A stretch of DNA of 51,171 nt, counting the filler, from Catajapyx aquilonaris (Eukaryota), in NCBI GenBank assembly GCA_000934665.2. It is 2 parts of 2 records of this genome, joined end to end, with 100 filler letters (N's around TTAATTAATTAA, not from the genome) between each part and the next. Parts side by side here need not be neighbours in the genome. Positions count along the whole stretch, not along the records: positions 1 to 25,536 come from JYFJ02005353.1; 1 more part is not named here. One strand, given 5' to 3'. The notes under the pieces were generated by a model. It saw only the letters and a program-made list of their open reading frames with translations, did not search any database and had not been told where the DNA came from. Below, piece by piece: positions 1-51,171 of this stretch; position 1 is the first letter of the stretch, and the number at the start of each line of letters is the position of its first letter. Position numbers and translations under genes: made by a program.

Positions 1-93
1 CGTTTCCGGACACGGGTTCCTATGTCAAAAATACTTGTCTTGGTCCCCTCTATTACCCCTGAAAGTCTTTGCAGAGTTACAATAAACACCCTG
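1..93. mobile_element. Right end of a TA-flanked CAGGGTG-type (Tc1/mariner-like) MITE, truncated by the window start
   Basis: Ends ...AAACACCCTG followed by TA (94-95), the same terminus as the elements at 1917, 44068 and 48088. Confidence 0.5.
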
Positions 94-99
94 TATATT

Positions 100-510
100 T
101 ATGTCGATACATCAGTAGCCCGACTGTGTTGATTTTGATATCAATATTTTAATATCACCTCATTTTTCATGTGAAATTTTCCATATCTGATAGTTTGACA
201 TCCATACTTCAATATCCGCAACTTTGGCATCGATAACTCGATAGAATCTCTATCTAATTAAAGATTCCTCAACATCGAGTCGATATCGATGTTTCATTAT
301 TCTCTCAACTTTGCTATCCATATTTTTTCAATACCATCTCGATTTCATTATCGATATTTCATTAACATCTGGATTTCATTTTTTCAATATCAATTTTGCA
401 ATACCCTCTCAATTTCTATATATGGATTCACTATCAAATTTCAATGTCGATAAGCTTTTGAAGATATATCAGCGTGTGATCGATGCAATCGTCGATTGCT
501 AATCCCGATT
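100..510. repeat. Degenerate ATCGAT/TCGAT-rich low-complexity repeat
   Basis: Many ATCGA/TCGAT words in an AT-rich context; no credible ORF. Confidence 0.45.
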
Positions 511-594
511 ATGGTCAATGAACATTTTCGACTGCCGACCAATCCCTGTGTCACCGTCCTCTTTGTCTCTCCTCAAGTATTTCAACAGAAGCAA

Positions 595-3500
595 ATGATG
601 CCCCTGAGGTCGTGGTGCACCCTGGTCCTCATCCGCCACACATGGAACCTCTGCAAGGCGGTGTACAGAGGCGTGAGGGTCATTCACGACTACGTGCAGA
701 CCGTACCTCGTCACCTGGCAGACGCATACACTGAAGCCATGCTGGACCGCGCCTTGGACGTCTTCTCCAGGCGGTCGCCCTGGAAAACGTACGGCGCCTA
801 CCACCGAGCCTGCACGCATCTTGAGATCACTGGGAGCATGCCCAGCTCCCTTGTGTCAGTTGTGTCCGAAGTGTTAGAACACCTAGCTCCCAACCATGCG
901 GGACCTGAAGGTGGTCCGTCTGAACCTGATTAACCTGGACAAGTTGATCGAGAGCCTACCATATCTAGGCAGGCTTCGAACATTAGTCATGATGTACGGC
1001 ACTGTCATGGACAAGCACCAACTGCCATCCCTCCTGTCCAGACATTGTCCCAACTTGGAGGAACTAGAGTTCAGATGGGGGATGTCGGCCAACCAGACGC
1101 TGGACTGGTCTCCCAATCTGAAGAGTGTCAAGGTCAGATATGAGGGACAGGAGGACACCCAGCAGGTGAGGCATATCCTGGACAGCGTGCCCCATCTGAC
1201 CTTACACTACAACTTCCATCGAAACTGGCTGGACGAGGTCATCCACGCCTGTCCGGGTCCGTACCCGGGCGTGGAGGGTATCAGCACCATCAGTGCTTCC
1301 CATCAGATGCTGCCCGACCTGGTCCGGGCGTTTCCGAACCTGACCTACCTTAGCCTGAGCGTGACCTCGCGCAACGGGCCGGTCACGCCTCTGAACGACC
1401 TCCAGCAGCTGAAGGAGCTGATGCTGATCGGGATGACCCCCGAGAAGATGCTCCAAATCAGCCCGTGTCTGTCCCGTCTGAAATCGCTAGAACTGGAATT
1501 CTTCGACGACCTGGACGACGCAATACTGGAGCAGGTAAACCGTACACGCAGTACCATATACCCCTCACGTAAATGTATCCTCTTCTCTCTGTAAGTGTCG
1601 AAAACCCAAACATTAGACCAAGATGCCGTTAACTTCCGTTCACGTTGACACGGGTTCATATTACATTAAATACGCGTACCGGTGTTTAATCTCATCAGTT
1701 TACGCTATAACATTTGCATACGTTAATCTTAATAGATAGAGTTACGTTCGTATATGGTAACGCATCCAAGTTCGCGTTAACAACCGTTCACGTTAACCTC
1801 AGTTCACGTTGACATTAGCATGATATGCGTTAACCTCAGTTTACGTTAATTCAAGTTCACGTTAACATCATTGGTTTGGGTTAGTAATGGTTAAACAGTT
1901 GTCTATGCGCACTATACAGGGTGTATCTGAACTCAGTGCCCCGACGTATATGACTGCCTTCCTAGCCACCAGAGGATCAACTTATGTAGAGGAGTCATTA
2001 TGTCTGGGCAGCCTCATTACTGAGATACACTCTTTAGCGATTTTTGCCTAATCGCTCCTTCTGACTTTTAAATAGAATTTTCTGGTGTAACTAGCCAAAG
2101 AGGCCTTACCACCTGTGGGCAACAAACCAACAAAGTCCCGTCCCCAGACCTTCCAGAGCCTTCTGACTGGGGGAGGGTTCGATGGGTGGCCTAACCGACA
2201 GGATATTCTGTACTACATGTTTGAGGCCAATTATCTCCGTAATGCGGCGGCCAAACATAATGACTCCTATACTTAAATCGATCCTCTGGTGGCTAGGAAG
2301 GCAGTCATTTACGTCGGGGCACTGAGTTCAGATACACCCTGGTATACAGCGCTGCCACTTTCAGCATCGGGCGAGGGGTAGTGGTAGAGGTACTACATGT
2401 ATCCAGCTGATATAACAACCCTGGACAAACAGAGGCACAGACGTAGAGATGTGTTTGTTGACACTTTTTCTCCATAGGCGCCGCTGCCCTACTTGACGTC
2501 GTTCCGTGCCTCCAGGTGCAGAGATGTCGACCTGGATAAGCTATGGAGAGTGATGCCCAACCTGACCTCTCTCAGCCTGTCTGGCTGCTCCTTCTCGGAT
2601 CGGACGCCCCAGTCCGGCGAGACGGACGCCCCCTTCAGGTAAAAGCAAAATAGCGTTTCCCCCCCCCCTTCACCAACAGCTATATTCAGCACAAATAACT
2701 TGGCATCAGGCCTTAAGCGCTACAGTTACTGTATCATGAGCCACCACTGCATGAAGGTTAACTATAAGGTTAACGTAAACCTGGGTTAACGTGAACCGAG
2801 TTAAATTTTGGTTAACGTTAACGAATGTTGACTTGCACTTAGGTTAATTACGGGTTTTTTTTGAAAACATTGTCACCCCTGCATATTTTTGGACTTGAAT
2901 TGACCTGGAGTGACCTTTCCAGGCACCTGGAGACTCTCCGTGTGTTTTATGATGGGGAGGAGGACAACCTGGAAGAGATCCACCTCCGATACCTGATGTC
3001 GCACTGCGTCGACCTCAAGAACCTCACCCTTTTTTGCCAAGCCTTCCTGGACGATCGGACCTTCGCAGACCTGGTCAGCCGCATGACCCGACTCAAGAAC
3101 CTGGAACTCTCCAGCCCGATCCTGACCCTGGAGGTGCTGCCGATGATCTTCGATATCCTGGGCGACCAAGCGGAGTCCGTCGAGGTATCCTTCGAGGTTC
3201 TGGATGCGTCTCCGGAAGTAATCAAGCAGGTATGTATACGAAAGCGGGAGGAACACGGACACAGCAATTCCCCGACTGTGCACAGAGATGGTGACTCACT
3301 CCGGACAAACAAACGGACAGACTGACTGAGCTGAGTTTCTCGTTGCAGGTGTTCAGCAGGTACCAGAGATTCAGGGGGCTGAAGGTCTGGCTGAGCGCCT
3401 TTAATGCTGAAGACGACGACGTGGTGGAGGAGGAGGGACAGAACCAGGAAGGACCGAACCCGGAACCTTCCGGAGACAATCAGGACACGTTACCCATTGA

Positions 3501-3651
3501 AGAGACCCAGAGTCAGCCTCCGCAGCCTCAGCGATCTCCGGCCGTCTTCACCATCACGTGGTACTACTGCTCCTGCGACAAAAGACTCTGTGACCAACCT
3601 GGCTGCGGTGGCCTGGGCTGCGACACGTACAAGAAAGCGCGATTTTCATAA
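595..3651 (+). CDS. Leucine-rich-repeat protein with N-terminal BC-box/Cul2-box-like motif; carries a +1 frameshift near 889-895 (pseudogene or assembly error)
   Basis: Exons 595-1534, 2478-2638, 2923-3229, 3349-3651 with GT-AG sites and consistent phases (0,2,0). LRR-type repeats: CPNLEELEF, FPNLTYLSLS, MPNLTSLSLSGC, CVDLKNLTL, MTRLKNLELS. N-terminal PLRSWCTLVL and VPRHLADAY. AATAAA near 3699. Confidence 0.75.
1625..1870 (+). repeat. GTTCACGTTAAC-type short degenerate tandem repeat (intron 1)
   Basis: Repeated GTTCACGTTAAC/GTTCACGTTGAC words. Confidence 0.7.
1917..2341. mobile_element. MITE with ~110-bp terminal inverted repeats, Tc1/mariner-type termini
   Basis: TA|CAGGGTGTATCTGAACTCAGTGCCCCGACGTA... 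and ...TACGTCGGGGCACTGAGTTCAGATACACCCTG|GTA; non-coding interior. Confidence 0.9.
2755..2848 (-). repeat. GGTTAACGTGAAC repeat (intron 2), inverted relative to 1625-1870
   Basis: GGTTAACGTGAAC is the reverse complement of GTTCACGTTAACC. Confidence 0.65.
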
Positions 3652-4241
3652 CTCAAGCCGTGCAACTATTTACTATCCAGCAATAAGTGTGGAAAAGAAA
3701 TAAAAAAAAACCTTAATTCAACAATGATTTTGGGACATCCAGACTCAAGGATCGCTGTATCTCCGAAAAGACGAATGTACGTGGAAAAGATACCCTATAC
3801 TTTTTGTAGCATATACATTCTCCTGTACTTGTACAATTCTTTGTTTGGCACATATCCGCCTGAGACGCACAGCGTGTCAGGTTCAATCGCACGGTCATTT
3901 TTGTATAAAAAAATAGTATACTGTATTAATGACCATGCAATGCGCAGCAAGTTGACAACAATTCATTCTGTGGAAGTGTACTATTGAATTGTTTGGCAAG
4001 TTGCCTAGTTATGATTTTAATTTTTCCAGCTAGTTTATACCGCTATAATGTTTGAAGCTGAGGTGCAGCTTGGCACGTGATTCATCAAACCAAAACTTGG
4101 TGAATCAGCATTTCTTTACGTAGTTCATCTCAAGAGGTAATAGCTCTCTTCTATACTTTTTGTAGCTTACTATTCAATGCTTAACATGCAATATCCAGCA
4201 GCTTACTGGCGATTTAGGTACGACAGCAACATCTATTTCAA

Positions 4242-6948
4242 ATGGCGGCAGCAGCAGGCAGCACAGTCAACGATGCTACAGGTCACCAGGATCGGCTCTA
4301 CTACAGCTCCATGTCCTTCGCCCTGGAGCTGCTCCGGAGGCTGGACAAGCTCCGTCGGTCATCCCTCCTCTGCGACGTCGAGCTGGTGTCATCCTCCTCA
4401 TTCGAAGACGACCAACTCCAGGAGAGCACAGGCAGTATCCGAGCACACCGAGCACTCCTGGCAGCCGGAAGCCCTTACTTCAAGGACATGTTCGCCAAGA
4501 ACCACCAGCCCATGGTGGTCGTAAGGGACGTGTCCCAGGAGGCACTGACCAAGATGGTCGATTTCATTTACTCCGGACAGTTTCGTCCTTCCTGGGACGA
4601 CGTGGAGGAGATGCTTGCTGCCTCCAGCATCTTCCAGGTCGAGGAGGTCAGGGACATGTGCTCCGAGTTCATGTTGGACGAACTGCAGGTGTCCAACGCC
4701 CTCAGCACGCACAGGTAAAGAGGCTTGTTCCCAAGCAGCTTTAACGCAATTTGAGCTGTGACAGCTCCTGATCATGTGACTTCGATCTGTGTCAGAGTTA
4801 CGGCGACCCGACCATAAAGGCCCCGCGCCAAGCTTGACTTCGATCTGCGATCTGGTTGGTCGCCAAGAGTCGGAAGCCCCGCCCCTCTCCCTTCAAGAGC
4901 TTTTTCCCCCGCTGCGGCAATCGCAGTGGGGGAAAAGCTGTTGGATGCTGTTGAAGCTGTGGCGAATGAACTGTCGCAGCTCGATTTTGCTCAAAAAAGC
5001 TGCTTTGAGAACAGGCCTGAATGTCACAGGAGCTGTTACAGCTTTCTATAGGTGCGGCCAGTTTCCTTCTAGCTGTGGCGGAGGAGCTGCCACAGCTCGA
5101 TTAGACGCAAGTGCGCAACAAAGCTGCTTTGGGAACAGGCCTCAATGCTACAAATATACGTACAAGAGCTGTTACAGCTTCTTTCCCAATCGCTGCGACA
5201 GCTCCCTATTTCCAGCTGTGGGCGAGGAGCTGTCGCAGCTCGATTTGGTGCAAAAAGCTGCCTTAAAGCTGCACTATTTCCAGCTGTGGGCAAGGAGCTT
5301 CGCAGCTCGATTTGGTGCAAAAAAAAGCTCCCTTAAAGCTGCGCAGCTCCTATTTCCAGCTGTGGGCTAGGAGTTGTCGCAGTATGATTTGGTGCAATAA
5401 AGCTCCCTTAAAGCTGCGACAGCTCCCTATTCCCAGCTGTGGGCAAGGAGCTGTCGCAGCTCGATTTCGTACAAAAAAGCTCCCTTAAAGCTGCGACAGC
5501 TCCCTATTTCCAGCTGTGGGCGAGGAACTGTCGGAGCTCGATTGGTTGCAAAAAAGCTCCCTTAAAGCTGCGACAGCTCACTATTTCCAGCTGTGGGCGA
5601 GGAGCTGTCGTAGCTCGATTTGGTCCAAAAAAGCCGCCTTAAAGCTGGTATTGACCGGCCAGTCTCTTCCTTCACCCACAGGAGCGCCAAAAAGTACAAC
5701 TGCGTCAAACTGGCCGACGCAGCAGCCAGACTGATCCACAACAACTTCTCGGAGGTCACCAGAGAGGAAGAGTTCCTGACCCTGCCAAAGAAGGAGGTCA
5801 TCTACTGGCTGAGCAGCGATGACCTCCGGGTCGAGTCAGAGTTCGAGGTGCTGTCAGCTGCAATAGGATGGGTCGAGTGGCGTCCGGAGCAGCGTGGTCC
5901 TGCGATCAACGAGGTGTTGAGGGCCGTACGGGCTACGCTGATACCACGAACGACACTGAAAGACACCGTCATTTTATGTACGGACGAAGCACTTAAGTCG
6001 GCAATTACGTCGCTGCATCAGGATGTTTGTAACGGCCTGGTCGTACCGGTTCAACCCAGACGGAGGGCCAGACGGACCATCTATGCTGTCGGCGGGTTTG
6101 AGTACCGGCACAACGAGAACTTCGAAGCCGAACGTGTCTGCTCGTGTCGGGTCGAGTGTTTCGATACTTTCGTCAAAGAGTGGTGTACCGCGACGTCCCT
6201 GCCGCTGCGCAGGAACATGCCGGAGGTGGCCGGACTGGACAACGCGGTGTACGCTGTCGGCGGTGAGATGGACGGTTCGCTGTCAGTGTGCGAGGTGTAC
6301 ATACCGAGAGAGGACGGATGGTACCGTAACGCGAGCATGCAAGTGCCAAGACATGACTTCGGACTGTGCGCGTTCAAAGGACACCTGTACGCCTTCGGTG
6401 GACGTAGCGGACGCGACATGGTGGGTAGCATCGAGAGGTACGACCCGGTGTCCGACTCGTGGCAGATCGTAGGCAACATGCCGAAGCCTGCACGCTGCAG
6501 GGCCGTACCACACGGTGGTCTGATATACATCCTGAGCGGACCAGGCGTCTGGATTCACGATCTGCATTCGTACGATCCATCGACTGGGGCATGGCGCACG
6601 CTGGCACCGATGAAGCCACGCAGGTGCATGGGTATCGGAGTGCTGGATTGTCACCTGTACGTCGTGGGCGGGTACATGGAACTGTCCGACCTTCCGACCG
6701 ACTCTGTTGAGACGTACTCGTTCGAGCAGGACAGTTGGACCGACGACATCCCGTTGCCTTGGGCTTACGCGAACGTCGGTGTGGCATCGTCCAACGGTTA
6801 CCTGTACGCCATTGGAGGCGAAGGTTCAAAGTGGGACAACACCGAGATGAGACAGGACGTCGCAAGGTACGACCCCAATACCAAGAAATGGGGAGGATGC
6901 AAGTGGCTGTCCGGTGCCAGGTGCGGGGTCGGAGTCGCCGTGTTGTGA
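4242..6948 (+). CDS. Kelch-like BTB-BACK-Kelch protein (~579 aa), most like IPP/KLHL27
   Basis: Exons 4242-4714 and 5682-6948 (AG|GTAAAG ... CACAG|G, phase 2). BTB motifs LCDV, AHRALLAAGSPYFKDMF and VDFIYSG. BACK motif LSSDDLRVESEFEV..AAIGWV. Kelch repeats with GG, Y and W. PRRRARRTIYAVGG resembles IPP PRKKARKYLYAVGG. AATAAA at 6981. Confidence 0.92.
4950..5646. repeat. 77-bp minisatellite (~8 copies) in the Kelch intron
   Basis: CAGCTGTGGG recurs at 5434, 5511 and 5588 (period 77), with more degenerate copies from about 4955. Confidence 0.9.
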
Positions 6949-7029
6949 TGAGGACAACCATGATTTATACAGCAGTGTTCAATAAAACTGACATTTTACG
7001 CAAAAATTGTGCGAGAATCATTCAGCCCA

Positions 7030-7770
7030 GTTTGAAATTTGGCGCCCTGACGTGTCACTCGCTTCGTGACGTCATGTGTAGTTCGTAAATTTGCCGCAAT
7101 ATGTAGTAGCCGCTATGACGTGAGTGTTCTGGTCGTTAAATTATGACCAAATTAAATTAGCTGTTCGAGGCTAGGTTATGACAACCACTAATTTATGTAG
7201 TTGTTCAATAAATGGACAATTTTTAACGAAAAAATTGTGCCAAAGCTACTCTCAGACTCGCTCAGACTACACTTCAAATTTTGGTACCATGACGTCACCG
7301 CTTCGTTCGTAAATTGGCGTTATTACGTCACCGCTCCGTTCGTAAATTGGCGTTATGACGTCACATGTGCTCAAGAACGTCACCACCTGGTTATGACAAC
7401 GCTAATCTCTTCAAAAACAGTGGTAAATATAATTAGATCGATTTTTACTGAAATCCTTTCCGCTAAAATCTTGCACGCTTTTGGCACAGTTCCATAAAAA
7501 TTGAGGTGTGACGTCACCGTTCCGTTCGTAAATTAGCGTCATGACGCCACAGAGGCCTTATTGTTATGACGGCGTTAATTTACGCCGCTAATATCTGCAG
7601 AAGCAGTGGGCAATACACCTAATTGAGTTTTTACTTAAATATTTTCTACCAAAATATTGCACACGTTCTTTGCAGTTAAAAATTTGGCTCCATGACGTCG
7701 CCGCTTGCGTTATGACGTCTAGCCGCTTGTAATACGCGCCATGACGTCACAAGTGAGTGACGTCACTTAT
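7030..7770. repeat. Degenerate ~200-bp tandem repeat with TGACGTCA-containing subunits
   Basis: AAATTTGG..TGACGTCACCGC blocks near 7035, 7277, 7497 and 7680. Confidence 0.7.
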
Positions 7771-8309
7771 CAGTTTGTTACCAGATGGCGCTGGTGCGCT
7801 GCTATTAAACGTCATTAATTTAATATTACATGTTATTTACTCGCCACTTAATTATTAGGAGTGTTATCAGTTGACAAGGGTGTTAATTTGTCGTTTTTAT
7901 TGAGTGGGTGTCGAGTGCCACCTGGCAACCCTGCTTCGTCATTCGAATCTTCTGAAGGCAACGGACAACAAACGGTCGGAATTATTTTTCGTTCTTTTGA
8001 AGAGGGAAGCGAAAAGGAGAACTACTAGGGGCCGAGAGACCAGGGGCCGAGCCCAGTGTCCTGCACCATCAGGGGGCTGGACACCACCTGGAGCCATGGG
8101 TGACAACAGCGGAGGTATATCCACACTTTATTGTGTGACCCATCCTCATTACAGGTCAATCCTTGACCAAAAAAAAAAAAACAGGAAAAAAAAATCGAAC
8201 AAATAAATCCTCTCATTAATCATGATTTAATAAGCAAAACAGATTAATTAGTCTGCTGGTGACAAAATTTGGGCACAAATTTGTTCGCTTTCATGACAGC
8301 GGAACACGT

Positions 8310-9210
8310 TGTCCATGTTAACCCGATGATGTTGTCATGGTCGGCATTTGCAATGGTGGCCGGTTGCCATGGCAAGCTGATGAGATGTAACCTGTTGCCA
8401 TGTAAACCGGATGTTGACATGGCCACCCGTTGCCGTGTAAAGGCCCGTTCACACAGGCCGTCGACGGTTTTGGTTTTTGGTCTTGTCGACGCCACGGACC
8501 AATCAGAACGGGCCCTCACGTAAACAACGCGTCATGGTTACCGTGAGGGCCCTCTCTGATTGATCCAAAACCAAAACCGTCGACGGCCTGTGTGAATGGG
8601 CCTTAAACCAGATGTTGTTATGGTCGTCCGGTTGTCATGGTTAGTGTTGCGATGTAAGCCTGTTGCCTTGTAAAACCCGCAGTCATGGTGGCCGGTTGTC
8701 ATGCAGGCCGTTGCCATGGCGAGCTGTCGACATGATAACCCATTGTCATGTTAGCCCGTTGCCATGCAAACCTGCTGATGTTGCCATGGCCGGCCGGTTG
8801 TCATCCTGTAGGACATTGCCATGGCAACATCGGGGGGGGGGGGGGGNGGGGGGGGGGTTTACATGGCAACGGGTCATCGCAACATCTTGGCATGGCAACA
8901 GCCTACATGACAACCGGCCATGCTGCGACGTAACCCTTTGTCATGTTAGCTCATTGGCATATGGCATGCTGTTGCGATGTAACCTGTTGGCATGGTCGCC
9001 CGTTGCCATGTGAACCTGATGTTGCCATGGCAAGCTGTTGACATGGTAGGTCGTTGCCATGATAGCCCATTGTCGTGATAGCCCGTTGCCATGTAAACCT
9101 GGAGTTATGGTTGACCATTGCCATGGTCGGCCGGTTGTCATCATTGTAGGTAATTGCGATGTAGCCCGCTGCCACGGTAGGCTGTTGCCATGCACCTGTT
9201 GCCATGGAAG
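8310..9210. repeat. GTTGCCATGG-motif degenerate satellite
   Basis: Dozens of GTTGCCATG/GTTGTCATG words. Confidence 0.8.
8441..8603. mobile_element. 163-bp PIF/Harbinger (Tourist-like) MITE with TAA target-site duplication
   Basis: TAA|AGGCCCGTTCACACAGGCCGTCGACGGTTTTGG...CCAAAACCGTCGACGGCCTGTGTGAATGGGCCT|TAA. Removing it restores the satellite unit GTTGCCRTGTAAACC. Confidence 0.85.
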
Positions 9211-9472
9211 GACTTACCTTTTTATGTGTGTGGATAATGAGCATTGATTTAACAGGTGTGGAGCTGGATGTATGAACTTAAATTGAGGCTAAAATTGTCT
9301 TGATTAATGTACGTACAGTAAGTACTTACATGTTTTTCAAATGTCAGTTATTAATATAAAAGCCTATTCGCTTCAAAATAATTGTTGTTTAAAGAGCGGC
9401 AGGTTTTGCCCTGAATTTATGTCCGTGCGACTGATCCTTTAAGTCGGTTGCGTTCGTGAACCTTGCTGAAGT

Positions 9473-12400
9473 ATGACGAGGAAACCGTCGTACGGATGTG
9501 TGGGTAATTATTGATCTGTACTTAGTGTTCCCAATTACATATTTATTATTCTTATTAAACAATGACCACACAATATCCACTTTTTCTTTTTCTTTTGTTG
9601 AGAATATTGAAGACCCCCTCTTTGAGATGCTAAAGTATGTTCGGACAGATCTTTGTAGGTGAGATGCACGCAAGTAATTTCCAGCTGTACGTCTTATTAA
9701 TTATCGTTACACTGCGGACTGGACGACCTTTGGTTGGTCAGCGTCTGGCCCGCTCCAGTGCGTCCAGCTGCTCGTTGAGAATGGCCTGGAGGTCAAGCTG
9801 GTTCAGGTGCGCCTGGATCTCCCGCTTCACTGGGACCTCCACCGCGTCCACAATCTGCTTCCTGAACACGTTCGGAAGGACGTTCATCACAAGCTCAATT
9901 GCGTAATCCAAGGTCCCCGCACCGTGAGATGTCACCTGTACAGATCCAGCAATTAGCATATGTTTTTTCCGTAAATTAAAAAGGCGTACCTGGAAGTTCC
10001 CGAGGGTGACCTGCAAGTCTTCAAGCACCGGCTTCTTGTCCAGATTAGCCGATTGCGACAGGATGATGAAGATGTTGAATGAGTCGAGAGCGAACTTCAA
10101 TCGGCCGGTTCTGGAGTAAAATGCAGTGCCGACGGTCCAATCGCAGCTTCCTCGTAGCCGTGACGTCCCGACGCTCACAGTCACATGTCCCGCATGCTCT
10201 TCGTACCCGACGGTCACATTCCCGGTACGATGTACCGTCGACAGGCCGTGCACAATCCCGTTATCTAGCCGAATCTGTCAGCAAAAATTGAGAGTGCAAT
10301 GTGCCGCTTGCGAATTGCGGAAACGTACCTTAATCCACGAGTCGCTCCGGTACGGCGGAAGCTTCAGCGGATCCAGACCCAGCTTCTTGATCTCCTCTCG
10401 GGCTATCGAAATGGCAAGATCAATGGGCGCGACTGAATCCGGAAAACGCTGGGGAAGTTCCCCAAGTTTCTGGTCCAGCTCGCCTTTGACCTGATCGTTC
10501 ACTTGTCCCAACACCATCGGCTTAACGCTATCGAATATGAAAGCGCCAACCGAGTTGACAATTCCTTGGAAGAAACGTCCGAGAAGGCCGAGGTTGTCGA
10601 ACGTTATCTGAATATCGGCGAACTTGATGTCCATGTCGATATCGCCTGATTGAAGCTTGCCGTCACGTCCGACTTTCAATCCGACGACACCATCGCCGTA
10701 CACATCGATCACAGTCACGTTGAAGTTTCCACTTGAACTAGTCAGCCAGCTTGACATCGAGTATTTCCCAAGTACCTGTAACCATCGACTTATACTTCCG
10801 CTTGTACTGTACAGACACTACTGACCTGTAATGCTTCGAGATGTATCCCAACTGATACTTGCAAAGCCGCCAAGTCCGCCCTCGCATGTTCAAGCCGAAA
10901 CCTGGACAGCCCATGCACTTTCGCACGTTTGAAGTCCACGGCCGTACCTGAGAATCGTTGGGTCATATCCGGTATGGGCATCGGATCCTCAACAGGCGCA
11001 CCGGGTATGCCAACCGGATCGTCCTGCTTGAAATGCTCGATCAGATCCTCAACCTGCTGGCGGATCTTCGGATCTAACGCTCGCTTGTGGCGTACAACCG
11101 GATCATACGAGACTGTACACACTGCGGTACCGGGTATCGGAAACTTGCATGTGACTCCATCTGAAATTAAACCGGATACAACCAGCCGATGTACGTTACA
11201 ACAAATAGTTGCACTTACTTTCCGGTACGACCAACGACGATACCGCACCGCACGTCACCAGCAACAACACACCAAGTCTCCCCTCCATTGCGTCCAAATG
11301 GCGGATCAAACGGCCAGCTCTCAATTGAGTGAAGCAGGATGCAAAATTAAGTTTGATTGTGAGGGGTTGTGAGGTCATCTCTGGCCGTCATCCAAGAGTG
11401 TCATGTTTGTTGTGTGATAAAAAGACAGGTCAAGGTCCGAGTCGTATTGAGCTGACAACCCAGATTTTTTTTCGCCTTGTTGAATCTAATTACATTTTAT
11501 TGCATTACAGATAATGGAAGTACAGTTGCGGAAATCGACGCCGCACGGCATCGAAAAGTTGCGTATGAGTACCTGTGCCATCTGGAGGAAGCCAAAGTGT
11601 ACGTTGCGTTCCGTGTTGGACAGTACCGTGTACTAATTAACGACTTAATTACAGATGGATCGAATCGTGTATTGACGAGGAGCTTCCGCCCACACCGGTA
11701 CTCGAAGAGAACCTTCGCAATGGCGTTTACCTGGCGAAGTTGGCCAGCTTCTTCGCTCCGAGCGTCGTATCCCGCGAGAAGATTTACGATGCGTATCAGG
11801 AAAAGTATGCGAGTCACGGACTGCAGTTTCGACATACTGAAAACATCAGCAGGTACCTGCAAGCCTTGCAGCATATCGGATTGCCAAAGGTGAGAGCTCG
11901 TTATGAAAACGATGTGGACGATTAACCCGGCGTCGTTTCAGATTTTTCATCCGGAGACGACGGACATTTACGAGCGGAAAAACATGCCTCGTGCGGTCTA
12001 CTCCGTACATGCACTTGGGTTGTACTTGTACCGACTCGGACGTGCTCCTGCTTTGCAAGATTTGTTGGGGAAAGCGACGTTCACGGCGGACGAGGTGGCG
12101 AAGATGGCAGCGGAACTGAAGCGTCGAGGCATGGGACTAATGCCGCAGTTTGGCCGCATCGGTGGGATGTTAGCTCGTGATCTTCCAAAGAACGAAGCTG
12201 AAGTTCATGCCGCCATAATCGCAATCAATGTCGCCATCCTGAAAGGCGAAGTCGAGCCGACTATAGCGGCTTTAATGGAATCGGCTGCCGGGTTAAAGAG
12301 TTTGGAGAAGGGATTGGGCGAGAGATACCAGCGAGAGTTGAGCGTGCGGAAGGAGGAAAAGCGGCAGGAAGCTGCGGAGAAGGTGCGTACGTAACTACCT

Positions 12401-15400
12401 TTATCGGCATTGTCTGACTATCCGACATTTCAGTCGCGTGATGCGGATTATGTCCCGGACGCATACGACGAGATGCTAACCAAATCGGAGATCCAAACGG
12501 CCATAACTGACGTCAACAGTAAGTTCGAGTAGCATCTGGCCGCACTTAGCCTAATCCGCTTTTTCCATCTAGTTGCAGCTGCGATCGAGCAAATCGCAAG
12601 ATGCGTCCATTCGGGAGATGCTAAAAACTTGTTCGCCGCACTGAGCTACAATCATATTGGCTTGAAGGTACGTACGGTTGATGGCTTAATTTGAACTCTT
12701 AATTACGGTGTCTTTTCGTAGGGATTGAACGCGGCTAACAAGGAGATGTACCTGGTGCGGTTGGGCCGGATTTTGTCGAAGCCCAGTCGTAACAACAATA
12801 CGGGAAACATTGATCGTGATGGAATTCAGAGGGTCATTCGGGAGTGCAACGAGGAAGCTAGTTCGACTGCGAAACGTACGTTCGATGTTGCGTGAACTGT
12901 GCGGATACTAATTGTCATGTTGCAGGCGACAAAGCGGTTGCGGATGTCAATTCGGCGCTGACCCGAGACGACCCAGACCGAACCATGGCCGCTTTGAAGA
13001 TTGCGTTTGAATGCGAGGCGACCAGTTGCGACTTCGCAGCCGTGTTGTACCATGAGGAAATGCGGTCAGTCCGTGCCGACCTTGCCCGCGACTTGACGGC
13101 TGAAGAAGTGAGAAGCGGAGTGGCTATGTTACATGCAGTCGCAACCGTCACCGTGTTGTTGCTCTCTCGGAAACCCGGGTCGATGGAAGCCGTTTGGAAG
13201 GCGCTAAACTCGCCTCGGATTCACTTGGAGGTTTGCATTATCGCGAGACTGTCATTATGTGTTCCTCATTACGTAATTTTCCGCAGGGTCTGGAGGCCGA
13301 CTTGAAGTCGAGGTACTTCCAAGCTCTGTGCCATATGCAGGAGTTGAAGGTCGGGCGACAAGAACGGTGCTTGCTGCTGACCCATCTTGACCTGCAGGAT
13401 TGTGTCGACCTTGTGAACATGCGATGCGCCGAGGATAATGAGAGTGAGCACTTTGCGCTGTTGCGATTTATGGAAGGTAATGCTTTTTGATTCGCAGAGA
13501 TCGAAGCGCTTGGGAGCCTCAATCTGGCGATGGAGATGCAGGATATGGATGCGACCATGGCCGCCTTGCGTCTACCGGCTTTCGGATTGACTCCGGATCA
13601 GCTTCACTCGCCTGCGCATTTGTACGGAATTCTCCGCAGCTGTTTCGACGCCAAGAAGGCCGACACTGGAGACGTCGATGCCACTCTTTGGCTTGAGGAT
13701 GTCCAGCGATGCGTCGGTCAGTCCGCATCCGACTCGGCAATTGCGGCTCAAATATGCGCTGAACTCTCGGAGATCAACCGGCTCGTCGACGCTAATGATG
13801 AGAAGCGGCTCGTTAGGGCCATTGACAAGTCGGGATTGAAATTACATGTTGATCGCAATCGCAAGGGGTACATTGCAGCGTTACGGACGCGGAAGATGGG
13901 CAAGTCCGGTGGCGATTGGGTCACACACCAGCTGCGGGACGGACTGTCAGTGAGTCTGAACCTGGCTACTTTAGAGCACCGATGGGACGCAACGAGCGAA
14001 CAAAGCCGGTTCTTATCTTCCGAGGATATTCGGGTAAGTTCTCGAACTTGTCGCAACTTGTTCAGTACCTTAATTGTTTTACGCTACAGGCTGTGATCCA
14101 AGGAACGACTGACGACACCGCAATTCGTGAGCAACTATGTGTCCGTCTGCAGGCCGTTGTTCGCGGCTACCTGGCTCGTAAGCGCTTCAGACGCATCCGG
14201 CTCATTACCCGTTTGCAAGCCCGCTGTCGGGGGAAGCTAGCCCGTTTGGCATTCGCCTCACGTCTGCAGTCCGAGATTGAAAAGCGGAAACGGCAGCAGA
14301 TAGATCCGCAGCAAGCAGCCGTCACGATTCAGAGAGCTTGGCGGGAAAGCCGGTCGCGACTTCTAGCGTCGCTGGTGTCCAACGCGCCTTCGTTGGAGGC
14401 CGTCCGACGCTGCATACACTTACTGGACGTATCGGACGTTGACTTGAACGAAGAGCAGGCGATGCAGGCGTTGAAGGCCAAAGTCGTGCGGGCCATACGT
14501 GGAAACCAGCAGCTTGAGAGGGACTTGGACCGGATGGACATTCGCATCGGGCTTCTCGTTCGCAACAGGATGACTCTACAGGTGCTGCACTGGTGTACCC
14601 TTCGTAAATGCAAGCTGACCGTTTTTTTCCGTAGGATGCGCCTCATCATGAAGAGACGTCCTGTTCTACAATGACCCGCGGATTGAAAGGCCTGAACCGC
14701 TGTAGCCGAGAGCGGCTCGAGTCGTACCAGCACCTGTTCTACCTCCTGCAGACCCGTCCGCACTATTTGGCTAAGCTGATGTTCCTGCTTCCTCCGAGCC
14801 GCACCACAAAGTTCCTGGAGACTGTGGCGCTAAGCGTGTTCAATTTCGGCGCGAACCAACGTGAGGAGTACTTGCTCTTGAAGCTGTTCGAGACTGCACT
14901 TCGAGAAGAGGTTAGTCACACTCCTGAAATGATCCCAGATTTTACTTTTAAAAGCGACAAATTTCAGGTACGAGTGAAGGTGGAGAAAGTGAGCGACGTT
15001 ATAACCGGAAATCCGATGGTCGTCCGCATGATAGTGAACTACAATCGCAACGAACGAGGTCAGTCGTCGCTGCGTGACCTTCTCGGCCCGCTTGTGACTC
15101 GTCTGTTGGCCGATCGCAACCTGCACATCTCGACGAACCCAGTCGAAGTGTACAAGGCTTGGGTAAGCCAGATGGAGACGCAGACTGGCAAGCCAGCCGG
15201 ATTGCCCTACAGCTGCACTCAAGAGGAGGCCTTAGCTCACGAGGTCGTCCGTAAGCGGCTGGAGCAAGCCATTGAGAGTCTGAAGTGGTGGACCAGCAAG
15301 TTTTTAGGACGGATCGTGCGCTATCGGGACAGGATACCGTACGGGATGCTGTACATGGGACGGGTGATGGCCGAAGCGCTGAAAGAGAGGCATGTATTAC

Positions 15401-17393
15401 TTTAAGTACTGAACGTTTCGTACCAACCGTTTCGTACTGAGCATTTTGTACCAAACGTTTTGTACCGAACTGTTTGTACTGAACATTTCACACCGACCAT
15501 TTCGTACCGAACTGTTTGTATTGAACATTTCGTACCGAACATTAAATACTGAAAGTTTAGTACGGAACATTTCATACTGAACTGTTTGTAATGAACATTT
15601 CGTACCCAACATTTTGTGCCGAACGTTAAATACTGAAAGGTTCGTACTGAACGTTTTGTACCGAACATTAAAATGCTGAAAGTTTCGTACTGAACATTTC
15701 GTACCGAATATCTTGAACCAAACGATTCTGTTGCAGGTTTCCGCAGTGTGCCGAGAAGGATATTTTGAAGGCGGTCGGAAACTTGGTGTACTACCGATTC
15801 CTGAACTCGGCTGTGGTTGCTCCGGATGCGTTCGATATCGTACCAGCTTCGGCCGACCGTCCACTTACGAACGACCAAAGGCGGAACTTAGGAAGCGTCG
15901 CTAAGATTCTACAATTTGCCTCGACCAAAAAAGGATTTGGTGACGAGTCGCCCCATCTCGTGTGCCTCAACTCCTTCATCGTCGAGTGTCACGAGCGATT
16001 CAAATCCTTCTTCCGACAGTGCTGCCAGGTCTGTTTGTCTCATTAATCGTCATAACGTTAGCTCAAATTTTGATGATTTCAGGTCGACCCACCGGAAGAT
16101 CGCTTTGGAATCGATCGGTACTCCGAAGCGACTCTCATATCAAAGCCTGTTGTGTACCTGACTGTCCAGGAAGTCGTAGATACCCATCAGCTGCTGGTGG
16201 ACAATCTGAAGGAGTTGGCGCCTGATCCAAACGATCCGCTGCATGAGCTTCTGAGCGATCTGGGGCTTGTGCCTGCGGTTGCGGAACTGGTCTCGGATGA
16301 CCCGACGAATGGCGATGCGGTCATGGGGAAGTCCGAAGTCTGCTTGACGCTTAATGACAAGTTCGGAGGAAGCATCGGGGTGGACGAAAGCGCTTCGGAG
16401 ATGGAAGAGCTGCTTGTTAGGTAAGTGTTCGTACTGCCAGCAGCGTATGAAGTTAACTTGTCATGTACCTACAGGACGAAAAGGATGCTGGTGTCGCTGC
16501 TTCCTTGCACTGACAACGCGTCGTTGCCGGAAGCCCTGGCTGCGGCTACGACTCAGCGGCAAGAGTCACTGTTCGTGTCCCTGCAGGAACGACGACTCGA
16601 GCGGGATCGGAGGGCACAAGCGGATCAAAGCATACTCCGCAGGGAAAACTCATTCCTGGAGCATAAGTGAGTCCGCACAGTACTCGTTTACCACACGGTT
16701 TTTTTGACGTGTCCGGCGCTAACATGTCCAATTGCAGGACCAGCCTGGCCGCCCTGAAGTCGCATGCCATGCACAACCTGCATGTGCTTGAAACTGTCGG
16801 ATTGGTGACACCATCGGATGGGTACCAATCGGTGCTGACCTCCCTGGCACGATCCATCACCGAGTCGGCGCGGCACAGGGAAACGAGGCGGTCCGAGCTG
16901 ATCCGACTCACCCGCACCTACTCGGACCTGGAAGCCAAGCGCCACTTTTACGAGGACCAGCGTCGCTCGTACGAACTGTACTTGCGGAAATGCCTCGACA
17001 GCATGTCAACGTCAGTTAAGGAGGAAGGGAAGTCGATTAAGTACACCGGCGCTAAGCTGCATGAGCGAGGCGTACTGTTAGGCATCGAAGGACTTCCGCA
17101 TGGACAGCTTCGGAACGTCCAGTTTGAGATCACTCCGACAGGTACGTGCACACATCCGATCAAACAATGCGATTGGTAACAACACTTTTTTTGAAGGTCG
17201 AAAAGGCGGATTGTTCGAGGTTCAGGCCAAGTTTCTCGGAGTGGCGATGGAGCGGGTTGAGTTGGATATTCAGGAGCTTCTTCGACTCCAGTTCGACGGT
17301 GTTGCCGTGATGGATATGTTCGGAAAGGCGAGGGTCAACGTCAACCTGATTCTCCATCTGCTGAACCGCAAGTTCTATGGGAAGGGCAAGTGA
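9473..17393 (+). CDS. IQGAP1: Ras GTPase-activating-like scaffold protein IQGAP (~1579 aa)
   Basis: Exons 9473-9503 (inferred), 11511-11598, 11655-11889, 11942-12382, 12434-12518, 12573-12667, 12722-12875, 12926-13230, 13287-13443, 13498-14033, 14090-14581, 14635-14910, 14968-15389, 15737-16028, 16083-16420, 16475-16666, 16738-17141, 17197-17393; all phases consistent. CH domain AYEYLCHLEEAK..LEENLRNGVYLAKL and PETTDIYERKNMPR; three IQ motifs; GRD YYRFLNSAVVAPDAF; C-terminus NVNLILHLLNRKFYGK. Confidence 0.95.
9738..11288 (-). CDS. Secreted JHBP/takeout-like plus group-7-allergen-like (tubular lipid-binding) protein, ~444 aa
   Basis: Exons 11288-11219, 11160-10826, 10775-10329, 10274-9990, 9935-9738; GT-AG, phases 1,0,0,0. 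Signal peptide MEGRLGVLLLVTCGAVSS. Arthropod-type motifs EHFKQDDPVGIPGAPVEDPMPIPDM, VHGLS..(x2) and DPLKLP. The family assignment is from memory. Confidence 0.8.
15405..15718. repeat. ~15-bp tandem repeat (TTTCGTACCGAACAT-like) in IQGAP intron 13
   Basis: About 20 degenerate copies of GTAC(C/T)GAAC. Confidence 0.9.
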
Positions 17394-17979
17394 AGACTTA
17401 ACGGGATACTTTTGACGCTAATTATTCTCTCTTTAAAATGTGTTGCGTTTTCTAAAAATGCGACTGCCTGATGTTCTTCCATGACTTAAAGCCAAATATG
17501 TATGACAGTACGAAACGTTTAAAAGATATTGTTGTGCTGCCTTTGTGACACTTGGTGTCTGATCTTGTAAGACTTTCCGTTGCTTTCCGTTAATTTTTTT
17601 TGATATTTTGGTAGCGTTAGACATCAACAGCCTTTCCGCATTTATGTTTTACGTAGGATTGTGTCACTGTTTGTAACACGTACTTTTGCTCGTAGCTTTC
17701 AAGGTTCGGTGTCGTAAAAAAAGTAACGATGCAATGGATGTATTTTTCATACTTTTTTTGGTGTATATTTTAATAACATGTTCAAAAAAATATGACAATA
17801 AACTCTACTGGATCTTTTGCTGGATACCAAATTATTTTTATTGGGCGTGAAACTGGTTAACAACGAACCATGCACATTTTTGAATATGGGCGCGGAAAAT
17901 TATTTTTGAATCAAAACCACCTTCGATGCAATTGAGCGAAGGACAGTACTGTCGATTTAGTAACAATTAGTGTACGCTG

Positions 17980-18335
17980 CTAATTATCTGGTGGATTCAT
18001 GCCGTCCGAACCTTCGTCAGCGATTTTGTCCGCACGAGTCGGCTTGGATGCGATTGACCTGGTGCAACGATCTGAAAATAATTGCGCAATTAGCGATTTT
18101 TTCCCCCCCATTTGTATATTAAAACGTATGGTTTCTCACCAGATCTTAGGTCGGGAACCAACACTGTTTGTGTCCATCGACATGGACAGTGGGTGCCCCT
18201 CCCGCGGTTTCTTTTCTTGAGTCCGTTTGGAACGTTGCCTTGGTTCACACTACTCAGGAGTGCAGCCTGCCTTGTTGCGAATGAGTTCGGCAGCTGGATC
18301 GGCTGAAGGGCTTCCTTGCTGAGGGAATTTCCCAT
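17980..18335 (-). CDS. Putative small N-myristoylated orphan protein A (MGNSLSKEA..., ~95 aa if spliced)
   Basis: ATG at 18335. Exon 18335-18140 (G|GTGAGA), 68-nt intron, TTTTCAG| exon 18071-17980 in frame to TAG. The unspliced ORF ends at 18090. N-terminus is paralogous to that at 18953. Confidence 0.5.
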
Positions 18336-18716
18336 CGTCTTATGTAACGTAAGAGTTGCAACTCCGAGAGCAACGAAGACAACAGTACCACCCAGTACCT
18401 TCGTGTCATCAAAAATGAACAAGCCGTTGAACTCCAGACATACCGTCCTAATTATTCCGTGAACAGGACAATTGACATTTTTCTCAAAAAGTCGTGCGTC
18501 TCATAACGACTCGTATTTCCGCATGTAATTATGCCGATGCTATTTGCGTCTGGAGGGGATCGTCTTTCGCAGGGCTTATCAGGGACAGGAAGCTCATGGA
18601 ATTTTATTGTCTGGCCAACGGGGTCAACAACTATGAAGTTTGCGTCATGTCGGATAATAATAATTAACAGATCATTTTTTTTATGGGTTTTATTTCAAGT
18701 AAGTGTTACAAACGAC

Positions 18717-18953
18717 TCAGAGCCTTTCCTCATATTTGAAGGTAGGGGCGGTAAGAAGCTTCTTTGTGTCGCGTGAATGTGCCTTGACGGACTTTGGAAC
18801 CGCGGCCATTTCCACCCTGTAAACCGTGCACTTCTTGAGTACGTTTCGGGATTTGGGTTGGTACCGTTGGCTCATGAAATGAGTGTTTCCGTCTGGTTTG
18901 GGTATAAGCTCCCGCGACTGCATGTTGGCTTCTTTGCTCAGGCAGTTTCCCAT
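18717..18953 (-). CDS. Putative small N-myristoylated orphan protein B (MGNCLSKEA..., 78 aa)
   Basis: Acceptor GTTACAG 8 nt upstream of the ATG, donor G|GTAAGT near 19120, and AATAAA about 23 nt after the stop. Confidence 0.55.
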   Translation of the reverse strand: MGNCLSKEANMQSRELIPKPDGNTHFMSQRYQPKSRNVLKKCTVYRVEMAAVPKSVKAHSRDTKKLLTAPTFKYEERL

Positions 18954-19803
18954 AGTCCGAGCTGTAACAAGCGGCTTGCTTTAGTGCGATGTATTATTTT
19001 CCGTTATTAGTAGCTTTTGAACCGTTGTAGGAGCTGAAATTAGCGGCTACAACCGTAGATTATAGGTGAAATAATAATTCTATGAACTCGGATTTCATAG
19101 AACCGCACAATACGTACTTACCCGTAACTTCCAAGATGGTTAACCGAATAAGCAGTGTCGAGTTTAATTGAAGCGTCCAGCTAACGTCTTCCCAACGGCC
19201 ACATCCTCTCGAGCACACTCTTGCGAACAAAATAAGCCCCTTCCTGACTGCAGCTGTGTGTGTCGGGTAGACGGATCGTCTTTCTCTGAACATGCTGACT
19301 AGTTAGGAGTAGTTCGAGGCTTATCGGCTGGAAAAGGAATGTCATTGTGATCTTGGGGGAATTATAATTATCAAAGAAATTGAAGGCTGAATGGTATAAT
19401 TTTTTTTCTATTAAACATCGTACATTTGCGGTGAGAGCTTTGTTGCATATTAATATTGAATTTTAGAAATTACGGGAATGAGCCCGGGTTCAGCCCAGTG
19501 TCCAGGCAACGGTAAATTGTCATACAGGATTGTAATAAGTAAATAAATGTGCCACCTGCCCATCAAGCCATTCCGAGGAATTATTTCCTTTTTGAGTTCC
19601 TCTGTGATCCAGATAAACAAGATCTGAGTCTGTGAATTCACGTCGCCAGTGGTGCGTCTCGAAGTGTTCGTACAGAGGTTCAGGTACAGTGCACTGGAAT
19701 GCAGGAAGCTCACAACCACTTATTCACTCACATCCTCTTTACTTCCAGGGTGGCTGCAGGCAGGACGTACGGATATTTTCTGGAGCTCATCAAGTGAGAA
19801 ATA

Positions 19804-20751
19804 ATGTCTAATATCCAGCATATGGTGTCGACTCAACAAACTCAACCATATTGCTTCAAGTGGACTATAGAAAAATATGAAGCAATAGTAGCAGAGAACA
19901 AATATATATCGTCCCAAGAATTTACAACTACTGGAGGACCAGAACCAAGAGAGTGGGAGATTGTGCTCTGGCCTAATGGTGATCGGAAGGGAAATCGCGG
20001 CCATGTCTCCCTTTACCTCCAGTACTTTCGAGATGAAGATAGCACTGATAGGGTCACAGCAACACTAAAGTTCACTATAAAGAGTGCCACCAACCAAGAT
20101 TATTCGTCACCTCAATTTCTTAGGGTATTTGGCAAGAAAATCACCTCCCTATCCTGGGGCATTGGTCAATTTATTTCTGTCAAAGAGTTAGCAAAGAGGG
20201 CAGCCGACCTCCTTCCTAATGGTACCCTGACTGTGGTTTGCGAGGGAGAGGTTTTTTTGGAGCGAAAGTATGAGGAAGTGGAAGTGAGTGCTGCGGTTAA
20301 TGGCCCCGGATTATCTGAAGATGTGCGGAAGACACTGACGTCAGATTTAACTATGGATGTAACATTGGTGGTAAATGGATCAGCGTTTCCAGTGCACAAG
20401 TATTTGCTTTGTGCTCGAAGCCCAGTGTTTGCAGCCATGTTTGAGCACGAGACTGAGGAAAAAATGACAGGCAAGGTCATTATCAAGGACTTCAGTCCTG
20501 AAGTGGTTCGGGGCCTCGTACACTTCATGTACTCTGATCAGACTCCAGAAGACATGCAGGTTGAAGTGGCAATGGAGCTCCTGGCAGCTGCGGATAAGTA
20601 CCAGATCCTTCGTCTGAAGTCCTTGTGTGAGCTTCACCTTACAAAATGTTTGACTCTGGAAACTGTATTCGGCGTTCTGGATTTGGCCATGATGCATAAC
20701 TCGTCAAGACTGAAGGAAGCATGTGTGCAGTTTGTCAAGTACAACATGTGA
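19804..20751 (+). CDS. MATH-BTB (speckle-type POZ protein-like), intronless CDS
   Basis: MATH: FKWTIEKY, WEIVLWPNGD, HVSLYL, SWGIGQFI. BTB: DVTLVV, FPVHKYLLCARSPVFAAMFEH, LLAAADKYQILRLKSLCE. Divergent from canonical SPOP/roadkill. Confidence 0.9.
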   Translation: MSNIQHMVSTQQTQPYCFKWTIEKYEAIVAENKYISSQEFTTTGGPEPREWEIVLWPNGDRKGNRGHVSLYLQYFRDEDSTDRVTATLKFTIKSATNQDYSSPQFLRVFGKKITSLSWGIGQFISVKELAKRAADLLPNGTLTVVCEGEVFLERKYEEVEVSAAVNGPGLSEDVRKTLTSDLTMDVTLVVNGSAFPVHKYLLCARSPVFAAMFEHETEEKMTGKVIIKDFSPEVVRGLVHFMYSDQTPEDMQVEVAMELLAAADKYQILRLKSLCELHLTKCLTLETVFGVLDLAMMHNSSRLKEACVQFVKYNM

Positions 20752-22591
20752 AAGCAGTGAAGAGGTCTCGCTCTTGGAAAACGTGGCCCAATATTGAAAT
20801 GGTGAAATTTCTGGTCGATTAGTACACCCTGAAGGATAGCTCTCGTTTCAGATATTGCTTTAATGCAAATTGCATTGTAATCCTTTCTAGCTAAAGTGAT
20901 TTGGAAATTAACTTGCATAAATAAATGAGTGCTTCTGTCTCCCAAGGTAATCGCATTATCAATAGGGAAGGGAAGGGTCAACTCGTACTTACACGTTCAT
21001 GCTCTACCACGAAATGAATGTGTCGGAGACAATTTTCTTCCTCTAGAAGTCCCAAAATTAATTTTCACAAGCATCATCCTAAAAAACTCGAAATTCATGT
21101 ACTACCGGACAACTGTTATAGGTTGGTTTAATTATGAGTTTCGTTAAAATATAGGGAACTAGCAGGTGTTTCTCGAGCGTGTTTTGGTTCTAAAGGTAGG
21201 GTTATCTATATTTTTATATTTAAGGAAGTGTGGTTGTAAAATTTGCACGATATTTGCAAATTAGGCTAGTCAGCATGTTTTTAAAGGGTTGCGGGAAGGC
21301 GAGGAAAATAATAGGCTTCGTAGTGTGCGGCAAAAAGTATGATTCATATAATATGTACAGAAATCAAAACGCAAGACACTAACTTTATTTCATTTTTCGT
21401 ACCAGCAGGTAGTACAACTTTCAGTAAGAGTACTGGTAAATCTGCAAAAATCAATTCTGCCAGATGTGAATGAAAACACTAAGGATACAGTACAATCATT
21501 ACTCAGATACATAATAACCAATATCAAAATTACAATGAGCACACTTCAAAAGCAATCACCTTAATTATAATCATTATTGAAAATATTGTCAAATTCAGAA
21601 GGTCTTGGGATGTAAAATGTGGCCAATACTCATTTTTGTAAACAAGTGCTGCTAATCAGGCACGGTAAAAATAACTTCATTACAATTGCATTATCATGCA
21701 GTAAATCTACATAAATTACGGCTCAAAAGATTTTGTATCACTAATTTTCATGAAAACCCTGCGTACCACCTTGGTACCACGCAACACTGAAATATTCATC
21801 AACAATTTTCGCAAATCGGATGCAATTATTCTCAACTAATTAAATATTATTTTTCTAAGTTGACCTGGAATCACTCATTAGTAAACTTGCTTTCTGACAT
21901 TAAACTGGCATGTGAGCCGCATTGTGCCGCAACCACTGTTTGCACACGGATTCCTGGTCCAGCAATCCCATAATTACTCTCTTTCACAGTAAACGATTGC
22001 ATATCAGCTATTCAACATTCTGCTTAATTATGTGACTCTTCGAGTATCCCATGTCTCTCCCACAGCACTGTGCTCCATAATTGTGCAGACCCAATACCAC
22101 ATCATGGTCACTCAATCCTCACCCCTGACCTTTCCTCCAATCCTTTCTTACGGACCTTTCGAAATCATCCAAGTGCTGGGCCTTTGCATCTGTTGAGTCG
22201 ATAGTTGTTGCCACCTTTCTACCTCCTCCGTCCTTTCATCTCTAGGTGTTATTCTGGCAACAGTTGGCATCGGTTTTCTCTCCTTCCCCACCCAACCTGA
22301 CCAATCTGCTCTCCCCACCCACTTGGACGATTGCGAAAAGTCCATAAGACACTGAACAGACAATATTCCTTTTCTATGTGCAAAATTGATGATTAAAAAT
22401 CACATTGGCTTAGCTTTGGGTTGTTTCTGCACTCGTTTTATTTATACAAAACCTATGGGAGGAATGAAGAGTTTTGATGGTCTTTTCCTCAACATCCCCA
22501 ATCTAAATCCTCATCAAGTTCATAACAATTAAAGATTTCAGATATCATGGTGGATCCAGATAACCCGAGCGGGTCTTTAGCAGGAAATTTA

Positions 22592-22898
22592 CTATTCTTT
22601 TGTGTGTGTTTTCACATGTTTTTTTCTTCTTCAAATTTCGTGAGGCTGCAAACTTATTCCTACAAATCTGACAACTTTATGGCTTCTCCCCTGTGTGGGT
22701 CCTCATATGTTTATTCAAAGTTCCTTGCTCACTAAACTTTTTCTTGCAAACTGAGCAACAGAATGGCTTCTCACCAGAATGGATTCTCATATGAATCCTC
22801 AAATTACTCTGGGAAGTAAATTTCTTCTTGCAAATCTGACAAACCTTCCCCTCCAAGTGTTTCCTTCCTTGCATGTCCTGCTGGTTTCCATTCTTCAC
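22592..22898 (-). pseudogene. C2H2 zinc-finger array remnant
   Basis: [38 protein letters not shown] then an in-frame TAA where Tyr is expected, followed by a degenerate third finger SCQICRNKF..HVKTH. Confidence 0.75.
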
Positions 22899-23087
22899 AT
22901 TTTCTCGAGCATCGTTTGCCTAAAATGGGTAGGATCTCATCACATTCTTGAAATAAATGCAAGTGTACATGAAGAGTGAATGTTGGGACTCGCTAGGCTT
23001 GCCTTGCAATGGCTACACCCCTGAATACGTGTAATTGACACCCTTGTTTTAAATATTCAAGGATGGAAGCATACCCGTAGTATCAGT

Positions 23088-23190
23088 CCAACAAGAATTG
23101 TCGCAGCGGCGGCGCACGACCTACAATCTACGAGCACAGGGACACGAGAGACTGTAGTTCGTGCGCTGCCGTTGCGACAATTCTTGTTGG
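23088..23190. repeat. ~100-bp near-perfect palindrome (mini-MITE or hairpin)
   Basis: CCAACAAGAATTGTCGCAGCGGCGGCGCACGACCTACAATCT pairs with AGACTGTAGTTCGTGCGCTGCCGTTGCGACAATTCTTGTTGG. Confidence 0.8.
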
Positions 23191-23452
23191 GCAGCAGGTA
23201 CAAGAATCAGAGGCCTTTTTGTGTCTACATATTCACACTCTTTGCTTCACGTAGGCCCGATCATTCTCATTATTATTACTACTATATCACTAGCTGCCAC
23301 TTACTTTATTCATACTCTTAACCAGTCCCCGGACCCTCCCCCTATCACCAGACCTTATAGCCTGACGGGGGGAGGTGCTAACTTTAGAGAGCCTTTCCGA
23401 ATCTCTATACCATGGTCATAGAATATACTAAGGTCTGGACAGTCCCACTTAA

Positions 23453-23697
23453 CCCCTGCCGGGGCGTTTTGCATGAGGTGCTCACCTGAGAGCGCCATGA
23501 GACCTTATAGTGCACTGCTATGTGGCGACCCTACCGGACTACGCGCGACCATGTTGGGTCCCCCAATGTAGCGCTTCCCTTTTGTACCTGTAAAGTTCAG
23601 CGTAGTCCGGTAGGGTCGTCACATAGCAGTGCAGTGAAAGGTCTCACTCTCATGGCGCTCTCAGGTGAGCATCTCATGCAAAACGCCCAGGCAGGTG
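23453..23697. mobile_element. Palindromic MITE with piggyBac-like termini
   Basis: TTAA|CCCCTGCCGGGGCGTTTTGCATGAG...CTCATGCAAAACGCCCAGGCAGGTG|ATAA; arms about 90 bp. Confidence 0.75.
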
Positions 23698-24062
23698 ATA
23701 AGATCAGATCGTAGTGTAAGTGTCCGGGGGCTGCTCTATACCTATTCTAAGGCCATGCTCTATACATACGTGACGACCCGACCGGACAGCGCCGAACTTA
23801 GGAAGATGGGAAACGTCGGTCAAACCTAAGAATCTCATACGATCGTACGACGCTTCCCTTCTTCCTGAGGTCAGCGCTGTGGGGCCGTCCATAATCCGCG
23901 CCGACATATGTTTTCACTTTTTTACCTCCCCTTTGCAGACAGAAGCGGACAATATCTTACCTCCCCACCCCCCTAAAAATTGCGCGGATATGGCCTCCTT
24001 CCTTGACCCCCCACCCCTACCCTTCGCCACACTGAAAGTGCTGTTATTTTCAATACATTATT

Positions 24063-25140
24063 GGGTCATTCCATGTCAAATCATCACAGTTTGGAATTAA
24101 AATTGGCCTTGACCCCTTGGATTTTGATGAAACTTGGTGTACCAAGTGTCCTTATACATAGTTATGAATGAAAACCACAAGAAAGATTTTTTTTTTTTTG
24201 CCTGCCGTTCAAAAGTTATTAAATATCAAATATTCCAATTTTGACTAAAAATTGCTGCGTCTTGACATACTCAAGTATTATTTTCTCAGGAACCAGATGA
24301 GATATAAACCTGGGAAATATCTCATATTAAAGGTCTTTCAATGGGCTTTGATTTGAAATGTAGCACTGCAGAGGTTATCATATTCATTAAAAATTTTAAT
24401 CTCAATTAAATATTTAAATTTAAATATTTCAAAAAACCGTATTTTTAAAACTTTGAAAAAATTCCCAAAAATACTTTGTATACTATCCTCTTGCACCTCC
24501 CAAAGTTTCATTTTGGGATCGCAATGGGATCATGTTATACACAGAGTACATGTTTCACATGTTGTATGGAAAAATAGCTATGACTTATTATCATCAGTAG
24601 TTTTTAAAACTATAATGTACGTATATGCCAGTTTCATTTTTAAAGTACAAAGGTAAATTTATGGAACAATATTACTTTGATTTTAAAATTTAAATTATTT
24701 AGATTGCAGAAACGGAGATACCAGAATGGAGCTTATTAATTGCCCCTTCCCACCCACTCCTCTATTTAGCTTGAGAACCTATTGTGAGTGAGTGAGTGAG
24801 CTTATTAATTGCTGAAGCGAAAGTGACATTTCTCCATCCATCAGGACCTTCTTCTTTTTCTTACCCTTCACCACCTGATGTGCTCTGGATTCCTTATACT
24901 GATGTAATTTGCAAAGTGAATCCCCACACACCAACTGGTAGGGTAAGAAAAAGATTTTTTTTTCTTGTACACTTAAGTCAGTTATTTAGTTGCCATACAC
25001 TAAGAATGAAAAATGTGGATTTTTCACTTTTCAAGTGTGAAACTAGAATTTTTAAATGGTAAATATTCAATATTTGGTTTTTCAGAGATTGGAAACCTTC
25101 CAGAATTTTCATTTTAATGACAATTGCTGTGTGTTAAAAT
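24063..25140 (+). mobile_element. DNA-transposon remnant (possibly Sola-type) with a transposase C-terminal fragment
   Basis: The terminus GGGTCATTCCATGT at 24063 recurs at 32512. 24810-24945 reads EAKVTFLHPSGPSSFSYPSPPDVLWIP..DVICKVNP.TPTGR, recalled as a transposase C-terminal motif. The right boundary is uncertain. Confidence 0.5.
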
Positions 25141-25299
25141 GGCGCATATTTTTATAAACCATGTACACCGCAACTAATATTCAATCTAATTGCCAGTTCA
25201 ATATTCATGTGCAGAGCTTGTGTTAAAAGTGTCGGAATATTACATCTCTCTTGACATACTCCGACCCCATCGTGTGAACATGCACAACCCGCGTAATTT

Positions 25300-25536
25300 T
25301 GCCTTCCGACGCCTCCATCACTTCCACCAGGTGCCTCCTCCCTGTCTGGATCAGTGTCAGCCACATGCCTGTCCCTGCTCTCGGGGTCACTTTCCTGGCT
25401 GCTGTTGCCTTTCTTCTCCTCCTCCTCCGCCTCCTCTGGCTCCACTTTGACCATCCTGACCCTTCTTCTTCCTCCCCAACATTCCTTGACCGTCTCCTCC
25501 TCCTCCTTGGTGAACCTGATTGTGACCTCCACTGGT
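25300..25536 (-). other. Possible acidic coding exon truncated at the contig end
   Basis: GC-rich open frame EVTIRFTKEEEE..VKVEPEEAEEEE.. running into the gap; VKxE motif typical of zinc-finger transcription-factor linkers. Confidence 0.35.
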
Positions 25537-25636
25537 NNNNNNNNNNNNNNNNNNNNNNNNNNNNNNNNNNNNNNNNNNNNTTAATTAATTAANNNNNNNN
25601 NNNNNNNNNNNNNNNNNNNNNNNNNNNNNNNNNNNN
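25537..25636. other. Artificial contig-joining linker (six-frame stop)
   Basis: 44 N + TTAATTAATTAA (25581-25592) + 44 N = exactly 100 nt. Confidence 0.95.
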
Positions 25637-28600
25637 CCCCCTCTCTCTTTTTTTGGGGGGCTAGCAGTAAACCCCCCTCTTCTAATCCTCTTCCAAACTT
25701 TGAGACCCGAATAGTTTTGTTTACACTTTTCAGCCCGGATTACAGGATAATATGGCACCATTCAAAATTATCTGAACCATCCGTTTGGAGCGCTCCAGTC
25801 TACTGCCATGGACCGACGCCATCTATTAAGACCAATGTTTTTAAAAACAGGAAAGAATTCAGTATATGGCGAAAGCTTCTCCTAAAAATTCTATAGTGGC
25901 TGACATGGGTAGTTTCATCCTAGCATGATGCAACCCAACATGATTTGAATAATGCCAAAATATAAGTAAAATGCCAAATTTTTGTTGCATTTTCTCGCCC
26001 AAATCTGACGTCCCAAATTCCACACTAACTGAACACCCCCCCAAAAAATTCTGAAGTGCCATTGTCTAGCGGTCTGTCTCTGACACCGTTGTCAATGGCA
26101 TCCCAGCAGCCTTTCCCTCCCAAGCCCCTGGCAAGCGGCTTCTATTAATTAGTAATTAACAAGCGCTCGTCGTTGCCTTTTCGCGGCACTCAAGTGCATC
26201 CCTGGCAGGCCGGGAAATACAAAATTGATGCGGGGAAGTAGAAAGTGGGGATAGCAGCGATCCTAACATCCGCGCATTCGACGGTCATTAGCATCTAAAT
26301 CGGAAGCTTCCAGGCTTGTTTCGCAATTTCATCTCCTGGCCGCGCGTGGAACGTTAGCCTAATTATTATTCTACTAACAGTTCGAGCATTATGTATCTAG
26401 TTTCGACTCCCCCACCCTTCCAACAGGCTAGACAGAATATGACGGGTATAAGACTAAGGTATTGTCCTGATTTGATAACTGTTTGTGTAAGGCAATTCGC
26501 AATTAATATTGTGCTGGCGCAGAGCGACACTTGAACTATTTGCACGCCGAATTTGTCCCATAGGCCTGCTTGCACAGCAGAAAGCCGTTAAATACACAGG
26601 ATGTAATATTTAGGCATCAACAAACCCACCCACGCAGTACCGTTTATTGTTGATATAATTCCGTAACTAGCGCAAACAGAGTACAATTCACCGCGGGCAA
26701 GCTTCTCTTTTGTCATTCCGCAAACGAAGCATTGTTAACGTATAAACTGTTGCAGAGCCGCGCCGCATTTAATAGTTTTCTGGCCAATATTTACCGACAA
26801 ACAGTACACATAAATACATATTTTCATGGGAAAATACTTCGGTGCCCTGCGGATTTCACCTCGGCAAATTGTGCTTCATGTGGATTAACCAATGTGTTTC
26901 ACATGGCAGGTTATTGCACCAATCTTACCGACTGCAAAATGTGCATATCTTATACGCGTACATGCAGATCCGACTTACGTATTACGTAAACTCTGCCTGC
27001 TTTCTGTACTTGTACCAAAAATGTTCATGCTTTTTCGATTCGATCTTACAACTGCACCAAAGCAATACTGAACAAGACTAATAAAAAGTAGTTTGCAAAC
27101 TTTGTTCCCAACTTGTAAGCAACAAGAAGCGCGCTCATAAACTCGCATTTATCTTATTTTCCTTTATTGCCTTTTTTACAGCTTTCTGCTGGATGAAACG
27201 TGCGCGATATGAGCAATGTGAAACGCGTGCTGAAACACTTGTACAGCAGAACGTCATGTCCAAGCAAAAGTGGAGTACATCCTTTAGTCTCCCCCAACAT
27301 CACATAATTTGAATCACGCTAGTGGACCCACGTGGCCACTCCTTGTTGGCTCGCATTCCTAACAGCCTACTTGTCATGCACAGATCAGTGGCCATAAAAT
27401 AGCGAGGAAGGGTAAGTAGAGGAAGGCAAAAGCTCGGAATCGGACCAGATAACCCCTACCATCCCTCCCTCCCAGACAAATGAACAAGCCACGACCTTTC
27501 CCTCACTTACATTACGGGGATTGAAGATGGCTGGATTTGGCTAATTGCTCTCAGGGGAGGTCAAAACCCAGGAGAGATTAGAGGATGAGGAGGAGGAACT
27601 ATGGGGGGGAGGGGAATCGGGATTATAATTATCATCATCCACCTTTTGTGGGCTTGTCATGCATGCATTCCTTTTATGGGTTATCATAAAACTCTACTCA
27701 TCACTTGTAATGAGAACAGAGCTTGGCTCAATAAGACTGGCTGCTGCTGGGATGGGGGAGGGATGGACAAAGTGAATCAACAGCGCAAGCGTCTTTCATG
27801 TCTAAAACGCATTTTACCCTCAGCTATTTATCACTGTTTTTTTTTGAGCGGTTTCAAAAGGGATGGGGGCATTTTATACCTGTCTTGTTCTGGTGGAATA
27901 TTCGGTATAATTGGATAATCTGAAGTGAAAGATGATGTGTATTTAAATATCTGTTTGTGAATTAGCATGTCATATCGAGTAGATCTGATGCAATATTTTG
28001 TATACCACCACAACACTGACGGGCTCAACTACAACAATGGGCTTAACCCACATTTTGAAGTGTACTGTACTGTACGTTCAAGTGTTTGGGAAATTCCCAA
28101 TCTTACCCCTGGCAGGAACGAAATGTGGCGAACAAGAGAAGCGCGTAGGTTGTCTAATCGACAGGATGAAGTCATCCTACGAGAATTCAAAGGCTGATCG
28201 GGACAGACAGACAGACAGCGCCTCTTCCACCGGCCGACACCCCAACTTCACTCTACACCTTTCGATGGTATCGTCCTGTTGTGTAATGGCCGCCCTTTGT
28301 TTGTGTTTACCTCCAGAGAGACGGGGCCAAACTTGCGAGGACTCCAGCTGCTGGGGCTTGCCCTGTCGGGTGTAAGTCTAGGGGTGGACTGAATGAAAGG
28401 CGGGCGGATCGGATAGGGACAAAATTTTGGGAGGGTAGGACCTGGGAGGCAGGACAATGGACAAGGCATGGCCATGTGTCGCCACTGCAATGACTAGACG
28501 TGACAGTGGTGTCAACTGTCTGGTCCAGTTCAAAACAAAGCTATGATTAAAGTCCACTGAGAGTTCACTGGACTTTTATCTACACTATTTACGGTCAAAA

Positions 28601-28781
28601 ATGTGGCATTATAGTACACCTACCTGGGTTGCTGAGTACTGACAAGGTACTGAGATAAGAAGTGGTGATATTAATTTTACAATGTAATTATCAGCTGAAA
28701 GTGATGATAAAGGAGTGCAAGATGTAACATGCCGCTGAAGGTTCAACATGCTTGATTTTCTGATGCTGCTTTTCACAGGCA

Positions 28782-31700
28782 ATGGCGGGGAAGAGGACAC
28801 ACACACCTGACACTAAGCCGACGCCCAACAAGAAGCGAAAAGGCAACGAGAAGCAAATACCAAGTCAGAAGCAGGCAACTAAGAAGAAGCGAGAGACCAG
28901 TGAGAAGCCAGTACCTAAGAAGCGAGAATCTAGTGAGAAGCGGAAGCACAGCAAGAAGCCAAAGGAGTCCGAGCCTTCCAAGGATGAGTTTTCTGCCTTG
29001 GAGCAGCGTATGTTTGATGACGTGGAAATGGACGCCACAATTGAGCAGGCGCCTGATACGTCAAAGATGGACATAACCGCACTATTGGAATATGGCGAAG
29101 GCATATCTAAAGGGTAGGTTGTGGTTATGGGCTGGCAAATAAATGAACATTCGTGGAATACCGCAGAGATCAGGACTGCACAAATTATGAAAATAACAGC
29201 ATCTCGTTATTTTGAATACAATTTTTTTTTCAGGCCACCTTTGCAAAAACCAGATGTTGAGGAAATGGATTCAAGTGATGAGTCAGATTGGGAAGAAGTG
29301 GAGACGCTGGAGGAGAAGCCGTACACAATCCCAAAGGAAGGTGTGGAGATCACCATTGCACAGCCGACCCAAACGAAGAAGAAAAAAGGCTTTGACCTCG
29401 AGGCGTACATGAGGCGACAACTGATGCGACGTAGGCGAGAGGTTCAGGTGGATATGCATTGCGTACACTTGCTGTGCCTCATAGCACATGGGCGATACAT
29501 CAACTCGGTTCTCAATTCAGAGTCGCTGTTAGGAAGTGCACTGTCACTAATTCCCAATGAGCAGTGCTATCCACCAAAACGTATTGATATGAATTATCTT
29601 GAAAAATTTATGCACTGGTTTAGAAAGAGGATTCCACTAAGTAAGGAAGAAACAGTAGCATATGAACATCCACTGGAGGAGTCGCTACAGGAAAGGTTTG
29701 AAGAGCAGGTTGCTAAGAGTCGCACTGAGTTAGTCTTCATGTTTGTGGTTGTGTTGCGAGCTTTAGGTGTGGAAGCAAGGCTTATTATGTCCTTGCAACC
29801 AGTGTCAATGAAAATCAGATTGGCACCTGATAAGGCTGGGAAAAATAAAGATGGTGAAGAAGATGGCGGAACCCCGTCCAAATCTAGTGACAGCAGTGCT
29901 AACAGCCAGCCAGAAGTGAAATCCAAATCTACCTCGGGTAAGTGCCATACAAAAGCAACAAAGAAGCCGGCTAACAGTACATCAAAAGGCAAGTCGAAAG
30001 GCACAAACAGTATTAGTGAAGTTCCCCCAAAATTAGCAACTAAAAGCACCAAACACACTTCCGATGTTAAGGTCGAGACGAAACCTGATGTTAAGTCACC
30101 TGCAAAGAACAGTGTTGGAAAAACTCTTAGGAATAGAATTAATCACAAGAAAGCAACGCAGGTCAAGGATGAGTCAACATCAGAGGACATTACGGATTGT
30201 GAAGTACAAAAATTAGGTGATAGGAAGAGTTCAGCAAAAGTCATAATACTTGAAACAAAATCTGACAAGGTGCAAAGAAGTCATCAGGCTCCTCAAAGTT
30301 TATCAGGAAGAAGTAAGCTCAAAACTGAGGAAAATGTGAAAGGTTCATCAACGACGACATCAAATGGTATTGTTGAGCAGGTCAAATCCAAAGGAAAGTC
30401 GAAGCCTCTGAAATTGCCAGAAAAAGCAAATCCCAAACGTAAGTCCAGTTTCATGCTCAGGAAAGTGAAACCAAGCACCAGCTACAAAGAGTCGAGTGGT
30501 TCTGATGCTGAAATTACTGACGAATCGCCTGAAGAAGAAGCAGAATACAGCAACTCCTCTAGTGATTTTGAAGAGTTGCCAGAGCGCCCCAGGAAGAACT
30601 CGTCCTCGCCAAAAGAAGTCCGAGAGTCAAAAAAGGATCGGCATGACATTTGGGTTGAAGTTTACATGGAGCAAGAAGAGCATTGGATGACAATTGACAT
30701 ACTGAAGGAGAAATTACACTGCTCGTCAGAAATGGAGTCGAGGGTGACACCGCCTGTCAGCTATGTGCTTGCATTCAGTAACAACCTGAGCGTGAAGGAT
30801 GTGACTCGTAGGTATGCGTCACATTGGATGTCACACACTCAGAAACTACGTGTGGAGAAGGACTGGTGGGAGGAGTCCCTAAGGCCATTTAGAGGAAAAC
30901 GATCAAGACGAGATAAAATGGAGGATGAAGAGCTGGATGAAGAACAGATGCAACGACCCATGCCTACAGCTATCGGAGAGTAAGTATAGATTTAACAATT
31001 GAACATAAAGAGAGGTAGATTTCTTGATTTCTGTAATGTCACTAACCGAAATTTTGGTTATTGTTTTATTGTACCTTCTTCTATTGACAGGTTCAAGAAT
31101 CACCCTTTGTATGCCCTGAGGCGTCACCTTCTCAAGTTTGAAGCCATTTATCCACCAAATGCCCCCACACTTGGGTTCATCCGTAAAGAACCAGTTTATG
31201 CCAGAGAGTGCGTGAGGACTCTTCACTCCAGAGCGACCTGGCTGAAGCAAGCAAAGTCCGTGCGTTTAAAGGAGGAACCTTACAAGATCGTCAAAGCCAG
31301 GCCAAAATGGGACAGGGTAAATCTGTAAAATCGCTGTATTAATTCACAAAATTAATCTGTGCGCTTCTGTTGCTACAGAGAAACAGGCAAGTGATTACCG
31401 ACCAGCCATTAGAACTGTTTGGCGAGTGGCAAGTTGAGGACTACATTCCCCCACCTGCTGTTGATGGGAAAGTTCCTCGCAATGAGTATGGAAATGTGGA
31501 GCTCTTCCAGCCCTGCATGCTACCAAAAGGGACAGTTCATCTTCAGCGTAAGTTGCAGTACTGTATTAGTATTCAGTCTGTGGTTAAAATCTGGTGTAGT
31601 TATGGTAACAAACGATAAGAGATTTTATCACTAGAGGCCTTAAAAACTGGGTATTCCAAAAGGTGTCAGGAAGAAAATGATGCAACTTGTCATGAAAACA

Positions 31701-32223
31701 CTGTGTGTATGATTGTCAAGGCCAGCGACATGTGCAGCAATATACTCGACAGTTGCCATTGTGCTTGGTTAGCATAATGTGTAAGTATTTTTTTCACTCC
31801 AGTTCCAGGTCTGAGCCGCACTGCCAAAAAGCTAGGTATCGACTGCGCTCCGGCAATGGTTGGCTGGGATTTCAACATGCACGGGACTTTCGCCAATTAC
31901 GATGGATTTGTTGTCTGTGAGGAATTCAAAGACCTTCTCATCGATGCGTGGAAGCAAGTGAGTGTGTGCATAAAATTACAGTACTTATTACCAGATACTG
32001 ACCGATATTTTTGTAGGAGCAAGTAGAGCAGCGAAAAAGAGAGAGAGAAAAGGTAGAGAAGAGGGCATTGGACAACTGGAAGAGATTAATAAAAGGACTT
32101 CTGATAAGGGAGAGGCTCAATAAGAAGTATGACTTTGGAAACATGGCTAGCACTAGCCAGAGCAATGATGGCGCTGGAACCAGTAAAGGAAAGAGGGGAC
32201 GCAAATCTAGCTCCAAGAAGTGA
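28782..32223 (+). CDS. XPC: DNA repair protein XPC/Rad4 homolog (~944 aa)
   Basis: Exons 28782-29113, 29234-30979, 31091-31316, 31379-31547, 31803-31957, 32017-32223; phases consistent. Motifs: [97 protein letters not shown] near 32336. Confidence 0.96.
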
Positions 32224-32581
32224 TATAAATATAGTATTGTACCTTATTTTGTACTCGATTTAACAGCAGGGATATTATACAGTGCATGATGCAATCATGA
32301 AGTTAACAACTCATAAATGGTAGGCCTATTAGTAAAATAAAGTCAACTAACTGTCACTATTGTCAATTATTTCTAAACTGATTATGCATTTTTATGCAGT
32401 TCCATCATCAATTCACGTCACCTCTGGCAATGCATAGCTAATAAGCAAAATTGGACTGTGTTATGTAATAATGAGTCAACCCACATGAGAACAGTTTTGA
32501 GAAAAAGAGTTGGGTCATTCCATGTTAACACAGACAAGTTGGTGGCTCTACCATCTCAGAGTTTGATATTATTATATAGTG

Positions 32582-32583
<2 letters not shown>

Positions 32584-32650
<67 letters not shown>

Positions 32651-32961
32651 CCTGGGGTAGTGCTTTCACCCCCAGATGGGTGTATATCACACCGACCTTT
32701 ATTTTGATATTGGTACAGCTGGTGCCTATTCATTGAAGCGCCTGGGCCCATGGGCAGGATGACAGGAGGGCATGCGCAAAGTGCAGTGCGCGGACTGATA
32801 TGGGTACATATTGTGAACTCCCCCGGGTGGTTTAGTCTATTGGAAATACCACCCGAGACGAAGCCAGAGACAACCTAAACTCTGCACGAGATGAAGGGGG
32901 TGTCCCGGGACCTTAACATCCGTGGGCGCGTACGTCACCGCAACGCCACTCCGCCTCCCCC
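32584..32961 (-). mobile_element. tRNA-derived SINE with (ATT)n tail, copy 1
   Basis: Minus-strand head GGGGAGGCGGAGTGGCGTTGCGG (A-box-like). Body homologous to the next copy. (AAT)n tract at 32584-32650. Confidence 0.7.
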
Positions 32962-33025
<64 letters not shown>

Positions 33026-33374
33026 GAGTTTAGTGCACCGCCCTGGGTGCATCTGGGAAAGTACCTTTATTTTGCCTTTTTGAGAAGTACAAACCTGGCC
33101 CTTTTACATATCACCCAGGTACCGCGAGCGATGGGGGGTGACTGGGAGGGGATGTGCAAAGTGCAAGTGCAATGTGGTACATTTTGTGAACTCCCCCGGG
33201 TGGATTAGTCTGTTGGAAATTCCACCCAAGATGAAGCCAGAGACGACCCGAACTCTGCATGAGATTGGGGGGNNNGGGGGGGGATGCCCGGGCTTGGTAC
33301 TATTGAACCCGGGACCCTTACATCCGTGGGTACATAATTATATACGTTACTGCAGTGCCACTCTGTCTCCCCCT
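32962..33374 (-). mobile_element. tRNA-derived SINE with (ATT)n tail, copy 2
   Basis: Head GGGGGAGACAGAGTGGCACTGCAG, B-box-like CCCGGGTTCAAT. Shared body TGTGAACTCCCCCGGGTGG..GAAGCCAGAGAC. (AAT)n tract at 32962-33024. Confidence 0.7.
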
Positions 33375-33542
33375 ACTACAGTTGTGTACAGTTTATTGTG
33401 AGAGCCCACACAACTGCATGGGGAGATGCAGCATTGTATAAAAACCAGTAAATAGCATGGAACAAAATTAATCATTCATTCCACTTCGCACATTAGTGCT
33501 TGTCTTTATTCTTATTCCAATCTGCACACTTGAACAATGTCT

Positions 33543-35508
33543 TTATGGTGCAGTGACGTAAGGGAATTCCACAGGGCGTAGCTTCATTTCGGTGTTTTTA
33601 AGGGAATAGTAATTTCCATGCCAGGTTTGCCATTGCACACCTTCACCATATGGCGTGTCGTTGCTTCGCAGGTACTGCCCATTTAAATTGGACTGAAATG
33701 CATCCAGAAATCGCCATTTGATTAGGTAGATGAAATGTACGAATGACTTGCAAAAAATACGATTAGGAGATTTTCAAGATAACTAACCATTTGACAGGAC
33801 CTGTACCACCATGCACCAAAATACTTCATGGCACAGTTCCCCGTAGAAGCATCATTGTCTTTGTCCATAGTGGAAAACTGGTGACCATTTTGATAGGCTA
33901 AAGAGTCACCTGGAAGTGAAATGTACATATAGGGTATTATTAGCTTGTCAAAAACAATGGTGTCAATTTATTAGATCAGGTAATTATATGGGCCACCTGT
34001 TTTGCCTGGTCCAATAAGATTTTTGGTGCAATTTTTGGCTAATAGTGCCTATTCATCAAAATAAAAGGGGAAGCTGGTATACAACCAGCATGCAGTAACT
34101 ATAGCAGGCGATCAGATTCAATAGTACAAAACAGTGGAATTAATCATCTATCGTGATGTGATGACTTGCCTGCATCGCCAGAGAATCCGTCCACCAAAAG
34201 CCTGTAGTTGTTCGCTTCGTCTGATACATGGAAACGCGAATATTTGGCGTATCGCTTGCCGCAATTGCCACCTTCAAAATCTCCCAAGTCGACTCTCAAC
34301 GAAGAAGGTTCATACGACGACAGGGAGTTGATGTTGTCCAGACCTGCAGCAGGAAATGTGAATTATAATAAATTATCAAAACATATTGCTTATTGCTCTG
34401 TGTTCCGATATTTGTAAATGACATTATTTGACAACTTGTCGGATATTCTTGCGTCTTACCCAGCCAGAATTCCCTCTCGAGGTCTCCAAATCCAGTCTTG
34501 TATGATATCCAATTTCTGAAGAAATCTATAGGAGGGGGGAAATCTGCTCTGCGTTGGAACACTGTCCAGCCTCCACCATCAGTTTCCAAGTCGCAGTACA
34601 CCTGGAAGTAATGCAACAATTATTTTCCGTGTTTCACTCTGTCAGTGAGAAAGTACTTTTACAAAGTACCTTTGCTTGTATCAAATAGGTCACTTATTAC
34701 CTGGAGTTCTTTGTCGAACATTTGAATCGTGTATACCCCGCTGACTCGATGATGTCCTAAGATCTGGATTTCGGCGCAACTTCTGGGAGCATATCTCTCT
34801 GCCATAAATATGAAATTTACGTACAATATTGGAGCATTATTTGCAATACTTTTACAACCAGGACCAGATGCGATCAAGACAGGGTCAAGGACGTGTATAC
34901 TGTATTCCACGGGAGAAGTGAGCCGGAGTCGCGTCTACGTTATCGTGAGAGCACGTCCTCTGTCTCGATCGCGTCTGTCTCTTTAGTTGTAATTTCACAT
35001 GTATGTTGTTACTTATTACATCACGAGCTAATATCCTGTTCCTTCTGCATGTAACTATACTGGGGCTTAACGTCGGCCTATTTCTGCCTCTAAGGCTCAA
35101 CACCGACGCCAGGGGGTGATTCTCCTCCTGGAAATTTGGCCACTCTGGGGATCTTTAACGTGCACTCGAGCAATGTCACAAGCACACGGGACCGACGGCT
35201 TTACTTCCCCTCCGAAGGAAGGCGCACTGTAGAGAGTAGAGTGCATCAACTAAAAGCTTCTGCATTGTTTGGAAACCGCCTTACCTGAATCAGTGTTACT
35301 CTGACCTTGCAGGCTGCTCCTGATCGGAAATAATATTTTAAATGTAGAGCTAAACTCCGCCATTGGTCAGGTACGTGGAAGAAGAGGGGACTTGGTATAT
35401 GCCTACCTTCTCCGATGGACCTTGAACTTGGATGTCGCTGGCGCAAGACTCTTGAAGTTTCAAGATCGTCAGTGCAAATATGACACAAAAATTATGGAAA
35501 AGTTTCAT
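33543..35508 (-). CDS. Fibrinogen-related protein (techylectin/ficolin-like) copy 1; exon-2 acceptor mutated
   Basis: Exons 35508-35407, 35324-35285 (acceptor CG), 34798-34701, 34601-34460, 34343-34170 (GC donor), 33909-33788, 33692-33543. FReD motifs [21 protein letters not shown]...[24 protein letters not shown]. Confidence 0.8.
35060..35236 (-). mobile_element. SINE central-domain fragment (Deu/Nin-like)
   Basis: Minus strand CTTCCTTCGGAGGGGAAGTAAAGCCGTCGGTCCC...GCACGTTAAAGATCCCC, a motif recalled from arthropod SINEs. Absent at the paralogous site in copy 3. Confidence 0.55.
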
Positions 35509-35649
35509 TTTCGAGCTTATTCCTCATCGAAGCCCACACTGAATTCTGTCGATGTTCAATATATTGTGACAAAGTACATGATAAGATATTGCACAGTTCT
35601 TGGGCAACTGTACAGACCGATGATATCAGGATAAGATAAATAAGTTACG

Positions 35650-36880
35650 AGGTATCTTGGTGAACTGTTGCTCATGGGGCTGTACACATAATTATTACGT
35701 CATCATCGAGGGAGGTGGGGTGGCAGGGGTGGGGGGGGGGGTTCAAAAATGTCAAAAATGTGATGAGGTAATTTGTGTACCACCCCCACGTTTAATAAGC
35801 TAAAGAGTCACCTGCCAAAATATAAAGCACAAAAATAAGATGGTATTATAGATCGCCAAAAAACAAAGATAGGCCTATCAATAAGAGCAGGGCTCAGTTT
35901 ATGGGATTTTACCTATTATGCTTGGTCCAATAAGATTTTTGATGCAATTTGTGCCTGATAGTACTTACTAAAAAGGTGACTTCTCAGGCGACTATTTTTC
36001 ATACGATCAGCTTCGATTGTGCAAGTACAAAACAGGAGAATTTTTATCGTCCATCGCATGTACTGTACGATGTGCTGACTTGCCTTCATCCCAGAGAGTC
36101 CGTTCACCGCAAGCCTATAGTTGTTTGTCTCGTATGGTATACCTGGAAACGCAACTATTTGGCGCATCGCTTGCCCCCTTCAAAATCTTCCAGGTTCACT
36201 CTCAATGAAGAAGGTTCATAGGCCTCCACCGTCACTCTCCAGGTTGCAACACACCTGAAGTGATTCAACGATACTGGCCTTTCGTTGACTTATAGCCTCA
36301 CTATGTCTGTCAGAAATTAATTTTACAAAGTAGCCTGTGTTAATTGTATACAAGTTTGCTGCAAATTTTGGATATTTATGTAAAATATGGCGATATGGTC
36401 AAGGAGCAATATTTTTACCATTATTACTACCATAATATTAGTTATTTTCCTACTTTAAGGACTGGCAAAGTTTCAGCTTTCACGCATCATAAAAATGACC
36501 CGATGTTAGGTGAGCGTGGAAGATGAATGCTTTTCGTTACACAGAAAAACACTGATTTTATCAGGTGAGTACCGACATTATTGCCTCATCTTGAATGTTG
36601 GTAGACATGGATTAACGCAATGGGTAGCCTTCTAGGAATGTCAGCACTGACAAATGAGATATGAGCGACTGTGGCTATATTATCATAAAAGGAAAATGTG
36701 CAGAAATTGATAAATGAACTCAAACAGATTATACTGTAGCCTACGTAAGTTATATTGCGTAGATAATAATTCAGGTCGTGGAATGCGTAACAATTTATTG
36801 AATCGTGTATACCCCGTTGACTCGATGATGTCCTGAGAGGTGAAATTCGGCGCAACTTCTGGGTTCATACTGTATCTCTC
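35650..36880 (-). pseudogene. Fibrinogen-related copy 2 (pseudogene)
   Basis: Exon-3 remnant (PRSCAEFHLSGHHRVNGVYTIQ*), exon 4 fused to exon 5 by a deletion near 36221, exon-6 stub near 35650-35811. The 5' part is lost beyond the Helitron. Confidence 0.85.
35676..35787. mobile_element. Small Tourist-like MITE
   Basis: GGGGCTGTACACATAATTATTACGTCATCA...TGATGAGGTAATTTGTGTACCACCCC; absent at the paralogous site near 43250. Confidence 0.65.
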
Positions 36881-36909
36881 TGCCAAAAATATGAAATTTA
36901 CGAACAAAA

Positions 36910-38031
36910 TCTATATAAATAGAGCCGTTTGTGATCTGTCTGTCTGTATGTCTGTCTGTCTGTCTGTCCGCCTGGAACGCCAACCGTCATTTGCCGGCCA
37001 TCTGACAATAAGTTTGTAGTGTACAGCTAAAAGTTCATTAGAAACATGGCGTAGACTATAGATGGTCCAAAACATTCAGATATGTTATTAAAATCATGTC
37101 CTTGAACGTCTGACCCCGCCTAGGGGTGCATGTGGATGGATACTGTCCACGGACGTGACAAACTCTCTGTTTATTCCACGTAAAACGTGGTTTAGGTTAC
37201 AAACTTGTAATTTAAAAGAGTAAGCTCTTTGTACCTAATAGCACAATCATGTACTTGAGCAAAAATTGAAATTTGAACTGCTTACCTACCTTTACCAGGT
37301 GCCACATATGTGACGCACTGATCTCGACAGTCGACACTTCACTAAATCTGACGTTTAGAGCAGAATTACACGCCTTCAAGCAACCAAACCAAGAGGTTTT
37401 TGAGACTTCTCAATATGGCTGCATTAGCAAAAGCAAAAAGACCAAAACCCTGTATAGTGCTGCTTCCTGGATGATTTTATAAAAGATTTTGTTTTTGTCC
37501 ACGGACGTGACGAGAAACCTTGGGACAAAATTCCTCTGGCAATAAAATCGATGCAATTTGGAAGCTCCGGACAAAGAATTCACTAGCCTTTACGTTCAGT
37601 ATTCCTTTCTCCATTACTCTAATATAAAAAGTGAAATAGCATAGTCTTATGCCTTGCATAAAAATTGACAAAGCTACGAAAGTGAAGGTTGGGACAGTCC
37701 ACGGACGTGACATGTCACGCTCTGTGACATAAAGAAAAACATGAAATAATTTTCTCAATATATATTTGCTATGTGCTCATATTCCGCAAGTTGCAATCTT
37801 ATTTCTTAGTATGTTAACTGGTTTTCAGATGTTATATTAAGTCCAGAAATTAGCTGGGACACGAATTGCAGGTTTTTTCACTATTCACCCATATCTGAGG
37901 GGTCAAAAATTCAGGGAGGAATACACATAGCTGTGTAGTCTTTTAATGGGCCGCAAATATAGGTACACTACCCCTACCTTTACCAGCACCCACAACATAC
38001 CCGGGCAACGCCGGGTACGCTGATACTGTAG
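36910..38031 (+). mobile_element. Non-autonomous Helitron
   Basis: A|TCTATATAAAT 5' end, (CTGT)n microsatellite at 36928-36968, 3' hairpin TACCCGG-GCAACG-CCGGGTA (37998-38017) and terminal GTAG|T (imperfect CTRR). Confidence 0.7.
37131..37893. mobile_element. TIR element nested in the Helitron
   Basis: Imperfect TIRs TGTGGATGGATACTG / CACTATTCACCCATA; internal GTCCACGGACGTGAC three times (~37145, 37497, 37697). Confidence 0.55.
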
Positions 38032-38432
38032 TTATTAGATTAACAAAGGAAGCCATTTCATTAAAGGGGTGCAGTACCAAAAATGCAGTAACAATGCGGA
38101 GCCCTTGGTGACGACCCCAACAAACTCGTATCCATGATGGGTAGCATATAGGGGGGTTCGACATGTCTACATTTCTGTGGCCGTAGGCTACGCCCACAAA
38201 AATGGTTCAATCGACACTCATCTTAAAAACTATGAGATATTTATGTGGAACTTGGGATGCTTACTACAGGATGTGTACAGTGTATTGTGAGAGCCACACT
38301 ACTGCATGGGTAATGCAGCATTATATTATACAAACCAGTAAATAGCATAGAACTAAATTATTCATTCCACTTCACATATTAGCTAGTGCTTGTCTTTATT
38401 CGTATTCCAATATGCACACTTGACCAACGTCT

Positions 38433-41400
38433 TTATGGTGAGGTGACAACAGGAAAGTCCACAGGGCGCATCTTCATATCTGTTGTTTTGAGGGAATAGT
38501 AATACCCATGCCAAGTATCCCACTCCACGCCGTCAGCAAATGTTGTGTGGTTGCCTCGCAGGTACTTCCCATTTAAATTGGACTGAAATGCATACAGAAG
38601 AGCCATGTGGTAACGCACATCCAAACTACAAATGAAATTCAAGAAAAAAATGGTGAATCATAAGGTTACTGACAAAGTGACATGAATTGTACCACCATGC
38701 ACCAGCATACTCCACTGCACAGTTGCCATTATAAGCATCATTGTCGCTATCCATAGTGGAGAACTGTTGCCCATTGTGATATGTTAAAGAATCCCCTGGA
38801 AGCGAAATATGCATAGGGTATTAGCTCGTCGTCAAAAAAATGGTATCAGAAAGAGCAAGGTACTATGGGACACCTATTTTGCAATAATCCAATAATATTT
38901 TTGGTGCAAGTGCCTGCTGGTGGCTCCTAATAAAAAGTAAAAGCAGTTATTTACTGTACAGTACATTGACTACATCGCATGTGATTAGCTCTGATTGTAC
39001 AAAGCAGCAGAATGTATCGTGTAGTTATTTTACGATGAGACGACTTGCCTGCATTGCCAGAGAATCCGTCCACCAAAAGTCTGTATTTGTCTCCTTCGTC
39101 TGATACGTGGAAATGCGAATATTTGGCGTATCTCTTGCCGCCTTCAAAATCGCCCAGATCGACTCTCAACGAAGAAGGCTCATATGATGACAGGGAGTTG
39201 ATGTTGTCCAGACCTGTGGCAGGAAATGTTAATTATAATATTATTATCAAAACACATTGATAATTTGTGTTCCCATATTCGTAAATGCCCTTTTTGTGAC
39301 AACTTGCCAGATATTCTTACCGAGCCAGAATTCCCTGTCGAGGTTCCCAAATCCAGTTTTGTAGGATGCCCAATTTCTGAAGAAGTTCATAGGAGGGGGC
39401 AAATCTGCTCGTCGTTGGAACACTGTCCAGCCTCCACCGTCAGTCTCCAGGTCGCAATACACCTGAAGTGATTCAACAATGGTTCTGGACTTCCATTGAC
39501 TTAGCCTATAGCACCTTTATGCTTGTATCAAATAAGGTCATTCTCTGTTTACAAGTCTCCAACAAATTATGGAAATCTATGGACAATATGACGATAGGGT
39601 CATGAGCGTTTTTTTTTCAATAATTTCTACCATGAAATTAAAGTCATTCTTTAACTTCAAGGACGGGTAAAGTTTGAACTTTAAACCATCATGAAATTAG
39701 CTAATGCTTAAGTATGTCAGTGTAAGAGATAAGAGTGGGGTAATAGGCTATATTGCTTTTCATTGCGCAAGAGAATAATTTTATCAAGATAGTTATTGCC
39801 TAGATTGTGCCTCATCTTTAAAGGGACACTCTACTCAAAATACAAGCTGCATTTAAATAACACAATCATGTTCCAAATAGTATCATTTGTCACCTTTGGT
39901 AGAGGCATAACGTGATTTGGCCTCAAACAAGACATAATTATGATATCTGTGAATGTGATAGGTTTCAAAATTTCCAATATTTTCCCACAGACAGTAATAA
40001 TATCTACACAATATTACCTGTCACAATTCATCACTAAAATAATACAAAAAAGAAGAGTGTAGTGTGTTTGGACTCAGAGTGTTGCAATGATGCTGTGTTT
40101 ATGCTTGGATTGTTTTGCTATTTTCAATTTTTTCCTAGCTCTCCTAGTTATGACAGGTAAGAATACACTTGAAATCCCTTCAAAATGACTATAATCTCAG
40201 GTAAAAAAATCTGGGAAAGAAAGCTTGCCAAATTCTTGAGAAAGGTTTATTTTTGCGAAAAAGCGCATCTTGGGGTCAGTGGGTGTATTTAGTCAGACTA
40301 AAACTTTTTAGAAAACATGATTTTTTTACATGAAGTCAATGATTTTTTGCATCTTGTGTGAAAATAGTCTAATTTATTTGCAACCTACCTTGCAAATATT
40401 TCATATTTTTCCACTCGTGAACGAAAAAACCACAAAACATGTCGTAGAATACCCCTCATTCATGTTACTGTGTTGAGACTGATGGTTCTCTTTTGTATTG
40501 ATTTGATCGGAATTAAAATAACATGATCTGTAAAATAAATTAAATGCTGTAATTATCGAACCAAAATCAAAACAATTGAAAGTACTAATTTATATCATTC
40601 AGTATGGAATAATTCAATACTGAATTTTTAACAATGAAGTCTCAAGTATAATATTATTATACATTGGAAACTTCGAATTCCCCGGGTGTGGGGGGGGGGG
40701 GGGNNNGGGGGGGGGCAAAATCTTAGTTGGCACCGGGTGACAAAGAACCTAGTTGCGCCCCTGATGATAGTAGCCTACATATAAGTTATTGATGTGGGTA
40801 TATCCTTCCAACAAGTAAGTTACCATACTGAGATAATTCCCTCCTTGTGCTGATGCAGGGAGGAAAAATAATAAAAATTGAACGATTGATTGATTGATTG
40901 AAATTGATTGGTTGATTGAAATTGATTGATTGAAATTGATTGATACTGAGATATTGGTGACTGTGAGGTATCATAAACGGAAAAGGTGCCAAAAATTGAT
41001 TAATTAATTTCAGCATGCATTGCATAGACGATACAGTTCAGGGAACACTGTAAATGAAAACTTACTTGGAGTTCTTTGTCGAACAATTGAATCGTGTATA
41101 CCCCGCTGAGTCGGGCATGTCCTGAGAGCTGAATTTCGGCGCAACTTCTGGATGCATATCTATCTGCCATAAATATGAAACTCATGTACAAAATTGGAAA
41201 GAATCATATCCTGTCGGTAATGCTTTTATAAGAATGACCATACGCGCTCGAGATATGGTCGAGATGACATCATTGTATACTGAATTCCAAACTCGACCAT
41301 CTCGAACGCGTGCGTCCCTTTAGTATAATATTTCACATGTATGTTGTTACTGTGTATTTGTATCAATATCTAATAGGCCAGGTGAGGGTGCTGCGGGTCA

Positions 41401-42335
41401 AATTGATAGCATTGGTCTATGGAATGTCTGTGCAAAGTGGCTTGGTTTCTGCAAGAATTTGCAGCGTTTTTGTGTGTACCGCTGCTGGTACTAACACTTA
41501 AGAGTCGAGCGCGCGGACGGCGCGGCCGGGCGCGCGCAGGCGTGAGTTCAAGTCCCTGTAGCTCTGTAAATATGGACTGCAGCTGGAAAACACATTATAT
41601 AATTCTTGTAATAAATATCCTCGTCTCTAACTTTTATGGAGGACATTTTCCGCTAGAAGGTCCCGTTTAGGCAGAATACTCACCTTTCTTTCACATTTAC
41701 CTCTGCAAAACACAGGTTTTCCACTTCAAAGTTAAATTTTTCAGTCATATACTTGCGTAACACAGGAAACTGATCGCATATCGAAAGGTGCATGACTGCA
41801 GATTGTTACGGTGAAAAAACGATGCCTCTACCACAAACCGTTCACTCGCTAGAGACAATGAAAGGAATATTCAAGATGGCGGCCATTTCCCCCCTTAAAA
41901 ACGGTGACGCGCACACGGGAGATTAGGGGACTTTTGATGTGTTGTTCACCACTACCATAGAATGTCTGTGCAAATTTTCAGCTTTACATTATTTTTTTAA
42001 GGGTAAAAACCTAATGTGCCTGGGCTATAATAGACTTGTACAGTACAAGTAAGTAACTATAGAATGGATGCTAAAAGCTGCCGAATTGTTTGGAAATACT
42101 TACCCGAATCAGTGTCACTCTGATCTTGCAGGCTGCTCCTGATCTGAAATAATATTTTTAGTACGTAGAGTAGCTAAAACAGTCCATTGGTAAGGTACGC
42201 ACGTTAAATAAAAAGCACTCGGAATATGCCTACCTTTTCCGGCAGACCTTGAACTTGGATGACGCTGGCATCAGATGCTTGAAGTTTCAAGATTGCCAGT
42301 GCAAAGATGACACAAAAATTAGGGAAGAGTTTCAT
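38433..42335 (-). CDS. Fibrinogen-related protein (techylectin/ficolin-like) copy 3, intact, 272 aa, secreted
   Basis: Exons 42335-42234, 42143-42104, 41163-41066, 39462-39321, 39213-39049 (GC donor), 38795-38674, 38582-38433 = 819 nt in frame. Signal peptide [20 protein letters not shown]; complete FReD domain. Confidence 0.92.
39822..40456. mobile_element. Kolobok-like MITE (degenerate)
   Basis: TTAA|AGGGACACTCTAC ... GTAGAATACCCCT (10/13 TIR match); right TSD not preserved. Confidence 0.45.
41376..42025. mobile_element. TA-flanked insertion in copy-3 intron 2
   Basis: Absent from paralogous introns; short imperfect ends TA|GGCCAGG..CCTGGGC|TA; GAATGTCTGTGCAAA occurs twice. Confidence 0.45.
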
Positions 42336-42617
42336 TTTCGAGCTTGTTCCTCGCTGAAGCCCACAGTGAATTCTGTCGATGTTCAATGGTGACAAAGTAG
42401 GCTACTGTACATGATATGGTCTGGCGACTTTCAGAAAGGGACACCTAGAGTAGGCACACCTTCTCTCCCTCCCGCCCAATGAGCTTTAAGTATTCTGTCT
42501 AATCCTGCCTCTGATTGGTGCTTTATGAAATGGCAACATATGTCACGTCCCTTTCTGAAAATGGTTAGATTTTTTTCTAAGATATTGCACAGTTCTTGCG
42601 CAACTGTACAGCGATGG

Positions 42618-43225
42618 CAGGGGTCGGAATATTCGGATGCAAAGGCGCAATTTGCACTCCAAAATTTATTGTTATCTGCAATCCAAACTGAACCTTTGAG
42701 TGCAAAGTTTGCACTCCATTTGGTCCTGCTTTTTAACATGGCTGATCCCAGTAATTAAGAATTAAGAACTCCAAGTAAGTAATTGAAGAGGCGGATTCCA
42801 AAGTCCCCTAAGTCAATTTTTGTTGTTTTGAGGTAGGGGCCTCGCTGAAGCTGTTTGTATAGCGGATTTCTGATAACACAACCGTTAAATCTGCCTCCCA
42901 TACTAGTAATTTGAAAAAAATATTGGACCCTTTGTTTTACCGCAAATATTTCACGAATGAAAATTTCAAATTAAGACTGACCTCGGCTGGGGGGGACTCA
43001 ATTTTGCGCCCCCCCCCCGCCCCCGCCCCCCGATTGGTCTGACTGTGGCTCCTGACCCCGCGACCCATACGCGCCGGCGCTGCCAGTAGATGTCATCAGC
43101 TCATTTTTCATGAAAATGGACTTAGGGGACTTTGGAATCCCACTCTTCAATTTGCACTCCAGATGAAAATCTGGAGTGCAAACTTTGCACCCGTTGACAA
43201 AACAAAAATTTAAATTCGACCCCTG
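42618..43225. mobile_element. hAT-like MITE
   Basis: CAGGGGTCGGAAT...ATTCGACCCCTG with repeated TTTGCACTCC subterminal motifs; absent at the paralogous site near 35620. Confidence 0.7.
42785..43148. mobile_element. Nested MITE with 4-bp AATT TSD (Sola-like)
   Basis: AATT|GAAGAGGCGGATTCCAAAGTCCCCTAAGTC...GACTTAGGGGACTTTGGAATCCCACTCTTC|AATT. Confidence 0.85.
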
Positions 43226-43411
43226 CGAAGGGTATCTTGATGAACTATTACCCAATTTGATAAGCTAAAGAGTCACCTGACAAAATATACCGTGCAAAAA
43301 CAATCAGTATTATTTATTCATTATTTATTAATTTTCATACCCCGTTTTGGGGGCCTGGGACCCCTTTAGGGGGACACACACTCTGGTGGTATACTGTGTA
43401 TAGTAGGCCTA

Positions 43412-43614
43412 CAGTTGAGAATCCTTTATCCGAAATTCCGAAATCCGAAAACCTCAAATATCCGAAATTTTTATGAGCACTGACATGACGCATCAGAAAT
43501 GGAAAATTCCATGTGAGTGTGACATGACTAGCGTCATTACCTGCATCTGCACATACATAAAAATATTAGAAATTATGTAAGTTATATGAAACTACCTGCA
43601 GGGTTGATGTATAA
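43412..43614 (+). mobile_element. pogo/Tigger-like terminal fragment
   Basis: TA|CAGTTGAGAATCCTTTATCCGAAATTCCGAAATCCGAAA...GAGCACTGACATGACG...GGAAAATTCCA, recalled as similar to Tigger4/MER46 ends. Confidence 0.6.
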
Positions 43615-44067
43615 CCTGTTCCAAAGTGCCTTTGCTTGTATCAAAATAAGGTCACTCTCTATTTACAAGTCTCCAACACATTTGATAGATACTACATATC
43701 TGGAGGTCTTTGTCGAACGATTGAATTGCGTATACCCCACTGACTCAGACATGTCCTGAGAGATTAATTTCGGCGCAACTTCTGGGTGCATATCTCTCTG
43801 TCATAAATATGAAATTGGGGTACAAAATTGTAAAAAAAGCACATGTTATTGGTAATGCTTTTACAGTAAGGACCACACGCGCTCCAGAAGTGGTCGAGAT
43901 GACATGATTTTATTTGGATTTTATACTGAAATCCAAACTCCGCCGTCTCGAACGCGTCGTCTCTTTAGTGTAATTTCGCATATAGGTACAGTACAGTATG
44001 TTGTTACTGGATACTAATCTTGCATCAAGATCGAATACCCTCTTGCTTGTACGGGTATGTAACTATA

Positions 44068-44541
44068 CAGGGTGTCCGTGAACTTGCCGTGAACCGACCA
44101 GTCAGGCCTGTACCCGTGGCTCAATACTGACACCTTAGGATCATGTTATGTAGAGGAGTCATTATGTCTGGGCAGCCTCATTACTGAGATAATCGTCTTT
44201 ATACGACAAGTACAAAGTATCCTGGGAGGTATGGAAACCTTCAGCCCCGAAATCGCATCACGGGTGAAAATAGCAGCTTTTCCGTTTGGCTACTAGCATG
44301 TCGCATGTGTACTGCATGTCGCATGTGTACTGCATGTCGCATGTGTACTGCATGTCGCATGTGATCTGCGACAATCTGTTACAATCTGTGACAATCACTT
44401 AGGCCAATAGATAAATCGCAAGTGATCAATTATCTCAGTAATGAGGCTGTCCAGACATAATGACTCCTCTACATAACATGATCCTCTCGTGTCATTTAAG
44501 CCACGGGTACAGGTCTGACAGGTCGGTTCACGCACACCCTG
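44068..44541. mobile_element. MITE with long TIRs and TA TSD, containing an 18-bp tandem repeat
   Basis: TA|CAGGGTGT...ACACCCTG|TA; the empty site is visible in copy 3. GCATGTCGCATGTGTACT about four times at 44296-44363. Confidence 0.9.
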
Positions 44542-45970
44542 TATAGAGTGCAGCTTAGTAAAAGCTGCCGCATTGTTTGGAATAAACTGCCTTACCCGAA
44601 TCAGTATAACTCTGACCATGCAGGCTGCTCCTGATCTGAAATAAAATTTTTAGTACGTGTACAGTTACTACAGTAGCTAAAATAGTCCATTGGTAAAGTA
44701 CGCTGAAGAAAAAGGTAGGCTACTCGGAATATGCCACCTTTTCCGACGGACCTTGGACTTGGATGTCGCTGGCACCAGATCGTCAATAATGCAACGATGG
44801 CACAGAAACCACAACGGAGCTGCATTTTTCAGTTTCTTTTCCGTCAGCAAATGATGTAATGCGGTTGCCTCGTAGGCACTTCCTGTGTAATGGAATTTCC
44901 TTTTGACTTGTGTGAACCCCCCCCCCCCCATTTGTTGTGNCATTTGTTGTGTGTACTGATAAGGATTATGTTGGCCACGGAGGTGAGAGCTTGTGGGAGA
45001 GAGAGAGAGACCGACCACCTTGGGGTGCGGTTGGGCATCCGGTCAATCCAGACGCTGTTATTTGGCCACTGACCAGACCGTTTACTTTGGGAGTGTTGAC
45101 AAGGACAATATAATTATTTTATCTACAAATCCATCGTATTGGGACTTTATTTGGGGTACCTCGTTACATCCTGTTTATATTGGCCAGAAATACAAATAAT
45201 ACATTCTGAATCGCCATGTGATAACGTAGATCAAAAGTACGAATCACATGCAATAAAAATATCAGATGATGCAAGAGGTTACTGACCGATGACAGACAAG
45301 CATTGTACCACCAAGCACCAGAAAACGCCACCACATAGTTTTCATTTTTATGGGAATTATTGTCGCTATCTAAAGTGGAGAACTGTTGCCTATATGATAT
45401 GATAAGCTGAAGAGTCACCTGGAATCGAAATATTCCTTGGATATTGTCTTGTTAAATGAATGGCATCAATGATCAGGTAATATTTATGGGACATCTGTTT
45501 TGCAATCGTTTGCATTAGCTGTTCAACTAATGAGATGTGTTCGGTATATATTATTTTGGTAATAATGAACAATTTCTTTGAACCAGCTTATTTACTCAAA
45601 GCATAACGTGCTTTACAGTATTTATCACCTCGGATAGTCTTGACTAATATCAAGGTGCACGGCAGTGCACCCCGCCAAGTCATCACTCCACACCACACAC
45701 ACAGTCTACATTTCGACACATCACCTACTGCCACTTGTCATGTAACCAGGCAACCAAATAAACATGCACTGCTGTGGACCTTTTACTCTACCCTCTTCGT
45801 ATACTACATTTGACCTCCTTCCAGCTCAGCTCGGGAAAACGCTGGAGATCTGAGCTTCACAAAATAGAATGGCAAGGGCCCAGGGACCCTACAAAAAAAT
45901 ATTCATAATTTTGTGACAAAAGGTTCTCGAGATATAAAGCCTCAAAAAAGGCCATTTTTCTTCCAATAAT

Positions 45971-45972
<2 letters not shown>

Positions 45973-46038
<66 letters not shown>
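45973..46038. repeat. (GAT)n microsatellite within a putative Helentron-type element
   Basis: About 22 GAT units. Confidence 0.9.
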
Positions 46039-46695
46039 ATATAGGTGGTGATAATCAAATTGATCATGTACTTACAGCTATCATATAGACACCAAATTTG
46101 GCATAAAGATAGGTTACGGTCTGGGACACTAGGGAAAAGTCCGAAACTGGAACTCGATCACCTAGATTCTAGATGGCGGGCATTTCGAATCTTAAAAAAA
46201 TCGTAAATCAGCCATTACTGATCGCAGAGACATAATGGAAACTGATCTGAAATCCTCAAAACAAGGGCTACTACTTAATATATGAACATTAGGAATAGGC
46301 CATCTTGATTCGAGATGCCAGCATTTTAATAACTTTATACAGCCATTATTGATCAGGAGAGACAAAATGGAATCGTATTAAAATCTCAAACCAAGGGGAA
46401 CAACTCCACAAATAAAAATTATTAGGCACCAGACAACTTATGCAGGCATTAGAAAGAGAAAAAAATCATTCATCTAAGCCATTGTTGATCGATTGTTGAT
46501 GAACTAACAATTCATTACTAGCATTGCTGATTGATTGTTGATGCACTAACAATCGATCTGATTATTAGCATTGTTGATCGATTGCTGATCGATTGTCGAT
46601 GAACTAACAATAAAATAATATGAGACAGCAAAATAATAGTGAATCTGTGATTTACCGTGTACGCTTGGGAATAATTTCCAATAACAATATCCAGG

Positions 46696-47460
46696 TACTT
46701 GCTGAGAGACTCGTGAATATCACGTGGACTGATCCTACTGGCTGATTCGATCAACTTACGAGGCAATTATCCAGCCTGCCAGAAGATGCAATATTTTTTG
46801 TTTGCTGCCAACCAACCACATTGTGCAAAGCCTTACATAAAGCCATACTTGAAGCTATAAACTCTCCTGAGATCATCCTGGAAGCTGAGGACTCGTTGGA
46901 CTGTCCCAGATCTATGCTCCAGTCAATAAGCTATACTCAAAAAGTACGAAGAGGATTGTTCTACTCTAATACGGCTGGTTTGGAAAAAAAAACATTGCTA
47001 TGTTAAACTTGACACAAAGATTATTATATGTTAAGAAGAAACATTGATGTTACTCTTCGGTGCAGTGGGTACCGTACTGAGTGTTATGTACAACCCAGAC
47101 ACTCAAAAAAAAGTAAAATCCATAAAAATTCAACTTTCTTTCGGATGAGAATACGATTTAGGGCCTGTGAAGAGCAAATTTGAAGTTACCACAAAAGAAA
47201 TTCGTCTAAGCTTATAGAAAACAGTTCCCTAATAACGATAGCTTACACGGCATCCCAATTCACAAGAGTCACGGCTCGAGCTTAGACACTGTCCTAATCG
47301 ACATCGGCTCATCACCTTTCTGTTGCGCCCAAACCTAAGTAGCCTTGGCTCGTGTCACAACAATTGACGGAATCCATAAAATCAACGTTGATCATACCCA
47401 GGTAAAAGCTAACACAATAGAAACTCCTTATACTGGAATACAACAGACTCGGACATAATA
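46696..47460 (+). mobile_element. Degenerate PIF1-type helicase fragment (Helitron/Helentron RepHel remnant)
   Basis: Across frameshifts it reads SNTAGLEK, MLRRNIDVTL, RKQFP.TIAY, IHKSHGSSLDTVLIDIG, AQT*VALARVTTIDGIH and ILEYNRL, the PIF1 C-terminal motif series. Confidence 0.85.
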
Positions 47461-47714
47461 TTAGACAAATCACAAAGTAGCCCTCCTAATGTCACGGAAA
47501 CAAGGTAGATGTGTATGATGGGAGAATTGTTGGTTTGGGGTGATGGAATAAGGTTGGGAAGAGCATGGCATGGGCGGCCCTCTTACAAACATGTTATGTG
47601 TCCTCTGACACTTTGAAAATAAAAACCTATCAATTCCACACTTATATCGTATTTTCCTGTGTACCGGAGAAAATATCACTCCTTATTTACTGCAACTGCA
47701 AAAAAAGTCTTGAG

Positions 47715-48462
47715 ATCTAACCAAAAACGGACTCGTAAAAAAACCGCCAAGTCCGTAGCCACTCCGCCAAAAAAAGTCGTGAGATCATGGGTGGACACCA
47801 AGCCTCTTTGTGAGACTATAGATTAAGTCAAGTTACTTGGCTCACGATTGGAGACTATAGACTTACAACTCGTAGACTTGGCGCATGGTTCGAGACTATA
47901 GACTAAGGTTGAGCCACTTGGTTCACCGGGCATGAAGAGCAATAGGTGCTGGCTTAATGATAAAATTTAGTAGTTTCTGATCAACCAATGACTGTTACAC
48001 GCCTTCCATTTACTGCTGTAATATACAGACTGCAATTCCTTAATTACCGTATACTCATGTAGTAACCAATTCCCCCTTCAAACCATACAGGGTGTTTCTC
48101 AACTCGCGTCCAAAACTTCTAGGGTGAACTCCTGAGCACCAGTGAATCGCTTCACCTGCTCTATGTAAAGTGATCCACTGGTGCACACGAGTTCAACCTC
48201 AAAGTTTTGGACACGAGTTGTAAAACACCTTGTACCGGTATAATTCCCCGTGAGCCAAGTCGCTCACCTTAGTCTATAGAGTCTCGAACCATGCGCCAAG
48301 TCTACGAGTTGTAAGTCTATAGTCTCCAATCGTGAGCCAAGTAACTTGACTTAATCTATAGTCTCACAAAGAGGCTTGGTGTCCACCCACGATCTCTCGA
48401 CTTTTTTAGGCGGAGTGGCTACGGACTTGGCGGTTTTTTTACGAGTCCGTTTTTGGTTAGAT
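47715..48462. mobile_element. Foldback-like element with ~215-bp modular TIRs
   Basis: ATCTAACCAAAAACGGACTCGTAAAAAAACCGCC... is near-perfectly mirrored at ~48247-48462; internal GAGACTATAGA subrepeats three times per arm. Confidence 0.9.
48088..48232. mobile_element. 145-bp TA-flanked CAGGGTG-type MITE nested in the foldback element
   Basis: TA|CAGGGTGTTTCTCAACTCGCGTCCAAAACTT...AAGTTTTGGACACGAGTTGTAAAACACCTTG|TA. Confidence 0.85.
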
Positions 48463-48550
48463 GATAATTTACACTAGATAAAACGATAATTTACACTAGA
48501 TAAAATGATAATTTACATTAGATAAAATGATAATTTACACTAGATAAAAT
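48463..48550. repeat. 22-bp tandem repeat x4
   Basis: GATAATTTACACTAGATAAAA(T/C) four times, starting directly at the foldback terminus. Confidence 0.9.
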
Positions 48551-49930
48551 GAATTTATTCTGAGGGGGAAGGGGTGCCCCCATGATGGGGGGCCCTTGGC
48601 CTCCACCGTCGGTTTTCAGGTCGCAGTGCACCTGGAAGTGATTCGACAATGCTTTCACATATTCATTACCTTAGCCTTCAGTTTCATTTACAAGACGATA
48701 TTATTTTCTTGATACAAGGAAATAATTAATTTTGTGAGGTTAGTGCCATGATTATTGCCTCAACTTGCAGCATGTCACATAGAAGTTATCACAGCGGCCA
48801 ACCTAAAAATCATTAATTCGATATGGGTGTCTGTGACATCGAAATAACCGGAAAATGGGACAGAAATAAATTGATAACTAATCTAAAGCATACTGTATGT
48901 GTAATGGATGTATGATCCAGTTCATTGTATTAGTATCTTTACTGTTATCCTGGTATTTGCGGGCACTTAGGTCCGGGGACCAAGGCAAGGGACCGGAGGC
49001 CCTCGAGCTGGCTTTTGCTTCTTTGAAACTGGCAGAGCCGATGTGACGTCCCGAAGCTTTAAAAGCGCCGCGTATGCATTAACTACGCAACAGTGTACGC
49101 CGGCGCCCAAAACTAATTGCACGTCCCTATATTAGTTTTGCGAGTATAGGCACGGAGTAAGGGCACGGTTCGGTATATGCCTGCCATTTCCGACAGGACC
49201 TTGAACTTGGATGTCGCTGCTGGAACCAGACGCTTGACGTTTCACGATCGTCAGTGTAGCTATGACACACAATAATTGTGACAGATTTTCACTTTCGAGT
49301 TTCTTCTTTACCGCAACACACACTACGACTACATCAAGGCCGGGCCTTGCCCTACATTGTGTCGATATTAAAGGTTAAACTATGGCAAAGTTCGTGATAA
49401 AAGCATTTTAAGGGCGATAGCCCTTAAGTAAGACCGTAGCATAGATTTTAACAATGAATTTCTTCAACATATTCTTCTTCTTGTTGTTGTTACGCTTTTT
49501 TTATTCGCCCTAACTCAAGTTCTGCTGTAGGTAGAGCTTCCAAATTTTGAACACAGATGCCCACCGTCGTGAAGTGCATTCCTACCATTTACGGCTAAAC
49601 TCAATTCCTCTTCAAAACGCCGCAAAAAATTTAAAACCACCAAAAAATGCGTCTATATTTTTTTGCTCAATAACTATTCGGAATTCGGTTCCTTCATCAA
49701 AAGGTCGAAGGTGCAGTGGGATGGTGCGGATCTATTTTCAAAATATCACAGTTCCCACTGCTACAGGATTGGAGCTGTGATTTTTTACCTGTTATTTTTC
49801 TGTCATTAATTCATTTGTTCATAATCCCATCACCTAGAAACGACAATCTTGTTTACCCACTAGCCATATTGTTATTAGCCAAATGTTACGCTGCCGCTGG
49901 TGTGAACGCATTGCACTTATTACAGATTTG

Positions 49931-51014
49931 CAGTTGAATCCGGATATAACAGCCTCGGCTATAACAGACTTGGTTATAAAGGTCGTCCCGGCATGCTTCC
50001 ATTAGGCACTGTGTATTTGCACTCCTGATGTAACAGACTCATTTTCACCTCACCTCCGGTATGACAGACCATTTCTTAAACCCTCGGTGGGAAAATACAG
50101 TATTGTTTTCCAGGTATAAAATGCAAAAAGGAGACGGCAGAAGGAAATTTCGGATAATTTGGTCCTGCATAATTTTCGGGTGAGCCAATATTGCATTTGT
50201 GACAGATTTCATTAATCGGTATGTAGTCTAGTAGTGCATAGTACATACATATGGAAATCAGAAAGGACCTGTTCAAAGTTATCCTGGCAAAGAAAGGCCA
50301 CCCACATGGCTCAATGATTCGTGTCATTAGATTGGAGCAGATCACTGAAACTTGGCAACGCAGGGGAGTTGGATCAAAATGTTGCTGTCCAGCCACTTTA
50401 ATATATGTCATTCAATGGAAGAATGCTTCTAAAGGGTGACCTCGGGTGACCTTCATCAGTTTGGAGAAAGAGTTCGCCCTTGATTTGCGAACGACTGCCA
50501 TCCTGAATCCGCCCCTCGCTCCTCTCTCTCTTTTAGGGGAGAGTGGGAGAGAGGAGAGAGGGAGAGAGGGAGAGATACGCGATAGGGCAAACGCGTGATA
50601 TCTCGATGGGGCTTGCATTTCGCATATCGGTTCCCTGAGGCGGCATTTGTTTCACACGAATATTCTTACAACATTTTTGCGGGGTAAAAACCACACGAGT
50701 TTTCCTGCCTCTAAATCCACTAATAAAACAGTTCACCACGTGACAACATGTTTTGAATCTTACCAAGGCCGCCAGGTAGCAACCCCTACCACATCAAAGA
50801 TACAGTCAGTGGCGAACACAGCGGCCTTTAGCGTAAAACTAGGTGCATAGATTATACACTACAAGATGCGCAAGATGGTTGCCGTTTAGGTAGCGGGGCT
50901 ACTTGAACAGGTCCTTTATGTTTTCGTTGCGTGACGATTCGGCTATAACAGACCTCGGTTATAACATACTTTTTTTCCCAGTCTCTTGAAGTTTGTTTTA
51001 TCCGGATTCAACTG
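49931..51014. mobile_element. Non-autonomous pogo/Tigger-like element
   Basis: TIRs CAGTTGAATCCGGATA / TATCCGGATTCAACTG|TA; subterminal CGGCTATAACAGAC..GGTTATAA at both ends. Confidence 0.8.
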
Positions 51015-51171
51015 TACTATTAAGCCAGACTAATTAAATCAGACTAACCGTTGGCTGGTAGCACTCGACTTTCTTTTTTTTACGACTATCTCTGTGAAAA
51101 TAATTTTAGGAACTTCTAAGCGACGAAAATCGTCTCCAATGGATTCATAGTGCAGACTGTATAGTGTATGT

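Follow-up and report, generated by a model that had tools for sequence, protein, structure and literature searches.

Two short open reading frames (ORFs), designated here copy A and copy B, lie on the minus strand in an interval of 2.4 kb that is bounded by the 3' end of an IQGAP-like gene on one side and by the 5' end of a MATH-BTB (SPOP-like) gene on the other. An earlier note on this DNA had placed two such frames about 620 bp apart; both were located, and their ATG codons are spaced by 618 nt. Positions refer to the window, which is the whole stretch of 51,171 bases that was analysed. The start of copy B would lie about 100-400 nt from the likely start region of the MATH-BTB gene, in a head-to-head orientation. 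The coding frames and their putative processing signals, as read from the sequence, are listed below.

18335 to 18090, minus strand: copy A ORF, unspliced; 81 aa, beginning MGNSLSKEA
18339 to 18443, minus strand: putative 5'-UTR intron of copy A, 105 nt; GTATGT donor at 18443-18438 and a weak AAG acceptor
18140 to 18335, minus strand: coding exon 1 of copy A, 65 codons plus 1 base; MGNSLSKEA...DLRS
18072 to 18139, minus strand: putative coding intron of copy A, 68 nt, phase 1; GTGAGA (18139-18134)...CTAAT...TTTTCAG ending at 18072
17980 to 18071, minus strand: coding exon 2 of copy A, 30 codons plus TAG (17982-17980), in the frame of an ORF at 17980-18111
17837 to 17842, minus strand: AATAAA of copy A, 137 nt past the TAG stop
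18962 to 19121, minus strand: putative 5'-UTR intron of copy B, 160 nt; GTAAGT donor at 19121-19116 and TTGTTACAG acceptor ending at 18962
18717 to 18953, minus strand: coding frame of copy B, 78 aa plus stop in one coding exon; MGNCLSKEA...KYEERL
18689 to 18694, minus strand: AATAAA of copy B, 22 nt past the TGA stop

The predicted products, of 78 aa for B and of 81 aa (unspliced) or 95 aa (spliced) for A, are as small and basic as had been described, with computed pI values of 9.95 for B and 10.7-11.4 for A. Basic runs occur at residues 40-47 of A (KKRNRGRG) and at residues 34-41 of B (KSRNVLKK), about 30 or more residues away from the predicted anchor, and neither product has a hydrophobic segment. 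The first cysteine is residue 4 in B and residue 50 in A, which carries serine at position 4. A single-sequence AlphaFold model of B contained no structure (pLDDT 57.8, pTM 0.12), a result that fits a disordered protein and a sequence that encodes no protein equally well.

Each copy was also said to have an acceptor just 5' of its ATG, a donor upstream of it and an AATAAA downstream. All of these elements were read in both A and B, where the splice, start-context and AATAAA signals follow one another in the correct order, and an A at -3 and a G at +4 are common to the two start contexts. The acceptor AG of copy B (18963-18962) lies 8 nt 5' of the ATG and that of copy A (18340-18339) lies 3 nt 5' of it. 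The splice signals of copy B are GTAAGT and TTACAG, and the putative leader exon of copy A contains three short upstream ORFs. Removal of the putative coding intron from copy A would preserve the frame, which is then open for 30 further codons, to 17980; at 68 nt, this intron is near the size of the last intron of the IQGAP-like neighbour (55 nt). An arrangement in which the A and B leaders serve as alternative first coding exons of one gene was considered and rejected: no usable donor precedes the stop of copy B, and the entire IQGAP-like gene separates the pair from the next gene on the minus strand.

Judged by the sequence that they share, A and B are true paralogues, which arose by an old local tandem duplication. 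Three islands are kept between them, namely an upstream 12-mer, the start context together with codons 1-9 (island 1), and codons 31-41, with the common residues N-x-L-K-K (island 2).

19273 to 19284, minus strand: upstream 12-mer GAAAGACGATCC of copy B, 331 nt 5' of the ATG
18557 to 18568, minus strand: upstream 12-mer GAAAGACGATCC of copy A, 233 nt 5' of the ATG
18927 to 18957, minus strand: island 1 of copy B, start context GAC-N-ATGG and codons 1-9; 84% identity over 31 nt at a spacing of 618
18309 to 18339, minus strand: island 1 of copy A, start context and codons 1-9; counterpart of 18927 to 18957
18832 to 18862, minus strand: island 2 of copy B, codons 31-41 (YQPKSRNVLKK); 74% identity over 31 nt at a spacing of 618
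18214 to 18244, minus strand: island 2 of copy A, codons 31-41 (NQGNVPNGLKK), followed by the basic run RNRGRG; counterpart of 18832 to 18862

At the offset of 618 nt, identities over 30 nt are 0.63-0.70, against a background that averages 0.255 and has its 99.9th percentile at 0.533, and the local alignment of codons 10-41 (z=4.8) was reached by none of 300 shuffles. The copies are thus alike in register up to approximately codon 41-47, which contradicts the description of the DNA downstream of the leader as having no visible similarity. Past codon 47 no homology was detected: identity is at the random level, and the alignment was matched by 76 of 300 shuffles. The offset of the ORF islands is identical in both copies, and while the sequence between these islands is near saturation, it contains no net indel; the offset of the upstream 12-mer, by comparison, is shifted by 98 nt. 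This 12-mer has two matches in the window, a number reached by 1 of 100 shuffles, and the local alignment of the upstream regions was equalled by 5 of 300 shuffles. In copy B, it may lie close to where the transcript begins.

Conservation is highest, by a wide margin, in the leader, where 23 of 27 nt are identical as against 22 of 63 (about 35%) across codons 10-30; were the background identity 0.45, so many matches would arise with a probability of 2e-5. Constraint on the leader in both copies is supported by this comparison. The leader is not the only conserved part, as island 2 and the upstream 12-mer have also been kept. Window-wide, a degenerate pattern for the 27-nt leader matches only the two ATG sites, and no match arose in any of 100 shuffles. 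What had been termed a family amounts to two paralogous copies, with no further member in the window or in the databases searched.

The four differences within the leader consist of three synonymous third-position changes and a TCC/TGC change (Ser4/Cys4), confirming the count that had been reported. Synonymous changes make up only 16 of the 81 possible single changes, and their share of three in four is accordingly biased (P=0.026). This bias counts as a protein-level signature. Beyond the leader, the pattern is of a different kind. Codons 10-47 display no third-position excess (identities of 0.42, 0.45 and 0.47 by codon position), just 1 of the 10 changes in island 2 is synonymous, and protein-level similarity between A and B was not detected outside the leader, where the alignment scores were matched by 242 of 2000 local and 508 of 5000 in-register shuffles.

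Codon usage was scored against real exon pieces (mean 0.229, sd 0.087, n=37) and other ORFs (mean -0.017, sd 0.096, n=58). Copy B, with a score of 0.197, ranks third of 58 comparable ORFs of 60-120 codons, and the two ranked above it look, by their position, like Rad4/XPC-like and IQGAP-like exons; its frame also scores best of its six frames. The score of copy A is -0.03 (0.02 unspliced), which is central among the non-coding ORFs and lower than that of any real exon piece (minimum 0.067). An open frame after the leader as in B arose in 4.2% of 3000 local shuffles, and one as in A up to the donor in 17% of shuffles; past codon 47, shuffling left the frame open in 19% of cases for B and in 54% for A. 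Stops are also scarce in other frames that overlap B. The ORF lengths are only mildly unusual.

Both ORFs open with ATG GGA, encoding Met1-Gly2, and their leaders had been described as fitting the MGxxxS(K) consensus of N-myristoyltransferase (NMT). The NMT recognition motif quoted in PMC9018777, where it is attributed to Castrec et al. 2018, is M-G-[^DEFRWY]-X-[^DEKR]-[ACGST]-[KR], and MGNSLSK and MGNCLSK both agree with it at 7 of 7 positions. The only residue change between the two leaders, S4/C4, falls on the single free position of this motif. A looser PROSITE-type pattern fits both leaders as well, but also 16 of 1427 random ATG starts of the window (1.1%), and does not discriminate. A nearby cysteine, as a candidate for palmitoylation, is present in B (Cys4) and missing from A, where Ser4 takes its place and the first cysteine is as distant as residue 50. 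On the strength of the motif, the products of A and B may be anchored to membranes.

Relatives of the two sequences were sought at several levels. A word-index protein search returned no relative of A among proteins of near length, nor of B among those of near and longer length, and a full HMMER scan with B as the query, run over 1.84 billion representatives, produced no genuine relative; its two matches (E 7e-5 and 3e-4) were rejected as internally repetitive proteins whose single stretches score at most 25 bits. An Atlas search gave 0.78 for B and no usable match for A. Pfam (E up to 10), the PDB chains (E up to 1) and, over 17400-19800, Rfam (E up to 1) were all without a match. In metagenome contigs, the degenerate leader pattern had 0 matches. 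A query with the IQGAP C-terminus recovered nine metagenome loci with 44-74% identity; these had neither an ORF of at least 35 aa with an MG-type start nor a MATH-BTB neighbour, and tblastn of A and B gave no match within them (best E 0.35, in the masked window and outside any locus). The nine loci are too distant to be informative. The leader heptamers and phrases such as 'myristoylated microprotein' were not found in the literature searched, and the word N-myristoylated was absent from the papers listed on smORFs in Drosophila. In the databases searched, which did not reach close relatives of this species, A and B have no homologue outside the lineage, and in this sense they are orphans.

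From these sequence features, we infer the transcription, splicing, translation, acylation and localisation of A and B as follows. What was duplicated locally, in tandem, long ago would be a small gene, restricted to the lineage and encoded on the minus strand. The first exon of each copy would be non-coding and would be followed by a short intron, whose end lies just 5' of the ATG, and by a coding region, with copy B producing 78 aa from one coding exon and copy A producing 95 aa from two. In both products, the initiator methionine would be removed and Gly2 N-myristoylated co-translationally, which is proposed from the full agreement of MGN(S/C)LSK with the seven-position NMT motif. In B, Cys4 would then be S-palmitoylated, leading to stable attachment to the plasma membrane. 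Since residue 4 of A is serine, its product would be myristoylated only, and its weak or reversible membrane binding might be aided by the basic patch that starts at LKK. The remainder of both proteins would be basic, without a predicted fold, and subject to almost neutral drift. Such a lineage-restricted pair of putative lipid-anchored, basic, disordered microproteins is the reading preferred here, and it is given an about even chance of being correct.

Alternatively, the duplicated segment might not code for protein. It would then belong to a promoter-proximal or divergent-transcript region of MATH-BTB, or to a long non-coding RNA; the islands would act as cis-regulatory or RNA elements, and chance would account for the open frames and their MGN start. 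While codon-position bias is indeed absent outside the 27-nt leader, as illustrated by the single synonymous change in ten in island 2, and while A and B share no protein-level similarity past the leader, island 1 begins at the start context and stops exactly at codon 9 of an open frame in both copies, with three synonymous changes out of four (P=0.026) and the remaining one at the position that the NMT motif leaves free. Similarly, the codon usage of A resembles that of non-coding ORFs, yet that of B is within the coding range and is best in the proposed frame out of six. The ORF lengths are mildly unusual and several stop-poor frames cover B; nevertheless, an AATAAA follows the stop of B after 22 nt, and the exact spacing of the ORF islands differs from the 98-nt change upstream. 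The head-to-head position of B relative to MATH-BTB, whose likely start region is about 100-400 nt away, would suit a divergent transcript. The searches made found no protein homologue, which also favours a non-coding pair, whereas the lack of an Rfam match at E up to 1 does not. Finally, the leader of A reads GGGAATTTCCC on the plus strand, a kB-like palindrome. However, this site is perfect in A only, and the conserved block runs 16 nt past it. Taken with the evidence on both sides, a non-coding pair is considered unlikely, albeit a contender of some weight.

It is less probable again that only B is functional. A would in that case have received just the promoter block, the leader and about the first 47 codons, perhaps by way of a mobile element, and either would be in decay or would never have worked as a gene. 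Coding-like codon usage in B and not in A would be explained in this manner, as would the restriction of the homology to the 5' part of the unit and the weak AAG acceptor and three short upstream ORFs of the A leader exon. Yet the A leader has retained 23 of 27 nt next to sequence that is about 35% identical. This preservation of the leader while the adjacent sequence diverged argues that the start of A is constrained too. In addition, the A at -3 and the G at +4 are kept in A, its frame is open, its 68-nt intron is well formed and preserves that frame, and an AATAAA is present. A 17-nt inverted pair (17669-17685/18697-18713) brackets the A unit, in favour of this reading, but no clear target-site duplication surrounds it. 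Most improbable of all is that the islands are features of the plus strand, for example duplicated alternative first exons of MATH-BTB that splice to an acceptor near 19748. A GTAAGA about 10 nt past island 1 of copy A on the plus strand, and an acceptor-like CTTCCAG at about 19742-19748, before the MATH-BTB ATG at 19805, would be compatible with such exons; the counterpart site after copy B, however, is a poor GTAACA, and the codon-like pattern of changes and the minus-strand AATAAA after both stops would be left unexplained.

If the preferred reading of a pair of lipid-anchored microproteins is adopted, the leaders of A and B can be compared with engineered ones. In the G-alpha-o experiments reported in PMC9018777 (Nat Commun 2022), a 7-residue MGNC leader on GFP took up palmitate like the wild-type leader and was mainly at the plasma membrane in N2a, HeLa and Drosophila S2 cells, while C3N, the MGN variant that lacks the cysteine, stayed mostly in the cytosol and bound membranes weakly. 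The first four residues of the MGNC leader (MGNC-Nt7) are the same as those of copy B, and the comparison covers residues 1-4; C3N, like copy A, has MGN without a nearby cysteine (PMC9018777). The constructs described in that source carry engineered leaders, attached to GFP or to a G protein of 40 kDa (PMC9018777), whereas the leaders of A and B would sit on natural proteins of 78-95 residues without a predicted fold. The G-alpha leaders lack the Lys7 that both A and B possess, and there is no sequence relation past the leader. Homology of A or B to the body of G-alpha or of Src-family kinases was not detected in Pfam, in PDB or in the HMMER scan.

BASP1/CAP-23, MARCKS and the SH4 region of Src are small, disordered, N-myristoylated membrane binders that combine myristate with basic residues. 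A and B share with them the MG start, Ser6, Lys7, basic charge, a basic patch and the lack of a predicted fold. In these proteins, however, the basic patch adjoins the anchor, whereas in A and B it lies about 30-45 residues away from it; A and B are also much shorter than MARCKS or BASP1, and no homology is detectable. HASPB and SMP-1 of trypanosomatids are short lineage-restricted proteins whose functional core is an N-terminal myristoyl (and palmitoyl) signal. They resemble A and B in their shortness, their lineage restriction and their acylation leader, which in A and B is predicted, but they belong to unrelated organisms and showed no sequence relation to A or B in any search.

A bolder form of the preferred reading, held with distinctly low confidence, would have a young lineage-specific gene born next to a bidirectional MATH-BTB promoter and then duplicated, with selection acting almost solely on a nine-residue acylation code that was split into an MGNC version for the plasma membrane and an MGNS version for reversible binding. 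The pair would then be a natural counterpart of the engineered G-alpha-o leaders, with freely evolving disordered tails sent to two membrane addresses. If real, the pair would provide a clean natural case of a microprotein conserved solely in its lipid-anchor code, and a single Ser/Cys switch between paralogues would be predicted to alter the membrane address. It would also be relevant to the way in which small genes of recent origin acquire a function, with localisation coming first and the body later. Because the genes are short and without homologues, such a pair would be missed by standard annotation. At present, the value of the putative orphan pair is that of a lead rather than a result.

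The surrounding DNA offers two minor observations. The 17-nt inverted sequence that flanks the whole A unit has two matches in the window, a number reached by 0 of 100 shuffles, and the one tandem repeat near A and B is a 19-nt array at 17573-17591.

Two short minus-strand ORFs, here called copies A and B, lie between two plus-strand genes: an IQGAP-like gene (RasGAP match 8e-30, RasGAP_C match 7e-28), whose last exon ends at the stop 17391-17393, and a MATH-BTB (SPOP-like) gene with its ATG at 19805. The earlier note had described this pair of ORFs, together with splice and AATAAA signals for both copies, and all of these elements are present in the sequence, as follows.

ORF A: ATG 18335 to stop ending 18090, minus strand, 81 aa, start MGNSLSKEA
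A donor GTATGT: 18443-18438, minus strand, sequence read
A acceptor, a weak AAG: ends 18339, minus strand, sequence read
A putative 68-nt intron: GTGAGA at 18139, CTAAT branch-like site, TTTTCAG ending 18072, minus strand, sequence read
A AATAAA: 17842-17837, minus strand, sequence read
ORF B: ATG 18953 to stop ending 18717, minus strand, 78 aa, start MGNCLSKEA
B donor GTAAGT: 19121-19116, minus strand, sequence read
B acceptor TTGTTACAG: ends 18962, 8 nt before the ATG, minus strand, sequence read
B AATAAA: 18694-18689, 22 nt past the TGA, minus strand, sequence read

The frame of A remains open for 30 codons past the putative 68-nt intron, to a TAG at 17982-17980, and the spliced A product would, from the sequence, be 95 aa long. 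Because the last intron of the IQGAP-like gene is 55 nt long and has an AAG acceptor, short introns and AAG acceptors do occur locally. In the putative 5' leader exons, A has three short upstream ORFs (18444-18556) and B has one (19122-19270), each 6-8 codons long.

Comparison of the two copies shows that ORFs A and B are an old tandem duplication. The degenerate pattern of the 27-nt leader, the first nine codons of each ORF, occurs in the 51,171-base window only at the A and B sites, and gave 0 matches in 100 dinucleotide shuffles. The earlier note saw no similarity downstream of the leader; this does not hold, as homology at a 618-nt offset continues past it and includes codons 31-41. From about 18195 to 18344, 30-nt identity at this fixed offset is 0.5-0.7; beyond these limits it is random. 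Other offsets give a background that averages 0.255, stands at 0.533 at the 99.9th percentile and peaks at 0.667. The similarity is concentrated in islands. The first, comprising the start context and codons 1-9, is identical at 26/31 nt, and the second (codons 31-41) at 23/31 nt; its offset equals that of the first, and in A as well as B it encodes N-x-L-K-K. Codons 10-30 between them are near saturation (22/63 nt identical). The local alignment of codons 10-41 has z = 4.8 and was reached by none of 300 shuffles. Past codon 47, no A/B homology is detectable (local alignment score reached by 76/300 shuffles). A third island, the 12-mer GAAAGACGATCC, precedes the ATG by 233 nt in A and by 331 nt in B. 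The window contains no match to it besides these two, a number reached in 1/100 shuffles, and the alignment around it was reached by 5/300. While the spacing of the first two islands is equal in A and B, that of the upstream 12-mer differs by 98 nt.

The pattern of change points to constraint on the leader in both copies. Its 23/27 identities have a chance of 2e-5 at an assumed background identity of 0.45, and codon comparison bears out that three of the four differences are synonymous (AAT/AAC, CTC/CTG and AAG/AAA), the fourth, TCC/TGC, replacing Ser with Cys; this compares with 16 synonymous ones among the 81 possible single changes (P = 0.026). Both leaders match the N-myristoyltransferase (NMT) recognition motif, quoted in PMC9018777 as M-G-[^DEFRWY]-X-[^DEKR]-[ACGST]-[KR], at 7/7 positions, and the sole replacement falls at position 4, the only unrestricted one. 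A myristoylation-type start alone is no evidence of coding; the looser PROSITE-type pattern is matched by 16 of the 1427 ATG starts in the window.

Codon usage differs between the copies. It was scored as log-odds, with 3273 codons from the evident exons of the window as the training set; real 78-codon exon pieces have a mean of 0.229 (sd 0.087, n = 37) and the 58 other ORFs that start with ATG and span 60-120 codons a mean of -0.017 (sd 0.096). B scores 0.197, third against those 58 ORFs and highest in its own frame of the six; by position, the two that outscore it look like XPC-like and IQGAP-like exons. A scores -0.03 (0.02 unspliced), in the middle of the non-coding range and lower than any real exon piece (minimum 0.067). 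The open frame of B past the leader was seen in 4.2% of 3000 local shuffles and that of A, as far as the donor, in 17%; past codon 47 neither copy stays open for an unusual length (19% for B, 54% for A), and alternative frames across B are likewise stop-poor.

That both copies are working genes encoding N-myristoylated small proteins is, on this sequence evidence, roughly an even proposition. A possible but clearly weaker contender is a non-coding duplicated segment, regulatory or lncRNA, with which the leader substitutions and the codon usage of B sit poorly. It would accommodate the lack of third-position excess over codons 10-47 (A/B identity 0.42, 0.45 and 0.47 by codon position), the single synonymous change among ten in the second island, and protein similarity outside the leader that is not significant (242/2000 shuffles, local; 508/5000, in register). 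Against it, an Rfam search over 17400-19800 found no family. It is unlikely that only B works: the codon usage of A would suit this, and the constraint shared by both leaders would not. A plus-strand reading of the islands is very improbable. The A/B pair is a tidy, testable lead, but an orphan one.

On the plus strand, the A leader (18323-18333) reads GGGAATTTCCC, a palindrome matching the NF-kB/Rel site consensus. B has GGCAGTTTCCC at the equivalent place, and the NF-kB/Rel-like site is therefore not common to A and B.

If the ORFs are translated, the motif match suggests removal of Met1 followed by myristoylation of Gly2. PMC9018777 shows that the address of a peripheral membrane protein can be determined by its seven N-terminal residues. 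In that study, an engineered leader starting with MGNC took up palmitate like the wild-type leader and, in N2a, HeLa and Drosophila S2 cells alike, was mainly at the plasma membrane, and a Cys-less MGN variant, C3N, was mostly cytosolic. By analogy with the engineered leader, B (MGNC) would be dual-acylated and at the plasma membrane; by analogy with C3N, A (MGNS) would be myristoyl-only, its membrane binding weak or reversible and perhaps aided by the basic run starting at the conserved LKK. Both products had been claimed to be basic, in agreement with the computed pI of 9.95-11.4 and with the runs KKRNRGRG in A and KSRNVLKK in B. Among the nearest functional likenesses of the leaders are the acylated N-terminal localisation codes of G-alpha and Src-type proteins, and the predicted products resemble in function BASP1 and MARCKS, which are small disordered myristoylated proteins. 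For want of homology, the pair belongs to none of these protein families; it would instead be a new, lineage-restricted addition to the general class of small proteins with N-myristoylation.

No relatives of A or B at near lengths were found in a word-index search of 5.8 billion clusters, and B at longer lengths gave nine candidates, none at E 10 or better. With B as query, a full HMMER scan across 1.84 billion representatives returned two matches (E 7e-5 and 3e-4), P0001 (1573 aa) and P0002 (265 aa). These were rejected as relatives: both are highly repetitive, with units of roughly 50-90 residues, and single stretches of at most 25 bits sum to the score. They illustrate the false matching of short queries to repeat proteins. 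The Atlas gave a value of 0.78 for B and no usable match for A, and Pfam and PDB gave no match. The leader pattern was absent from metagenome contigs, and the literature searched contains neither the heptamers of the leaders nor the term 'myristoylated microprotein'. Nine metagenome loci with an IQGAP C-terminus (44-74% identity) had no A/B-related ORF and no MATH-BTB neighbour; they are too distant, and therefore not informative on synteny. Modelled by AlphaFold from its single sequence, B comes out unstructured (pLDDT 57.8, pTM 0.12, without secondary structure), a result equally compatible with a disordered protein and with a non-protein.

If transcribed, B would form a head-to-head arrangement with the MATH-BTB gene (19290-19805), and one bidirectional promoter, a few hundred bases long, may therefore serve both. 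The latter gene shows a plus-strand GTGAGA donor near 19431 and an acceptor-like CTTCCAG near 19748. At the other end, a plus-strand AATAAA of the IQGAP-like gene near 17797-17802 converges with that of A, and the 3' ends of the two would either adjoin or have a few tens of bases in common. A 17-nt inverted pair, GTTTGTAACAC(G/T)TACTT, at 17669-17685 (plus) and 18697-18713 (minus), encloses the entire A unit (1045 bp); the 17-mer has two matches in the whole window, a number reached in 0/100 shuffles. Of its arms, one falls within the 3' UTR of the IQGAP-like gene and the other within that of B, between stop and AATAAA, and both mRNAs would therefore contain the 17-mer. The pair could represent mobile-element ends or a common 3'-UTR motif; no clear target-site duplication was seen at it. 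Further genes in the window are Kelch-BACK, Rad4/XPC and Grp7-allergen/JHBP-like, and these families suggest an arthropod source. The last of them, at 9738-11254 (minus), has a Grp7-allergen match of 1.3e-11 and a JHBP-like match of 8e-5, under the Pfam cut-off; both families bind lipids and are typical of arthropods.
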